Of a stretch of 64,000 bases of DNA, positions 1-64,000 are shown piece after piece. Origin of the DNA: an uncultured bacterium (GTDB taxonomy: Bacteria > AUK180). Both the position numbers and the translations under genes were made by a program. Position 1 is the stretch's first letter. The number at the start of each line of letters is the position of its first letter. Location: NCBI GenBank assembly GCA_937863565.1, contig CALMGJ010000009.1, positions 62,001 through 126,000 on the forward strand. Direction: 5' to 3'. A model generated the notes under the pieces. That model saw only the letters and a list, made by a program, of their open reading frames with translations. It had not been told where the DNA came from and made no database searches.

Positions 1-129
1 TGGTTGTGTTCGAACGCGAAGATCCTCTCGGCCCTTCCCGAATGGCGGCCGAAGGTCTTTATGCCCGAGGGGTTTAGAATGACCGTCGACTGGTATATAC
101 AGAACGGTTATCTGGAAAAAGGAGTGTGA
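1..129 (+). CDS. 3' end of an NAD-dependent epimerase/dehydratase (extended SDR), partial
   Basis: Frame +1 is open from the window edge: WLCSNAKILSALPEWRPKVFMPEGFRMTVDWYIQNGYLEKGV*. This resembles the 'P....EG...T..WY...G.L' C-terminus of extended SDRs. The stop lies 1 nt before the spt start. Confidence 0.6.
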   Translation, partial: WLCSNAKILSALPEWRPKVFMPEGFRMTVDWYIQNGYLEKGV

Positions 130-130
130 A

Positions 131-1318
131 ATGACGGGTGATCTGTTCCAAAAATGCTATAATTTCAAGGATGCCGACATGGTAAAGGACATGGGGATCT
201 ATCCCTATTTTACCCCGATCGAGTCGGCCCAGGAAACAGAGGTCTATATAGAAGGCAAAAAAGTTCTCATGCTCGGATCCAATTCTTATATGGGACTCAC
301 TTTCGACGAACGCGTTAAAGAGGCGGCGATCGAAGCTGTTAAAAAATACGGCGTAGGATGCGCCGGTTCGAGATTTTTAAACGGCACGCTTGACCTTCAT
401 CTCGAACTTGAGGAGATCCTGGCAAAATTCTTGAGAAAACCCGAGGCTCTTCTTTATTCCACAGGGTATCAGACGAATCTCGGCGTAATTACCGGGCTTA
501 CCAATAAAGATGACTATATCCTGGCAGATAAAATGGACCATGCCAGCATCATAGACGCATGCAAGCTTTCATTTGCATCAACAGTACGGTTCAATCATAA
601 TGATGCCGCCGATCTTGATCGGAAAATGGGCAATCTGCCCAAGGAGGCAGGGAAACTCATCGTGGTTGACGGGGTTTTCTCGATGGAGGGCGATATAGCC
701 CCCCTGGATAAGCTCATACCGGTGAAAAAGAAACATAATGCCCGTATCCTCGTGGATGACGCTCATTCTGTCGGAGTTCTGGGTGATACGGGCAGAGGAA
801 CGGCCGAGCATTTTCATTTGGAAGAGGAAACGGACCTCATCATGAACACGTTCTCCAAGACTTTCGCAACGATAGGAGGCTATATAGCCGGCGAGAAAGC
901 CGCAATAAATTATCTCAAGCATCATTCAAGGGCCCTTATGTTCAGCGCTTCTCTGCCGCCTGCGGCGCTCGGCGCGGTGAAGAAGGGTCTCGAGATACTT
1001 CAGGAAGAGACATGGAGAAGGACAAGGCTCTGGGAGATCACAAAGATGATGCGCGAGGGGTTCCAGGCAATGGGCTTCAGCACAGGCGAGAGCGTTACTC
1101 CCATCATCCCGCTTCGCATAGGCGATATGTTCACAACCTTCAAGATGAGAAAGATGCTCCTTGATGCGGGGGTTTTCGTAAATCCTGTTGTTCCGCCCGC
1201 CGTTGCCCCGACCGATTGTCTTGTAAGGACAAGTTTCATGGCGACGCATACGGACAGCCAGATGCAATTTGCGCTTGATACATTCAAGAGCATCGGCAAG
1301 GAGCTCAAGGTCATATGA
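131..1318 (+). CDS. spt: Serine palmitoyltransferase (alpha-oxoamine synthase family, PLP)
   Basis: GIYPYF..IES, GSNSYMGL, GCAGSRFLNGT, DHASI, DDAH and TFSKT (PLP Lys). The N-terminal YPYF pattern and GSRFLNGT match the bacterial SPT subgroup better than BioF or Kbl. Confidence 0.75.
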   Translation: MTGDLFQKCYNFKDADMVKDMGIYPYFTPIESAQETEVYIEGKKVLMLGSNSYMGLTFDERVKEAAIEAVKKYGVGCAGSRFLNGTLDLHLELEEILAKFLRKPEALLYSTGYQTNLGVITGLTNKDDYILADKMDHASIIDACKLSFASTVRFNHNDAADLDRKMGNLPKEAGKLIVVDGVFSMEGDIAPLDKLIPVKKKHNARILVDDAHSVGVLGDTGRGTAEHFHLEEETDLIMNTFSKTFATIGGYIAGEKAAINYLKHHSRALMFSASLPPAALGAVKKGLEILQEETWRRTRLWEITKMMREGFQAMGFSTGESVTPIIPLRIGDMFTTFKMRKMLLDAGVFVNPVVPPAVAPTDCLVRTSFMATHTDSQMQFALDTFKSIGKELKVI

Positions 1319-1698
1319 CGCCTAATCCCAAGAAGATCCTCGTTGTTGATGACAGCAAGTTCGCAAGGACGATCCTCGTGAACGGCCTTAAAAAAGAGGG
1401 TTTCAATGTTATCGAGGCAGAGAACGGACAAGAAGCGGTTGAGATCACAAAGATAGAAAAACCCAATCTGATAATCATGGACGTAGTAATGCCTGTCTTG
1501 AACGGCATCGAGGCCACTAAGGTGCTGAAGAACCTGAATGAAACGAACAAGATCCCCATTCTTATACTGACAGGACAGAATTCTAAGGAGGAGATACTCG
1601 AAGGTTTCAATGCGGGAGCGGACGAATATCTCTGTAAACCCTTTAAGTTCACGGAGCTCATCGCAACGCTCAAGACGCTTCTCAATCTATATAAATAG
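1315..1698 (+). CDS. Single-domain response regulator (receiver)
   Basis: ILVVDD, MDVVMP (phospho-Asp), LTG, GADEYLCKPF. Confidence 0.92.
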   Translation: MTPNPKKILVVDDSKFARTILVNGLKKEGFNVIEAENGQEAVEITKIEKPNLIIMDVVMPVLNGIEATKVLKNLNETNKIPILILTGQNSKEEILEGFNAGADEYLCKPFKFTELIATLKTLLNLYK

Positions 1699-1701
1699 GA
1701 C

Positions 1702-2799
1702 ATGGAAAGGGACTATTACAAGATCCTCGGCGTTTCGAAGAACGCCAGCACGGAAGAAATAAAGAAGGAATACCGTAAACTCGCGATGAAATGGCATCCG
1801 GATAAGAACCCGGAGAACAGATCACAGGCCGAGGACGAGTTCAAGAAGATCAATGAGGCGTACAGCGTCCTTTCCGATCAGGAGAAGAGAAGGATATACG
1901 ACCTGTACGGCACAGATGGCCTGAAAGGGCAGTACGGAGAACATTATGAGGACGAGTTCATTTCATCCCTTTTCGAGGGATTCGGTTTTTTCGAGAACTT
2001 GTTCGGGGGTTTCGCTCAATCGAACAGAAGGAAAGGCTCGGATATTCAGTACAATATCACGATCGATTTCAATGATGTTGTGAACGGCGTGAAAAAAGAG
2101 ATCGAATACGACCGGGAGATCCCTTGCCCCCACTGTAAGGGTACGCGCGCCGATTCCCCGGACGATATCCTTGAATGTCCTCATTGCAACGGTAAGGGAA
2201 AGATCCGGAACAGACAGGCCTTTTTCGTTATTTCTCAGACCTGCCCGTACTGCGAGGGGACGGGAAAAACAATAGCGAAGATGTGCAAACTGTGCAAGGG
2301 GAAGGGGTTCCAGAAACAGCGTGAGAAGATGACGATAGAAATTGAACCGGGTATTGACGAAGGGAGTGTTCTTCTCTACAGGGGCAAAGGAAATTCCATC
2401 TCCAAAGACAGGCCGGCAGGGGACCTTTATGTGGTGCTTGACGTGAAGAAGGACAATATATTCACGAAAGACGGCCTTAACATCCTCATAGAACTCCCCT
2501 TACCGTTCACGGCCGCGATACTCGGGGATACCGTCGATATCCCTTATTTCAATAAGGAGAAGATCTCTATCGATATCCCTCCCAAAACGGGCAACGGGGA
2601 CAAGATCCGCTTAAGAGGGCGTGGAATTAAGAAAAGCGGTTACAGCGGAGATCTCATCGCGACCGTACGGCTTATTGTTCCGGACAGAATAAACAGAACG
2701 CAGGAAAAGGTCCTGAACGAATTCCACCGTCTGACGAAGAACAACTATTCCGAACTCGAGAATTTTAAAAATGCGCTCAGTAAAAGGTTCAAGAAATGA
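1702..2799 (+). CDS. dnaJ: Chaperone DnaJ
   Basis: J domain with HPD, four CxxCxG zinc-finger repeats, C-terminal substrate-binding domain. Confidence 0.93.
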
Positions 2800-4055
2800 T
2801 AGATATTAAAATTCTTCTTAATGATCCGGATTCGGTGCGCGCGAATATCAGGAAACGATTCAAGAATATCGATATTGACGGGCTTATCGATGCCGTGACC
2901 AGGGCGAATAAACTCAAAGCGGAAGCGGACGATCTCAGATCCGGAAAAAAGAAACTCAGCCGGGAATTCTCCCAGGCCATGTCCCGAAAAACGGGTATTG
3001 AAGATATTAAAAAGAAAATAGAGGAGACGGACGCCAGATTGACCGCGATCGAGAATGAATCGGCAGAGCTTGAAAAGATCAAAAGTGATCTCCTTCTTCG
3101 GATACCGAATTTCCTTTCTTCCGATGTGCCTGAAGGTAAGACCGAGGATGAGAAGAAGATCGTTTTTGAGGGGCCGGCATTGAAAGAGCCCGGATCCCCC
3201 GTCAAACCTCACTATGAGATCGGCGAGGAAAGAGGAATTATTGATTTCAAGGCGGCGGCCGAGATGTCCGGGTCCCGTTTCGTGATATTGAAGAACAAGC
3301 TCTCCGCTTTGAACAGGGCGCTTATCACTTTCATGATGAACGAGAACGGCAAGAACGGATATGAGGAGGTATATCCTCCTTTCCTTATAAAAAGGGACAT
3401 GCTTAAATACACCGGCCAGGTGCCGGACAAAGAGGAGGACCTTTATAAGATCGAAGGCGAAGACCTGTATCTGATCCCGACGGCGGAAGTATCGCTCGTG
3501 AACTATGCCGCTTTCCTGGAACTCAAGGAAGAGGATCTCCCCAAAAGGATGATGGGGTTCACTTCCTGTTTCAGAAAGGAGGCCGGTTCATACGGCAAGG
3601 ACATACGCGGGATGATGCGCGTTCATCAGTTCGACAAGGTGGAGCTCGTTTCGATCTCTGTTCCAGGAAAAAGTCCCGCTGAGCATGAAAAAATGCTTTC
3701 CGATGCAAGCTCTCTTTTGACAAAACTCGAACTACCCTACCGTGTGGCACTCCTCTGTTCGGCGGACACTGTTAATACCTCCTCAAAAACATACGATATA
3801 GAGGTCTATCTGCCCTCGCAGGGAACATACCGCGAGATCTCATCCGTTTCATCATGCACGGATTATCAGGCCCGGAGAATGAACCTGAAATACAGAACGG
3901 CGGATGGCGGGAAAGCCCTTGTGCATACACTTAACGGTTCTGCGCTGGCAGTAGGACGGACCCTTATCGCGATCATGGAGAATTACCAGAATCTCGACGG
4001 GAGCATATCCGTTCCTGCGGCGCTTGTTCCTTACTGCGGCTTCGACCGGATATAA
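2796..4055 (+). CDS. serS: Serine--tRNA ligase
   Basis: N-terminal coiled coil, [34 protein letters not shown]. Confidence 0.97.
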
Positions 4056-4897
4056 TGCTCCGTTATCTTTCGCTTTTTCTCGCGCTTGTATTTTACGGAC
4101 TTTCAACAACGCTCCAGAAGAAGGCCTTGAAATACATTTCCCTCAGGAACATGCTGAAGATCCATGCTTATGTCACGTTCATACTTTACGCGCTGTTCTG
4201 GTATTTCTTTTCCCGCGAGTACAGAGCGTGGCCTTATTTCTATCCGATGCTTTCCGCCCTGACTTCGGCGCTCGGTTTTATTCTCTACTATGAAGCGCTG
4301 AAATTCTCTTCCGCTTCTCTCGTTGCGCTCATTACTTCGCTTTATGCCGTAGTGAGTTTTGTGCTTTCAGTGATCTTCCTCGGGGAATGTCCCGCGTGGA
4401 ACAATTATACCGGCTTCGCTCTTATCATCGCGGGGCTGCTTTTCATCTATAAAAAAGGGTCCGGAAAGAATATCTCCTTCAAAGGCCTGATCCTTACTCT
4501 TTCGGCAACAATACTCTGGGGGTGCTGGGGATTTTTATCTAAGAAGGCTTATGAGCATGCCGGCGAACCGGAACTCCTCGGCTCTTTTGCATTAATGGTC
4601 ATTTTGATCTTCAGCCTTTACGCGGGACGGCTGAAGAAAGATGAGGAGGATTCCGCAACAGTGCACAGAGGGGATAAGGTCGCGATCCTGTCCGTCGTGA
4701 TCACGGCCGCGGCATCGCTTCTTTTCTATTTCTCCATAGGCCGCATGCCGGCCACTTTCGTGATACCCGTCATATCGGGATACCCGCTGATAACGATCAT
4801 CTCCGCCGCGGTCCTTCTCAGGGAACGTTTAACTGGAAGGCAATTGTTCGCCTCGGTGCTCATCATCTGCGGGATAATGCTGTTTTTTATTTTTTAG
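4055..4897 (+). CDS. EamA/DMT family transporter
   Basis: About 10 hydrophobic helices in two repeats; FLGE and LLRE repeat ends. Confidence 0.8.
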   Translation: MLRYLSLFLALVFYGLSTTLQKKALKYISLRNMLKIHAYVTFILYALFWYFFSREYRAWPYFYPMLSALTSALGFILYYEALKFSSASLVALITSLYAVVSFVLSVIFLGECPAWNNYTGFALIIAGLLFIYKKGSGKNISFKGLILTLSATILWGCWGFLSKKAYEHAGEPELLGSFALMVILIFSLYAGRLKKDEEDSATVHRGDKVAILSVVITAAASLLFYFSIGRMPATFVIPVISGYPLITIISAAVLLRERLTGRQLFASVLIICGIMLFFIF

Positions 4898-4954
4898 GGT
4901 CTTTTCTGCATTTCCGCCCTGAAGAGCCGGAATATAAGAAAAATGGTCCCGGGA

Positions 4955-5326
4955 CTACCTGACAAAGGTCCTTAAAAGGGCATACTGGAAAAATGAATGG
5001 ACGAAATAAATGAGGGCCAGAGTCCTGCCGGTATCCGAAAAAGTGTATTTGATGAAAAAGAACTGCCCGAAGAAAATAATGAACAATAAGATGTCGAGAA
5101 CGGCAATGATCTTCAGTGTTCTCTTAAAAAGAATGATCAGAAGGGATATTGCGAAAGGCATTAAAATAATGAAGAGCATGACCGTGTTTAAAGGATTCCG
5201 GCAATTCACGCCCTTCAGCGCTCCAATATGAAATGAGCTCAGCAATACTGCCGGGAAGGTCAAAAACCTTATTATTGGATACATGAATTTCTGCTCATCC
5301 AGGAATTTCATAAAATGGTCTTTCAT
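4955..5326 (-). CDS. Hypothetical membrane protein (about 4 TM)
   Basis: Hydrophobic ORF overlapping the upstream gene by 4 nt; last gene of a long minus-strand run. Confidence 0.65.
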   Translation of the reverse strand: MKDHFMKFLDEQKFMYPIIRFLTFPAVLLSSFHIGALKGVNCRNPLNTVMLFIILMPFAISLLIILFKRTLKIIAVLDILLFIIFFGQFFFIKYTFSDTGRTLALIYFVHSFFQYALLRTFVR

Positions 5327-5697
5327 TCCATTTCCTTTTTCATTTTTCGTACCGTCAGCAGGTCTTCGTACGCCTTTTCAAAATAAGGATTTTCGGGATG
5401 CTGAGCGTGAAGCATTTCATAGAGTATCAGGTTCTTCCCATTCATTTTCCCGTAGAGGATATCATTTATCCTGATGAGAAGTTTCACTGCGCCGGCATCG
5501 TATTTCCAGATCTTTATGCTTTTCTCGAGGGCTTCGGCGGCCTTCAGATATTTTTGTGTATTATTGCCGGTCAGAGCCTCGTAATAGAGATCCTCGCCCT
5601 TGTTCCTTAAAACACCTGCCGGGATAAGTATAAAGGACATAACTATGAAAAACGCCGCAAGGAGCAGGCTAATGATCTTTAAGGCTTTTTTTTGCAT
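5323..5697 (-). CDS. Hypothetical membrane-anchored protein with TPR-like helices
   Basis: N-terminal TM segment, then helical YYEAL/YLKAAEALEKSI repeats; overlaps both neighbours. Confidence 0.6.
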   Translation of the reverse strand: MQKKALKIISLLLAAFFIVMSFILIPAGVLRNKGEDLYYEALTGNNTQKYLKAAEALEKSIKIWKYDAGAVKLLIRINDILYGKMNGKNLILYEMLHAQHPENPYFEKAYEDLLTVRKMKKEME

Positions 5698-7018
5698 ATC
5701 TGATCGCTTCCCTTTTCGTTCTTATTTTCCCCTCATCCCTTAACTCGCAGATCCTCCTTATCATCTTACCTACCGAGGGACCTTCCTTGTACCCTATCTT
5801 GATGAGGTCCTCCCCTTTGAGGCTGAATGCCGAGAACTCCGCATTTTTAATGGCTGCAACATCCGCTCTGATCCTTTTTACAAATGCTTCCTGTTCCATA
5901 TCGGGGCGGTCATGCGCCGCGGCGCCGTCGGCAAGGAAAAGAATGAACGCGGCTTCTATATCGTCCCCGGCTTTCCGCAGGAATTTTCGGACCGCTTTAA
6001 GCTGGAAATTCTCCGAGAATTTCAAGTAGGCAAGGTCCATATGGTTCTTTATATGTCCCGTGATCGCCGATATTTCCCTGTTCGAGAAATGAAGGGCTTC
6101 GAGTTCTTTGGCCGCGATGTCGCCTCCCAGGGTCTCATGTCCGTGAAAACGGGTCCGGCCCTCTACATCCTTTGCCGCAGGGTGTTTCCCTATATCGTGA
6201 AGAAGCGCAGCCAGTTTCAGAACAGCGGGGTCGCCTTCATATACGAAACGCGACATATAGTATTCCGCCCAGCGGTATGCAAGAATGGAATGCCGGTAAA
6301 CGTCGAAACTGTGGTATTCGTTCTGTTCCAGTCCCTTAAGAAGGGAGAGCGATGGGAAAAGCCGCGATAAGATCCCTTTTCCCTCTATTTCTTTCACCGC
6401 ATCGAAAGAATTCTCGAAGGTCATGATCTTCTTGAGCTCAAGGACGATCCGCTCCACCGAAGAATCGAAAAGATGTCCCGTTTCGAACGCATTGATCAGA
6501 GATCCCGTCCTTTTATCGGGGATCAGCTTGGGGAATCTCAGAAGATACCTGTAATATCTTAGAAATCTAACCGGATCCGCGGAGAGGAAGTCCGGCGTGC
6601 AGCAGCGCAGGGCGCCGCTTTCAAGGTCGTCGATCCCTCCTAAAGGGTCCCTGATCTCGTTCTTGCCGCAATCGTAGAATATCGCGTTCACCGTGAAATC
6701 ACGGCGCCGGGCATCCCGGTCGATGCTTCCTGCGATCTCGCTGATATCGAAGTTAATGCCGCCGTGAATGAACTTGATGACCTTATTGCCTTTTTTGTCC
6801 TCAATGAGATGAAGCTTTCTCCCAAGAACCTTTTCGAGCGATCCCTTGAAGGCCGGAAGGTCCGGTACGGCACAATCGATATCGTCCGTGTTCTTCTTGA
6901 AATGAAGAGACGGCATCAGCCCTCCCACTATAAAGATACTCTTTCTCAGGGTCACAGGTATCTCGTTGAAGAACCGGGAGCCTGAAATGTACTTTTTTAC
7001 CCGCGCCGTTATTTCCAT
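5669..7018 (-). CDS. Class II tRNA nucleotidyltransferase with HD domain (probably CC-adding)
   Basis: VGG..DID, RRDFTVNA, DPxR, ERI..E, H.FDV..H, LLHDIGK, F.GHE, and a C-terminal G.DL...G...GP..G. Confidence 0.88.
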   Translation of the reverse strand: MEITARVKKYISGSRFFNEIPVTLRKSIFIVGGLMPSLHFKKNTDDIDCAVPDLPAFKGSLEKVLGRKLHLIEDKKGNKVIKFIHGGINFDISEIAGSIDRDARRRDFTVNAIFYDCGKNEIRDPLGGIDDLESGALRCCTPDFLSADPVRFLRYYRYLLRFPKLIPDKRTGSLINAFETGHLFDSSVERIVLELKKIMTFENSFDAVKEIEGKGILSRLFPSLSLLKGLEQNEYHSFDVYRHSILAYRWAEYYMSRFVYEGDPAVLKLAALLHDIGKHPAAKDVEGRTRFHGHETLGGDIAAKELEALHFSNREISAITGHIKNHMDLAYLKFSENFQLKAVRKFLRKAGDDIEAAFILFLADGAAAHDRPDMEQEAFVKRIRADVAAIKNAEFSAFSLKGEDLIKIGYKEGPSVGKMIRRICELRDEGKIRTKREAIRYAKKSLKDH

Positions 7019-7947
7019 CTTTTCTCCAGGATTTCCTGATATATATCGTAGATGGCCTTATATCCGGCAAAGGCTGTAAGATGATCAAGATAGGAAAGCA
7101 TCCTTTTTTCGTAAAACCTGAGATATGAGGGTTTGCCTTTTTCGTTCTTCAGATAGGCGAATGTCCCGAGCACCTTAAGGCACCTCTCTAAGGCAAGCAC
7201 TTTCACATAGTGAATGTCGCGGTCGAGGAAAGGCATGAACATCTCCCTGTTATTCCCGTGATCGACATATGCGTCCCACATGAAAGAGACCCTGTCGTAG
7301 AAATAATTGCCTACCCTGAGATCCTGGTGATCGAGAATGCGGAGCTCGCCTTTAAAAATATATATGTTCCTGGAATGGAAATCCCTGTGGATGAGCGTTT
7401 TGTCCGGCCTGTCCAGGAAGACCGCAATATCCTCGTATTCCGTGGAGAGCGCCGCTTTTTTTCTCCTGCTCAGCCTTATGCCCGTTTCCTCTGAGAGATA
7501 CTTTTTTTCGAAGAATTGAAGCTCCCAGAGGTATTTATCGCGGTCGAACGGCTCCCACTGAGGACGATATTTCTTCCGGGGAAGCGTCGCGAAAGCAGTG
7601 AGAAGGTCTTCGATCCGACGGCGCCATTTTCTTATCTTCCCGCCATTTTTAAGATATGAAAAAAGGGAAAGGTCCCCAATATCTTCGAAGACTATTATTC
7701 CCGCTTTTTCGTCCAGAAAGAGCATCTTCGGAACAGGGATCAGGTGCTTTTCTAAAAATTCATTGCTTTTGATCTGGGCTTTCTGGTATGCTCTCTCTCC
7801 GAGGTTCTCCTGTATAATAACGGAGCTTCCTTTTTTTATAATCGCCCTGAAATAGTTCCTTTCCGAGGCGTCTCCTTTTATCTTTTCCATTGAAACGATA
7901 CCGATCGCTTTTACGGTTTTAGCGAATTTTTCTTTATTCTGCTCCAT
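7009..7947 (-). CDS. Aminoglycoside-phosphotransferase-fold kinase, AmgK-like (MurNAc/GlcNAc kinase)
   Basis: GDASERNYFR, EDIGD, HRDFHSRN, LDHQD, R.LKVLGTF. Confidence 0.8.
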   Translation of the reverse strand: MEQNKEKFAKTVKAIGIVSMEKIKGDASERNYFRAIIKKGSSVIIQENLGERAYQKAQIKSNEFLEKHLIPVPKMLFLDEKAGIIVFEDIGDLSLFSYLKNGGKIRKWRRRIEDLLTAFATLPRKKYRPQWEPFDRDKYLWELQFFEKKYLSEETGIRLSRRKKAALSTEYEDIAVFLDRPDKTLIHRDFHSRNIYIFKGELRILDHQDLRVGNYFYDRVSFMWDAYVDHGNNREMFMPFLDRDIHYVKVLALERCLKVLGTFAYLKNEKGKPSYLRFYEKRMLSYLDHLTAFAGYKAIYDIYQEILEKRWK

Positions 7948-9415
7948 CTTCGATCTTCTTCAACAGGTATTCGTGTATTCTTTTTTGCGCATCCTTAATA
8001 TAGATATCATCCTTGAACGGTTTGAAAACCTTTGATATGCCCTCAAGGGTCCGCTTCTGTTTCGGAGCATACTTCTTTTCTGAAAGCGAAGATACTTGGG
8101 AAACCGCAAGATAGAATAGAGAGAGCGATTCAATATAGTTCTTTACGGAATCCCTGAATTTGAGCGCGGTATTGCCTGCCATGGAAACGAAATCCTCCTG
8201 GTCGGCCGAGACCGGGATCGAATATACGGAAGAAGGTGCGGCGAGCTGCGCATTCCTGTTGGCAAGGGAGGCCATCGCATACTGAACGATCATAAGGCCG
8301 GAATTAAGACCCGGTGACTTCGTGCCGAACGGCGGAAGCTCCGAAAGACACGGATGTATGAGCCTGTTCACTTGCCTTTCCAAAAGAGAAGTCGCTACCG
8401 ATACGGAGACCGCCGCGGAATCCAAGGCAATGGCAAGAGGTTCTCCGTGGAAATTCCCTGCGGAAAGGTATATGTTCTTTTCGGGGATGAACAGAGGGTT
8501 ATCCGATACGGAATTGAACTCCGTCTCGATCATGGACCTCACATAGTTCAAGTTGTCGTATACTCCTCCGAGTATCTGGGGAACGCAGCGTATCGTATAC
8601 GGGTCCTGGGTTCTCAATTTATCCTTGAAGATGGTCCGCCCGCGAAGGTTTTTCCGGATCGCATCATTTGCCGTTTTTATACCGGAGAACGGCCTCAGGT
8701 AATGGACTTCTTCGGAGAACTGCCCTTCATTGACATTAAGGAGCTCGCAGATCACCGAGAATGCATCAGTGTACAGCATCAGCGCTTTCATGAATTTATA
8801 AAGGTACAATCCTCCGATCGATGCGGTGAACTGCATCCCGTTGGTGAGCGCAAGGCCTTCCTTGGAGTCAAGTAGCGGGTCCTTTATCCCGGCAATGAGA
8901 AGCCCCTTTTGAGCGGGAATATGCTTCCCTTTGTAGTAGAACTCCCCTTTGCCGTATAGAACGGAGAAAAGATGGGCCAGCGGGACGAGGTCTCCGGAGG
9001 CTCCCAGAGAGCCCATCTCATACGATACGGGAACCAGTCCGGCATTTAGCATTTTCAGCATATTCTCTACGAGAACGGGCCTTACGCCGGAATTACCTTT
9101 TAAAAATGTTTTAACCTTCAGGATAAGCGCTCCGCGGCAGATATCCCTCTCTGCACGGTCACCGGCGCCTGATGAATGGGAAAGGATGATATTTTCCTGC
9201 AGTTTTTTAAGATCTCGGGGACGGATGCTCACCTTCGCCAGTTCGCCGAAGCCCGTGTTCACTCCGTACATCCTACGCTTTTCTTTGATCATCTTCTCTA
9301 CGAATTTCCTGCATTCGGCGACCTTTTTCATGTCTCCGGCAGGAACATCAATCTTTTCCGCTCTGATAAGAGCGTAAAAACCGTTTATATCAAGAAAGGA
9401 ACCGTCAAGCTTCAT
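7934..9415 (-). CDS. hutH: Histidine ammonia-lyase
   Basis: YGVNTGFG, LSH specificity pair, GSLGASGDL (MIO Ala-Ser-Gly), KEGLAL.NG, QDPYTIRC, GNFHG, QEDFVSM. Confidence 0.9.
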   Translation of the reverse strand: MKLDGSFLDINGFYALIRAEKIDVPAGDMKKVAECRKFVEKMIKEKRRMYGVNTGFGELAKVSIRPRDLKKLQENIILSHSSGAGDRAERDICRGALILKVKTFLKGNSGVRPVLVENMLKMLNAGLVPVSYEMGSLGASGDLVPLAHLFSVLYGKGEFYYKGKHIPAQKGLLIAGIKDPLLDSKEGLALTNGMQFTASIGGLYLYKFMKALMLYTDAFSVICELLNVNEGQFSEEVHYLRPFSGIKTANDAIRKNLRGRTIFKDKLRTQDPYTIRCVPQILGGVYDNLNYVRSMIETEFNSVSDNPLFIPEKNIYLSAGNFHGEPLAIALDSAAVSVSVATSLLERQVNRLIHPCLSELPPFGTKSPGLNSGLMIVQYAMASLANRNAQLAAPSSVYSIPVSADQEDFVSMAGNTALKFRDSVKNYIESLSLFYLAVSQVSSLSEKKYAPKQKRTLEGISKVFKPFKDDIYIKDAQKRIHEYLLKKIEDGAE

Positions 9416-12267
9416 ATCGTTTCTCCCTCGGCATTGCCGCCTTTTATATATGATACCAGAATTTCGAATATTTTAAAACTGATGTCCGGATTGTTGAGGA
9501 TAAAGATCCTGAAAAGGTCTTTAGGTATCTCTAGCATAACGGATTCTTCAAGCGCTTTAACGGAGGCAAGCGTTTCGCCTTCCGAGAGTATGGAGAGTTC
9601 CCCGAACCACCCGCCGGGATAGAGTCTTTTAATAGGCGAGTTTATCATGCCCGAGCGCCTGAAAACCTCTACGCTGCCGTTTTTTACGATGAATATCTTC
9701 TCTCCCTGCTGGCCTTCCTTGATGATGAGATCGTCTTTCTTATACTGTTTTTCTTTGGCCATCATGGCAATGACCTCGAGCTTGCTCACCGGGATGCCGC
9801 TGAAAATGTCAACTCCCTTTAATAGGATAAGGTTTTGAACCATTCTGTCCATGAACTCGTTCTCCTTTTTAATGAACCGGTCCTCGTAGCTTTTTAAAAA
9901 TCCGTATTTACCGGTTATGTAATTTATCACCGAGCTCTCGTTGGAGGCAACCTCAAGAGGTTCTCGGCGCTTTATCTTTTTTATCGACCTCTTGCCGATG
10001 ATGATATCTGCTATCTCGAATACCTCGGCAAGTACGGCACTCTTCACACCCCGGGTTTTCTGAATTTTTTCTTCGTAATAAAGAAGTATCTCCGATGTTA
10101 TATATGGCGTTTTCAGATTAAGTTCCTTCCAGAGCCCGAAATCCTCTTCGTCCATGAAATAACAAAGGGCGGTCTGGATCATATTAAGGCACTTCTCGTG
10201 CATATAATCGTAATAGAAAGGATCAAATTGCTGATGGCCGAGCACTTCCTTGTATAGAAGAAGGAAAAGCCACAGTTCCCGGATCTCTTTCTCTATCACG
10301 GAATAGGCCGCATTTATCCGCAGCCGCATCCTTTCCCCGAATGTCGAGAGATTCAACACCTGATATTTCAGGTCGTCGGACATTTCCTCGTAGTGGGAAT
10401 ACAGAAGAGCGTTTAATTCAAATAATTTATATGCACGTATCAAGAATATCAGATCTTCCGCCGCCTTGGCCGAATATTCCGCTTTTGAAGTGTCATACTC
10501 GATGAAAGGTGCCGTATATGGCCTTTCCATGACCGCCGCGATCACTTCGTTCAGGGAGGAGACCTTGATCTTTTCTCCGCTGACCTTTCCGTAAAGTACT
10601 TTAGCGCGGTCAATGGTCATCCGGCGCAGTACTTCTTCCATGCCGGGAAGTTTATCTACGGCTGCTGGGGTGATCTTATTTTTGGAAAGCAGGGCCAGCA
10701 CCAGCTCCGATCTGAACAAGAGACCGCAGGATGCCGAATATTCAAGAGCCTCTGCTTCCGTATAAATTTCCGCAAGATAGGCGGAAAGCGATTCGGGATT
10801 GCGTATGCTTTGTACTGTGACGAAAGGGACAAGTTCTTCCGGCGGCAGTTTTTCCCTGTTCTTTATCAGCCTGTATATACGGAATTCGGGATCTTTTTCG
10901 GCAAGCGCCACCCCGTCGGGGAACGGTGTGACCGCAGTGTAACTGAATTCATCGCTTTCTATCTTGTTGGACAGAAGTTCATTTTCCGTTTTGATCTTCT
11001 TATAAAAAGCCTTGAAGTATTCCTTCCGGAGAAAAAGCGAGGCGACAAAGTACAGGAAGGCGGAAGCTGCCGTTATGATAGTAAGCGCTCTGAGCGGAAT
11101 GCCTCTTATCCATAAGAGGACCGTCCCTGCAAGTATCATTGATCCGGGCCTGAGGACCCCCTCCACGAACGATATGATCTTGCCTTTATAGAAAAGAGGG
11201 AAGGGATTGTAGCCGAATTGTACTCCGGGTTCCTCGAAGAGTTTTTTGAAAATATCGGCTCCCATTTTCACTCCGAGGGTCCCGTAGAAAGAGTTGATGG
11301 GAATGATGAAGATTGAAGCCAGGGTCATCGCGGCCGGGAAGATGATAAAGATATTGATCGTGCCGATGAACGGGATGAGCCTTGAGAACAGAAAATTCTG
11401 GAAAAGGGAAATAGAAGTGTTTATAATGCCGTTCAGCATGCCGAACCAGACGGACATATCTTCCGCCTTCAGGCCGATCTCGCTCAAGTTCTTTCTGAAA
11501 TTGTAATCGACAAGGACCATGAAAAAAACGGATAGAGCAATGCTTACGGTGAACCACATCAGGTACTTCGATCTTATTGAGAATATCTCCTTGAGTTCCG
11601 TCTTAACTTTTTTGGGCATGACCTTCTCGAAAAGATCGTTCTTTAAAAAACTCCTAACATTCCTTTTCGGAAGTGTCCTGTGATAATATATGGCCACAAG
11701 ATTGAAGATAGAGGCGATGGGAAGGTAATAGACCAGTTTTACGAACTTGAAATACCTGGAGACGAAGGCTATGAAGAAACTCGTGAATCCGACGGCGGCG
11801 GCGGCGCCTGCCAGGATGAAAGGGATCACCTTTTTCCTTTCCTTTGAATCCATTCCTTCATTGATTATCGTGTAATACAGAATGAGGAACACGGCAAGGA
11901 AAACATCCTTGTAGAGAAAAGCGAAGAAGTATAAAAGACCGCTTTTCGGGAAAGCCCAGAACAGGATATATAGCGCACCCGAGATGGCCAGCAGAATATT
12001 GAGTATCCTTCTTTTTTCGATCCTTGAGGTGAATAGCGAAAAGAGAAGAGAGAACAGCATTATGACCATCGGGCTCAGTATATATATCTGAGGAAGATGG
12101 CTAAAACCTGTACTGTTCAGAAAAAGGACATCGATGGCATTGTTGGCGAATGCGTACCCGATCATGGCGTATTTCAGAACCGCGCGGTACCCGGCCGCCA
12201 TGAAGAAAGTCCTTTCATCTATCCCGAACGCTTTCGAATAAATATCCTTAAAGTCGATCTTAGCCAC
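9412..12267 (-). CDS. Npt/TLC-like MFS membrane domain + helical linker + C-terminal cyclic-nucleotide-binding domain
   Basis: About 12 TM in the N-terminal ~415 aa; C-terminal LLKGVDIFS...IIKEG..G..IFIV..G.V...GELSIL cNMP signature. Confidence 0.72.
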   Translation of the reverse strand: MAKIDFKDIYSKAFGIDERTFFMAAGYRAVLKYAMIGYAFANNAIDVLFLNSTGFSHLPQIYILSPMVIMLFSLLFSLFTSRIEKRRILNILLAISGALYILFWAFPKSGLLYFFAFLYKDVFLAVFLILYYTIINEGMDSKERKKVIPFILAGAAAAVGFTSFFIAFVSRYFKFVKLVYYLPIASIFNLVAIYYHRTLPKRNVRSFLKNDLFEKVMPKKVKTELKEIFSIRSKYLMWFTVSIALSVFFMVLVDYNFRKNLSEIGLKAEDMSVWFGMLNGIINTSISLFQNFLFSRLIPFIGTINIFIIFPAAMTLASIFIIPINSFYGTLGVKMGADIFKKLFEEPGVQFGYNPFPLFYKGKIISFVEGVLRPGSMILAGTVLLWIRGIPLRALTIITAASAFLYFVASLFLRKEYFKAFYKKIKTENELLSNKIESDEFSYTAVTPFPDGVALAEKDPEFRIYRLIKNREKLPPEELVPFVTVQSIRNPESLSAYLAEIYTEAEALEYSASCGLLFRSELVLALLSKNKITPAAVDKLPGMEEVLRRMTIDRAKVLYGKVSGEKIKVSSLNEVIAAVMERPYTAPFIEYDTSKAEYSAKAAEDLIFLIRAYKLFELNALLYSHYEEMSDDLKYQVLNLSTFGERMRLRINAAYSVIEKEIRELWLFLLLYKEVLGHQQFDPFYYDYMHEKCLNMIQTALCYFMDEEDFGLWKELNLKTPYITSEILLYYEEKIQKTRGVKSAVLAEVFEIADIIIGKRSIKKIKRREPLEVASNESSVINYITGKYGFLKSYEDRFIKKENEFMDRMVQNLILLKGVDIFSGIPVSKLEVIAMMAKEKQYKKDDLIIKEGQQGEKIFIVKNGSVEVFRRSGMINSPIKRLYPGGWFGELSILSEGETLASVKALEESVMLEIPKDLFRIFILNNPDISFKIFEILVSYIKGGNAEGETI

Positions 12268-13159
12268 GCGTGTTCTTGATGTCTTTTTCTATGATCGCTT
12301 TGAGATCGTCCTTGCTTCCTACCTTTTTTAGATTCCTTACGAACTTTTCCAGATGAATGCTCAAAGTCTCTCCGTATATCTCTTTGGTGAACCCGTCCAT
12401 CCAGATCTCAAGATGGGTATCTTCTTCGGGAAGCATTGATGCGGCGCCGATGCAGGCCAAAGAGAAGAATTTCTCTCCGCCGTAATACGAGTATCCCGAA
12501 TAAACCCCCGGCTTCGGAAGTATTTTATTCTGAACATTGAGATTGGCCGTGGGGAATCCTATGATGCGGCCTTCCTTCTTTCCATGCATCACTGTTCCGG
12601 AGATCATATATTTACGGCCGAGAAATCTTTCCGCTTCGTCAAAGCGGCACTCCGTGATGAGCGACCGGATCAACGATGCCGAAACGGGAGTGCGGCCCAT
12701 CCTGAATATGGGTGCAATATTTACATCAATATTTTTCTTTTTTAAATGATTCCTGATGAATTGGGGGTGACCGCGAGCCTGATTCCCGAACTTGAAATTC
12801 CTGCCCACAACGATCTGCCTGACATCGGTAAGCCTCATAATGTAATCCACGAAATCCGGTGGTGTCATTTTAGAGAAATTCGCTGTAAACTCGACAAAAA
12901 AAACCGTATCGATGCCCTGCTCTTCAAAGATCTTGATCTTCTCGTCATATGTAGTGAGAAGAAAATTGTCGGTTCGCGAATGCAGGACTATCTCAGGGTG
13001 AGGGTAGAAAGTGATGATCCCTATCTTCTCATTGTCTTTTTTCAGGGACCGGGCCTTCTCTATAAGCTTCAAATGCCCGGAATGCACGCCGTCGAAATTT
13101 CCGATGATGAGAATATGCTCTTCGGCAAGAAATGTATCGGGCCCCCAGAATATCTTCAT
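12260..13159 (-). CDS. ribF: Bifunctional riboflavin kinase/FAD synthetase
   Basis: GNFDGVHSGH, TFYPHP, VGRNFKFG, GR.IGFPTAN. Confidence 0.92.
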   Translation of the reverse strand: MKIFWGPDTFLAEEHILIIGNFDGVHSGHLKLIEKARSLKKDNEKIGIITFYPHPEIVLHSRTDNFLLTTYDEKIKIFEEQGIDTVFFVEFTANFSKMTPPDFVDYIMRLTDVRQIVVGRNFKFGNQARGHPQFIRNHLKKKNIDVNIAPIFRMGRTPVSASLIRSLITECRFDEAERFLGRKYMISGTVMHGKKEGRIIGFPTANLNVQNKILPKPGVYSGYSYYGGEKFFSLACIGAASMLPEEDTHLEIWMDGFTKEIYGETLSIHLEKFVRNLKKVGSKDDLKAIIEKDIKNTRG

Positions 13160-13843
13160 TTAAAGAGTGATCTCGTACCCTCCTCTTGTAAGTCTGGTCA
13201 CATTGTATTCTTTGTCGATGGTCACTTCTATCTTGAAGGGTGAAATGGAAATAACATTACCTTCCTCTCCCCTGCTTTTGATCTTTCCTGAAACATTCAC
13301 CACATTAAAGCCGGTGGTCTGGGCCGCGGCGGCATTATCAATGCTTCCCGCACCGGCATCATCCGTATAGAGGGGGATATGCATCCTCAATTTAAATTTT
13401 TCCGTTTTGAGAATGTCGAGTTCCTTGAGAAGATAATGCCATGATGCCGGGAGATCCGGGAAGAATATGCCGTCGGAATCCTTGTTCTGGGCGGGGATCT
13501 CCTTCAGTATATCGCCGGTCTCATTGTAGATATTGAGAAGCGTCTCCTCTTCCTTTGTGATCTCGTATATCTTCTTGTGATCACGGTCCGTTACGCGGAG
13601 TTTTTCTATGAATCCCTTTTCATCGATCAGGATCTGCATCTCCTTATTAAGTCCCTTTAAGAACGTTATCTTGAAAAGGAATACGTTCCTTGAGGATCCA
13701 TCTACGTCCTTCTTGGAGGTAGAGAGCAGTACTTCTTTCATTTCTGCGGTTTTACCGTCCGTTTTACATTTATACGACACGGAAACATTAGGCTTGTAGG
13801 CTTTAATGAGCAGGCCCAATAATGAAATAATAAGGAAGATCAA
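13160..13843 (-). CDS. Hypothetical protein, possibly exported
   Basis: Hydrophobic N-terminus; abuts ribF and overlaps the NUDIX gene by 4 nt. Confidence 0.6.
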
Positions 13844-14331
13844 TTGGAGTTTTCTAATTTTACCCTCTCCCCGGTCTTTCTGAATCTGAAGTAATCCGAT
13901 AGGATCCGCCGATGATCGAATGCGATCTCTTCAGGCAGACCGCCCTCTACAAAGATGCCGGCCTCGGCCGCGTCGTCCGCAGCCCGGGGCGTTCCCGATG
14001 CTCTGGCAATAAATACCGTTGCGATCGTGTGATGCCTTGGGTCCCTGGCCGGGCTGGAATAAGTGAAGAATTGCTCCAGAAGCGTCACCTTCAGGGATGT
14101 CTCCTCTTCAGCCTCTCTTTCCGCGGCGTCCTCAAGCGATTCCCCGTGATCAATAAAACCCCCGGGAAGCGCCCATCCGTATGGAGGGTTCTTCCTTTTA
14201 ATGAGAACGATCCCGCCCCCGCCGCATTCAATAATGATATCTACCGTCGGGAACGGATTTCTCGGATTATCCATTTTTTTATCCATTTTGTTATTATATG
14301 GTTTTATCTCTTTATTTTCAACTTTTTCCAT
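13840..14331 (-). CDS. NUDIX hydrolase
   Basis: Nudix box [32 protein letters not shown]. Confidence 0.92.
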
Positions 14332-14783
14332 ACATCGTCCATGCGCCTCTCTATGGTGAGCATATATTTTTTAATATTCGCATCACCTGTAAACTTAAAG
14401 GCATTTTTTATGCCAATTACATGATGGCACGGAACGATAAGGGGCAAGGGGTTAATAGCCATACAGCTACCCGCAAATCTTCCACCATTGGGGAATCCGG
14501 CTTTTTTAGCCAATTCTCCGTATGTAAGCACACTGTCCCAATTTTTATATAATGTCATAAGAAGCCTGTACTGATTTTTCGTAACACCGGTTATTTTAAA
14601 GGGCGGCATCTCTTCAATGTTCCCGGTATTGAAGTAATTTCGGAATACTTTATCGTATACGCGGGTTGTCGGGACCGGTTTTGCATCGATATCCAGAAGC
14701 GTTCTCACAATATCCTTACCCTCTGTCCAGTAAACGAATGTCCAGTCGGCATATGGCACGATACCTACTTTTTCCATGATCAC
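14304..14783 (-). CDS. ogt: Methylated-DNA--protein-cysteine methyltransferase
   Basis: [16 protein letters not shown] active-site motif (PCHH rather than PCHR). Confidence 0.85.
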
Positions 14784-16045
14784 CTCCTTCTGAAAACCGC
14801 CATCGAGAATCCCACGGGGAATTCGGCATTCGGGATTATTCTCAGATAATTGTCCTCCCTGAACTTTTCAAGCTGTGCGGGAATATTCGCATTATCCGCA
14901 AAAAGAGAACTTCTATTCTCCACTTCGGCGATGACGTCTTTGATCTCTTCTTTTAAAAAGCTGCATACCGCATAGATTATTCGGCCCTCCTTCTTGATGA
15001 GCCGCTCTGCGTTGAGGATCAGGTCCACCTGCAGCCTCTGAAGTTTCGATATGCCGCCCGCCTTGAGTTTATATTTCACATCAGGCCTTTTGGAGATAAC
15101 GCCGCTATTGGAACACGGCGCGTCGATGAAAACCGCATCGAAAGGCATATGCGATGCGAAAGTCCTGCCGTCGACGGAAAATGCGCCCGAGACCTTGATC
15201 TCCCAATTCTCAATGTTCTTTTTAAGCTGTTCGAATCTTCTGGATTCGGGTTCGTTCACCGTAATATCGATCTTACCGCCGCAAGCCGAATAGATCATGA
15301 AAGCCTTATTGCCTGGGGCGGAACATAGATCGAGTATTCTTTCGTTCTTCTGCGGATCAAGAAGAAGGACAGGTAATAGCGATGTCTTTTCAAAGATGAC
15401 GATCAGCCCGTTCGCGGCCGCTTTACGGGCCTGTTCATGTTCTTCTATCTCAAATATCCCGGGGTATACTTCCTTTCCTTTTAACGGGCACATCTCCTTC
15501 TTGAAGCGGTTCTCCATGAAAACGGACGGTGTTTCCGCATTGAGCGTTATGAACAATTCTTCCGTTTTGGATTTATTCATCTCCTCGGAAAGGGCAACGG
15601 TGAAGTCGATCGGAAACGAATACCTTGTGGCCATTTCCCTGATTTTGTTCTTCGGAAGTTCACAATTCTCTATTTTGCCGTCCGTTTGTCTCAGGATCTC
15701 CCTCAGCATGAAATTGAGAAAGCCCTTATCCTTCTTGATCCGGGACAGCTCCACCCATTCATTCACGACATGATGCGGCTTCACGTTGAAAAAGATATCG
15801 TACAGGGCACAGAGCATGATCGAGCGGCTGTTCTTGGAAAGCTTCTGTCCCTTCTTGAGAGGAATCTCCATAATATATTCGAGCAGGATTAGATTCCGGA
15901 TTATCCCCGTTACGGAACTGTAGAACGACCTTTTAACGGGAGCGCTGATGAAATTCTCCAGATATCGTTCTCTGAACTCGTTCAGATTGTCGCGTTCCGG
16001 ATTGAATTCGTCAAAAAAAGCCGTTAGCGCCTCTCTTTCATTCAT
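14780..16045 (-). CDS. rsmB: RsmB/Sun-like RNA m5C methyltransferase with NusB-like N-terminus
   Basis: VNEWVEL..KGFLN..LR, LDLCSAPGNK, DAPCSNSG, YAVCS. Confidence 0.82.
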   Translation of the reverse strand: MNEREALTAFFDEFNPERDNLNEFRERYLENFISAPVKRSFYSSVTGIIRNLILLEYIMEIPLKKGQKLSKNSRSIMLCALYDIFFNVKPHHVVNEWVELSRIKKDKGFLNFMLREILRQTDGKIENCELPKNKIREMATRYSFPIDFTVALSEEMNKSKTEELFITLNAETPSVFMENRFKKEMCPLKGKEVYPGIFEIEEHEQARKAAANGLIVIFEKTSLLPVLLLDPQKNERILDLCSAPGNKAFMIYSACGGKIDITVNEPESRRFEQLKKNIENWEIKVSGAFSVDGRTFASHMPFDAVFIDAPCSNSGVISKRPDVKYKLKAGGISKLQRLQVDLILNAERLIKKEGRIIYAVCSFLKEEIKDVIAEVENRSSLFADNANIPAQLEKFREDNYLRIIPNAEFPVGFSMAVFRRR

Positions 16046-16439
16046 CGCCGATAACCTTTATATGCACCTTTCTCGTGCGGGGTCCGTCGAATTCACAAAA
16101 GAAAACGGCCTGCCATTGTCCCAGGATGGGAATGCCATTTTCTATGATAAGCGTTTTGGAAACCCCGACGATCAAGGATTTTATGTGACTGTCCGAATTG
16201 CCTTCTGCGTGAAGGAAGGCTCCGTTCTCCGGAACAAGTTTGGAAAGATGGGCCAATATATCAGTTTTAACGGCGGGGTCGGCTCTTTCATTGATCGTTA
16301 TCCCGGCCGTCGTATGTTCGCAATACACGATAACGATCCCGTTCTTCACTCCGCTTTTTGCCACAGTATCCTTAACCCGGGCCGTAATATCCGTCAGTTC
16401 ATTACGGCGGGCCGTTCTTATGTCAATATGCTCGAGCAT
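16038..16439 (-). CDS. yjbQ: YjbQ/UPF0047 family protein
   Basis: HTTAGITINE, H.EGNSDSHIKS, LGQWQ.VFFCEFDGPR; GGAGG upstream. Confidence 0.92.
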   Translation of the reverse strand: MLEHIDIRTARRNELTDITARVKDTVAKSGVKNGIVIVYCEHTTAGITINERADPAVKTDILAHLSKLVPENGAFLHAEGNSDSHIKSLIVGVSKTLIIENGIPILGQWQAVFFCEFDGPRTRKVHIKVIGDE

Positions 16440-16589
16440 ATTCCCTCCGTCCCGGTATATCCCGGAAAATCATCCGTTATGCCAATTTACATTTGCAAGA
16501 CAAGTACCGAGCGATACGTTTGAAGAGATCCCGCGAAAACCAGCGCTATATCGTATCTGTTGAAAAAAGTGAATTATTCCGCTTAATGA

Positions 16590-16775
16590 TTAGCTTTTGC
16601 CTTTCTTATGAAAATACATCGCAAAGAGTATAAGAAGGCCGGATAACATGAAAAAGCTTCGCGGAGCTGTATTGAACGTGATATTCGACAGCATCGGATA
16701 GAGTATCTTCGCGAGAACCCCGATCAAAAGAGAGATCAACGAAAGAATGAACGCGATCTTTTCACAAATTTTCAT
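16590..16775 (-). CDS. Small 2-TM membrane protein (61 aa)
   Basis: MKICEKIAF... starts at ATG 16775 with GGAGG 8 nt upstream and its own promoter. The longer ORF-track start (16847) lies upstream of that promoter. Confidence 0.7.
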   Translation of the reverse strand: MKICEKIAFILSLISLLIGVLAKILYPMLSNITFNTAPRSFFMLSGLLILFAMYFHKKGKS

Positions 16776-16799
16776 ACGGTGTACCTCCAATTCCGTGAA

Positions 16800-16828
16800 A
16801 TTATACCCGTTAATTCCGGAAAAGTCAA
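16800..16828 (-). promoter_or_regulatory. Sigma70-type promoter of the small membrane protein gene
   Basis: TTGACT-N17-TATAAT on the minus strand. Confidence 0.75.
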
Positions 16829-16913
16829 TGTTTTTTTTTATTATCATTTTGGCATTCCGGGCATTTGCGGCATGAAAGGATCCGTGATAAACAGTATTTC
16901 TTACTTCCTTTCC

Positions 16914-16936
16914 GGTAAAAACACAGTATTTTTACC
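16914..16936. promoter_or_regulatory. Palindromic putative operator
   Basis: GGTAAAAA-N7-TTTTTACC, a perfect 8-bp inverted repeat in the divergent intergenic region. Confidence 0.45.
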
Positions 16937-17017
16937 CTTGGAGCTCTTCCGGACTTGAGATCATCTTTTACGGCGTCAAACGGGAGTTTGCCGGGTCAAT
17001 TCACGGATGTAGGTTTA

Positions 17018-17045
17018 TTGAAAAAAAACTTTAAAGTGTTATAAT
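17018..17045 (+). promoter_or_regulatory. Sigma70-type promoter of the symporter-CoA transferase-kor operon
   Basis: TTGAAA-N16-TATAAT with extended -10 TG; GGAGG RBS at 17062-17066. Confidence 0.72.
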
Positions 17046-17071
17046 AGCACGTTGCTTTCACGGAGGCTTAT

Positions 17072-18634
17072 ATGCTCTATCTTATGGTCATCATCTCGTA
17101 TTTTGTGCTTCTGGTGCTTCTGGGCATCTTCAATGCGAAGAAAGCGTCGAAATCATCCGATGATTACCTTATCGCAGGGAGGTCGCTCGGCCTTATGCTC
17201 GCCACGGCTTCCATAGTGGGAGAATGGCTTGGGGCGATGAGCACGATCGGCACGTCCGAGAGAGCTTTCTCGAGCGGTTTTTCGCCGATGTGGTACAATC
17301 TCTCCACCGCGCTCGGAATGGTCATTTTTTCAGTAACTCTCGCTTCGATCTACAGAAAGAACAATGTGCACACTGTCGGCGAAATGGTCGAGAAGATATA
17401 CTCTAAAAGCGCACGCATCTTCGTTTCCCTTGCCCTCGTGATAGCGTTTTTTGTTCTTTCCTTCATTCAACTCAAAGGCATAGGGGCCATGCTTTCCAGA
17501 TTACTGTCATTTGATATAGGCAATTTTCATGTCCATGTCTCCCCTGAATTGTCCATTGTTATCGCGGGCATCATTGTGACCGCATATGTATTCTTCGGAG
17601 GCCTTTGGTCTATCTCGTCGACGAATGTGCTGCATGTCGTGCTGATGTATTCAACTCTCATTCTGGCCTTCATTGTCGGCCTCGTAAAGGTCGGCGGATA
17701 TCACGGTCTTTTCGAAAAGATCGGTGCAGCGCTGGCAGCGCATCCTGACTGGTTCAGGAAGGCGACGGTAGCATCATTCAAATCCCCTGTTGGCATCGGA
17801 TATAAACTGATCCTTTCCTTCCTTCTGGGCGGCACTTTTTCCACATTCGCGTCACAGGCGGCGATACAGCCGGTCTTCGCCACTAAAGACATAAAAACGG
17901 CGAGAAACGCTTCTCTTCTTTCGGCGGCGTTCATCGCGCCGCTCGGTTTCATTGTCGCAACGCTCGGCATGATCGGCACGACCGGCATGTTCGGCTATCC
18001 TCTCAACGAGGCGGGGATGCCCATCGAAAAGGAGATCCTCCCTTATCTTTTCACCAATAGTGATTTTCTCCCGCCCATTCTCGGCTCACTTGCAATGGCC
18101 GGCATACTTGCCGCCATCCTTTCCACTATCGCACCTGTGATGTTTTCCGTTTCGACGATACTCACAAGGGATGTATACGGCCTTTTCATAAACAAGAATG
18201 CAAGCGATAAGGACCTCCTCAAGTTCTCACGGGCGGCAACGGCCGTGATCGGCTTTCTCATCATCCCGTGCGCCATCGCATTTCACGGATATATTCTCGA
18301 TACCGCATATCTGAGCTATGCCATAAGGGATGCGGCTTCGATCATCGTTCTTCTCGGCGTTTTCTGGGTCTTCAGGAAAGGCAATGAAAAATACAATTTC
18401 GTCACTGAAGCGGCCGTGAAAACGGCGATCATAGTGGCAACTGTAGCGGCGTGTTCCGTTGTCGTATTCGGGATCATAGTGAAAAGTAAGAACGGGCTGG
18501 CATACTGGAACTCGCATTACGGAAAATATATCTTCTTCGACAAGGTCTATATCTCCCTTATCACGACCACGTTCTTTTCGATCGTGATCTCTGTCCTCGA
18601 CAAAAGAAAAAGGCCTTATGTCCTCGAGAAGTGA
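17072..18634 (+). CDS. Sodium:solute symporter (SSS family)
   Basis: DYLIAGRSLG, Y..FGG, G..AA..ST, TRDVY; about 13 TM. Confidence 0.9.
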   Translation: MLYLMVIISYFVLLVLLGIFNAKKASKSSDDYLIAGRSLGLMLATASIVGEWLGAMSTIGTSERAFSSGFSPMWYNLSTALGMVIFSVTLASIYRKNNVHTVGEMVEKIYSKSARIFVSLALVIAFFVLSFIQLKGIGAMLSRLLSFDIGNFHVHVSPELSIVIAGIIVTAYVFFGGLWSISSTNVLHVVLMYSTLILAFIVGLVKVGGYHGLFEKIGAALAAHPDWFRKATVASFKSPVGIGYKLILSFLLGGTFSTFASQAAIQPVFATKDIKTARNASLLSAAFIAPLGFIVATLGMIGTTGMFGYPLNEAGMPIEKEILPYLFTNSDFLPPILGSLAMAGILAAILSTIAPVMFSVSTILTRDVYGLFINKNASDKDLLKFSRAATAVIGFLIIPCAIAFHGYILDTAYLSYAIRDAASIIVLLGVFWVFRKGNEKYNFVTEAAVKTAIIVATVAACSVVVFGIIVKSKNGLAYWNSHYGKYIFFDKVYISLITTTFFSIVISVLDKRKRPYVLEK

Positions 18635-18635
18635 T

Positions 18636-19817
18636 ATGAGGCCCCTTGAAGGAATAAAGGTACTGGACCTTTCCCGCGTTCTGGCGGGACCTACTGCCAC
18701 GGCCGTTCTCGGCGACCTCGGCTGCGATGTAATCAAGATCGAGAATCCGGACGGGGGGGATGAAACAAGGGGATGGGGACCGCCATGGGCGGGCACCGAA
18801 TCGGCATATTATCTTTCCGCGAACAGGAATAAAAGAAGCCTGACCCTGAACCTGAAACATCCCGAAGGGATAAAGATCGTGGAGCGTATACTCAAGGATT
18901 CCGATGTCGTTATCCTTAATTTTCCCGGAAAAAGGATCGAGAAACTCGGCTTCACCTATGATTGGGCGAAAAAGATAAAGCCGGACATCATCTGGGCCAA
19001 TATATCCGGGTTCGGCCTCACCGGGCCGAAAAAGGACCTTCCGGGATACGATATTCTTATTCAGGGAATGAGCGGGCTCATGAGCGTTACCGGAGAGGCG
19101 GACGGAGGCCCCGTCAAAGTAGGTGTGGCAGTGGCGGACGTTTTCACTGCTCTGTATACGGTCATCGCCATACTTGCCGCGCTGAAAAGGCGGACAGATA
19201 CCGGCGAGGGGACGGCTATAGACAACAGCCTTTACGAGTGTATGACCTCGGCGCTTGTCAATGTGGCCAACAATTATCTGATCGGAGGACTGGTCCCGAA
19301 AAGGTTCGGAACGGCACATCCCAATATCGTGCCATATCAGGCCTTCAAGGCCAGTGATATCCATATTATCGTAGGCGTTGGCAATGACCGGCAATTCAGG
19401 GAGTTCTCCGGGATACTGGGGAGACCGGAGTGGGCGGATGACGAAAGATTCTCTTCAAATGCCCTGAGGGTCAAGAACAGGAGGGTTCTTCTTCCGCTGA
19501 TAGAAGCGGAGATCTCAAAGCGCACAGCTGATGAATGGACGCTGCTTCTCGAAGAGAAAGAGATCCCTGTTGCTCCGATCAATACGATGGACAGGACATT
19601 CTCGGATGAGCAGTTCGGCGCCAGGGGTTTCATCCAGACGGTGCCTCACGTTTCGGGTGAGATAAAGCTTATGAAGAACCCCATTCATTTCAGCGATATG
19701 GATACGTCCATTTACCGTGCTCCGCCGACCCTCGGCGAACACACGGAAGAGATACTCGCACAGTACGGTTATTCGCCGGAGGATATCTTGCGTTTAAAAA
19801 AGGATAATGCGATATGA
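18636..19817 (+). CDS. Family III CoA-transferase (CaiB/BaiF)
   Basis: PLEGIKVLDLSRVLAGP, GDETRGWGPP, NRNKRS, GYD..IQG.SG, VAD (catalytic Asp), PPTLGEHT. Start taken at MRPLEG (ORF track gives 18618). Confidence 0.93.
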   Translation: MRPLEGIKVLDLSRVLAGPTATAVLGDLGCDVIKIENPDGGDETRGWGPPWAGTESAYYLSANRNKRSLTLNLKHPEGIKIVERILKDSDVVILNFPGKRIEKLGFTYDWAKKIKPDIIWANISGFGLTGPKKDLPGYDILIQGMSGLMSVTGEADGGPVKVGVAVADVFTALYTVIAILAALKRRTDTGEGTAIDNSLYECMTSALVNVANNYLIGGLVPKRFGTAHPNIVPYQAFKASDIHIIVGVGNDRQFREFSGILGRPEWADDERFSSNALRVKNRRVLLPLIEAEISKRTADEWTLLLEEKEIPVAPINTMDRTFSDEQFGARGFIQTVPHVSGEIKLMKNPIHFSDMDTSIYRAPPTLGEHTEEILAQYGYSPEDILRLKKDNAI

Positions 19818-20044
19818 AAAGATTTACGATCCACTTGAACGAAGAGTTCTGCAAAGGATGTCAGATCTGCGAGATCATCTGTCCGCAGAAGGTCTTCAAG
19901 CAGGGGGAGCGCATCTCTCCGTCGGGGTATATCCTGATAGATATAGTTCTTCCGGAGAAATGCGTAGGCTGCAGGTCCTGCGAACTTATGTGCCCTGACC
20001 AGGCCATCGTGATAATCCCTGAGGAGGATTCAGATGAAAAGTAA
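19814..20044 (+). CDS. korD: 2x[4Fe-4S] delta subunit of 2-oxoacid:ferredoxin oxidoreductase
   Basis: CKGCQICEIICP and CVGCRSCELMCP; directly precedes the alpha subunit. Confidence 0.88.
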   Translation: MKRFTIHLNEEFCKGCQICEIICPQKVFKQGERISPSGYILIDIVLPEKCVGCRSCELMCPDQAIVIIPEEDSDEK

Positions 20045-21167
20045 ACGCGAGGCGCCGGCTTTGAAAGAAGGAAGATATCTTCTTTCGGGCAATGAGGCCT
20101 GCGCCGAAGGCGCCATTACGGCCGGCTGCAGGTTCTTCGCGGGTTATCCCATAACACCTGCCAGCGAAGTGATGACACAGATCGTCAACCGCTTTCCCGA
20201 AGTAGGGGGAAAATTCATCCAGATGGAAGACGAGATCGGTTCTATGGCCGCGCTTATCGGCGCAAGCTGGGGCGGGATCAAATCCATGACGGCGACATCC
20301 GGGCCGGGATTCTCACTCATGCAGGAGAACATCGGACTTGCCATCATCACGGAAACACCATGCGTCGTCGTGAACGTTCAAAGGAGCGGACCGTCAACGG
20401 GACAGGCCACGAAAGTTGCCCAGGGAGATATCATTCAGTCGCGCTGGGGAACGCACGGGGAGCATCAGAGCGTCGTCATAGCCCCTTACTCCGTTCAGAG
20501 CGCTTTCGATCTGGCCGTCGAGGCTTTCAATCTTTCCGAGATGTTCAGAACACCGGTTATTTTCCTTATGGACGAAGCCGTGTCGCATACGAGGGAAACC
20601 CTCGTCATACGCGGCGGGTATCAGGTATATGACCGCATCAATAACGGCGAAACACCTCCTTTCGGCGGAAAACTAGTTCCTGATATGCCCCGCTTCGGAG
20701 AAGGAAAGAAGCTGCTCATCACAGGGTCCACCCACGATTCGAAGGGGGAGAGGAAAACCTCGGATTCCCGTGCACAGAACGACCTTGTTAAACGCCTGAA
20801 CGATAAAATAGAGAAGAACAGGGAGATGCTCGAGCGCTACGAGGAGTACAGAACGGAGGACGCCGACCATATTTTCGTATCATTCGGAATTTCGGCAAGG
20901 AGCGCGCGGGAAGCGGTAGACAGGCTCCGTGCAGACGGAATAAAGGCAGGTCTTATAACGGTGATATCCGTTTGGCCTTTCCCCGACGGGATCATCGCCG
21001 ATTTTTCCAAACGCGTGAAAAGGATCTTCGTTCCCGAACTCAATCTCGGCCAGATGAGAACACAGGTCGAGAGGATCTCCCGATGCGACGTGATAGGAAT
21101 AAATAAGGTGAATTCAGAACCGCTTTATCCTTCCGAGATCATCGAGGAATTCAGGAGGCACAAATGA
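20034..21167 (+). CDS. korA: 2-oxoacid:ferredoxin oxidoreductase alpha subunit
   Basis: GNEA, GYPITP, QMEDE, TATSGPG, QRSGPSTG. Confidence 0.92.
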   Translation: MKSKREAPALKEGRYLLSGNEACAEGAITAGCRFFAGYPITPASEVMTQIVNRFPEVGGKFIQMEDEIGSMAALIGASWGGIKSMTATSGPGFSLMQENIGLAIITETPCVVVNVQRSGPSTGQATKVAQGDIIQSRWGTHGEHQSVVIAPYSVQSAFDLAVEAFNLSEMFRTPVIFLMDEAVSHTRETLVIRGGYQVYDRINNGETPPFGGKLVPDMPRFGEGKKLLITGSTHDSKGERKTSDSRAQNDLVKRLNDKIEKNREMLERYEEYRTEDADHIFVSFGISARSAREAVDRLRADGIKAGLITVISVWPFPDGIIADFSKRVKRIFVPELNLGQMRTQVERISRCDVIGINKVNSEPLYPSEIIEEFRRHK

Positions 21168-21916
21168 AAGAGAATCCCGTTTTCAATTATTTAAGACGTG
21201 AATCACTGCCTCTAAAATTCTGTCCGGGCTGCGGACACGGGATCATACTCGGGGCCGTGGCAAGGGCGATCGACGAGCTCAAGCTCGATATGGATAAGAT
21301 GGTCTTCGTGTCAGGTATAGGTTGTGCGGGGTGGATCTCTTCGCCGAACCTCAATGCGGACACTCTGCATACAACGCACGGCAGGGCTATCCCGGCCGCG
21401 ACCGGCGTTAAAACGGCAAGGCCGGACCTTAATGTCGTAGTGATATCCGGTGACGGGGACCTGGCCACAATCGGCGGCAATCATCTAATACACGCGGCCC
21501 GCAGGAACATCCCGATGACGGTGATCTGCGCCAACAACAGCATCTACGGAATGACGGGCGGACAAACTTCGGGAACGACGCCGAAAGGCATAAAGACAGT
21601 GACCGATCCGCAGGGGAATATTTATGACGGCTTCGACCTTGCGCCGCTTGTAAAAGCAGCCGGCGCAGCATATGTGGCGAGATACACGACCTTTCATGTG
21701 AGGGAGCTTATCCGGGCCGTTAAAACCGCACTTAAAGGAAACGGCTTCTCTTTCATAGAAGCGGTTTCTCAATGCCCTACGCATTACGGAAAATCCGTGG
21801 GACAGCAGGCGGCGGAGATGCTGACTTTTTTCAAGGAAAAAAGCGTGACCATCAAAAGAGCAAAAGAGATGAGTCCCGATGAACTTGCGGGTAAGATCAC
21901 GATCGGAGAGTTTTAA
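21164..21916 (+). CDS. korB: 2-oxoacid:ferredoxin oxidoreductase beta subunit (TPP-binding)
   Basis: CPGCG, SGIGC, HGR, GDGD..IG.NH, NN.IYGMTGGQ, CPT. Confidence 0.92.
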   Translation: MKENPVFNYLRRESLPLKFCPGCGHGIILGAVARAIDELKLDMDKMVFVSGIGCAGWISSPNLNADTLHTTHGRAIPAATGVKTARPDLNVVVISGDGDLATIGGNHLIHAARRNIPMTVICANNSIYGMTGGQTSGTTPKGIKTVTDPQGNIYDGFDLAPLVKAAGAAYVARYTTFHVRELIRAVKTALKGNGFSFIEAVSQCPTHYGKSVGQQAAEMLTFFKEKSVTIKRAKEMSPDELAGKITIGEF

Positions 21917-22443
21917 TGAAAAAAGAGATCATTTTCACCGGTATAGGCGGGCAGGGCATCTTAAAATCAGCGATATTGCTGGCGCATGCCGCTAATTCGA
22001 GCGGGTTCCAGGTGGTGCAAGCTGCCAGCTACGATGCCGCTGCGAGAGGTTCCGTTACTGAGGCCGAAGTTCTGTTCTCCGACAGCCCCATCGCTTTTCC
22101 TCATTGCGAAAACGCCGATATCCACCTTTCAATGAACGAGAAGGCATATCTTAAATATAAAGCGCTTCTAAAGAAAGACGGCCTTCTTATATTCGACAGT
22201 TCTGTGTTCAAACCCGCGGATGAAGCTGACGGAATATACGGGATCCCCGCAACGGAAATGGCGCTTAAGGACCTTAAGAAATCTTTTTTATCGAACATCA
22301 TCCTTCTCGGCGCATTATCATTTTTTATGAAAGATATCAAGCCTGAAATTTTCGACGCCTCTTTGAAGGAGAATTTCGGGAAGCATTATGAATTGAATCT
22401 GAAGGCCTTCAATAACGGCCGGGAGTATTTTGAAAAAAGATAA
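21916..22443 (+). CDS. korC: 2-oxoacid:ferredoxin oxidoreductase gamma subunit
   Basis: G.GGQG, SY....RG, IPAT, N...LGA, N.KAF..G. Confidence 0.88.
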   Translation: MKKEIIFTGIGGQGILKSAILLAHAANSSGFQVVQAASYDAAARGSVTEAEVLFSDSPIAFPHCENADIHLSMNEKAYLKYKALLKKDGLLIFDSSVFKPADEADGIYGIPATEMALKDLKKSFLSNIILLGALSFFMKDIKPEIFDASLKENFGKHYELNLKAFNNGREYFEKR

Positions 22444-22981
22444 GATACTGATACATATCTGCTGCGCTCCCGACGCCTGCTACTCGATCCCGGCGCTCAG
22501 GAAAGATTACGAGCCTTGCGGGTTATTCTACAATCCCAATATCCAACCGCGGGAAGAATACGAAAAAAGACTGGCCCACGTCGTCCGGCTTGCTAACATT
22601 CAGAAATGGCCTCTCAGGGAAGGGAAATACGAAACCGTGCGGTGGCAAGAAGCTGTAAAAGGCTGCGAAGATCTCGGGGAGCATTCAAGGAGGTGTTTCC
22701 TTTGCATACGGAATTCCCTTCTTTACACGGCCGCCGGAACCGCGGGCACCGGGATCAAGTATTTCACGACGACTTTGACAAATTCGCCGAGGAAAAGTAT
22801 AAAAATGATCGAAGAAGCGGCCGCCGAAGCCGAGAATGCTACGGGGGCGGTATATGTGAGAACGGATTTTAAAAAGAGGGACGGGTATCTCAGAAGTACC
22901 CGCATATCAAAGATTCTGGGCATCTACAGGCAGAACTACTGCGGATGTCTTTACAGTCTCAGGGAGAAGATAGATGAATGA
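22430..22981 (+). CDS. queH: Epoxyqueuosine reductase QueH
   Basis: HICCAPD, FYNPNIQP..EY.KR, RCFLC, YRQNYCGC. Confidence 0.9.
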   Translation: MKKDKILIHICCAPDACYSIPALRKDYEPCGLFYNPNIQPREEYEKRLAHVVRLANIQKWPLREGKYETVRWQEAVKGCEDLGEHSRRCFLCIRNSLLYTAAGTAGTGIKYFTTTLTNSPRKSIKMIEEAAAEAENATGAVYVRTDFKKRDGYLRSTRISKILGIYRQNYCGCLYSLREKIDE

Positions 22982-23993
22982 AAAGATTCTAAAGGCGCTC
23001 AGAGGCGTCAATTATCCGGGTTATGAGAGAGATATCGTTGATTTCCGGATCGTGAGCGGGGCAGAAATGGAAGGGAATAGGATCACTGTCGGCATCAAGA
23101 ACATTTTAAAACCCGAAATACGGGCAGCGCTGGAGAAGGATATCCGGGAAACGCTTTTAAAGACCTTTCCGGGTAAAACGGTTTCAGTCTCTTTCAAGGA
23201 GAGCGGCGCGGAAGAGAAGAAAGAGAAAAAACTTTCAAATATCAAACATGTCATCGCAGTAGGTTCCGGAAAGGGCGGTGTAGGGAAATCTACAGTAGCC
23301 GTCAACCTTGCGCGGGCCATGGCCGGTCAAGGCGCGTCCGTCGGACTTCTTGACGCGGATATCTGGGGCCCCTCGGTCCATATCCTGACCGGAAAAGAGA
23401 AAGGCGAGATCTTCGTGAACGAGAATAAGAAAATGATCCCCGTGGAAAGCCACGGTATGCATGTCATGTCAATAGGTTTTTTCATTGAAGAGAACAACCC
23501 CGTTATCTGGCGCGGACCTCTTGTGGTTGGAGCACTGCGTCAGCTCATGGACGATGTGGCCTGGCCTGATCTGGATTACCTGTTCATAGATATGCCGCCC
23601 GGAACCGGGGATATTCAATTATCTCTTGCTCAGGACGCGAAGATCGATGGGATCGTCATCATTACAACACCGCAGAAGGTTGCCTATGTGGATGCGATCA
23701 AAGGCATCCTCATGTTCCGGAAAATGGATATGCCCGTTATCGGCATCGTCGAAAATATGAGCTACTTCCAATGCCCCGATACCGGGAAAAAGTATCCCAT
23801 TTTCGGAGAAGGAGGCGGAGATCATGTATCTGAGAAATACGGTGTGCCCCTTCTTGGAAGGATACCGATAGAGGAGATCGTGGTGCGGTCGAGCGATGAA
23901 GGGGCTCCTGTCGTGGACAGATATCCGGATTCTCTTTCAGCCAAGGCTTACGGGGAGATCGCAAGTACCATTACCCGGTATTTTAATGGGTGA
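22974..23993 (+). CDS. mrp: Mrp/ApbC (NBP35) Fe-S cluster carrier ATPase
   Basis: SGKGGVGKST, DADIWGPS, WRGP, DMPPGTGD, ENMS..CP. Confidence 0.93.
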   Translation: MNEKILKALRGVNYPGYERDIVDFRIVSGAEMEGNRITVGIKNILKPEIRAALEKDIRETLLKTFPGKTVSVSFKESGAEEKKEKKLSNIKHVIAVGSGKGGVGKSTVAVNLARAMAGQGASVGLLDADIWGPSVHILTGKEKGEIFVNENKKMIPVESHGMHVMSIGFFIEENNPVIWRGPLVVGALRQLMDDVAWPDLDYLFIDMPPGTGDIQLSLAQDAKIDGIVIITTPQKVAYVDAIKGILMFRKMDMPVIGIVENMSYFQCPDTGKKYPIFGEGGGDHVSEKYGVPLLGRIPIEEIVVRSSDEGAPVVDRYPDSLSAKAYGEIASTITRYFNG

Positions 23994-26451
23994 CAGTTTC
24001 GAGTATCACGGCATTACTATCGGAACGCGCCACTTAAAGGGGCGCCTTTCCTGTCTTGATATCGCATTTTTCCTTTGCCCTGCAAAAAGCGCCTTCACCT
24101 ATGAAGCCCTTTGCTTTGATCTCGGGATCGATCCCGCGAACCCGGAAAGCGGAAAGGCTGCAGTAGAGGCTCTTTGCTCATCCTTTCTTGCAAAACCGGA
24201 ACCCCTCCGATCTTTCATCCTCTCTGCCTTGAGAGATATTTCGGTTTTTCCCTCCTTCTCGCATTTCAACGGAATATTCGATATACTCCGCACGAATTCC
24301 GGGGAAGGCGTGCTGTGCGCCGGAAAAGCGGCGGACCTTGATCTGAAGGACCTTTTTTCGGCGATCACCTCTAATTCTAAAAAAACGCCGATAAGGCTCG
24401 ATACGGCGGAAATCCCCGACGATAAGATCGATGAGATCTATGAGGAAATACTGCGTATCAAGTCCAAGGACGGTTTCAGGAAAAGGAATTCTCAGATACA
24501 GCTTTCACGAGAGATCAATACATGCATCGGCAAGGGCAATTGCCTTGTCATAGAAGCTCCGACCGGGACCGGAAAGACAATAGGGTATCTCATTCCCGCG
24601 ATTCTTCATTCTTATTATGAAAAGCAGCCCATCTTCATCTCGACGTTCACAAGATCCCTTCAGATGCAAGTATATAAGAAAGACCTGAATTTCCTAAGGG
24701 ACATCATACCCGTTCCGTCGGCCAGCGTCCTTTTCGGGAGGGAGAACTATCCGTGCATACTGAAGATCGATCTTCTCAACAGGGGACGGACCGAACTTCT
24801 CGGGAACGAGAACGATGCCGTGATCTTCTTCGGAATCGTTTCCCAGTACCTTGATTCCTTCATCGAAGAAAGTCTCCCCTCGTATATTTTCCCGGAAGGG
24901 GTTGTGACCGAGAATGAATTCTCACAGATCTTTTTCGAGATCTGCGCAAGGAAGGAGGACTGCCCCTCCAGGAAATGCAGGTTTTTTAAGGAATGCCCAT
25001 ATTTCAATGCCGTAGCGGATATAAAAAGATCCAACATCGTCATCGTCAATCATTGGAACCTCATCTCCTATATTGCAGAGGGTGAATTCAAGAACATCAA
25101 GTGCATAATAGACGAAGCGGATAAATTCCCCGATGCCGCGGCGAATGTTTACTCGAGCGAGCTCAATAATTTTCTCATCTTCCGATTTTTAAGAGGAATA
25201 TCGTACGCGAAAAAAAATTCGGTGAAGACATTCGAACAGCTCTTCTATCAGATCAAAGGCATACCGTACAAGGAAAAAAGGGAAGCGCTCGCAGGTATAC
25301 GCAAGGATGTGCGCGAAATCCGCTCCCTTTTACTCGAACCGGGATTGGGCGGCGACCGGTCCGAGGTCAATCTTTACGATGCCATCGGCGATCCGATTCA
25401 TTCGAGTAAATTCGCTTTTCTGAGAAAACTCGCCTTATCGATCGAATCTCTCATCTTGAAACTGGCCGGAATACAGAAAAAATACGAGGAGGAGCTGCAG
25501 AAGGAACTTTACGCGAATATTAAACTCGTTAATGCGATCGAGAACATGACATATTGTTTGGACACGATCAGAAAGGCCTTGAACGAGGATGCTTTCGTGG
25601 AGGGAACCGAATTCGTTGCCATTTTCCGGGTCAACGTGAACGGGTGGGACCTTGACATAGTGCCTGTTCTCGTATCAGGGCTCTTGAACGAACTCTTTTA
25701 CCCGAAGATGGCCTCAATGGTGCATACATCCGCTACGATATCCGTAGGAGGAACGCCGGAGTATTTTTCACAGTTGAGCGGAATAGACGATTTCGACTGG
25801 AAGCAGCTTAATTCGCCGTTCGATCTGAAAAATCAGATGCGGATCATGATCATGAACAATATCCCCGCATATTCTTTCGGCGATAAAGACGGTTTCAGAA
25901 GGAGTTGCGCGGAAACTCTGAAGGACCTGATAGGACATTTCAAGGGCAGGTTGATGATCCTTTTTACCAGTTATGATGATATGCAGTACACGTATGATGC
26001 GCTGAATGACGGCTCCCTCTCTTCCTCGCTGCTTCTTCAGAAGCAGGGTATCTGGTACAGGGAATACATCAATGAGCGTTTCAGAACGAGCCCTGATTGC
26101 GTGCTGTTCGGAGTAAAAGCGTACTGGTACGGCGTAGATTTTCCGGGTGAACTTTTAAAATACCTTATCATCTATAAGCTGCCCTATCTTCCGCCGGCGG
26201 ATATCCTTGTTAAAAAGCGCGGCGCGCTCATAGAGGATTATGTGAAGAAAGAGGCCCAGATGGCCTTCAAGCAGGCAGTGGGGAGGCTTATCAGGACGGA
26301 AACGGACAAGGGCGGAGTGTTCATCCTCGATAAGAGAGTGCTTCTTCGGGATAATTACGAGACTTTTATAAAAGAGATCTCTTCGGATATAGCTGTGGAT
26401 ACTGCTACGACGGAATCGGCCATACGCTATATAGACGAGTTCCTGCTTTAA
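23986..26451 (+). CDS. DinG/YoaA-family SF2 helicase
   Basis: Q motif (R.SQ), EAPTGTGKT, GRENYPC plus Cys cluster, IIDEAD, TSAT, SPF, LFTSY, GVDFPG, KLPY, QAVGRLIR. Start taken at MGDSF (ORF track gives 23896). Confidence 0.88.
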   Translation: MGDSFEYHGITIGTRHLKGRLSCLDIAFFLCPAKSAFTYEALCFDLGIDPANPESGKAAVEALCSSFLAKPEPLRSFILSALRDISVFPSFSHFNGIFDILRTNSGEGVLCAGKAADLDLKDLFSAITSNSKKTPIRLDTAEIPDDKIDEIYEEILRIKSKDGFRKRNSQIQLSREINTCIGKGNCLVIEAPTGTGKTIGYLIPAILHSYYEKQPIFISTFTRSLQMQVYKKDLNFLRDIIPVPSASVLFGRENYPCILKIDLLNRGRTELLGNENDAVIFFGIVSQYLDSFIEESLPSYIFPEGVVTENEFSQIFFEICARKEDCPSRKCRFFKECPYFNAVADIKRSNIVIVNHWNLISYIAEGEFKNIKCIIDEADKFPDAAANVYSSELNNFLIFRFLRGISYAKKNSVKTFEQLFYQIKGIPYKEKREALAGIRKDVREIRSLLLEPGLGGDRSEVNLYDAIGDPIHSSKFAFLRKLALSIESLILKLAGIQKKYEEELQKELYANIKLVNAIENMTYCLDTIRKALNEDAFVEGTEFVAIFRVNVNGWDLDIVPVLVSGLLNELFYPKMASMVHTSATISVGGTPEYFSQLSGIDDFDWKQLNSPFDLKNQMRIMIMNNIPAYSFGDKDGFRRSCAETLKDLIGHFKGRLMILFTSYDDMQYTYDALNDGSLSSSLLLQKQGIWYREYINERFRTSPDCVLFGVKAYWYGVDFPGELLKYLIIYKLPYLPPADILVKKRGALIEDYVKKEAQMAFKQAVGRLIRTETDKGGVFILDKRVLLRDNYETFIKEISSDIAVDTATTESAIRYIDEFLL

Positions 26452-27264
26452 GTGGAGGTTGCGATGAGAATATTCAGATTTTTGCTTGCCGCGGTTTTCG
26501 CGGCCGCTTTTTTTGGGGGTTGTTCGCTGATAACCGGCATCATAGAGTTCAAAGACCCTGTGATCAAAACGGAAAAGGTGGAGCTTCTTTCCTTTGATTT
26601 CGAGAAGGCCACAGTAAGGGCGCGCCTGAGGATAGAGAATCCAAATGCCTTCCCAGTTCCCGTTTTAAAGGCTTTCGGGAGCGTTCTGATCGGAGATCGG
26701 ACCTTCTTTACTTTCGAGACGCCTGCTTCGGTCACTGTACCCGCCGCGGGAAGCGCCGAACTCATTGTCGATACCGGCGTACCTTTTGCGGATATTCCTG
26801 ATATTATAAGGATCCTTACGGAAAATGAAACGGTAAAGATCGGATTCTCCGCCAATATCAACTGTAAAACGGAAGTGATAAACGTGAATATCCCGTTCTC
26901 CTACCAGTGCGACCTGAGATTGCCGCGTCTTCCCAAGATCTCTCTTAAAGGTACGAAGGTTGAGAGAATTTCGCTCACCGGGGCAACGGTAATAGTGACG
27001 CTGCAAGCCGAGAATCCGAATATGTTCCCCGTTCAGGGTTTCGATCTTTCTGCCGATGTTCTTCTTTCCGGGACAAAGATCACAACGGTCTCGCAGAGCA
27101 TCTCCATCCCTGCGGGTTCTTCCGCCTCAATGCCTTTTTTAGTGAACATAGATGCCGCTTCTGTAGGTATCGCCATATTCAAGAGCATAAAGGCCAACAG
27201 TTTCGATCTTGGTTTTTCCGGGATTCTGAAAACTCCTCTCGGAGAATCCGCAGTTGCGTTCTAA
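26452..27264 (+). CDS. Lipoprotein with two LEA_2 (WHy-like) domains
   Basis: Signal peptide ending FFGGC; two NPN.FP motifs (ENPNAFP, ENPNMFP). Confidence 0.8.
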   Translation: MEVAMRIFRFLLAAVFAAAFFGGCSLITGIIEFKDPVIKTEKVELLSFDFEKATVRARLRIENPNAFPVPVLKAFGSVLIGDRTFFTFETPASVTVPAAGSAELIVDTGVPFADIPDIIRILTENETVKIGFSANINCKTEVINVNIPFSYQCDLRLPRLPKISLKGTKVERISLTGATVIVTLQAENPNMFPVQGFDLSADVLLSGTKITTVSQSISIPAGSSASMPFLVNIDAASVGIAIFKSIKANSFDLGFSGILKTPLGESAVAF

Positions 27265-29042
27265 CGTGTAATAAGAAGAAGGTCCCTGTAGTATTCGCTC
27301 GTTCTCATCAATTCATCATGAGTGCCTATCTCATGGATCCCGCCGTCCTTGAGAACGATGATCCTGTCCATTACGGAAAGCGTATACGGCCTGTAGGATA
27401 TCATGAACACGGTGCGATCCTTCAATTCCTTCGATAGCTGTTTTAAAAGAGTGAATTCGGTTTCAGGGTCCAAAGAGGATGTTATATCGTCAAATACGTA
27501 TATACAGTGCTCTTCCACGAGCGTCCGGGCGATGGCTATCCTCTGCATTTGACCGCCGGAAATGCTTTTCCCGCCGCTGCCGAGCTGCGCCGTAAGGCCT
27601 TCTTCGAACTCCGAAAGGTCTTTCCCGAACTGGGCTATCTCGATAGCTCTCAGAACGACCCTGTCATCTATGCGGTGATCGGCAAAGCGCACATTCTCGC
27701 GGATAGAGGAAGTGAAAAGAACGTTCTCCTGGGGCGTGTATCCGAAGAGCCGCGCGAGTGCGTCGTATGTAAGTCCGCAAACAGGCTCACCGTCTATTGT
27801 CACGCTGCCGCGAAGCGGCGGATATATGCCCATCATCGTTTTTATGAAAGTGGATTTGCCGCTGCCCACTTCTCCGATGATCCCGATCTTCTCTCCTTTT
27901 TTAAAACCGGCATTGATGTCTTTCAGCACGGGAGTATCGAACCCTATATCCGCGCCGCTAAAAACGATCTGCCCGGAGAACTTGTCCATTTTCCGCTCCC
28001 TCGGGCGCTCAAGCCATTCATCCCCGGAAAGATCGGCGATCCTGTCTATGTACGCTTTGGACCTGGCATACGAGAGAACGAAGAAACCTATCATGAACAT
28101 GGGGCCGATTAGCGTCATCAGATATTGCGAGAAGGCCACGAAATCTCCGAGTTTCATGGCCCCCTTAACAGCTATCAATCCGCCGAATATCAGAAATGCC
28201 GTGATGGAGAGGATGATGCCCAGCTGATAAAAGATGTCTACCATTCTTTCGTATTTAACGGCATCCATCTCGTAGGTCTTCCTCTCCTTCAGATTATCCT
28301 CAAAGAGCCTTGTGAATAAACTGAGCCGGTTCTTTACTTTGATGAAGATTATACCGCTGAAAGATGCGCCCATGAAATCACTTACCGATGAAACGAATTC
28401 CTGTACCTTTTTAAATTTCCGGTTCATCTTCTCTTCCGTGAAGAGAAGCAGCGCGATCACGATCGCGATCAGGGGAAGTATCGTAATGAGCGTAAGGGTC
28501 ACATTGATGCTCAAGAGCACCGCGCTTCCGAAAATGATGAGAAGAAGACCTTCCAATCCCCTGAAAATGCCTGACGACATGAACCAAGAAAGAGCGTCAA
28601 GATCGCTCTGCAGACGGGCCGAAATATCTCCGGATTCATATTTGTGGAAAAACTCGTTCCTGTATCCTGGGAACCTGTCGAATACTTCTTCCCTGATCTT
28701 GTTTGAAAAACTGAGATTCATCTTGAGCCGGTTGGATTGCAGCATTGTGTATGTTACTGCGATCGCAGCGCCTGACCCGATGAGAAGAAGTATATATTTT
28801 GCGATCTCGGTCATCGGGGCTCCGGATTCAAGGCCGTTGATGATGAAGCGCAGGATATACGGATAGAGGAGCACGAAAGCCGTATTGAACATCGTGAGCA
28901 CAATGATCGTCCAGAGGTTCTTCCTGTAGCCGCTCCACTGCTTTGAAATGAAGCCTAAGTATTTTTTCCCTCTATTCAAGGAAGCCTCCGAGGATATCAT
29001 TGTACCGTTTGTAAATGGTGCTTTTCTTCTGCAGTTCGTCAT
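27261..29042 (-). CDS. ABC exporter half-transporter (TMD+NBD); true start probably near 28979
   Basis: 6 TM, GEVGSGKS, ISGGQ, and non-canonical Walker B (FDD) and switch (SYR). Confidence 0.9.
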   Translation of the reverse strand: MTNCRRKAPFTNGTMISSEASLNRGKKYLGFISKQWSGYRKNLWTIIVLTMFNTAFVLLYPYILRFIINGLESGAPMTEIAKYILLLIGSGAAIAVTYTMLQSNRLKMNLSFSNKIREEVFDRFPGYRNEFFHKYESGDISARLQSDLDALSWFMSSGIFRGLEGLLLIIFGSAVLLSINVTLTLITILPLIAIVIALLLFTEEKMNRKFKKVQEFVSSVSDFMGASFSGIIFIKVKNRLSLFTRLFEDNLKERKTYEMDAVKYERMVDIFYQLGIILSITAFLIFGGLIAVKGAMKLGDFVAFSQYLMTLIGPMFMIGFFVLSYARSKAYIDRIADLSGDEWLERPRERKMDKFSGQIVFSGADIGFDTPVLKDINAGFKKGEKIGIIGEVGSGKSTFIKTMMGIYPPLRGSVTIDGEPVCGLTYDALARLFGYTPQENVLFTSSIRENVRFADHRIDDRVVLRAIEIAQFGKDLSEFEEGLTAQLGSGGKSISGGQMQRIAIARTLVEEHCIYVFDDITSSLDPETEFTLLKQLSKELKDRTVFMISYRPYTLSVMDRIIVLKDGGIHEIGTHDELMRTSEYYRDLLLITR

Positions 29043-30705
29043 GCGATCCGCTGGCCGTTACTGCGCCGTCCTCTATCAGATAGATGATATCGGCATCATT
29101 GATGGTCGTGATGCGGTGGGCGATCGAGACCAGTGTGGAGCGCTCCGACATCATCCTGACGGCATCGATGATGCGTTTTTCGAATTTGGCGTTTATCGTA
29201 GACGTGGCCTCGTCCATTATGACGATCTCTGGAGCCCTGATCATCGCTCTTGCAATATTGATGAGCTGCTGTTCTCCCTTTGAAAAATTCTTTCCCGATT
29301 CGCTTACTTTTGTAGAAAAACCGCCGGGTAGCGACGAGATCCTTTCATAAATCCCGATCTTTCTGCAAACAGCGAATACTTCTTCATCCGAGATCGAGCT
29401 GTCGAACATCTTGAAATTGTCCATCAAGGTGCCCGAGAAAAGAAAGATGTTCTGCGATACGTATCCGATCTTATCCCTCAGGGTTTCCTGCCTTATCGTC
29501 CCTATGTCTTTCCCGTCCACTTCTATTGAACCGCTGTCAGGAGAAAGGAGCTTGAGCATTAATTTGATCACCGTTGTCTTTCCACCGCCGGTGCGGCCGA
29601 CGAAAGCGGTCTTCTTTCCCTTTTTTATCTCAAGATTGACGTTCTTCAGGACGCCCTTCTTCCCGTCATAGGAATAGCAGACATCTTTGAACACGATATT
29701 ATTCTCAAATGAGAAATCCTCCGTGCCCTTGTATTCCTCGTTCCCTTCATCCTTTTGAAGCTCGAATATCCTCACGCTCGAGGCCTTGGCCTTCTCGATG
29801 AAACTGAATTGCTGCGAAAGCCGGATGATCGGTTCGAAGAACTGCCGTATATAGTTAATGAAAAGGACCAGCGTGCCGTAACTCGTCGCACCGTTCAATA
29901 TCATCTTCCCTCCGGAATACAAAATCACCGCAAACCCGAATATCTGAAGCATCGTTATGGAGTTATAGAAGACGATATTGAGCCTTTCCGCAGAATATCC
30001 GGTGCGGTACATATCCGTATTGAGTTTTTTCAAATGGCCTCTGACAAGACCTATCCGGTTGAAGACCTTCACGATCTCCATACCCCTGAAATATTCAACG
30101 AGAAAGGCGGTGATCTCAGCCACTCTTTTTCTTAGTTCCTTGAATTTAGGCTGCGCCGCTTTCTGATAGAGATACATAGTGAATATCAGAAGAGGGAGCA
30201 CGAATCCCACCGTGATGAGGAAAAGCCTTGCGTTCAAGCGAAGCATTATTATGACCATTCCCGCCAGAACGAGTATATTCGAAAGAAGCGATACCGTATT
30301 GGCCGTAAAAAGCTGCCGTATCGATTCGCCGTCGCTCTCTACTTTAGATATGAGCTTCCCCTCGGGATTCTCCCCGAAAAAATTTATATGCTTTTTCAGT
30401 ATGCTCCCGTAAGTATCCCTTTTCAGATTTATCATGATATTCTGTCCCATCGTTTCAAGTATCACGCTGTTGAAATAGGAAACAATGAAATTGATCATGT
30501 GAAGGACCAGGAACAGAAGGCCGTATGTGTAGAGCTTGGATGGGGAACGGCCCATTATGCCCTCGTCGATGATACCCTTTATAAAAAGGGGCGTGATGAT
30601 GGCGATCGCCGAGGAGAAAAGAAGAAGGAAAAAACCCAAAATGGCCGAGGACCTGTTCGGTTTTAGGTATTCAAGCCATTTTCTTATTATTTCGCGGGTC
30701 TTCAT
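28972..30705 (-). CDS. ABC exporter half-transporter (TMD+NBD), heterodimer partner
   Basis: 6 TM, GRTGGGKT, degenerate signature FSKGE, MDEAT, AHR. Confidence 0.92.
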   Translation of the reverse strand: MKTREIIRKWLEYLKPNRSSAILGFFLLLFSSAIAIITPLFIKGIIDEGIMGRSPSKLYTYGLLFLVLHMINFIVSYFNSVILETMGQNIMINLKRDTYGSILKKHINFFGENPEGKLISKVESDGESIRQLFTANTVSLLSNILVLAGMVIIMLRLNARLFLITVGFVLPLLIFTMYLYQKAAQPKFKELRKRVAEITAFLVEYFRGMEIVKVFNRIGLVRGHLKKLNTDMYRTGYSAERLNIVFYNSITMLQIFGFAVILYSGGKMILNGATSYGTLVLFINYIRQFFEPIIRLSQQFSFIEKAKASSVRIFELQKDEGNEEYKGTEDFSFENNIVFKDVCYSYDGKKGVLKNVNLEIKKGKKTAFVGRTGGGKTTVIKLMLKLLSPDSGSIEVDGKDIGTIRQETLRDKIGYVSQNIFLFSGTLMDNFKMFDSSISDEEVFAVCRKIGIYERISSLPGGFSTKVSESGKNFSKGEQQLINIARAMIRAPEIVIMDEATSTINAKFEKRIIDAVRMMSERSTLVSIAHRITTINDADIIYLIEDGAVTASGSHDELQKKSTIYKRYNDILGGFLE

Positions 30706-30720
30706 CGTCTGATATTACTG

Positions 30721-31278
30721 TTATATCCCGTTTTCCATTATAACCCTTTTCAGAAAAGCGTTCAGTGCAGGATTCTTGATCTCTTTTAGCGCGCTTTTAA
30801 GGAATTCCTCGCTGCCGAAATCGGAATGTTTTTTCTTGTACTCGATCGCCTGAAAGGCCATCTCGAGCCTGTCAATATCCTTGGCAAGCCGGCTCTCCGG
30901 GGTTTCTCCGTTCTCGAACTCTTCCCAGATCTTCAGAAAAAACCGCCCGTTCCCGAGGCGCTGGAACAGCTTTTTCACGGCGGCACGTTCAAGCGCGCTT
31001 TTTTCCTTCTTCGGTATCCCGTCCGCCGGAGTGATATCTCCTGTTGCGATCTCACAGAATTCATGAAGCACGCACATCATGAGCACCCTTTCGGTATCTA
31101 TGCCGGGGAACTCCCGTGAGAAGAAAAGCGAGAGCGCTGAAACCGCAAAGCTGTGTTCGGCGACCGTTTCCCCGTTTTTTATGCCCCTTAAGTACCATCC
31201 CCTGCGGCGCAGTTTTTTCAGTTTCACGAACTCGCGGTAAAGGCCGTATATATCCCCGAGGCTGTCATTCCTTTTCAT
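30721..31278 (-). CDS. HD-domain hydrolase (HDDC2/YGK1-like 5'-deoxynucleotidase)
   Basis: LK...R.GW, ETVAEHS, LHE..E...GDITP, EFE..ETPE, DRLEM..QA.EY. Confidence 0.85.
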   Translation of the reverse strand: MKRNDSLGDIYGLYREFVKLKKLRRRGWYLRGIKNGETVAEHSFAVSALSLFFSREFPGIDTERVLMMCVLHEFCEIATGDITPADGIPKKEKSALERAAVKKLFQRLGNGRFFLKIWEEFENGETPESRLAKDIDRLEMAFQAIEYKKKHSDFGSEEFLKSALKEIKNPALNAFLKRVIMENGI

Positions 31279-32524
31279 GCGAGGCCTCCCCGATGTGTCT
31301 GTTGCCGTTCATATACAGAAATGAAATGAGCATGCAGATGAACCCGAAGCATGCCATTGCATATTTGATGCTGAGCATCTTCGCGGCATATCCGTAGAGG
31401 AGACTGCCGAATGGCGCCATCCCGATAAAGGCCATTGTGTATATGCTCATTACCCTGCCTCTTTTCTCGTCGGCCACGCTGTACTGGAGGATCGTATTGC
31501 TGCCCGCGATGATAAGCATGTTCGCAGCACCGAGAATGAACATAAGAGGGAGTGAAACGAAGACATTCCGCGAGGCGGAAAGTGCAATAAGCGAGAGTCC
31601 CGTGAACAGCGGGGCTATACCCACGATCCGGCCGAAACCCTCCGTTCTTTTTTTATTGGCAAGGAAAAATCCTGCCATCATAGCGCCGACCCCCGTGGCC
31701 GTCATGAGAAAACCCAGTGTTTTAGGGCTCGGAGAATTGATGACCTTATGTACATATACCGGCATGATGACCATATAACTCATTCCCACAAGGCTCACTG
31801 CAGCCAGATTCAGGATAACAGACCTTATCGTTCTGTGAGTGAACGTGTACCTGAGACCGTCCCTTATATCGTGTATGATCTTTTTAGTCTTTTTGAATTC
31901 CCGCCTTATATCGAGCGTCATCGCCAGAAGGGCGAATATCACGATAAGGTAACTTATCGCATTGACCAGAAAGCAATATCCCTCCCCTATAAGGGCGATC
32001 AGAAAACCCGCAATGGCCGGGCCTATGATACGGGCCGCATTGACAAGGGTAGAGTTCAGAGCAATGGCATTGGGAAGGTCCTCCCTGTCGTTCACGAGAT
32101 AGAACACCATAGAATTGCGCGCCGGCATCTCGAATGAATTAACGAATCCCAGTATAAGACTGAGCACCACGATCTGCCAGACGGCGATCACTTTGAAAAG
32201 AACAAGCGAGAAAAGGGTCAGGGCCTGGAGTGTGGCTATGACCTGAGTCAAAAGGAATATCTTATACGGATCATGCCTGTCGGCATAAGCGCCGGCAAGG
32301 GGCGAGAGCAGAAATGTCATTATCTGGCTTGTAAAACCGACTATGCCCAGCATCACTTCTGAACCGGTAAGGCGGTATACAAGCCACCACATGGCCAGTC
32401 TCTGCATCCAGGTCCCGACCAGGGAACCTCCCTGGCCGATGAAATAGTACCGGTAATTTTTATATTTCAATGCCCGGAAAGTATGTTCGAGTCTGAGCTT
32501 CAGACCTTCTCGGATCGGGTTCAT
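31265..32524 (-). CDS. MFS transporter (MFS_3/DUF894-like)
   Basis: RAL...NYR..F.GQ..S..GTWMQ, G..ADR, NAIALNS...N.ARI.GP, RGRVMS. Confidence 0.9.
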   Translation of the reverse strand: MNPIREGLKLRLEHTFRALKYKNYRYYFIGQGGSLVGTWMQRLAMWWLVYRLTGSEVMLGIVGFTSQIMTFLLSPLAGAYADRHDPYKIFLLTQVIATLQALTLFSLVLFKVIAVWQIVVLSLILGFVNSFEMPARNSMVFYLVNDREDLPNAIALNSTLVNAARIIGPAIAGFLIALIGEGYCFLVNAISYLIVIFALLAMTLDIRREFKKTKKIIHDIRDGLRYTFTHRTIRSVILNLAAVSLVGMSYMVIMPVYVHKVINSPSPKTLGFLMTATGVGAMMAGFFLANKKRTEGFGRIVGIAPLFTGLSLIALSASRNVFVSLPLMFILGAANMLIIAGSNTILQYSVADEKRGRVMSIYTMAFIGMAPFGSLLYGYAAKMLSIKYAMACFGFICMLISFLYMNGNRHIGEASHEKE

Positions 32525-32531
32525 AGTGCAT

Positions 32532-32559
32532 ATTATACATTTTTAGCGGTTTTTTGCTA
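32532..32559 (-). promoter_or_regulatory. Putative leaderless promoter of the MFS-HD-ABC operon
   Basis: Perfect TATAAT ending 7 nt before the ATG; weak -35 (TAGCAA, 16-nt spacer); no SD. Confidence 0.55.
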
Positions 32560-32878
32560 CTGTTTTTTATAAATGCATGGCCCTTTCCCGCTGACGACGG
32601 CATGCCATTCGCTTTATTAAACCGCCCGCTGGATAAAATAATTCTTCATATAGTGATTTTTTCTAAATAAATGTCTCTTTATGGTATTTGGATATTGTTT
32701 TCTATATTTTTACATGGTTATTCGAAAAACTATAAACAGTGCGGTCATTTTTTATTTCGCAATTTATCTTGCAATGACTGGGAGGAGATGATAGTGGCAA
32801 TTGAAATTTAGATCTTAATTTTTTTGTTTTTACCGCCGCGCTGTGTTCTGTACCGAATGTATTCTGTAATCCGCCATT

Positions 32879-34135
32879 TTAACCGTTCCGCGTCATGATT
32901 GCCGAACCGTTGGGAATTGCATAATAGGAATATCCCGTGGAGTACTTTTCCGCTAGGAGCTTGTCCATTGCAGATTGAGACCAAACGTGTTTGAAATGCA
33001 TTTTCTCCGCCCAATCCAATATTCTTTTTGAATACAGTATGATATTGCATTTATTTAATTGTTTTGCCATCAAATAAGCACTGTGGATACCAAGTTTGAT
33101 CTCTTCTTTTTTTAATGACAATAGTTCTCCAACAGGTTTCGCCAACCAGTTCTTAAAAATATCGTTACCGGCGCCATCAGGAAAATCTCCGATAATAACT
33201 ATTGTTCCGCCTCTTTTCACCGCAGATGCCGCGGTTGCAATGGCTCTCTGTGCATGATAAAGGCTCGCATCCTTTGGGGAACCTCCACAACTTGCAAAAA
33301 CTACGTCAGCAAAGTCTTTTATCGCTACAGTTGTAAGTTCCCTGCAAAGATCCACTCCTTTTTGAAAAGCGGTTTTATGCTCTCCAGAAAATATGCCGTT
33401 TATCTTTCCTTCGGTATCTCGGACGAAATTTATTATATAGTCAAGACCTGCAATATCTGCCGCCTCGACCATTTCCATATGTATCGGGTTCCCCTCGAGA
33501 TTTCCCAGGGCAGCCAGTTCAGAGATTACCATTGAATGATTCGCTTCTATGGTCTTATAGCCAGATATTCCCGGGAGAATTGCTTTCCGACCACCGGAAA
33601 ATCCTGCGAACACATGGGGATTGATCCCGCCCAGCCCTATAAGAATATCCGATTCCCGCACCGTTCTATTCAGATAAAGATCGTTCCCGGAACTAAGTTT
33701 TCCTGTCAATATCAACTCGGCAGAATCATAGGCGTCATGGTGAATAATATTGACCCGCGACAAATTTTCAGCGCCGTATAGTTGTATACATTCACTATCC
33801 CTCTGCCGCGGATGCGATCCGTATGCAACGATCAGCGAAATAACGCAGTCTGAGCGTTCTCGAATAAAAGATATGAGAATATCCAAGATCTCCGGATATT
33901 CGGGATTCTTCCTGGTTTTATCCGCAACGATTATCGATAGTTTCTTAGGCTTTTTCTTAGAAATGAGCTCATCAAGAGAAGGCCTTTCTACGGATTCATT
34001 CAGCAAAGCATTAAGAGTTTTTGAAATGTCTTTTATTGGATTGGAGCGCGGGATATCAAGGATTTTTAGAAGCCGCCCTTTGGGCTTGATGGAAATCTCC
34101 GAATCGGAGTACGCGAATTTCAATTGAGCCCCCAC
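32879..34135 (-). CDS. LarA superfamily nickel-pincer racemase/epimerase (DUF2088)
   Basis: DKTR, G.H, PHVFAGFSGGRKAILPG, ANH, GNPIH.EM, SCGG.PKD..LY. Confidence 0.88.
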   Translation of the reverse strand: MGAQLKFAYSDSEISIKPKGRLLKILDIPRSNPIKDISKTLNALLNESVERPSLDELISKKKPKKLSIIVADKTRKNPEYPEILDILISFIRERSDCVISLIVAYGSHPRQRDSECIQLYGAENLSRVNIIHHDAYDSAELILTGKLSSGNDLYLNRTVRESDILIGLGGINPHVFAGFSGGRKAILPGISGYKTIEANHSMVISELAALGNLEGNPIHMEMVEAADIAGLDYIINFVRDTEGKINGIFSGEHKTAFQKGVDLCRELTTVAIKDFADVVFASCGGSPKDASLYHAQRAIATAASAVKRGGTIVIIGDFPDGAGNDIFKNWLAKPVGELLSLKKEEIKLGIHSAYLMAKQLNKCNIILYSKRILDWAEKMHFKHVWSQSAMDKLLAEKYSTGYSYYAIPNGSAIMTRNG

Positions 34136-35106
34136 CGCTGACGGGCTGAATCAAGTATGCGTTTAAACATCTCCTTATAGGGTATTCCACTCAGCTCGCA
34201 GCACTGAGCAAGAGTCCTGTGCGGATGGAGGGTCGCATCGGCGTTAAACTCGAGGAAGAAATGCTCCTTGTTTTCATTCTGTCTGATATCGAATGTACAG
34301 AAGTCAAGTGGTTTGAACAGATCATATATTCTATTGCAGTCATCCAATATCCCGGCATACAAAGGATCCGTGTGGTCTATATGAATTTTGTCGAAGACCC
34401 CGGCTTTTTTCGCTTCAAAGAAAAGATATTTATCTCCCAGAGGTTTTCCCTTATATACATCCTCCGCAATACAGACGGTTCTCGGTGAACAGTCTCCAAT
34501 CATACCCACTTTAAGTTCTCTTCCCGGAATGAATCTTTCTACTATGAAAGGCATCTTGAAATGCAAAAGCGCTTTTTCGACGGCTTCATTGAGCATGGAG
34601 CCCTGCAATATCACGGAATCTTTTCCTATTCCGACAGAAGAACCTTCGTGAGCGGGTTTTATTATTACAGGGCAATGAGGAAAGCAAGCAGATTTTAAAT
34701 CGGCGGTTTCTTGAATATAAGTCCAGTCCGGAGTTGGTATCGACAGCTTATCAAAAAACGATTTCATAAGATGTTTATTCTGGCTTACCATCTTTGAATA
34801 AGGATCTGCGCCCGTATAAGGGATCCGCATATATTCATAAATACTTGGCGGGGATGAGAGTCTAAACCTTTTTGAAAATCCTACCGATAAATTTAAAATG
34901 ATGTCTATTCCTTCCACAATAGAACTTCCGGCTCTGCAAAGCTTATCCGGGGGACCGAGGATAACAGGCACATGATCGAGATTGAAGAGGGTCTGCAGTA
35001 TTTTATCGATCTCAATATCTTCGCGCCAATGATAGAGCTCATTTATTGAAGAAATCCCCATTTTAAGTGCATCTTCTCTGGTTTCAAGAACTATCCCTAT
35101 CTTCAT
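34120..35106 (-). CDS. D-Ala-D-Ala-ligase-like ATP-grasp enzyme
   Basis: IPYTGADP, K...K, IPTP, IIKPAHEGSSVGI, VERFIPGRE, D.R, FFLEFN. Start MKIGIV is coupled to the vanW stop (TAATG); ORF track gives 35124. Confidence 0.85.
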   Translation of the reverse strand: MKIGIVLETREDALKMGISSINELYHWREDIEIDKILQTLFNLDHVPVILGPPDKLCRAGSSIVEGIDIILNLSVGFSKRFRLSSPPSIYEYMRIPYTGADPYSKMVSQNKHLMKSFFDKLSIPTPDWTYIQETADLKSACFPHCPVIIKPAHEGSSVGIGKDSVILQGSMLNEAVEKALLHFKMPFIVERFIPGRELKVGMIGDCSPRTVCIAEDVYKGKPLGDKYLFFEAKKAGVFDKIHIDHTDPLYAGILDDCNRIYDLFKPLDFCTFDIRQNENKEHFFLEFNADATLHPHRTLAQCCELSGIPYKEMFKRILDSARQRWGLN

Positions 35107-35930
35107 TACCGGATCCTCTTGCATTCCGGGGTGTATCTCTCCCGTTTAAAATATGTCAGTTTTTTCCCTTTGGCATCCTCGGTATATCTTTTTGTTTCAA
35201 CTAGCCATCCATTGATTATTCTGTACGAATTCACGTCAATTTTCCTGTTTATAGGTTCGGGCGGGATTTTTTTAATGATGTGCGAGAGGACAATAATTTT
35301 GCGTTGTGTTTCTCTTTCGGAAGCTATCTTACAAATAACCTTCCGTTCGTCTTCCGACACTTGCATTGATATCGCGATCCTAAAAGGCAGATCATTTTTA
35401 AATTTTAAATCCCTTCTTCCAAATACCACAATGGCATCAAGGCCCAATGCAATAAACCGTTGGTCACCCCAGATATCTATACTGTGATTGTGTTTTTCAA
35501 GAACTTTAAGCCCGGAGTGAAGTGCACAATTGAAGAGGGTGGTGCTGATCTGGCATACGCCTCCGCCAGAGGAATGTGTTAATTCTCCGCCAACAATGAC
35601 AGGGCCCTTAAGATATCCCCTTGCTTCAGACCGCTCTCCAACTACTCTGTTAAATGAAAAGACATCATTTGGTTCAAGTACGATACCGTCAATGCAGCGG
35701 CAGCTTTTCTTCATATTCTTGATCCGGTTTGCATTCACTTCTTTAAGTTCGGGACGCATTCTGATATCCGTTTGAAACATCCCGATAAGGAAAGGATATT
35801 CTGAAAAGGAGGATGTTCTGTTATTCTCCTTGACGAATCGATATCCTTTTGCCGTATTCATCACGGTTTCGGTAAAAAGTCTTATTTCTCTAAAGTGCAG
35901 AGCGGCATCGGGTTTTTCCTTATTTTTCAT
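35106..35930 (-). CDS. vanW: VanW family protein (stand-alone, no membrane anchor)
   Basis: N......IDG..L.P..VFSFN..VG.....GY, GGGVCQISTTLFN, HNHS, GLDA.V.....DLKFKN. 274 aa from ATG 35930; ORF track gives 35996. Confidence 0.85.
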   Translation of the reverse strand: MKNKEKPDAALHFREIRLFTETVMNTAKGYRFVKENNRTSSFSEYPFLIGMFQTDIRMRPELKEVNANRIKNMKKSCRCIDGIVLEPNDVFSFNRVVGERSEARGYLKGPVIVGGELTHSSGGGVCQISTTLFNCALHSGLKVLEKHNHSIDIWGDQRFIALGLDAIVVFGRRDLKFKNDLPFRIAISMQVSEDERKVICKIASERETQRKIIVLSHIIKKIPPEPINRKIDVNSYRIINGWLVETKRYTEDAKGKKLTYFKRERYTPECKRIR

Positions 35931-37119
35931 ATGGAAGATCCGGATATTTGACCCAGTTTCCTTTCCAATTTTTAAATACAATGACAGGAGTGCCATTGTT
36001 CATTTCATATTTGAATTTTGGAGTGCTTTTAAGTTCAAGGGGAATATCCTGTTTTCCATCAATATGGAAAAGACAGTATCTTGGAAAAGCAGGACCCGGA
36101 ATGGTTCTCCGTAAAGGCAAAAGGAGTTCACAGCCTTTTCTTACACTGAGCCCGTAATGTGTCCGCCCCAGAGCATAAGGAGCGTAATGAAAAAGATAGT
36201 AGGGAGATATTCTCCGGGAATAGAGTCCTGTAAAAAGTTTTTCCAAGATTTCACTACTGTCATTAACCCCCTTTAGTAATGGGCATCTGTTCAAAAGCAT
36301 TGGACGGTATCCTTCCGTCTCAAAAAGTTCCAAGACCTCGTCAACTGCCGAGGTCAGTTCTCTGGGATGGCTGAAATGTACTTCGAGGACAGTGAGCCTG
36401 AATTTTTTGAAAATCGAGATCAGCTCTATATCAAATCTATACGGCAGGAAAGTTAAAGCCCTTGTATTAAGGCGGATCGTTTCTATGGAAGTCACGCTTC
36501 GCAGATCCGATAATATCCGATAAAGTTTTTTATTACTGATAATAAGAGGGTCTCCTCCGCTAATAAGAACATCCTTTATCCGTGGATTATTTCTTAAATA
36601 CCGAATCGTGTTTTTCCAGATATCTTCTCCAAGACCAGTTTTGCTTTTTCTGCTGCGGTCCAGAATACGGTAAGTCAGATAACAGTAATTACAATGCCCG
36701 AAACAACTATCTACCACTCTTATAATCGCTCTGTCGGGATATTTATGTTGAATAATCTGCGTCGGGAATTCGGTTCGTTTTTCCCAATTTACGTTTTTTC
36801 CGTTATAATCGGTCATGCCACGCATTTCACTGCTATGTAAATATTTGAATTGATTCCAGATGGGATCTCTCGGTTTCGGATTCCCGTGTTCATCAAATTC
36901 TATCAGCGAAAGAAGATATGGCGTCAATCCGATATTGTATTTTTTCCTGTATTCTTCATATTCTTTTTCTTCTGCTTTGCCTATACCCGGGAAAAATTCA
37001 GTGATTTTCGAAGCATTATCAAACCGGTTCGCAAGTTGCCAATGCCAGTTTTTCCATTTTTTTAAATCGATTTTTGCGATTCCCGGGAGGGTCGCATTTA
37101 TTGCATAATTATTCCTCAC
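35920..37119 (-). CDS. KamA-family radical SAM/PLP 2,3-aminomutase, substrate unknown
   Basis: W.NW.WQL.N, TPY, DPI..Q, HKYPDR, CFGHCNYC, SGGDPL, HPRE, LLKGVND, PYYLF, GK (PLP Lys), NWKG. Confidence 0.88.
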   Translation of the reverse strand: MRNNYAINATLPGIAKIDLKKWKNWHWQLANRFDNASKITEFFPGIGKAEEKEYEEYRKKYNIGLTPYLLSLIEFDEHGNPKPRDPIWNQFKYLHSSEMRGMTDYNGKNVNWEKRTEFPTQIIQHKYPDRAIIRVVDSCFGHCNYCYLTYRILDRSRKSKTGLGEDIWKNTIRYLRNNPRIKDVLISGGDPLIISNKKLYRILSDLRSVTSIETIRLNTRALTFLPYRFDIELISIFKKFRLTVLEVHFSHPRELTSAVDEVLELFETEGYRPMLLNRCPLLKGVNDSSEILEKLFTGLYSRRISPYYLFHYAPYALGRTHYGLSVRKGCELLLPLRRTIPGPAFPRYCLFHIDGKQDIPLELKSTPKFKYEMNNGTPVIVFKNWKGNWVKYPDLPYEK

Positions 37120-37357
37120 TACTAAAAATCACCCTTGTTATTGGACTGTTAGCCTGTAATAAAAGAGCTCTTACCGCCCTTGAAATTTCTTTCATCGGCA
37201 GTAGTAGAACAATTTCCCGGAATGTGTTCTTAAAGATCGCAATTCTTCTCCTTAAGAACAAAAGTACACCTTTCCGGGGTTTTCTTAAGTAATTATTGTT
37301 CCTCATTGGATTATTTCTATTCCTGGTCGATATACCTTTTATCAAAGTCAATCTCAT
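37109..37357 (-). CDS. Small Arg/Lys-rich hypothetical ORF (82 aa)
   Basis: Overlaps the aminomutase start by 11 nt; AGAGG sits immediately upstream; no recognisable motif. Confidence 0.35.
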   Translation of the reverse strand: MRLTLIKGISTRNRNNPMRNNNYLRKPRKGVLLFLRRRIAIFKNTFREIVLLLPMKEISRAVRALLLQANSPITRVIFSSEE

Positions 37358-37425
37358 CCTCTCTGCAAAGTATCTTCTTCCCCTATTTCAGAAAAAAATC
37401 CACTGCATTCAACATAGATTCTCAT
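37354..37425 (-). CDS. Putative 23-aa leader peptide MRIYVECSGFFSEIGEEDTLQRG
   Basis: Its TGA overlaps the next ATG (ATGA). The start lies 7 nt below a TTGAAA-N17-TTAAAT promoter-like element at 37433-37461. Confidence 0.25.
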   Translation of the reverse strand: MRIYVECSGFFSEIGEEDTLQRG

Positions 37426-37772
37426 GTATATTATTTAAGCACTTTTATATTTCTTTTTCAAGCCCCATTATCCAGTAGAAATTCGTGCGGGGTTTTGTAT
37501 TTTGGGAATAATAATTAAATTATTAAATATTATGACCGGCGAGCGGAAAATTAAGATATAAAATTATACGCTGGAATCCGTATGGGCAGATAAATGTAGA
37601 ATTGACGGCAGTATGTTCTGCGGTGCAGGAAGCGGATGATCGTTTATTATTTTTTCCGATGACGGGAACCGAAGTGATCTTTGTTTTTCCAAAAGAGGGC
37701 TTTTCTACAAGTAAAATAGGAGCTCTTTTAACGGAATTCCGCACCAAGACGACTAAAAAGTCGAAACAGGCC

Positions 37773-37801
37773 TTGACTACTAAATAAATTTTTAGTATAA
37801 T
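37773..37801 (+). promoter_or_regulatory. dinB sigma70 promoter with embedded palindromic operator
   Basis: TTGACT-N17-TATAAT; TACTAAA-N6-TTTAGTA at 37778-37797 spans the spacer. Confidence 0.8.
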
Positions 37802-37818
37802 ATATCAAAAGGGCGCAT

Positions 37819-38955
37819 ATGATACTGCACTGCGATCTCGACTCATTCTTCGTTTCCGTGGAGGAGGCTAAGAACCCGGCTCTTAAAAGAAAGATCACGG
37901 CGGTCGGCGGGAATGTTTATGGAAGAGGGGTCATCGCAAGCGCATCCTACGGGGCAAGGCAATACGGGATCAGGGCGGGGATGCCCGCCTATACCGCTCT
38001 GAAGATCTGTCCGGCGCTCATCATCATCGATCCCGATTTCCGCTCTTACGGCGATTTTTCGAAAAGGTTTTTTGAGATACTTTCTTCCTTCAGTCCCGAT
38101 ATTGAGGTGATGTCGGTGGACGAAGCCTATCTCGATACGAAGGGAATGGAGTGGCTGTTCACCGGGCCCCGAAAGATCGCCGAGGGCATTAAGGCCGCAA
38201 CAAAGGAAAAACTCGGCATCAATGTAACGATAGGCGGCGGAAGCAGAAAGTACATCGCCAAGGCGGCGTCAAGAGTATCAAAACCCGACGGACTGCTTCT
38301 TGTGGAAGACGAACAGGCCTTCATCGCCGAACTGCCCGTGACCCGGATATCACAGGTCGGCGAGAAGTTTGGAAATGTCCTGGCCGCGATGGGGATCAGA
38401 ACGGTGAGGGATGTCCTTTCATACGACAGGGATTTCTGGGAACGAACGCTCGGCAAAAAAGGCGCCTGGCTTTACGATGTGGCTTCTCTGGGATCGGCCG
38501 ACGATATCTGCAGATCCGATCCCCTCCCCCGCTCGCTTGGGAATTCGCTCACATTTGCTTCGGACCTTCTTTTCGAAAAAGCTGACGAGGAATTAAAAAA
38601 ACTATGCGGGAAAGTCGGGAGGAGGCTCCGGAGAGACGGGTTGAGGGGCAGGACAGTGGAACTCACCGTGCGTTATGATGATTTCACCACTCTTACGAAT
38701 TCCCTGACCCTGAGCTTCCCTACGGATATGAGCGGGTTCATCTACAACGCCGCGCGGGGTATGTTCGAAAAGTATTCCGGTTACGATGGCAAATTCCGTC
38801 TGCTGGGGGTCACTGTATCGAACATCTCCGAAGCACTTTTTGACGAATGCGACCTTTGGACCTGCAAAAGAACGGAAAGAACGCGGAAGATCTACACCGC
38901 GATAGACGCGATACAAAAGAAATATCCCGCGCTCAGGCTTGATTATCTCGGTTGA
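37819..38955 (+). CDS. dinB: DNA polymerase IV (Y family)
   Basis: ILHCDLDSFFVSVE, ASYGARQYGI, SVDEAYLD, KPDG, little finger RY.DF...T, RLLGV. Confidence 0.95.
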   Translation: MILHCDLDSFFVSVEEAKNPALKRKITAVGGNVYGRGVIASASYGARQYGIRAGMPAYTALKICPALIIIDPDFRSYGDFSKRFFEILSSFSPDIEVMSVDEAYLDTKGMEWLFTGPRKIAEGIKAATKEKLGINVTIGGGSRKYIAKAASRVSKPDGLLLVEDEQAFIAELPVTRISQVGEKFGNVLAAMGIRTVRDVLSYDRDFWERTLGKKGAWLYDVASLGSADDICRSDPLPRSLGNSLTFASDLLFEKADEELKKLCGKVGRRLRRDGLRGRTVELTVRYDDFTTLTNSLTLSFPTDMSGFIYNAARGMFEKYSGYDGKFRLLGVTVSNISEALFDECDLWTCKRTERTRKIYTAIDAIQKKYPALRLDYLG

Positions 38956-38959
38956 ACGG

Positions 38960-39847
38960 TCATTTTCTGGGTTCTATGTGTATAGTAGCCGTGATATCGA
39001 GTTTTTCCTTTATGCCGTGTTCAAGGCGGGTGGCCATTTGGTGCGCCTCATCCACCCTCATCTCGCCGCGAACCCTGATATGCATCGTGATCTCGATATA
39101 GTTTCCGTATCTGTGCATATGTATATGATGGGGATCGACAGGCCCGGCAAGTTCTTCGGAGCAGATCCTTTTTACCTTCTCCACCGTATCCTTGTCCGGC
39201 GCTTCGCCTATGATAATGCTGGCAGAACCGTTCAAGATCTTCCAGGCCACGTATATAATGACCGCCGATACGATGGCGCCGAGGATGCCGTCAACGACCG
39301 GTACCTTCCGTCCGATGAAAACGCCGATGATAATGATGAAATTCGTGATCGCGTCGGACCGGTGATGCCAGCCGTCGGCGATGAGGGAGTTCATCCCCAT
39401 TCTCTTTCCTTCTTTGATGGAGTACGCCGCCAGCATCTCCTTGAACAAACCGGTAACAAGGAAAACGAGAAGTGAGATCATCGTGAAATCGGGAGGTACC
39501 GGATGGATGATGCGGGAAACGGACTGTTTGAAAAAACCAAGTCCTACGATCGCAAGTATCGTTGCGATGACCGATGCGGCTATCAGTTCGGCGCGGCCGT
39601 GGCCGAAAGGATGTTCCTTATCGGGGGGCGCGGATGCGGCAATAATGCCAACTATCAATATTACTGAAGTGAATGCATCCGAAAGCGTATGCCAGGAATC
39701 GGCTATCATTGCGATCGAACCCACGGCGATACCAACCCAGATCTTCAGCGCGAAACATACGGCGTTCACGGCGATGGACAGTATCCCTATCCGTATCGAA
39801 GATCTGCCGTAATTCTCTTTTACCATATTATTTCCATCCATATTCAC
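38960..39847 (-). CDS. Cation diffusion facilitator (FieF-like)
   Basis: S.AMIAD.WHTLSD, D..HPFGHGRAE, DGWHHRSD, C-terminal H.EP. Confidence 0.92.
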   Translation of the reverse strand: MNMDGNNMVKENYGRSSIRIGILSIAVNAVCFALKIWVGIAVGSIAMIADSWHTLSDAFTSVILIVGIIAASAPPDKEHPFGHGRAELIAASVIATILAIVGLGFFKQSVSRIIHPVPPDFTMISLLVFLVTGLFKEMLAAYSIKEGKRMGMNSLIADGWHHRSDAITNFIIIIGVFIGRKVPVVDGILGAIVSAVIIYVAWKILNGSASIIIGEAPDKDTVEKVKRICSEELAGPVDPHHIHMHRYGNYIEITMHIRVRGEMRVDEAHQMATRLEHGIKEKLDITATIHIEPRK

Positions 39848-39908
39848 ATTTTACATCTTTCAGATCTATTATTCAAATACATCATTTCTCCGGAGGCCAT
39901 GTCTATTT

Positions 39909-41012
39909 TCAGAAGATCGGATAATAGCACAGCCGGGAATCGATGGCCCCGTTCTTCACCGGTATCTTCCTTTTGGCCCTGAGGCCTATGTTCTTTATAA
40001 AATCATTGTTGGCTGAAAAGATATGAACCGCCCATCCTTTGAAATCATGCTTCAATTTATCCCCGAGATATTTCGGGAACTCTTTTTCCATATCCGTTCT
40101 TTCGCCGTACGGCGGATTGATGAGAAGAAGCCCCTTGTCTGCGGGTGCGGTTTTTTTTAAAAAGTCGCCCATCCTGAAATCTATGCCGCCGTAACGCGAG
40201 AATAACCCAAGGCTCTCCCCGGCGCCGTGCAGGGCTTTCGGTGAGATGTCATTCCCGATTATCCCCTTTTTATATTTGATATCGATGCGGCGCTTTTCCT
40301 TTCTGATCAGTGTTTCGGCATTGTCCGTAAGCGGTGCCAGCCCAAAATCCTTTCTCAAGACCTGCGGCTGGATCCCGTTCTTGATGAGGAATGCCTCTAT
40401 CGGTATCGTGCCCGTTCCGCAGAATCCGTCATAGAATAATTCCCTTCCGTCCCACCCTGAAAGACGTATCAGGCCCGCGGCCAGATTTTCTTTCATCGGA
40501 GAGAAGTGGCCGCGTGTGCGGTACCCCCTGTGATAAAGAGGGTGGTAGGAAGAATCTATGAACACCTTCATAGAATTTCCCTCGATATAAAGAGAGATCC
40601 TGACATCCGGCCTTTCCTTGTCAACAGAAGGACGGCTGCCGGTCTTTTCCCTGAAATGGTCGGCGATCGCATCCTTTACCCGAAGAAGCGGCATATTGAG
40701 CCCCTTGAATCCGTGGCGGCCGTTCAATTCGAGTTCGAAGGTTCTCCGCGGGTTAAGAAAGGATGACCATTTCAGTTTTTTCGCTTCGGCATACAGGTCA
40801 TCAAGATCGCCGAATGTGAATTGCGCGAATCTGACGAGCACCCTTGTAGCTATGCGGGAATTGATGTTCATTTTCACGATATCGCTCAGTTCTCCCTGTA
40901 TCTCAATATATGCATAATGACTGCCGCACGTGATCCTTCCGGTTATTTCGCGGATCTCTTCCGAGAGTATCTCTTCAAGTCCGGGATGTGTCGTTACTAC
41001 TATGTCGTACAT
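39909..41012 (-). CDS. THUMP-domain rRNA m2G methyltransferase (RlmL-like)
   Basis: GLE.IL..E, KDAI.D, L..RGYR, P.KENLAA, D.FCGTGT, NPPYGER. Confidence 0.88.
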   Translation of the reverse strand: MYDIVVTTHPGLEEILSEEIREITGRITCGSHYAYIEIQGELSDIVKMNINSRIATRVLVRFAQFTFGDLDDLYAEAKKLKWSSFLNPRRTFELELNGRHGFKGLNMPLLRVKDAIADHFREKTGSRPSVDKERPDVRISLYIEGNSMKVFIDSSYHPLYHRGYRTRGHFSPMKENLAAGLIRLSGWDGRELFYDGFCGTGTIPIEAFLIKNGIQPQVLRKDFGLAPLTDNAETLIRKEKRRIDIKYKKGIIGNDISPKALHGAGESLGLFSRYGGIDFRMGDFLKKTAPADKGLLLINPPYGERTDMEKEFPKYLGDKLKHDFKGWAVHIFSANNDFIKNIGLRAKRKIPVKNGAIDSRLCYYPIF

Positions 41013-41017
41013 GGATA

Positions 41018-42031
41018 TTACCTCCGCATCTGATACAATCTCACGTTCAGCCTGTGGTCCTTGTAATTAGTTGAAAAGATATGCGTGCCGTCGTTTTTGG
41101 ATACATAGTAGAGATAGGCGGAACTTGCGGGTGCGTAGGCCGCTTCGATCGCCTTAAGTCCGGGATTGCAGATCGGGCCGGGAGGCAGACCGTAATGCAT
41201 ATACGTATTGTACGGAGAGTCGTAGTATTTATTCTGCGCTGTTATGTTCATCGTGACGATATTATCTCTTCTCAGAGCGTACAGGATGGTAACATCGAGC
41301 TGAAGCTTCATCCTGATCTTGAGCCGGTTGTATATCACCGATGAGATAAGAGCCTCCTCGTTCCTCCCGGTCTCCTTTTCGATGAGCGAGGCGATGATGA
41401 TGTGGTCATGCAGTTCATCCGCTTTATCGGGTGCGGCGAACCTTAAGACCACCTGCCTGAACCGGTCCAGCATCTTATGAAGGACAGCTCCGGGTTCCTC
41501 ATTCTTATAGAAGAGATATGTATCCGGGTATATGTATCCCTCCAGATTTTCCGATGGATATTTGATGAGGTATCGTTCGCACAGGGCCTTATCGGAGACG
41601 ATCTTCTTTTCGAGCCGGTAGAACTCTTCCGTGCTGTTCAATACGCCGTTGTTCTTCAATTTCCTTGCGATCTGATCGCGGCGCATCCCTTCGTAAAGCA
41701 CTATCTTCACGGTGTTCACGACCGTTCTTCCCATGGCGAGTATTTCTACGGTCTCGTAAAGCGACTGCCGGAAGGACATCTCATAATCTCCGAACTTCAT
41801 TTTTTTTCTTCCCGCTCTGATAAGTAATGCGGCGGATATGGTGTTATTGATCAAGCCGGCATTGGAAAGGTCCCTTAAAATATCCTTTTCGCTGGCGTTC
41901 TTTCTTACGGTGACTGGTATCCTCTCGGTAAGCCCCGGACCGCAGAGATAGTGAGCCGGGATGAGTTCAATGGCCGTAAAAAAAAGAAAGATGGCCAGAA
42001 CGGTAAGGATCCTATTTTCTGCCTTGTGCAT
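41018..42031 (-). CDS. mltG: Endolytic transglycosylase MltG
   Basis: N-terminal TM, EGY.YPDTY, ASLIEKET, NRL...M.LQ.D, SPYNTY...GLPPGPICNPG. Confidence 0.93.
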   Translation of the reverse strand: MHKAENRILTVLAIFLFFTAIELIPAHYLCGPGLTERIPVTVRKNASEKDILRDLSNAGLINNTISAALLIRAGRKKMKFGDYEMSFRQSLYETVEILAMGRTVVNTVKIVLYEGMRRDQIARKLKNNGVLNSTEEFYRLEKKIVSDKALCERYLIKYPSENLEGYIYPDTYLFYKNEEPGAVLHKMLDRFRQVVLRFAAPDKADELHDHIIIASLIEKETGRNEEALISSVIYNRLKIRMKLQLDVTILYALRRDNIVTMNITAQNKYYDSPYNTYMHYGLPPGPICNPGLKAIEAAYAPASSAYLYYVSKNDGTHIFSTNYKDHRLNVRLYQMRR

Positions 42032-42422
42032 CGAGGTAATCCTGGAGGATGAGCGCGGCGGAGGCGGAGTCCACTATCTTTTTCATTTCACGTCTGTCCT
42101 TCTTAAGCGGCTTCAGGTTTTCAGCGGCAATACGTGTCGTATGCCGTTCGTCAAAAAAAATAATGTCCTTCTTCAGCAGTTTCTTCAATTTATCTCCGAA
42201 TGCGCGGACAGCGGCGGATGAAACCGATTCCGTGCCATTATCATTAACGGGAAGCCCTATCACGATAAACCCCACTTCGTCCTTTTCCGTTATTTCTTTG
42301 AGCTTAGCCATACATGATCCGTCATTCTTGAGCGCGGGACGCGGGAAGGCGATGCCTCCGTTCGGATCCGATACCGCGATGCCGAGCCAGGCCTTTCCCC
42401 AATCAATCCCTAAAATTCTCAT
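42012..42422 (-). CDS. ruvX: YqgF/RuvX RNase H-like nuclease
   Basis: ILGIDWG...GIAVSD, VIGLP, DER.TT, D..SAALILQ.YLD. Confidence 0.92.
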   Translation of the reverse strand: MRILGIDWGKAWLGIAVSDPNGGIAFPRPALKNDGSCMAKLKEITEKDEVGFIVIGLPVNDNGTESVSSAAVRAFGDKLKKLLKKDIIFFDERHTTRIAAENLKPLKKDRREMKKIVDSASAALILQDYLDAQGRK

Positions 42423-43725
42423 ATGAGCCGATCTCCTTCATCCATTCTTTTTCGCTGACCGCGCCGTCGAATTGAGAGGTAAGACTGCCGTATTCCGTCT
42501 GTGAACGGGAGTATACGGTCTCTTTCTTCGTTTCATTGAACAGAAGTTCGAAACTGAACTTGTTCTTAAGTTCGAATTGCCCCGTATATTTTAAAGAGAT
42601 CGTCAGCATCCGGTCACCGCCTTTTTGATCGCCGCTTTCGTAAACGAGTTCGAACGGGAAGACCTTCTTTCTGCTTATCACATTGATCTTCCCGTATTTT
42701 ACAGGCAGCATGTTCTTGATGAGATATATAAGGGAATAATTATCCTGCGCATACACCGGAAGAGAAACCCTTTCCTTGCCCTTATAGAGCGCATAGTACT
42801 CCTCGGGAAAGAATTCCGTCCAGCGAACCGCCTTGTACGATCCCTCGCTGAGGTTCTCATAAAGGTACAGCGTGGCAAAATCCCCTTTTCTCAATTTTAC
42901 GGAGACATAATCCCGCATCTTGAACATCAGATCGAAAAACGGCGCCGTTTTCGTATGCACATAGAGGGTATAATGATCCCCTTCGTCTTTCAGATAAGTA
43001 TAGGTCGTGCCGGCCTTGATCTTGCCGAAATAAACAGTGTACTTATAGGCGCGTCCGATATCGGAGGCGGCTATCTCGACCGGCCTTTTCTCGAAAATCC
43101 CGTATTTGAGCGCGATATTTCCCGGAAGGTAGCCGATATCCCTGTATAGCGCATAGAATATCTCTTCGCCGTTCAGAAGGATTGATTTCACCGAATCCCC
43201 GCTTATTTCAAATACCGTATTCTTCTCCTTGAAGATGATTCGGCCGTCCTTGAAGGTCCCTGCGCATACGGAGGGATGCATGGTATTCGTTTTGAACGAT
43301 TTCCGGAGCAGTTCGCAGGTATCCCTCCACTGATCCGCATTGCCGTCATAACAGTATGAGGCATAATCCGGATAAAGAAGGCCGAGAATGGTCCCGTACA
43401 TCTGGGAGTAAACGGAAAAAATGAAAAGCCTGGACAATTTCATCGGGTCTTTCTTCAGATGTTCAAGTTCTTTGTTCAGAACGGCGAGAAACGCCGCATC
43501 GCCCGCGGAGGAGGACGATATCAGATAGAAACCTCTCTCCCAGCTTTTTACAGGCTCATAATTCAGATAAGCGCAGCCGGCATAGAACTTGTCATCACAT
43601 GTCTTTAATTTTTCTAAAGGTATTTTAATGATGGGCTCATATCTTCCTGCGAGGAAATCCTCTTTTATCCCGCAGAATGAAGCGGCGGAAAAGATAATAA
43701 GGAAGAGCAGCGCGACACGTTTCAT
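42403..43725 (-). CDS. Exported protein with C-terminal DUF3108-like domain
   Basis: Signal peptide; Y.VYFG.IKAG, T.PFFD..FK.RD, EG.Y pattern. Confidence 0.6.
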   Translation of the reverse strand: MKRVALLFLIIFSAASFCGIKEDFLAGRYEPIIKIPLEKLKTCDDKFYAGCAYLNYEPVKSWERGFYLISSSSAGDAAFLAVLNKELEHLKKDPMKLSRLFIFSVYSQMYGTILGLLYPDYASYCYDGNADQWRDTCELLRKSFKTNTMHPSVCAGTFKDGRIIFKEKNTVFEISGDSVKSILLNGEEIFYALYRDIGYLPGNIALKYGIFEKRPVEIAASDIGRAYKYTVYFGKIKAGTTYTYLKDEGDHYTLYVHTKTAPFFDLMFKMRDYVSVKLRKGDFATLYLYENLSEGSYKAVRWTEFFPEEYYALYKGKERVSLPVYAQDNYSLIYLIKNMLPVKYGKINVISRKKVFPFELVYESGDQKGGDRMLTISLKYTGQFELKNKFSFELLFNETKKETVYSRSQTEYGSLTSQFDGAVSEKEWMKEIGSYENFRD

Positions 43726-44876
43726 TTTTTTATCAGTTCATATGTTATCGCGGCAAATACCTCTGCGAAGTTCATTAGATTGTCCAGATCGATACACTCA
43801 TCGGGCATATGTGCGCAATCCCCGCCGGCACCCCAGCCTACAGCCGGGATGTTCTTTTTAATGAATGTTTTACAGACTGTGGCGCCTCCAAGACCTATGA
43901 GTTTGGGTTCGATCCCCGTCGCTTCCTTTGTCATCCGTGAGATCAGTTTAACGATCTCGCATTCGGGATCGACTTCGCTGGGTTCGATATTTGAAATGAT
44001 CTCTGCGCGGATGCCGTATTCGGAAAGATACGCCTCTAGAGAGCTTCTGATTTTTTCCGCGTTCATCCCCGGAAGATATCTTATATTCACAACAGCTTCA
44101 CATTTATCGGGGACCATATTGGGTGCCGAACCGCCGTTTATCAGACCCATGTTCATCGTCGGCGCGCTGAGGAATCTGTGCTTCTCGAATTCAAATGTGA
44201 ATTCACGCAGCTTTTTCACCGCGTCGGACATTTTGTATATGGCATTATCTCCGAGTTCCGGTGTTGAGCCGTGAGCGGACCTTCCCGATGCGGTAAGTTT
44301 AATGTCCAGAACGCCTTTTTCGGCAATATCAACAACGGTCATATTTCCGCCAATATCAGGAATAACAGCGTATTCGCAGTCTATCAGTCCTTTTTCCATA
44401 AGGTACTCCGTTCCGAATCTGGAACCTTTTTCCTCATCTGCTACCCCTGCTGCAATAAGCGTGCCTTTGAACTCACCTTTCATCTTAAAAAGCGCCTTTG
44501 CGGCGATGAGGATCGCGGCCAGCGGGCCTTTATTGTCGGTGGTCCCTCTGCCGAACATTTTTCCGTTCTCTATCTTCGGTTCAAAAGGAGGTGCGGTCCA
44601 TTTGGACGGATCTCCTGCAGGTACGACATCTATATGCCCCGCGGCAAAGATCCTCGGTTTTCCGGTCCCGATGCGTATGATGATATTCTCCCTTTTCGGT
44701 TCTTTCCAGTGTATCTCATAGGGCATGCCGTATCGATCGCAAAAATCCGTGATCACCTTAACCCCCAGATGCTCGTTCCCGGGAAGATTGGTTGTATCCT
44801 GCCTGATCAGTTCGGAAAGCAGCTCTATCATTTCCCCGCGGGATTCCCTGACAAGTTCCCTGATATTCATTTTCAC
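43722..44876 (-). CDS. M20 metallopeptidase (ArgE/DapE family)
   Basis: GHIDVVP, GRGTTDNKG, DEE, G..AHGS.P..G.NAI, AH.PDE. Confidence 0.92.
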   Translation of the reverse strand: MKMNIRELVRESRGEMIELLSELIRQDTTNLPGNEHLGVKVITDFCDRYGMPYEIHWKEPKRENIIIRIGTGKPRIFAAGHIDVVPAGDPSKWTAPPFEPKIENGKMFGRGTTDNKGPLAAILIAAKALFKMKGEFKGTLIAAGVADEEKGSRFGTEYLMEKGLIDCEYAVIPDIGGNMTVVDIAEKGVLDIKLTASGRSAHGSTPELGDNAIYKMSDAVKKLREFTFEFEKHRFLSAPTMNMGLINGGSAPNMVPDKCEAVVNIRYLPGMNAEKIRSSLEAYLSEYGIRAEIISNIEPSEVDPECEIVKLISRMTKEATGIEPKLIGLGGATVCKTFIKKNIPAVGWGAGGDCAHMPDECIDLDNLMNFAEVFAAITYELIKK

Positions 44877-45793
44877 TCCTTTTTTATCACTTTGATGGCG
44901 CCCCTTTTGATGCAGATCTCGAAGTGCTTCAAAAAAGGTTTATACGGATCGCCGTCTATCTGTATCGGGGGCGGGGCGTCGTCGAAATCAATGAGGGCAT
45001 GGTCCGTTTTAAAGCGCACATACTCGCTTTTCGAAAGGGCTTTTCCGTGAAGGAAGGGGAATTTAAGGAAGGTCTTCACCGAAAGCGTTTTCTTTATCAC
45101 GGTTATTTCGAACCGGCCGTCATTGTATCTGGCATCCGTCACGAGCTTCACCCCTCCGTACTGCGAAGGTATATTGGAGATGATGCAGGCGATCCCGATC
45201 ACGTCCACTTCCTTTCCGTCTATCTTCAAATGATAGAGGTGATATTTCAGATTTTCAAGCGTTTTCATTATAGGCCGCACATATGACGTATATCCGGGAA
45301 GCTCGATCTTTTCCGCTGCGCGCCTGTGTATCACTTCGCCGTCAAAACCGAAGGTAAGATAATTGGCGAAATGCGCTCCGTTAACTGTGCATATATCGAG
45401 TTCGTCAAGTGCACCTTTCAGGCAGATCTCCAGGGATTTCGTCGGATTGTATACGGGCATACCGAGCGAACGGGCAAGATCATTCCCTGAACCGAACGGG
45501 AATATGCATACGGGGATCCCGCAGATATCGTTCTCCATGAGCGAAGAAAGCGTCTCCCATGATGTACCGTCGCCGCCCATCGCGATGATCCTTTCATATC
45601 CGGAAGAAACAGAACCCGAGAAATTCCTTACATATTTTCTTATATCCCCTTTGGCGTTCGTGACAACGGTCACATAATCGATCCCTCTTGCAAAGAACAT
45701 CTTTTCCATTATCTTCCGGTAGAATAGACCCGCCCGGCCGCTGCCGGCGGCGGGATTAAGAAATATAAGGAACCTGTTCTTTTTTTCACTCAC
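44873..45793 (-). CDS. Diacylglycerol/sphingosine kinase family lipid kinase (YegS/DgkB-like)
   Basis: NPAAG, GGDGT, P.GSGNDLAR.LG, GFD, YGG, DG.F, QIDGD. Confidence 0.9.
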   Translation of the reverse strand: MSEKKNRFLIFLNPAAGSGRAGLFYRKIMEKMFFARGIDYVTVVTNAKGDIRKYVRNFSGSVSSGYERIIAMGGDGTSWETLSSLMENDICGIPVCIFPFGSGNDLARSLGMPVYNPTKSLEICLKGALDELDICTVNGAHFANYLTFGFDGEVIHRRAAEKIELPGYTSYVRPIMKTLENLKYHLYHLKIDGKEVDVIGIACIISNIPSQYGGVKLVTDARYNDGRFEITVIKKTLSVKTFLKFPFLHGKALSKSEYVRFKTDHALIDFDDAPPPIQIDGDPYKPFLKHFEICIKRGAIKVIKKE

Positions 45794-47538
45794 TTTCTCA
45801 GGTCCTCCGCCAATCCCGCGAAAATATTGAGAAGCCCGGCATGTTTCTCCAGAAGTTCGTTGACTTTTTTCTGATCGCCCAGTTTTTTATAATAATAAAC
45901 TGCCGTCATGAGGCCGTATTCGTCGTTAATGGCCGAAGCAGGTGCTTCATTGAGACAGAATGCCCTTGCAAAATCGTAAAGGGCGTCCCTGATCCTTTCT
46001 TTAGCGCCTTCATCGAAAATGTACGCGAAATACCGCAATATTGACATGACCGGCAGAACGGGGTTCATTGTTGTTACCGCAATGATGTCCTCTTTCTTTA
46101 TCTCTTCCTTTTTCAAGAGCGCATCGATCACATAAAGGTCCCGGAGAGGGAAGGCCTGGGATATTTTCCCGAAATCCCGGGCATAGAAGTCGCGGGCCTG
46201 TTTCAGATAAAGGCCGTAACTTCCCGTTGGATCTGCCGGGATGGCCTGCGTGACGGGAAGATGCCCGTAAAGCAGCGCGTAATAATGGTACATATCCGCG
46301 TATTTCTCGGAATGGCCGGCCAGCAGCCGGGCGCATTCCAGGGCAAGCAAGCTTTTTCCGGGGAATCTTGTTTCGAGAAAGACCGCTGTTTCATTGATCT
46401 CTTTCTCTCTGAACACTTCGGCGCCGATGAAGTATTCAACCAGCGCGTCATAATATCCGTTCCACTTCTCTCCCCGCATCCCCCCCCAGAGTATTTGTGT
46501 AAAATTCTTCTTCAGGGAAAAATTCCGGTCCATGATTTCTTTAAAAAGCGCCTTCTCGCCCGAAAGAAAAGCGAGCCTCGTGAGTTCGGATTCGCTTATC
46601 TCCGGATATTTTCCGCTTAAAAACCTTTTTGTGATTATCGAGAAAAGAGCCGGATTCACGAACCTCTGTTCAAGATCGGACATGGTCATAGAGCGGTAAG
46701 CCGTATAGTTGGGAAGGAAGAGCGTATCCGCGGCATCCTCAAACAGCCCGAGTATGATCTGCGCGGAAATGACCATTTCATATGCCTCATGCTGAGGACG
46801 GCCGGAGGAAAGTCCGTCTTTAATAAGATCAATGACAGAGGCATATTCTCCCAGGGAGAAAATGAATCTTGCATAGATGCATTTTTTCTGGAAATTATCG
46901 CGCCGGGAGGATTCGAGAAGGGCATCGTATTTTTCTCTGTTCTCTCCATAATAGAAAGTGAGCATATATCCCTTGAAAAGAGGGTCGTTCTGATCAAAAT
47001 GCCCGAAGAGTTTTTCCGCCTGATCTTTCGGAAGGAATCCGAGATATGAAATCCGTATATCCGTAGGAACGGTATTGGAAGCAATGCTTTTTTTCAGAGC
47101 ATCCGTTATCTTGGGCCTTACTTTTTCTCCTGTCAGGAACGGTCCGGCACGGTTTATATTATCCGGAAAAAGCCTGATGTTCTTTTCTATCATGAATTCA
47201 AGCAGTTCGGAGCCCTCGGCCGGCGTACTCTCGCTAAGGTCCGCGCGAAGCACGGCGTTAAGAAAGGAGGGATTTCCCGGGCGTTCGCTGATCGCTCTTT
47301 TTATAAAATCGTTCCAGCCCGTCGGATTCCCCGATGTCCTGTATATCTCCGCAAGAAGGGCGATCAAAGCCGGGTCAGGCGCATTGCTCGAAAATATCCC
47401 GTTCTTTACCGTCTCTTCTGCTTTATCGAACTCCCAGACGGCCATGAGCCTTCTTGCTTCATCGGCAACGACGGAGTTCTGGGCATAGCCGAGGCAGACG
47501 GAGAAAAAGATTAAAAATACCGCAAGGGCTCTTTTCAT
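45790..47538 (-). CDS. Exported alpha-helical (TPR-like) hypothetical protein
   Basis: Signal peptide MKRALAVFLIFFSVCLGYA; helical repeats. ORF track start is 47556. Confidence 0.65.
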   Translation of the reverse strand: MKRALAVFLIFFSVCLGYAQNSVVADEARRLMAVWEFDKAEETVKNGIFSSNAPDPALIALLAEIYRTSGNPTGWNDFIKRAISERPGNPSFLNAVLRADLSESTPAEGSELLEFMIEKNIRLFPDNINRAGPFLTGEKVRPKITDALKKSIASNTVPTDIRISYLGFLPKDQAEKLFGHFDQNDPLFKGYMLTFYYGENREKYDALLESSRRDNFQKKCIYARFIFSLGEYASVIDLIKDGLSSGRPQHEAYEMVISAQIILGLFEDAADTLFLPNYTAYRSMTMSDLEQRFVNPALFSIITKRFLSGKYPEISESELTRLAFLSGEKALFKEIMDRNFSLKKNFTQILWGGMRGEKWNGYYDALVEYFIGAEVFREKEINETAVFLETRFPGKSLLALECARLLAGHSEKYADMYHYYALLYGHLPVTQAIPADPTGSYGLYLKQARDFYARDFGKISQAFPLRDLYVIDALLKKEEIKKEDIIAVTTMNPVLPVMSILRYFAYIFDEGAKERIRDALYDFARAFCLNEAPASAINDEYGLMTAVYYYKKLGDQKKVNELLEKHAGLLNIFAGLAEDLRK

Positions 47539-47546
47539 TATTATAA

Positions 47547-47574
47547 ATAATACCAAATTTTACAGATTATTCAA
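47547..47574 (-). promoter_or_regulatory. Putative (near-)leaderless promoter
   Basis: TTGAAT-N16-TATTAT with extended TG; ATG 8 nt downstream; no SD. Confidence 0.5.
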
Positions 47575-47596
47575 AATCGTTCCGGTATACGGAACG
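47571..47596 (-). terminator. Putative intrinsic terminator
   Basis: Hairpin CGTTCCG-5-CGGAACG followed by ATTTTG on the minus strand, 27 nt after the stop at 47623. Confidence 0.55.
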
Positions 47597-47622
47597 GCGG
47601 TTTCTTCCGTAATTTCTTTCCG

Positions 47623-48045
47623 TTAAAATGACCGCAGCGAGGGGAAGAAGATCATGATAACCGCGGTCAGGAGAATGCCGATGAGTATAAGTGCGAGATA
47701 CCATGAAAAACAATCTTTGAGCTGGTCGATCCCTTTGTTGATCTTTTCCGCTGAAGCCGTTCTCCAGCCCTTTTTTATCAATACCGATGCGGCGATAAGG
47801 AAGGGCGCGAAGATCAGCCCTGTTACCTGGAGCTCTGCTTTTGCCGTCGAGCGGATCTCCGAGTACGGCAGCCACCTCAACGCGATAACGAGGAGAGAAA
47901 TAACACCCTGCAACAAAAGGAAAATCCCAGCCCATAGCATCAGTTGCGCCATTGCGTAGAGTGGCTTGAATATACTTTTTATATAATCCTTCTCCGGGAT
48001 TGTCCCGTAACCTTTCTTTTCATCTTTCATTATGCTTTCCTTCAA
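47623..48045 (-). CDS. 3-TM membrane protein (DUF5362-like), paralog A
   Basis: YGTIPE..YIK..F.PLY.M shared with the neighbour; 3 TM segments. Confidence 0.7.
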   Translation of the reverse strand: MKESIMKDEKKGYGTIPEKDYIKSIFKPLYAMAQLMLWAGIFLLLQGVISLLVIALRWLPYSEIRSTAKAELQVTGLIFAPFLIAASVLIKKGWRTASAEKINKGIDQLKDCFSWYLALILIGILLTAVIMIFFPSLRSF

Positions 48046-48057
48046 AATATTTTTTTC

Positions 48058-48489
48058 TTACCACTTCAATACCGTCTTTATGAGAACAATGAAAAGGTAC
48101 ATAAAAATGAATACGATCCCTATTATGATTAGAATGATCTTCAGGGAGAAAAAATCCCCTATCTTTGAAACGCCCCTGTATATCTCATTTAAAGATGAAC
48201 TCTCCCAACCGTTCCTGAGCGCACTGGAGGCCCTCAGAAGAAATATTCCGAAAACGATGTCCATTAGGCCGCTGGGGAAGATTTTTAAATTAAACGGGGA
48301 CGAGGATTCGGGTAAAACACGCAGTAAAACGAACATGACGATCTCGAAAGCAACGCCTATCAACATGACTATACCGGCTGTCCTGATGAGCCCGGACATA
48401 ACATACAGCGGGTGAAATACCTGTTTAATATAACCTTCTTCGGGGATCGTTCCGTAATCGCTTTTATCTTCCCTCATTTCGGACCTCAA
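48058..48489 (-). CDS. 3-TM membrane protein (DUF5362-like), paralog B
   Basis: Same N-terminal motif, plus ..GW...S...I..G...I.D.FS; 3 TM segments. Confidence 0.7.
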   Translation of the reverse strand: MRSEMREDKSDYGTIPEEGYIKQVFHPLYVMSGLIRTAGIVMLIGVAFEIVMFVLLRVLPESSSPFNLKIFPSGLMDIVFGIFLLRASSALRNGWESSSLNEIYRGVSKIGDFFSLKIILIIIGIVFIFMYLFIVLIKTVLKW

Positions 48490-48491
48490 TC

Positions 48492-48842
48492 CTATCTGTG
48501 CTTTTTAAATATCTCGATAATGATGAAAAATCCTGACCAGAAAGCGAAGCTCATGAACATCCGCCCCCAATCTAAATATTCCGTTCTCATTACCTTGGAG
48601 AGTTTCTTCATACCCGGATAAAAGAAATAGAACGGCAGACCTTTTCTCGATTCGAGCGCGCCGGCAAGGGGGTTCATGAGGAACGACGAAAGATATGTGA
48701 CCACGGCGGCAACGATCACGGCAATAGCAGCAGAAGCAAGAAGGTTCTTTTTGCGGAAGAAGACCGAGGAGATAGCGCTGTAGGCGAATCCCACCATGAA
48801 CACGGCAGAGACAAGATAGAAGAGTTTTTCCTCTTTAGACAT
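48492..48842 (-). CDS. Hypothetical membrane protein (3 TM)
   Basis: AAGGAG RBS, own promoter, hydrophobic segments. Confidence 0.7.
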   Translation of the reverse strand: MSKEEKLFYLVSAVFMVGFAYSAISSVFFRKKNLLASAAIAVIVAAVVTYLSSFLMNPLAGALESRKGLPFYFFYPGMKKLSKVMRTEYLDWGRMFMSFAFWSGFFIIIEIFKKHR

Positions 48843-48877
48843 ATGCGCTCCTTTTATAAAGGCGGAAAATCCGGATA

Positions 48878-48905
48878 ATTATACCATATCGGGGATGTTT
48901 TTCAA
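48878..48905 (-). promoter_or_regulatory. Sigma70-type promoter (leftward of a back-to-back pair)
   Basis: TTGAAA-N16-TATAAT with extended TG. Confidence 0.7.
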
Positions 48906-48917
48906 ATATTCTCTTGT

Positions 48918-48946
48918 TTGCAAAGATGAGCTTTTTTTGGTATATT
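48918..48946 (+). promoter_or_regulatory. Sigma70-type promoter of the DUF58 gene, probably leaderless
   Basis: TTGCAA-N17-TATATT with extended TG; ATG 7 nt downstream; no SD. Confidence 0.65.
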
Positions 48947-48953
48947 ATCGCAA

Positions 48954-49850
48954 ATGAGCGCAAAGGTACTTCAGAGGATACGGCATTACATCTCGATCAT
49001 CGAGAAACTCCGCATCAGAAGCGATAAGATCCTTCAAGGTATGTTCGCGGGGATGCATAGAAGCCCTTATCTCGGATATACGGCCGATTTCGAGGACCAC
49101 AGGCAGTATAATCCCGGAGATAATATCAAACTAATCGATTGGCCTCTTTGGGCGCGGTCTGAAAAGCTTTTCATAAAACGTTTCAAGGAAGATACAAATG
49201 CCAATGTTTATCTTATTCTGGATTCTACACTTTCAATGGCTTACCCCTCGGAAGACAGGAATAAATTGGACAGGGCGAAAGAGCTTCTGATCCTCCTTTT
49301 TCTTCTGTTCAGGAGTCAGAACGACAGGGTGGCGCTCTTCCGGTTCAATGAGGGCGGAAAATTCATAGTCGCCCCGAATGACGCTAAGATAGAAAAGAGC
49401 AGCTTCATAGAAAAGATCGCCGCCATCGAAGCGGAACGCGGCGGTGATTTCGCCGAGGCGATGAAAGTGTTCTCCAGAAGCGCGAAAAGGAGGGGCATCG
49501 TCGTTCTGGCCTCCGATTTCATTTTCGACACCGATACGCTGAAAAAAGGGCTGAACATCCTTAATTATCATAAGCACGACATTCTTTGTTTTCACATGTA
49601 TGCCGAGAAGGAGGTAGACGCCGGATTGTTGAAAGAAGGCGTATATTTCGATCCCGAGGCCAGGGCCAAGAGCGTGAGCGCTGATGAGTCGGGTTTGCGG
49701 AACTACCGCGAGAACTTCTTAAAACGCGAAATTGAGATCCGTGAGATATTCAATGAGCTGCGGATCAAAAGGATCAAAAGTTTTGCCGAGGATAATATGC
49801 TTAAATTCATATTGGGATTCTCTGCGGAGTACAGCCCGTGGAATTTTTAA
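48954..49850 (+). CDS. DUF58 (vWA-like) protein
   Basis: G.HRS...G...F.DHRQY.PGD....IDW...AR, LD.T.SM, SDF. Confidence 0.88.
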   Translation: MSAKVLQRIRHYISIIEKLRIRSDKILQGMFAGMHRSPYLGYTADFEDHRQYNPGDNIKLIDWPLWARSEKLFIKRFKEDTNANVYLILDSTLSMAYPSEDRNKLDRAKELLILLFLLFRSQNDRVALFRFNEGGKFIVAPNDAKIEKSSFIEKIAAIEAERGGDFAEAMKVFSRSAKRRGIVVLASDFIFDTDTLKKGLNILNYHKHDILCFHMYAEKEVDAGLLKEGVYFDPEARAKSVSADESGLRNYRENFLKREIEIREIFNELRIKRIKSFAEDNMLKFILGFSAEYSPWNF

Positions 49851-51244
49851 ATCCGTTCTTCCTCTTTTTTATTCCGCTTTCCCTTCTCCCGATCATTTTG
49901 AACATTCTTTTCAAAAACACACGGAATGAGATACCGTTCCCTCTCTATTTTCTTATAGGGAAGAGGCAGAAGGGCCGCGGCCTCAATGTAAGGAATATCA
50001 TCAAAACGGTCCTCCGGATGCTGATCATTCTCGATATCATCTTCATTTTCGCTCATCCCGTTTCCGGCTACAGGGATTCGAGCAAGCTCATCATTTTCGA
50101 TAATTCTGCACATAGCGAGATCACATATCCGGACGGGACAAGGGTGATCGATAAAGGGCTTGAGGTCTTAAGAAGCGTTTTCAGGGAAGGGGACAAGATC
50201 GTCGTCATGGACGATGCCCATTTCAGGATGCTCTATTCTCCGGAAGGTATCGCGCCGGTCAAAAGGAACTTCGATATTCCCATCTGGGACGAACTCCCCG
50301 CTCAGGTACCGTGTCTTTTGATCTCACCGATGACCTTTGCCGAGGATTTCAAGGGACCGGTTTACGACCTGTTCCCCGATGATTTCGTCAATATCGGGAT
50401 CAGCGTTAAGGATTTCTCCGTGCTTCTAAGAAGAATAAATGTACGTGTCTATTCCCAATCATACACGGGTGCGTTCACCGTTTCCTTAAAAACGGATAAT
50501 TCAACAAGGACCGTTCACCGGGGCAGCTTCGATAAAACGTCTGAGATCGATCTTGAAATAGAGATGCCCGCCCCGGGAGGCCGCATCACGCTCGCGATCT
50601 CCGCGGATGGCATTCAAGATGCCTTCACAGCCGATAATAGTGCCGAAATGTTTCTTCCGGGTTCTTTGAGATTCAATGACAGGACCGCGTATCCCATGAT
50701 CTCCCGCATGATCGAAACCGTGAGCGGGCGGTTAAAAAATGGAGGCGGCGGATCATATGTGCTCGAGGTCTCAAATATCGAAACAGAAAGACCGGGGTTG
50801 TACTTCATGGTATCGGGGACCGCGGCACACGATTCATGCTTTTTCACTCTCGCCCGGGATCAGCAGCCATTTCAGCTTGCAGGCATTCCTTTAGATATCG
50901 AAGGAAGGACGATCGTCGAAGGTATGAACGGAAACCCGTATCTGGTCATTTCCGGGAAAAAGAGAAGCATGTTCTTCGGATTTCTGCCCGATGAAGGGGA
51001 GAATCCCTTCCTTGGGACGGATCAGGGGCTGCGCCTAATGTTCCTATCCCTGGACGAGTATTTAAAATCGCTGGTGCGCGAAGATCATAAAGTGTTGTTC
51101 AGCGCTCAAGAGATCAACCGGCCCGTGGTACACCGGATCAAAGGAAGGCCGGAAAAGAAAGATCCCGGAATGCCGTTCAGGGACCATAAACCTCTTCTTC
51201 TTACCGTACTTTTCGTTCTTATGATCCTGGATCTTTTTATTTAA
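49838..51244 (+). CDS. BatA N-terminal-domain membrane protein
   Basis: MEFLNP..L......PI.L, FP...L, LR.L......FAHP, DNS, DN; C-terminal TM. Confidence 0.72.
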   Translation: MEFLNPFFLFFIPLSLLPIILNILFKNTRNEIPFPLYFLIGKRQKGRGLNVRNIIKTVLRMLIILDIIFIFAHPVSGYRDSSKLIIFDNSAHSEITYPDGTRVIDKGLEVLRSVFREGDKIVVMDDAHFRMLYSPEGIAPVKRNFDIPIWDELPAQVPCLLISPMTFAEDFKGPVYDLFPDDFVNIGISVKDFSVLLRRINVRVYSQSYTGAFTVSLKTDNSTRTVHRGSFDKTSEIDLEIEMPAPGGRITLAISADGIQDAFTADNSAEMFLPGSLRFNDRTAYPMISRMIETVSGRLKNGGGGSYVLEVSNIETERPGLYFMVSGTAAHDSCFFTLARDQQPFQLAGIPLDIEGRTIVEGMNGNPYLVISGKKRSMFFGFLPDEGENPFLGTDQGLRLMFLSLDEYLKSLVREDHKVLFSAQEINRPVVHRIKGRPEKKDPGMPFRDHKPLLLTVLFVLMILDLFI

Positions 51245-52280
51245 GAAAGTCAGTAAGCGCCGAAACGCGCGATCTGAACGCGTCAAACGTAAGGTTCTTC
51301 ATGTAATATTCCGTTACATTCTTTGAATAAACGGCCCGGCCCTTTATTACTTTCTTTAATGCTTCGGCAAAAGAACGCGGATCACCGGGGTTCGCCAATT
51401 CCCCGAAGCGGACATTTCCGAAAACCTCCGGAATGATCCCGACCGCGGTCGCCGCAACCGGAAGTCCGAACGCGAAATATTCGTAAAGGACCCTTGAATA
51501 AACCTCCGATCCCAGCGAGCCGATGAGCCCGATCGAGGCGAGGGCGAGGTATTCTTCTATATCGGCGGCGAATCCGCTGAATCTTACGTTCTCTTCAATA
51601 CCGAGCGCGTTCGCTTCCTTTGCAAGTACAGCAAAAGGTATCTCCGCTTCATTTCCGATAAAAACAGCATCAAAGCCGGTGCCTTCCCGCTTCAATATCG
51701 AGAGGGCTTTCAGAATATCCCCGTGACCCTTGATCTTCGATGATCTGGCGATGTGAATAAACTGCAGCCGCTCTTCCCCGCTGTTTTCCATAAGCGGTCC
51801 TTTCCTTTCATAATGGCCTTCGAGAAGATATGTGTGTCCCGCAAGCGGAACTCTTTTCAGAAATCTTTCTTCTTCCAGCCGCGACGGTACGATGATAAGA
51901 TCGGTCTTCCCGTGGAGCTGTAATGCGAACGGATTATTTTTCGGCACTCTTGCATCGAGAATAATGCGGATGGTCTTAACGCCTTTTTTCTTTGCGTTCA
52001 CCGCAAGCGTCTGATCCGGGCCGGTATACGTGAATACCGCATCCGCGGCGGTCACCGGAGACTGCGCGCCGAGGGAATAACGGATGTACCCGGATTCTTT
52101 ACAGGGGAGGATATTTTCGAAGGCGATGCCGGCTTTCGCGAGTTCGGCATTGATGGGATTATTTTTCCCGGTCACGATCCTCTGTTCGAATCCGAGATCG
52201 GAAAGCGCCCGCATGATCGAGAAGGCATAAAAAGAAGCTGCGTTCCACCACCTGATATTGTGAAGATGAAGGATATTCAA
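51237..52280 (-). CDS. GT4 family glycosyltransferase
   Basis: RWWNA, AR.S.IKG, S.GSE..SRV..E....GLPV.AT.VG.IPE. Probable TTG start at 52280 (the ORF track start 52427 overlaps the upstream gene). Confidence 0.85.
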   Translation of the reverse strand: MNILHLHNIRWWNAASFYAFSIMRALSDLGFEQRIVTGKNNPINAELAKAGIAFENILPCKESGYIRYSLGAQSPVTAADAVFTYTGPDQTLAVNAKKKGVKTIRIILDARVPKNNPFALQLHGKTDLIIVPSRLEEERFLKRVPLAGHTYLLEGHYERKGPLMENSGEERLQFIHIARSSKIKGHGDILKALSILKREGTGFDAVFIGNEAEIPFAVLAKEANALGIEENVRFSGFAADIEEYLALASIGLIGSLGSEVYSRVLYEYFAFGLPVAATAVGIIPEVFGNVRFGELANPGDPRSFAEALKKVIKGRAVYSKNVTEYYMKNLTFDAFRSRVSALTDFLK

Positions 52281-52284
52281 ATCT

Positions 52285-53595
52285 TTATCCCGAGACGACG
52301 CGGCTCCAGAGTTTCTTTGATATTTCCCTGCTTTTTGCCCCGATCGCCTCAAGGTCCAGATCGAGCTGCAGCTTGCGGTCCTTAAGAAGGAATCTACCGT
52401 CGGAGATCGTATCCGTAGCCGGAGCATGTACCAGCCCGAAAAGGATATGGGCGATAAGTGTATTGCCGGTCAATTCTGTAGGTTCGGTATAGTCGAAGAA
52501 GACAAAGTCGGCGCAGGCACCCTCCTCGATAACGCCTGTTTTCCTGGAAAGTATCGCGGAAGCGATCTTGCCGTTGTTCTTAAAGGCAGAGAAGCATTCA
52601 CCCCAGCCGGCGGAAGTGTTGCTGTTCTTATAATGGCTCAAGATATGCGCGAGGAAGTATTCATGCATCGGCACATTGTGCATGCCGTCGGTCCCTATGC
52701 CCACCACGACATTGTTCTTTAAAGCGCCGATGATGTCGAGTATGCCCACGGCATTGTTGATATTGGAGGAGGGATTGTGAACAAGGAAAGATCTGCTTTT
52801 CGCTATGATCTCCCATTCGGACGCATCAGTCCACACCCCGTGGATGAGAAGCGAATTTTTCCTGAGGAGATTATACCTGTAAAGCCTGTGCGTCACCGAT
52901 TGGTAGCCAAGGTTCTTCACAAAATTCTGGTCTTCCCTGTCCTCGGCAAGGTGACAGTGTATCGGCATATTGTCCGGCGTGTTCTTCTCTATGTATTTCA
53001 GTTCCTCATCGGAAAGAGTCATGTTCGCGTGAAGGCCGAGCATGCCTCTTACACTGCCGTCATCGCGGTTCATTTCATAAAAGTTCACATTCTCCCGCAC
53101 TTCTTTTTTGAATACCTCGTCGCCGTTGCGGCCCGTTACTTCAAAAGACAGCGCGCCCTTGATACCGTATTTTTTCATTATGTCGCTGATGAGGGATAGG
53201 CTCCCATCAATGAATTTCGTCGATACATGATGGTCGAAAACCGTTGTTGTGCCGTGCAGGATACCCTGTATGAGGGGGAAGATCACGCTGTAGTAGAGCT
53301 CTTCCTCGGTCAGTTCAAAATCGAGTTTCCACCAGAAGTTCTTCAGCTGGTCCACGAAGGTGTTGGAAACGGCACCGGGAATCGACAGGCCTCTTCCGAG
53401 GGTGGAGTAGAAATGCATATGTGCATTGATGATGCCGGGCAGCGCCCATTTCCCCTTCATATCGATCCGTTCCGCCTTTTCCTCAATCACGCCGATCTTT
53501 TTTATCATGCCGTCCTCTATCAGGACCGATACATTTTCCAAGACCGCGGGTTCGCCGAATGTGACTGCCGAAACATTATCAAGAACATACTTCAT
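52285..53595 (-). CDS. Metal-dependent amidohydrolase, SsnA-like
   Basis: PG.INAHMHFYS, GTTT.FDHH, GLHA, HCHLAE, HNPSSN.NNAVG, GTDG. Start MKYVL follows GGAGG (ORF track gives 53622). Confidence 0.88.
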   Translation of the reverse strand: MKYVLDNVSAVTFGEPAVLENVSVLIEDGMIKKIGVIEEKAERIDMKGKWALPGIINAHMHFYSTLGRGLSIPGAVSNTFVDQLKNFWWKLDFELTEEELYYSVIFPLIQGILHGTTTVFDHHVSTKFIDGSLSLISDIMKKYGIKGALSFEVTGRNGDEVFKKEVRENVNFYEMNRDDGSVRGMLGLHANMTLSDEELKYIEKNTPDNMPIHCHLAEDREDQNFVKNLGYQSVTHRLYRYNLLRKNSLLIHGVWTDASEWEIIAKSRSFLVHNPSSNINNAVGILDIIGALKNNVVVGIGTDGMHNVPMHEYFLAHILSHYKNSNTSAGWGECFSAFKNNGKIASAILSRKTGVIEEGACADFVFFDYTEPTELTGNTLIAHILFGLVHAPATDTISDGRFLLKDRKLQLDLDLEAIGAKSREISKKLWSRVVSG

Positions 53596-53596
53596 C

Positions 53597-54073
53597 TCAC
53601 TTCCTCCTGCGGTTTTCTTCAAGGCGCTTCAATATGCCGTCCTTTGCCGAATCTATATCGCTCATTCCGTAAGTCTTTCCGTGCTCCATTCCGAATATAT
53701 GCAAAAGGGCATGCACGATGACATTGGCAAGCGAAGCCTTCCTGTCCTCGAAAGTGGGATCGGAATCCTTTATGATCTCGTCCCAGTTTATCACGATCTC
53801 GCCGATGATGTCGTTCTCGGGATCGTCAACATAGGAAAAAGAAAGCTCATTAGTGGATTTATCAATATTCCTGTATTTTTTTGAGAGCGCCTTTATCGAA
53901 CCGGAATCCGTTATCAGAATATTTACCGTTCTTTTCCCGGGCAGGATTTTTCCCGCATACTTCATTTTTAGGATCTCATTGACCGCTCTGATGACCGTAC
54001 TCTTTATGAACGGAGCGTAAGTGTTTTTCTGAGAGCATTTCGAGTAGACGATATTAACGGTACTATTCTTCAT
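53597..54073 (-). CDS. ybeY: rRNA maturation endoribonuclease YbeY
   Basis: YR..DK.T..LSF, GEI.I, HALLHIFGMEH; conserved phoH-HD-ybeY gene order. Confidence 0.88.
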   Translation of the reverse strand: MKNSTVNIVYSKCSQKNTYAPFIKSTVIRAVNEILKMKYAGKILPGKRTVNILITDSGSIKALSKKYRNIDKSTNELSFSYVDDPENDIIGEIVINWDEIIKDSDPTFEDRKASLANVIVHALLHIFGMEHGKTYGMSDIDSAKDGILKRLEENRRRK

Positions 54074-56315
54074 ATTCGATCCTTTTATGGTACACGTTCT
54101 GGATCGTTTTTATCATTGAATTGGCCACTTTATTCAGCTCATCAAGCGTGATGTCGCAATTCGAGAACTGGTTCTCTATAACGAGAAGCTGGGTCAGCGT
54201 ATTGTCCACCATCCTTTTGATCTCTGCGTACTGATGGCTCTTTAAAAGCCTTGATTGCGCTTCCACGCGGTCGGCGAACATCACTATTGCGGATTCCTTC
54301 GATGTGGGTTTATTGCCCTGGTAGCGGAAATCGCTGTCATCCGGCTCCTCTGCGCCCGTTGCCGCGAGTTTCTGCGCCTGTTCGAAAAAGTGTGCTATGA
54401 GGGCAGTGCCGTGATGTTCGAGTATGATGCGCCTTACGGGCTTGGGAAGCATGTGGTCCAGCGAGAGCTGATAGCCGTATATCACGTGTTGTTTCAATAT
54501 CTTTGCGCTTTTTATCGGAGGGATCTTGTCGTGCGGATTTTTATCTCCGAACTGGTTTTCTATGAAATACTGCGGCGATTGGATCTTTCCGATATCATGG
54601 AACAGCCCTCCGACCTTCGCGACCAGGGATTTGGCATTGATCGTTTTAGAGGCCATTTCCGCCATATTAGCAACGGCCACCGAGTGCTGATATGTCCCGG
54701 GGGCAAGCAGTGAGAGGTTCTTGATCAATTCATGCTCGCCGCTCAAGAGATCGACAAGGGCGAAATTTGTCGGCATATCGAACAGGCCTTCGATAACAGG
54801 CATTATGGAGATAACGAGAAGGTATGAAAGTACATGGCCCAATATGATCGAAATGGAATATCTTATGAACATGCTGACCGGATACAGTCTTATCAGAGAA
54901 ATGGAAAGCGGCACCAATGTAAGAAGAAGCGCCGTTACCAGAAACATAAAGAACAGATTTCCCCTGCGCACGCGCCGTTTCATCGCGAAGAGGAGCAAAA
55001 GCGAATCAACGAATCCGTAGAGCATGATATCGATATTGAAGTCATAGAAGAACGATGCAAGTATGAGGACGATCACCGAGAAGAGAATGCTGAGGTTGTC
55101 GTTGAGGAATGTGGCCATCACGAAAACCAAAAACGAGAACGGCAGCGTATACGGAGTCAGGAAAAAGTTCGGATATGCCTTCTCAAGAGTGTCGTAAAGG
55201 GACATCAGTCCGAGAAAAAGAATATATATGAGCGCGATCAGGAAATACGATTCATTGGTCTTGAAGGTTTCGGGGTTGAACAGGTTCGTATAGATGGAGA
55301 GCGCAAGAAAAAGAAGCAGAATGAAAAGGAGTATACCCAGGGTTTTTAGAAGGGACAGCGTTCTTGAAAGATAATTACGGAGCGTCCTTATCAGCGCTGC
55401 GTCATTCTCCGAGAAGAACTCGCCTTTTCTGAGAATAAGCGATTTTTTCTCGTAAACATCCTTGATCGGCTTCATCTCCCTTCTGATCTCCCTGTGCCTT
55501 TTCCCCGTCAATTCCGCATCATAGGAAATATTGCCGTGTACGTTCTCCTCCGCGAAGGCTATAAGAAGCGTTTTCAGGTATTCCGGTTCCTTTTTAGAAT
55601 TCTTTATGCCGGCGATCACACCCTCCTTCGTATTGATGTCGAGAATATGTCTTGTTCTTTCGAAACCGTCCGACATCCTGACCGTGACCAGCCTTGTTCT
55701 CAGATGGTTATCGACGAGGAAGCGCTCCATCTCCGCGCGGGCCGGCATTATCCCTCTTTTCATCGGTATAATGATCTTTTCCCAGAAGATGTTCTTCAGA
55801 TCGTTCAGATCTTCCGTTTTCAGAATATTGCCGTATTCGGATGAGCGTATCTTGATCCCGGGAAATGCCGCGGCGAACTCCCTGTACCGGGCTGAAATGG
55901 TTTTCTCCTCTTCTTTCTGGCGGCCCAGAAATCCGAGAACGGCGGAGAGATTGTTAACGCAGTCGTCCTCCACCGTTCTGTCCACGGTGAAGACCGGAGG
56001 CGTTTCCGAGATCTTATCAAGGATAAGGTCTTCGGTCTTTTCCGAATTGACGAAGGAAAATGCCGCCGGGGAATAATAGTTCTCGATGATCTGCGCACCG
56101 ATCTCGTATTTCGGTATCCTGGTATGGATGTTCTTCATGAACACGACGATGGTGAGGAATATCGAGATCGTGATCGTGATCGCTTTGGCGAACGTTACCT
56201 TCGCAGAAAGCGTTGTTTTGATGTTTTTCTGCCATGTTTTGAGCATTTCATCGATCCTCTTCGAAAGATCGAACTTTTCACCTGTGCCGTTATTATTCTT
56301 TTTCATGTTTTTCAA
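54063..56315 (-). CDS. 7TM HD-domain phosphohydrolase (PgpH-like, c-di-AMP phosphodiesterase family)
   Basis: Extracytoplasmic domain, 7 TM, APGTYQHS..VAN, HDIGK, F.ENQ, HHGT, FRY.G..P..KE, AD..EA. Confidence 0.9.
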   Translation of the reverse strand: MKNMKKNNNGTGEKFDLSKRIDEMLKTWQKNIKTTLSAKVTFAKAITITISIFLTIVVFMKNIHTRIPKYEIGAQIIENYYSPAAFSFVNSEKTEDLILDKISETPPVFTVDRTVEDDCVNNLSAVLGFLGRQKEEEKTISARYREFAAAFPGIKIRSSEYGNILKTEDLNDLKNIFWEKIIIPMKRGIMPARAEMERFLVDNHLRTRLVTVRMSDGFERTRHILDINTKEGVIAGIKNSKKEPEYLKTLLIAFAEENVHGNISYDAELTGKRHREIRREMKPIKDVYEKKSLILRKGEFFSENDAALIRTLRNYLSRTLSLLKTLGILLFILLLFLALSIYTNLFNPETFKTNESYFLIALIYILFLGLMSLYDTLEKAYPNFFLTPYTLPFSFLVFVMATFLNDNLSILFSVIVLILASFFYDFNIDIMLYGFVDSLLLLFAMKRRVRRGNLFFMFLVTALLLTLVPLSISLIRLYPVSMFIRYSISIILGHVLSYLLVISIMPVIEGLFDMPTNFALVDLLSGEHELIKNLSLLAPGTYQHSVAVANMAEMASKTINAKSLVAKVGGLFHDIGKIQSPQYFIENQFGDKNPHDKIPPIKSAKILKQHVIYGYQLSLDHMLPKPVRRIILEHHGTALIAHFFEQAQKLAATGAEEPDDSDFRYQGNKPTSKESAIVMFADRVEAQSRLLKSHQYAEIKRMVDNTLTQLLVIENQFSNCDITLDELNKVANSMIKTIQNVYHKRIEYEE

Positions 56316-57258
56316 AGGCGTCTATTATCTTTTGTACGAGCGGATGCCGGACGACATCGCTTTTCGACAGGTTCACTATCTTTATCCCGTCGATGCCGGC
56401 AAGGATCCGGCTTATATACACGAGGCCGGACATTTTCTTGTTCTCAAGGTCGATCTGGGTCACATCGCCCGTTACGATGACCTTGGAATTGAAACCTATC
56501 CTGGTCAGGAACATCTTTATCTGTTCCTTTGTGGTATTCTGCCCTTCATCCAGTATCACGAAAGCGTCATTCAGCGTTCTTCCCCTCATAAAGGCGAGAG
56601 GAGCCACTTCAATGATACCCTTGTCCATAAGGTCCGCGGCTTTATTGAAATTAAGGTGCTCATACAGGGCGTCGAAGACCGGGCGCAGATAGGGGTCTAT
56701 CTTCGCAGCAAGGTCGCCAGGAAGGAATCCGAGTTTTTCGCCGGCTTCCACTGCCGGACGGGTGACAATGACCCTTGAGACCTCGTTCTCAAGAAGAGCC
56801 TCGACCGCGCGAGCCACTGCAAGATATGTTTTCCCCGTTCCGGCCGGACCTATGCATATGGTCAGGTCCCCCGTTTTTATTGCGCTCAGATACTCCTGCT
56901 GGCCGAATGTTTTCGGCTGTATGAAGCCTCTCTGGGGGCCCACCCTAATGAATGAGCTGAACAGCTGTTCCGATTCTTTGAAACCGAATTCGCGCGTGTA
57001 TTCGATGAGATACCGTATCGTTTTTTTATTCACCCGGTACCCTCTTTTTATCGAATTTGCGATGTCCAGAATGATATCGGATACCGTTTTCTCCGTCTTC
57101 TCGTCCTGACCAGTGATCTCGAGGATGCCATTGCCGCCGGTTATTTTTACATTGTATACCTTTTCGATGTATTTCAGGTTCTCGTCATTAGATCCGAAAA
57201 GGGCGGAAAGCCTTCCCTGGTCATTGAGGCCGGTGAGTTCGATCTGCATTACCGTCAA
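56293..57258 (-). CDS. phoH: PhoH family ATPase
   Basis: GPAGTGKTYLA, RPAVEAGEKLGFLPG, APLAFMRGRTL, DEGQN, DVVRH. Confidence 0.95.
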   Translation of the reverse strand: MTVMQIELTGLNDQGRLSALFGSNDENLKYIEKVYNVKITGGNGILEITGQDEKTEKTVSDIILDIANSIKRGYRVNKKTIRYLIEYTREFGFKESEQLFSSFIRVGPQRGFIQPKTFGQQEYLSAIKTGDLTICIGPAGTGKTYLAVARAVEALLENEVSRVIVTRPAVEAGEKLGFLPGDLAAKIDPYLRPVFDALYEHLNFNKAADLMDKGIIEVAPLAFMRGRTLNDAFVILDEGQNTTKEQIKMFLTRIGFNSKVIVTGDVTQIDLENKKMSGLVYISRILAGIDGIKIVNLSKSDVVRHPLVQKIIDAFEKHEKE

Positions 57259-58982
57259 CCTTTAATATCGAGCCCGAGCTCGTCAAGCTGGCTTTTATCT
57301 ACCGGAGAAGGAGAATCGGTCATAAGGCAGGATGCGGATGTGGTCTTCGGGAATGCGATATAGTCCTTTATACTCGGGCTGCCTTCCAGCATCGCGGCGA
57401 TACGGGCAATGCCGAGAGCCGCGCCGCCATGGGGAGGAAATCCGTATTCCATCGCTTGGAGGAAAAAACCAAACCTCTCTTTTTGCTCTTTTTCGCTGAT
57501 GCCCAGATGCTCGAATATCCTTCTTTGGACTTTTACGTCATTTATTCTTATACTGCCGGAACCGAGCTCGGTGCCGTTGAGCACAATGTCGTAGGCCTTG
57601 GAGACGATCGCCGTGAGGGGCTTCGAATTGCCGAATATATCCGACGGATCCGCGGGTGCCGTGAACGGATGATGACTTGAGCCGATAACGCCCTCTGCAT
57701 TGATCTCAAAAAGCGGGAAATCCGTGACCCACAGGAATTTCAGGCCGTCCGCATTCAATGCGAACTCTTCGGAGAGCAATGTCCGAAGGTAGTTGAGCAT
57801 GCTCGCATCGCGGCCTGATATCTGGAAGAATATCGATTCGTCATCCGAAAGATTGAACTTTTCGATAAAGCCCTGCGGAGCGTATTTCGAGAATGTGAAT
57901 GAAGTCTCGCCGAGGCTTCTTGAAGCATATATTAAACCTTTCCCGCCGTGCGCTTTGATCTTTTCTTCGAATTTTTTCGCCTGCGATCTCGAGACTGCAT
58001 GCGGCACCTTTATACCGCGCACTCTTGAGCCGGTCTTAAGTTCATTGCGGATCATATCCATATCGAGATCTGCGAAAATCCCGGTATAGTCCTCTATGAA
58101 AAGAGGGTTCCTGAGGTCCGGTTTATCCGAAGCATACTTCTCCAGTGCCGAAGCATATGTCATTCTCGGGAAAGGCGTTTCGATGGCGACACCCGTCTTT
58201 TCCGCAAGATACGAGAACATGCCTTCGATCTCGGAGAATATCTCGTCCTCCTCCACAAACGCCCTTTCCATATCCAGCTGTGAGAATTCCGGCTGCCTGT
58301 CGGCGCGCAGGTCCTCATCGCGGAAACATCTCGCTATCTGAAAATACTTTTCGAATCCCGAGGCCATAAGAAGCTGTTTCAGAAGCTGCGGGGATTGCGC
58401 AAGCGCGTAGAACTGTCCCTTGAAATTACGCGAGGGAACAATGAAGTCGCGCGCGCCCTCGGGAGTGCTTTTTATTAGATACGGGGTCTCTATCTCGAGA
58501 TAGTCCTTAGAATAGAAATATTCCCTGATATATCTGCCCACAAGTGCATGAAATTTTATCTTGTTCTTGATGGCCGGATTCCTTATTTCGAGGTATCGGA
58601 ACTTGCCCCTAAGCGCTTCGTTAATCTCTTCCGTTTTTGATATCTCGAATGGGGGCGTCTGCCCTGCAGCGAGCACCTTTAACTCTTTTGCTTCGATCTC
58701 GAAGGCCCCCTTGTCCGTTCCGAGCGCCTGTTCGCCGGGCCGGTTTTTAAGAATGCCGGATAGGGATACTATATGTTCCGCTTTTAAGGATTCGGCGAGT
58801 GCATATTGCTCGTCTCCGGCCGAAGTGCGGTCGAAGAAGACCTGTATCTTCCCTGTATCATCCCGGAGATAGCAGAAGATCAAAGCCCCCAGTTTTCTTA
58901 TCGAGTCTATGAACCCGTATAACCGGACGGTGTTCCCGAGCATCCCCTCATCAAGGTCATGTATCAATATTCTTCCCTTCAT
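57255..58982 (-). CDS. aspS: Aspartate--tRNA ligase
   Basis: OB fold, STPEGARDF, QSPQL.KQ, CFRDEDLRADRQPEF, HHPFT, PPHGG.A.G. Confidence 0.96.
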   Translation of the reverse strand: MKGRILIHDLDEGMLGNTVRLYGFIDSIRKLGALIFCYLRDDTGKIQVFFDRTSAGDEQYALAESLKAEHIVSLSGILKNRPGEQALGTDKGAFEIEAKELKVLAAGQTPPFEISKTEEINEALRGKFRYLEIRNPAIKNKIKFHALVGRYIREYFYSKDYLEIETPYLIKSTPEGARDFIVPSRNFKGQFYALAQSPQLLKQLLMASGFEKYFQIARCFRDEDLRADRQPEFSQLDMERAFVEEDEIFSEIEGMFSYLAEKTGVAIETPFPRMTYASALEKYASDKPDLRNPLFIEDYTGIFADLDMDMIRNELKTGSRVRGIKVPHAVSRSQAKKFEEKIKAHGGKGLIYASRSLGETSFTFSKYAPQGFIEKFNLSDDESIFFQISGRDASMLNYLRTLLSEEFALNADGLKFLWVTDFPLFEINAEGVIGSSHHPFTAPADPSDIFGNSKPLTAIVSKAYDIVLNGTELGSGSIRINDVKVQRRIFEHLGISEKEQKERFGFFLQAMEYGFPPHGGAALGIARIAAMLEGSPSIKDYIAFPKTTSASCLMTDSPSPVDKSQLDELGLDIKG

Positions 58983-58983
58983 A

Positions 58984-60744
58984 TCATGTATTCCTGGCCA
59001 TTTCTTCGAGCGTGACGATACCCTCTTTTACTTTTAATATCGCCTGCTGTCTGAGCGTGAGCATGCCCTCGGCGAGCGCGAGATCGCGCATGGCCTTAAC
59101 GGACCCCCTGTTCATGATAAGGTTCTGCATGGTCTCCGTCAGAGGCATCACTTCATAAACGGCCGTTCTTTTATAATATCCCGTATTGGCGCAGAACGAG
59201 CAGCCCTTACCCCTGAAGAATTTTGGTATATCCCGCACTTCTTCCCAGTCTATATGCATCTTCTCCAGTTCTTCATCGGTATACCTCACTTCTTCCTTGC
59301 ATTTTTCGCAGATCTTTCTGATCAGTTTCTGCGCCACTACGCATATAAGGGCTGCGGATATGAGGAAATTCGGCACGCCGATGTTCATGAGCCTTGTTAT
59401 AACGGAAGGCGCGTCGTTCGTATGGAGGGAAGAGACCACCATATGCCCTGTGAGTGCGGCGCGGATAGCGATATCGGCGGTAACGCCGTCGCGTATCTCT
59501 CCCACCATGATCTTATCCGGGTCCTGCCTCAGGAAAGCTTTGAGCGCCTTGGCGAATGTCATATATCCCTCAAGGGCTTTATCCTTTTCCTTCTGGTTCA
59601 TCCGCTCCGTGACAATAGATTCCTCGTCGACGCTCACATTGACCTGATTGACGCCCTGAAGTTCGAACTCAACCGGCTGCTCGACGGTCATTACATTGGA
59701 ATCCTCATCGTACATCTCGTTCACCATGCTGTACAGTGTGGTCGTCTTGCCGGATCCCGTCGGGCCGGCGACGAGGATCATCCCCCAGGGCCTGTTAAGG
59801 GATTCCTTGAGTATTTTAACATCCCTGTCATTGAACCCGAGAGAATCGAGCTCGAGTTTCACGGATTCTTTGTCGCCGATCCTTATTTCAACCCGTTCCC
59901 CCATGACCGTGGGCACGAAGGAGGTCCTGAAGTCTATCTTCCTGGCTCCGAACTGATACTGGAATCTTCCGTCCTGGGGCTTCCTTGTCTCGTCGATCTT
60001 GCATTTCGATTTGATCTTGATGATCGTCGAGATCGGTTTCAGGATGGATACCGGGTATTTCTTCTGTTCATAGAGGATACTGTCTATCCGGTATCTGATC
60101 CTTAGGAGTTTTTCGTCAAAAGGTTCAATATGTATGTCCGAAGCCCTTGATTTCAGCGCATTTATGATGAGAAGTTTGATGAAATTCTCGTGTTCTTTAT
60201 CTTCCGACATTTTAAGGAGTTCATCCGAAGATGGATCCCTTCTTTCCTCGTCCACGACATCCACATCAAGAGAAACCTCTTCTTCGAACATTTGTGTCAC
60301 ATTCTCGAGGTCGGCATTGCCTTTTTTGTATATCCTTTCGATGGCGGCCTTTATCTGTGAGGGCGGGGCTATCATCACGTCGATCTCATTCCCCGTGATC
60401 ATCTGAATATCGTCGATAACGCTTCTTTTCATGGGATTCGCCATGACTATGGTCAGGGTGTTCCCCAAAATTTCTACAGGCACCACGAGCTCCTTTGCCG
60501 CTATTTTCTCCGGTATCCTCTTTATAAGGAAATCGTCTATTTCAAGGTCCTTGATCCCTTCGAAATACGGGATGCCGAGTTGGGAAGAGATGATATTGGC
60601 AAGTTTCTCTTCATCAATATAGCCTTTACTTATCAGGATCGCTCCGAGGAACTCCCCTGATTTTTTCTGTTCGGCCAGGGCTTCGTCCAGCTGTTTCTGG
60701 TCTATGATGGCCTTTTCGATGAGGATCTCTCCTAATTTTTTCAT
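58984..60744 (-). CDS. pilB: PilB/GspE secretion ATPase with MshEN-like N-terminus
   Basis: KLGEIL repeats, ASDIHIEP, PQDGR, GPTGSGKTTTLY, LRQDPD.IMVGEIRD, TGH.V.SSLHTN, CxxC/CxxC. Confidence 0.88.
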   Translation of the reverse strand: MKKLGEILIEKAIIDQKQLDEALAEQKKSGEFLGAILISKGYIDEEKLANIISSQLGIPYFEGIKDLEIDDFLIKRIPEKIAAKELVVPVEILGNTLTIVMANPMKRSVIDDIQMITGNEIDVMIAPPSQIKAAIERIYKKGNADLENVTQMFEEEVSLDVDVVDEERRDPSSDELLKMSEDKEHENFIKLLIINALKSRASDIHIEPFDEKLLRIRYRIDSILYEQKKYPVSILKPISTIIKIKSKCKIDETRKPQDGRFQYQFGARKIDFRTSFVPTVMGERVEIRIGDKESVKLELDSLGFNDRDVKILKESLNRPWGMILVAGPTGSGKTTTLYSMVNEMYDEDSNVMTVEQPVEFELQGVNQVNVSVDEESIVTERMNQKEKDKALEGYMTFAKALKAFLRQDPDKIMVGEIRDGVTADIAIRAALTGHMVVSSLHTNDAPSVITRLMNIGVPNFLISAALICVVAQKLIRKICEKCKEEVRYTDEELEKMHIDWEEVRDIPKFFRGKGCSFCANTGYYKRTAVYEVMPLTETMQNLIMNRGSVKAMRDLALAEGMLTLRQQAILKVKEGIVTLEEMARNT

Positions 60745-60752
60745 CTTTTTAA

Positions 60753-60781
60753 ATTATATTAAAAAACAAGGTATTTTTCAA
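60753..60781 (-). promoter_or_regulatory. Sigma70-type promoter of pilB, (near-)leaderless
   Basis: TTGAAA-N17-TATAAT; ATG 8 nt downstream; no SD. Confidence 0.72.
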
Positions 60782-60833
60782 TGTTTTCACGTTTTTAAGC
60801 CTTAACATCGGATTCTCACGTTCTTTCTTCCGA

Positions 60834-61739
60834 TTAATTCAGTATCCTTTCAAGAAAGATCAGAAGATCGCTCCAATAGGCATCATAGGAACCCGCCATA
60901 TGAGGCGTCAGGATGAGATTTTCAATACCGAAGAGTTCCGATCCCGGATCAAGCGGCTCTCTCTGGAAAACATCCAAAGCAGCGCCGCGAAGGCGGCCGG
61001 ATCTTATGGCGCTGATCAGGGCTTTCTCGACCACGACATCCCCTCTTGAGATATTTATGAAATACGCCCCTTTTTTCATCGCGGCAAATTCAGCTTCACC
61101 CAGTGAATGCCTGGTCGAAGGATTCAAAGGCAGGGCGGAGATCACAAGGTCGGCCTCAGGCAGCGCTTCGTAGAGTTTCTCCGGGGAGAACAGTTTTTCG
61201 ACATATTCCGGCTTCTCCCCGCGTCTTGCCGTGGCGTTTACGCTCATTCCCAAACAACTCAGTTTTTGAGCGGTTTTTTTTCCGACATGCCCGAGTCCCA
61301 GTACGAGCGCGGACTTCCCTCTCAGCATATCGGGTATCATGTTTTCTTTCGTTTTCCAGAGTTCTTTTCGTGACCTAATCAAAAAATGGAGCCCCTTGAA
61401 AAGTGCAAAAGCCAGTGCAACCGCCCATTCGCTTACGCTTTCGGCATTCATCCCGGGAAAGGTGATCACCTCGAATCTTTGGGATCTGTTCTCGAATCCG
61501 TCCGGTATGCCCGCCTGACAGAAAACGATCTTTTTAATGTTCGAATCCTTCAGCTCCTCATAATCGGCCTTCCAGCAGAGCAGCGTATCGGCGGTTTTGA
61601 TCTTTTCGATAAAATCCTTCTTTCCCGATGAGGCGGTCACTTTTATATCCGGACCGAGAGCGGCAAGTTCTTTCATGAACCAATCGGGAGCGTTCCAGAA
61701 ATTTATCTTTGAAAATAGCGCTACGAGAACCGTTGTCAT
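60834..61739 (-). CDS. D-isomer-specific 2-hydroxyacid dehydrogenase
   Basis: GLGHVG, LPL...T, NISRG, LDVF..EPL, TPHMAG. Start MTTVLV lies right after the mobB stop (ORF track gives 61904). Confidence 0.9.
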   Translation of the reverse strand: MTTVLVALFSKINFWNAPDWFMKELAALGPDIKVTASSGKKDFIEKIKTADTLLCWKADYEELKDSNIKKIVFCQAGIPDGFENRSQRFEVITFPGMNAESVSEWAVALAFALFKGLHFLIRSRKELWKTKENMIPDMLRGKSALVLGLGHVGKKTAQKLSCLGMSVNATARRGEKPEYVEKLFSPEKLYEALPEADLVISALPLNPSTRHSLGEAEFAAMKKGAYFINISRGDVVVEKALISAIRSGRLRGAALDVFQREPLDPGSELFGIENLILTPHMAGSYDAYWSDLLIFLERILN

Positions 61740-61740
61740 T

Positions 61741-62244
61741 CTAAGCCCCGATACCGGCTTTAATGAACCGGTACATCCGGGCCGAGTCATCCTGTCCGAA
61801 AACCGGTTTTCCGAGAAACTCGCTTTTCTTATAAGTTCCCGTGAAAACACCGGCATAGCAGATAATATCCTTTCCCTCGGAAAGGATCCTGGCATCGTCC
61901 TCATCCTTCGCGCAGATCACGCACGGGAATTTTTCTTTTTTCATGCCCTCGATTATGACGATATCCTTTTTGAGAAATCTGAAAATACCGAAAATCTCAT
62001 CCATCGGAAGATCGGGATTGAAGAATAAAGCCGTCTCTGACGGGGTCACCGCGCAAACGGGGACTCCGCCAGACCTTCTGTGCTCGAAAGTGTCGCTGCC
62101 CGGGCGGTCAAGGGTAAAACCTTCCCTGTGTATGGCTTTGACGGAAGCGGCCGAATAACCGTCAGCGGAAAATGCGCGCAGAAGGCCGCATACTACCGTG
62201 GTCTTACCGCTTTTCGTATGTCCTATTACACTGATTATCTTCAT
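61741..62244 (-). CDS. mobB: Molybdopterin-guanine dinucleotide biosynthesis protein B
   Basis: G..KSGKTT, VK..H...F.LD.PG.DT, IEG.K. Confidence 0.85.
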   Translation of the reverse strand: MKIISVIGHTKSGKTTVVCGLLRAFSADGYSAASVKAIHREGFTLDRPGSDTFEHRRSGGVPVCAVTPSETALFFNPDLPMDEIFGIFRFLKKDIVIIEGMKKEKFPCVICAKDEDDARILSEGKDIICYAGVFTGTYKKSEFLGKPVFGQDDSARMYRFIKAGIGA

Positions 62245-62909
62245 CGGCGGAAAACGATCCGCTTCTTTCCGTCATCCAGGGATGCAAGTTTCCGCATCCA
62301 GTTCCCGAGTTTGAGATCTGTTCCGATGAGCCTTCTGTCCCCGTCCTCGACGAATGCGCTCCCAAGATAAGTTCTTCTTTTTATTATCAGCACATAACCG
62401 TCCTCAGAGGAGGCTTTGATATATTCGCCGGAAAGGCCGTTCTCCGCCATGAGCTTCACAAGATCGCATCCCTTGTATTCGCGATGTCCGATCATAAAGG
62501 GTGCCGAGCCTATTCCCGCAAGATCAATGGAGATCTCTTCGCCGGCAGGGAAGTTCTCAACTTCCGCGATGCTCTCTACGTCGACAACCCGGAGTTTCCC
62601 GTCGGCATTATCCTTGACAATGAATGTCGGCTTCATTTCTTTACCGTCCTTCTGCGTTACTATATAGTATTCTCCGGGAATATTTTCCTTCACCACGGTC
62701 ATGAAATATCCGTCAGCTGCCGTAATGTTGAAGCAGGAGAACGGGGTTATCTTCGCTTTATTGAAAATGTCGCCGAGGGACCATCCGGAATAGGAGGCGG
62801 AGGTTATCTTGCCGTGCGCATCCCTGTATTCCGTATTAAAAACGGCAGGTCCGTTCAGAACTCCGGGATCGATCGCGGCCGGAGGGCCCGAAAGAGGGAT
62901 AAGCTTCAT
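62241..62909 (-). CDS. Hypothetical protein with two repeats resembling the molybdopterin-oxidoreductase small fold
   Basis: Y.G..L..I/L....., A.DGY, and a terminal V/W....SI/SL, each present twice. Confidence 0.55.
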   Translation of the reverse strand: MKLIPLSGPPAAIDPGVLNGPAVFNTEYRDAHGKITSASYSGWSLGDIFNKAKITPFSCFNITAADGYFMTVVKENIPGEYYIVTQKDGKEMKPTFIVKDNADGKLRVVDVESIAEVENFPAGEEISIDLAGIGSAPFMIGHREYKGCDLVKLMAENGLSGEYIKASSEDGYVLIIKRRTYLGSAFVEDGDRRLIGTDLKLGNWMRKLASLDDGKKRIVFRR

Positions 62910-64000
62910 TTGGCCTCTGCCGGAACAACCTTGAGGAAGATATGATCTGCAAGGAAATATTTTCTGAAGATCTCCTTCAATTTTTCATTGTCCGCATCAT
63001 AGTATTTGTCTAATTTATTCAGGTAATCGGCAACCTCAAGGCCCTGATAATCGAGATTGTCCAGAAATCCCACTATAGAGGCATTATCTTCGAAGCCGGT
63101 AATAAGGTTCCCTATTATGTAATTTCTCGTTTTCTCGATATTATCCTCGGTGAATCCTGCTTCTCCGACCTCCTTGAAGGTCTTCACAATCTCATCCCTG
63201 AATTCGTCGGCCTTGTCCGGGGAAACGCCCGAGACCACTTTGATGTATCCTCCGGAACTTCTCGGATGCTGATAACATCCCACATAATATGCCAGGCCTT
63301 TTTCCAGCCTGATCTTCTGTCCGAGAATAGAAGTAAGCGAGCCGCCGCCGAGCATGCTTGTTATCATGGTAAGATAGGCGCCGTCTTCGCTTTTATAGTC
63401 GATCCCCTTGAACCCCATCTGGACAACTGCCTGTTCTATGTTCGGCATAGGCACTTTCTTTTCATCTTTTTTCACCGTAAAGGCGGGGAAAGAGCATATC
63501 TCGTTCTTAATACCCTTCTTCTCCCAATCACCGAAATATTTTTCAATGAGACCTTTAAGATCATCTTCAGGCATATCGCCGAGTATCGCTATCGTGATAT
63601 TTTCCGGGATGATGTATTTTTCATGATATTCCCTGAGCATCTCGGGGGTCACATTGGCGACATTTTCAAAATTCCCCGGTTCGAATATAGCATAAGGATG
63701 TTTTTCGCCGTAGAGGAATTTGTCGAAATAGTATTCGGACATGTCGTCCGGGTTCATCTGTTTATATTTGATAGAGGTCATCACTTGCCTTTTCACTTTT
63801 TCAACGCCTTCTGCGGGGAAGGTCGGGTTCCTTATCATTTCGGCGATAACATCAAGACCCTGCTCTTTGAATTTGGAAAGGAATTCCCCGCGGAGCGTCA
63901 GTGTTTCATACCCGGAGTTCGTGTCATACCCGATCGCGTAAAAATCGGTTATCTCGTTAAGTTTGGCAAGATCATATTTGGCGGTGCCCTCATTGATGCA
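62906..64000 (-). CDS. M16 (pitrilysin) family peptidase, partial (5' end outside the window)
   Basis: Frame is open to the window edge (..EGTAKY..). P.FP, HPY, Y.PEN..IAI.GD, LGGG...S.L...IR..KGLAY.V. Confidence 0.88.
   Translation of the reverse strand, partial: CINEGTAKYDLAKLNEITDFYAIGYDTNSGYETLTLRGEFLSKFKEQGLDVIAEMIRNPTFPAEGVEKVKRQVMTSIKYKQMNPDDMSEYYFDKFLYGEKHPYAIFEPGNFENVANVTPEMLREYHEKYIIPENITIAILGDMPEDDLKGLIEKYFGDWEKKGIKNEICSFPAFTVKKDEKKVPMPNIEQAVVQMGFKGIDYKSEDGAYLTMITSMLGGGSLTSILGQKIRLEKGLAYYVGCYQHPRSSGGYIKVVSGVSPDKADEFRDEIVKTFKEVGEAGFTEDNIEKTRNYIIGNLITGFEDNASIVGFLDNLDYQGLEVADYLNKLDKYYDADNEKLKEIFRKYFLADHIFLKVVPAEAK

Follow-up and report, generated by a model that had tools for sequence, protein, structure and literature searches.

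A compositionally foreign operon headed by a KamA-like gene

Within the 64,000-nt stretch of DNA analysed here (hereafter, the window), four minus-strand genes form an operon in the order KamA-like, VanW-type, ATP-grasp ligase and LarA-like, bordered on both sides by AT-rich DNA:

35920..37119, minus strand: predicted KamA-like radical-SAM/PLP enzyme, 399 aa, GTG start, first gene of the operon
35106..35930, minus strand: stand-alone VanW-domain protein, about 274 aa from the ATG at 35930 (the longest open reading frame starts at 35996)
34120..35124, minus strand: Ddl-family ATP-grasp ligase, 334 aa, with a divergent N-terminal domain
32879..34135, minus strand: LarA-like 2-hydroxyacid racemase/epimerase, 418 aa
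37120..37818, no strand: AT-rich intergenic region (GC 0.356) between the operon and the divergent dinB, presumed promoter region
32525..32878, no strand: AT-rich spacer (GC 0.342) that ends the low-GC four-gene block

Adjacent genes overlap by 11–19 nt: the VanW reading frame overlaps the stop of the KamA-like gene, the ATP-grasp frame shares 19 nt with the end of the VanW gene, and the LarA-like frame shares 16 nt with that of the ATP-grasp gene. With a GC content of 0.417, where the window averages 0.476 (sd 0.021), the operon is compositionally foreign, and its genes are translationally coupled. The MFS, HD and ABC genes past the spacer were considered as further parts of the system and rejected, since their GC is normal and tblastn found no match to them in the loci of related aminomutase genes (family loci; see below).

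Rfam scans returned no riboswitch, T-box or known RNA family in 11.5 kb of the window (evalue mode) and no riboswitch or T-box in ten family loci (gathering mode), and a promoter/terminator scan gave counts equal to those of shuffles. Conserved small open reading frames were tried as RiPP precursors; all recurrent ones proved to be antisense shadows of conserved genes. The search for an rSAM-SPASM gene orthologue in the window's own genome gave only a 27-bit generic match.

Scaffold and family placement of the KamA-like protein

The preliminary description had singled out four strings in the 399-aa reading frame, and all are present: CFGHCNYC at residue 139, NRCPLLKG at 277, PYYLFHYAP at 306 and PRYCLFHIDGK at 346. 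The first supplies Cys139/143/146 of the [4Fe-4S] motif CxxxCxxC, which is kept, as had been claimed, and whose three Cys are invariant in 96 of 96 family clusters. S187-G188-G189 of the SGGDP motif (residues 187–191) is found in the same 96/96, with Asp or Glu at position 190. The HKYPDR and PYY motifs, which we take to be PLP-binding elements in the lysine 2,3-aminomutase (LAM) of Clostridium subterminale, are retained as well.

The AF2 model of the protein (pLDDT 94.1) superposes on the LAM fold over nearly the whole chain: VIA-align against 2a5h_A gave Z 39.4 and an rmsd of 2.7 A over 347 residues, with the next entry at Z 14.6, and Foldseek matched it to 2A5H at E 2.3e-30. The ESM Atlas result read 'KamA family' only. 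Sequence identity to KamA (2A5H)/AblA is 27–28%, and the LAM_C domain (PF12544), carried by canonical relatives, found no match in the 399-aa protein, whose last 44 residues contain no Cys. Ser stands at the position of LAM C268, presumably a zinc ligand in that enzyme, as we assume the zinc cysteines of LAM_C to be.

On the TIGR00238 KamA subfamily model the protein scored 173.9 bits, below the cut-off of 199.2, while the canonical controls with matches (n = 24) scored 286–403. Among the NCBIfam equivalog models, that for glutamate 2,3-aminomutase scored best (TIGR04368, 215.5 vs 650), followed by those for lysine 2,3-aminomutase (TIGR03820, 206.3 vs 525.4), arginine 2,3-aminomutase (TIGR04468, 185.5 vs 600, on which the true member P0117 scores 620.4) and EpmB (TIGR03821, 151.4 vs 369.3). 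These enzymes belong to the same superfamily, but all four scores are far under the cut-offs. The neighbours differ from the EpmA/EF-P context of EpmB too, being VanW, ATP-grasp and LarA-like genes instead. A tree, one of the checks that the preliminary description had proposed, placed the family as a clade of its own (branch length 1.08, SH-aLRT 100), apart from the Lys, Arg (BlsG type), Glu-like and EpmB enzymes. The claim that the enzyme is neither a lysine nor a glutamate mutase is thus supported by the equivalog scores and by its separate clade.

The family is rare, occurring in 2 of 401 genomes, and one member carries the label of an archaeal (Theionarchaea) bin. A metagenome scan with the C-terminal alignment gave 17 loci, L108 (a 30-residue match, 1e-4) being dropped. 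The profile search of genome contigs with the full-length alignment returned, among the matches listed, canonical KamA genes, which share the SGGDPL and KYPDR patterns and served as controls, and no family member. An Eam search of 251 genomes yielded one near-Eam protein (L112), at 574.9 below the cut-off of 650. In our reading, the gene probably encodes a functional enzyme that belongs to its own clade within the KamA (lysine 2,3-aminomutase) family.

A rebuilt substrate pocket and a shifted lysine

In LAM, we take Arg134 to bind the substrate carboxylate, Asp293 and Asp330 to bind the epsilon-amine, and Lys337 to bind PLP. The corresponding positions were located in four alignments to LAM or canonical KamA: pairwise phmmer to 2A5H, the family profile to 2A5H, MAFFT, and hhalign profile–profile. 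Asp293 corresponds to Ala313 or Pro314 and Asp330 to Phe351 in all four, bearing out the earlier reading of both positions as hydrophobic or aromatic. The proposed loss of Arg134 to Leu was recovered in three of the four (Leu148); the hmmsearch profile places residue 150 there. LAM NQS, as had been noted, is NRC in the window protein, and W-R-A/S in most of the family.

These changes are common to about 96 database clusters (36–61% identity) and not private to the window gene, and their conservation across 96 homologous clusters argues against chance. Leu occupies position 148 in 80 of the 96. Aromatic or aliphatic side chains replace the canonical residues (W277 in 82/96, F351, Y/F312 and Y/F315); the window protein itself has Asn277 where those 82 relatives have Trp. 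Arg151, five residues past the third Cys, is invariant (96/96) and pairs with LAM R136, R135 or F137, depending on the alignment method. Given its proximity to R135/R136, one of two canonical arginines would survive nearby. Among canonical sequences (n = 24; L087 numbering equals LAM + 2), R134, D293 and K337 never vary and D330 hardly does. At positions 293/330 the residues are D/D in LAM, D/E in E. coli EpmB, D/T in the arginine aminomutase P0117, Q/T in the Eam-like L112 and A/F in the window protein. By alignment, then, the residues that would hold the lysine carboxylate and epsilon-amine are replaced on a kept scaffold.

Such a pocket might conceivably still serve lysine, ornithine or arginine if an aromatic box (W277, F351, Y312, Y315) replaced the aspartates by cation–pi contacts. 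The largely aromatic character of the replacing residues fits this, and beta-Lys-type products do feed such ligases, as is shown by relatives that adjoin a ligase and have retained D293 and D330. We regard it as highly improbable, however: the window protein has Asn rather than Trp at 277, the characterised-type controls all keep an acidic or polar residue at 293 and/or 330, and the family is a separate, long-branched clade.

The C-terminal loop had been described as a GGGGK loop shortened to DGK with its PLP lysine kept. Simple shortening did not hold up, as the P346–P360 stretch equals LAM P325–P339 in length; it is the lysine that has moved. K356 falls opposite G335 in hhalign, and D358 opposite K337, which puts the conserved lysine two positions earlier than LAM K337, and the hmmsearch profile likewise places K356 off K337. 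K356, the candidate PLP lysine, is the only conserved lysine (93/96 clusters) and lies in the loop corresponding to the LAM PLP-lysine loop, though not in the K337 register in the profile alignments. The sister clade has the same shift (MAFFT). PLP use is accordingly a prediction, K356 being out of register with K337 in the profile alignments.

The shifted lysine, the missing LAM_C domain and the score below the TIGR00238 cut-off would also suit a KamA-fold radical-SAM enzyme that makes no PLP-dependent 1,2-amino shift and catalyses some other radical rearrangement or an epimerisation. Against this, HKYPDR and PYY are retained, a single lysine sits in the right loop in 93/96, almost the entire chain superposes on the LAM fold, and all partner enzymes handle alpha-amino or 2-hydroxy acids. 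We therefore consider chemistry other than an amino shift distinctly unlikely, and treat the protein as a 2,3-aminomutase below.

Partner proteins and recurrence of the module

The VanW protein keeps the invariant GGGxCQ, H..D.W and LG.DA motifs, with the Cys/His/Asp candidates invariant in 13 of 13 sequences. None of these has an N-terminal hydrophobic segment and neither a signal peptide nor a membrane segment was found in the window protein; the enzyme is thus predicted to be cytoplasmic. The available text of PMC11348318 presents VanW as a Cys-His-Asp LD-transpeptidase domain, with LD-transpeptidase and carboxypeptidase roles, and describes VanW domain proteins as extracytoplasmic wall cross-linkers only.

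The ligase aligned with E. coli DdlB in hhalign (probability 99.4, E 5e-21, residues 75–332 vs 43–305) and scored 24–44 bits on Van ligase models with cut-offs of 495–775 (VanA, 27.4 vs 775). No longer homologue was found at E <= 1e-15, which is weak evidence. In the LarA-like protein, the equivalents of LarA H108, H174, K184 and H200 (nickel-pincer cofactor residues) are all kept, and the specificity positions, taken from PMC11770544, read V-F-H-S. The 95.5% complete genome gave no match to LarC, and LarB (25 bits vs 175) and LarE (33.6 vs 150) fell below their cut-offs, for which reason the racemase may be idle in this genome. An aminomutase, VanW or ligase context is absent from the main text of the LarA superfamily papers, as are COG1509, COG2720 and COG1181 from two supplements of PMC7583248.

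Of 18 family loci, 15 carry both a VanW and an ATP-grasp gene. Of the remaining three, L097 and L106 are short contigs that end first, and L096 truly lacks the module. As several loci are near-duplicates (L091/L103, L104/L105), about 13–14 are independent. The module recurs in unrelated uncultured anaerobes, and no description of an aminomutase/VanW/ATP-grasp module was found in the literature searched. The LarA-like gene is less constant (10/18); in L092 and L095, which are without it, a D-2-hydroxyacid dehydrogenase gene follows the ligase. The module has transporter genes as neighbours in the window and in L094, L098 and L100; cell-wall genes are found nearby in some loci, namely Amidase_3 (L104/L105), M23 (L099) and MreB (L100), together with a MOP-family flippase-like gene that overlaps the aminomutase start in L094.

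Such neighbours raise the question of whether the operon remodels peptidoglycan precursors in the cytoplasm, as a VanH/VanA/VanW-like set with an added aminomutase and no free small molecule. Three of the four families parallel van-type genes: vanB-type clusters (VanH, VanB, VanW) likewise encode a D-2-hydroxy acid supplier, a Ddl-family ligase and VanW together, and the LD-transpeptidase and carboxypeptidase roles given for VanW domains in the available text of PMC11348318, as well as the wall-related genes of L094, L099, L100 and L104/L105, point the same way. The differences are considerable, however. The supplier here is a LarA-type racemase rather than VanH, an aminomutase is added, the ligase lies far under every Ddl and Van cut-off, and VanW—itself far below the van cut-offs—has no other domains and no export signal. 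Moreover, no VanX/VanY-type peptidase or VanRS-type regulator was found among the window genes scanned around the operon, one family member carries the Theionarchaea label, and the family is rare. Precursor remodelling is, in our estimation, quite unlikely, and we continue to favour a small-molecule role.

A PboF-like sister clade and enzyme fusions

A close described counterpart is PboF, from the Pbo cluster of Pseudomonas syringae pv. phaseolicola (PMC8473136). Its stand-in here is locus L001 of P. fluorescens, matched to pboF-G-H-I on gene order and Pfam content rather than on sequence. L001 falls in one clade with the family (SH-aLRT 100) and shares with it the shifted H-x-x-G-K loop, His311/His352, the Arg at +5, the pocket losses, the missing LAM_C domain and an ATP-grasp ligase downstream of the aminomutase. 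It differs in that identity to the window protein is 32%, the ligase is of the ATP-grasp_3/4 (L-amino-acid-ligase) type, and a PF10014 dioxygenase and an MFS gene follow the ligase, with no VanW or LarA gene. The shifted-lysine KamA clade is a grouping defined in this analysis, not a curated family; its features, all of which were found, are the loop H-x-x-G-K-x-x-[IV]-P, Arg at +5, loss of R134/D293/D330, no LAM_C, and ATP-grasp downstream. In Pbo-type clusters, the PF10014 dioxygenase has been modelled on isoleucine 4-hydroxylase (PMC8473136). This neighbour, along with the aromatic and aliphatic pocket residues, lends circumstantial support to the hydrophobic or aromatic substrate suggested in the preliminary description.

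An exhaustive HMMER search—a word search returned canonical fusions only—uncovered sister-clade aminomutases fused to alanine racemase (P0135; TIGR00492, 222.7 vs cut-off 168), to a HisC-like aminotransferase (P0136, P0137) and to a D-2-hydroxyacid dehydrogenase (P0132). The dehydrogenase domain of P0132 is 37% identical (E 1e-65) to the dehydrogenase encoded in L095. These PboF-like fusions are 43–47% identical to L001 and only 33–34% to the window protein, and it is by analogy that we infer a similar setting for the window family.

Coupling of aminomutase and ligase is general. Canonical KamA genes adjoin a Ddl-like ATP-grasp gene in 27 of 80 canonical loci, the ligases being homologous to ours (23–30% identity), and four of five long homologues are KamA+Dala_Dala_lig_C fusions (P0121, P0123–P0125). 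The KamA of these pairs keeps R134, D293, D330, GGGGK, LAM_C and the GSQTVL/CDP signature, and tblastn detected no VanW gene in the canonical KamA + ATP-grasp loci.

With a ligase so close, the substrate might be carboxyl-blocked—the N-terminal residue of a ligase-made dipeptide or depsipeptide, or an aminoacyl ester or thioester on VanW—instead of a free amino acid, as the preliminary description had also raised. Leu148 in place of Arg134 in 80/96, the Glu at this position in the PboF-like subclade, which would repel a carboxylate, and the shared operon with the ligase (VanW + ATP-grasp in 15/18 loci) agree with this. On the other hand, the invariant Arg151 lies within 1–3 alignment positions of the lost arginines, and the sister-clade fusion partners (alanine racemase, aminotransferase, 2-hydroxyacid dehydrogenase) point to free amino, 2-oxo and 2-hydroxy acids. 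The canonical KamA+ligase fusions keep Arg134, D293 and D330, arguing that the aminomutase there acts before ligation. A carboxyl-blocked substrate thus appears unlikely to us, and a free amino acid is assumed in what follows.

A proposed beta-amino acid pathway

Considering the loss of the lysine-holding residues and the conserved operon with ligase, VanW and racemase, the operon probably supplies a beta-amino acid to a small compound that is exported or belongs to the cell envelope. In the route we propose, the aminomutase would shift the amino group of its substrate, a non-basic and probably neutral or hydrophobic amino acid, from C2 to C3, and the carbon skeleton of this amino acid would be tied to the 2-hydroxy/2-oxo acid pool via the LarA-like enzyme or, elsewhere, the D-2-hydroxyacid dehydrogenase. 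The ATP-grasp ligase may then use the beta-amino acid to build, by condensation, a small peptide or depsipeptide, on which VanW would form an acyl-cysteine intermediate for transfer or trimming, and the product would be exported or built into the envelope. As a whole, this reading—a 2,3-aminomutase acting on a non-basic amino acid and feeding a ligase, a VanW step, and export or the envelope—is the one towards which we lean, if narrowly.

A bolder version is that the clade represents a radical-SAM 2,3-aminomutase occurring in nature whose substrate is a neutral amino acid, small or hydrophobic, such as one of the alanine or leucine type. Together with the cytoplasmic VanW transpeptidase and Ddl-like ligase it would form a so far undescribed pathway to beta-aminoacyl peptides or depsipeptides; Trp/Phe/Tyr would plug the lysine channel, and the PLP lysine would be re-registered. 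We put this forward tentatively, as possible though not likely. To our knowledge, producing beta-alanine required such an activity to be engineered into LAM, and no gene was ever assigned to the reported 'leucine 2,3-aminomutase'.

The operon context is the main new information beyond the preliminary description. The curated models tested cover four radical-SAM 2,3-aminomutase types (Lys, Arg, Glu, EpmB), and a clade with a kept scaffold, a rebuilt pocket and a moved lysine is a lead to a new beta-amino-acid-forming reaction, of interest for biocatalysis. Since VanW proteins appear in the available text of PMC11348318 only as extracytoplasmic wall cross-linkers, the partnership with a predicted cytoplasmic VanW offers a testable second role for this domain. 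Finally, the recurring exchange for, and fusion with, 2-hydroxyacid enzymes yields a short, concrete list of substrates to screen.

An aminomutase fold without the known recognition residues

The KamA-like protein of the window is a conserved radical-SAM enzyme with the fold of lysine 2,3-aminomutase (LAM) that lacks the residues recognizing lysine, arginine, or glutamate. Its gene belongs to a set of four minus-strand genes that overlap head to tail:

35920-37119, minus strand: KamA-like aminomutase relative, 399 aa
35106-35930 or 35106-35996, minus strand: VanW-domain protein
34120-35124, minus strand: Ddl-family ATP-grasp ligase
32879-34135, minus strand: LarA-like protein

A Pfam scan of the KamA-like protein matched Radical_SAM and Fer4_12 only, with the LAM_C domain absent. 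The nearest NCBIfam models were the 2,3-aminomutases, every equivalog cut-off being far from reached (Glu, 215.5 vs 650; Lys, 206.3 vs 525.4; Arg, 185.5 vs 600; EpmB, 151.4 vs 369.3). On the KamA subfamily model it scored 173.9, under the cut-off of 199.2; among 25 controls, the 24 canonical proteins scored 286-403, and the Pseudomonas protein from L001—a P. fluorescens locus representing the PboF-like type—gave no match at E <= 1e-60. An AlphaFold2 model (pLDDT 94.1, from an alignment of 47 family sequences) found LAM of Clostridium subterminale (PDB 2A5H) as its top solved-structure match (Foldseek E 2.3e-30), and in VIA-align the predicted fold matched 2A5H over 347 residues (Z 39.4, rmsd 2.7 Å; runner-up entry, Z 14.6).

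We compared individual residues in four alignments: phmmer to 2A5H, a family profile to 2A5H, MAFFT, and hhalign of the family profile against a profile of the 24 canonical proteins. The latter profile has invariant equivalents of R134, D293, and K337 and a nearly invariant equivalent of D330; in LAM these residues bind the substrate carboxylate (R134), the epsilon-amine (D293, D330), and PLP (K337). The four strings cited in the preliminary description all lie inside the ORF (residues 139, 277, 306, and 346), and the proposed loss of both aspartates holds: all four alignments place Ala313 or Pro314 at D293 and Phe351 at D330. Lysine held by cation-π contacts in place of the two aspartates seems highly improbable. 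The predicted change of Arg134 to leucine likewise stands in three of the four alignments (Leu148). One arginine is still nearby, since Arg151, invariant in all 96 family clusters, aligns with R136, R135, or F137 according to method. A carboxyl-blocked substrate appears unlikely. The NQS motif does read NRC in the window protein, and W-R-A/S across the family.

The pocket changes are conserved in the 96 clusters: L148 (80), H311 (95), A313 (85), P314 (95), F351 (84), H352 (92), R278 (89), and W277 (82). Asn277 (codon at about 36289-36291) occurs in the window protein and one other member, and Cys279 and Cys349 stand where relatives mostly have Ala/Ser and Thr, respectively; the window protein's specificity may differ from that of its family. 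Given the aromatic and aliphatic replacements and a relative of an aliphatic-amino-acid hydroxylase in Pbo-type clusters, we favour a neutral or hydrophobic side chain in the substrate; two invariant histidines together with R278/R319 would also be compatible with an acidic one.

One earlier claim, that the Gly-Lys loop is shortened to DGK, was not borne out: P346-P360 equals P325-P339 of LAM in length. What has moved is the lysine. K356, kept in 93/96 clusters, pairs with G335, and D358 with K337 (family profile to 2A5H; hhalign). The lysine lies two residues ahead of the conserved proline in all canonical sequences examined and four residues ahead in the core family and L001. Chemistry other than that of an aminomutase we consider improbable.

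A rare family in a separate clade

A word-indexed search returned about 96 family clusters (36-61% identity, 258-566 bits), below which came canonical KamA proteins (31-33%, <=195 bits), nearly all with PF12544. Source labels of the family include Bacillota, WOR-3, Zixibacteria, Bacteroidota, Chitinispirillaceae, and one Theionarchaea bin. In a tree of 110 rows, its 45 rows and L001 formed one clade (branch length 1.08, SH-aLRT 100), apart from TIGR03820-positive LAM/AblA, TIGR04468-positive arginine aminomutase, an Eam-like protein, and E. coli EpmB. When 1.84 billion representatives were searched exhaustively with a profile, this clade extended beyond the core family, with many representatives carrying the L001-type signature (C..YCQFCFEALRT, PEY..H..GK.TVP). 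The core family is rare: of 401 genomes, 2 contained it at E <= 1e-90, and the eight genomes from the same family or class as the source all lacked it. The KamA scaffold itself is known; its new pocket, re-registered lysine, and gene partnership are new, and we found no published description of the family or module in the literature searched.

A conserved four-enzyme module

A ligase, a cytoplasmic VanW enzyme, and a 2-hydroxy-acid enzyme are the fixed module partners of the radical-SAM enzyme. We inspected 18 family loci (the window, genome G021, and 16 metagenome loci, with L091/L103 and L104/L105 near-duplicates; L108 was dropped), and VanW and ATP-grasp genes were both present in 15. L097 and L106 are short contigs ending before the partner genes, and L096 truly lacks both. 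The LarA-like gene occurs in 10/18 loci; in L092 and L095, both without it, a D-isomer 2-hydroxyacid dehydrogenase gene directly follows the ligase.

All 13 module VanW proteins (about 260-275 aa) contain the motifs GGGxCQ, H..D.W, and LG.DA in invariant form, and none has an N-terminal hydrophobic segment. Work published in 2024 established VanW domains as Cys-His-Asp LD-transpeptidases that also act as carboxypeptidases, and those characterized are membrane-anchored and outward-facing (PMC11348318), making a predicted cytoplasmic stand-alone VanW unusual. The ligase aligned with E. coli DdlB by hhalign (probability 99.4, E 5e-21, residues 75-332 vs 43-305), with K215 conserved, the Y216 position variable, and the N-terminal domain unaligned. 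A role of the four genes in remodelling wall precursors is quite unlikely.

The LarA-like protein has equivalents of H108, H174, K184, and H200. At the specificity positions F175, F176, W358, and T359, all eight full-length module proteins read A/V-F-H-S, matching none of the LarA groups described in PMC11770544, where the last two are H/Q-K in malate racemases and all four are Y-F-H/Q-T in 2-hydroxyglutarate racemases. No LarC match came up in the window's genome (95.5% complete), where LarB (25 vs 175 bits) and LarE (33.6 vs 150 bits) fell under their cut-offs; 32879-34135 (minus strand) looks like an orphan LarA keeping all nickel-pincer cofactor and catalytic residues.

Together, these enzymes would form a pathway in which a 2,3-aminomutase acts on a non-basic amino acid taken from, or exchanging with, a 2-hydroxy/2-oxo acid pool; the resulting beta-amino acid would be the ligase substrate, and VanW may transfer or trim the product via an acyl-cysteine.

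The four-gene block has a GC of 0.417 (window mean 0.476, sd 0.021, equal-size windows), AT-rich spacers at both ends, and flanking genes of GC 0.50-0.53, which fits horizontal acquisition. A strongly basic 82-aa ORF (37109-37357, minus strand), ending 11 nt within the aminomutase gene start, is probably not a gene.

Among the neighbours of the module are transporter genes: MFS_3 and ABC on its flanks in the window, EamA in L098, ABC-2 in L100, and in L094 a pair of ABC genes along with a Polysacc_synt/MatE gene that overlaps the aminomutase start. Seven of the 18 loci encode a ~400-aa radical-SAM protein of unusual domain order, with an N-terminal SPASM domain (L092:10431-11621, L093:268-1509, L094:13394-14599, and four more); no orthologue was found in the window's own genome. 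Homologous ~330-aa proteins (44% identity) that contain SGGTDS, a PP-loop-like motif, and lack any Pfam match at 1e-6 adjoin the module in L092 (8181-9236, plus strand) and L102 (6470-7435, minus strand). In L096 (7578-10414), the solitary aminomutase gene overlaps a preceding carbamoyltransferase gene; the two lie between integrase genes, two of which are upstream, and a SIR2-like gene is downstream.

Related clusters and fusions

In L001 the aminomutase gene is followed by genes for ATP-grasp_3/4, a PF10014 dioxygenase, and MFS, a gene order and Pfam content also reported for pboF-G-H-I in the Pbo secondary-metabolite island; that study used isoleucine 4-hydroxylase as the model for PboH (PMC8473136). 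The neighbours of these genes at L001:12718-14435 are a type VI secretion gene (ImpA_N) and a gene matching Tox-PLDMTX in Pfam.

Four shifted-lysine representatives are fusions, joining the aminomutase to a D-2-hydroxyacid dehydrogenase (P0132), alanine racemase (P0135; TIGR00492 222.7, above the cut-off of 168; VanT-G 220.5, below 460), or HisC-like aminotransferase (P0136, P0137). Being nearer L001 (43-47% identity) than the window protein (33-34%), they belong to the PboF-like sister subclade. This subclade is tied to the core family by the P0132 dehydrogenase domain, which resembles the dehydrogenase encoded next to the L095 aminomutase, a core-family member (37% identity, E 1e-65).

An aminomutase followed by a ligase is a general design, because a homologous ATP-grasp gene follows a canonical KamA gene (R134, D293, and D330 kept) in 27/80 loci, and four of five long homologues are KamA-Dala_Dala_lig_C fusions. 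These canonical proteins carry a GSQTVL/CDP signature, keep D293/D330, and precede or are fused to a Ddl-like ligase (L004, L010, L011, L017, L026, L079, and 21 more; fusions P0121 and P0123-P0125). The set appears to be an uncharacterised module for beta-lysine-type ligation that occurs in many phyla; in L017, the canonical KamA is accompanied by two ligases and a GNAT protein.
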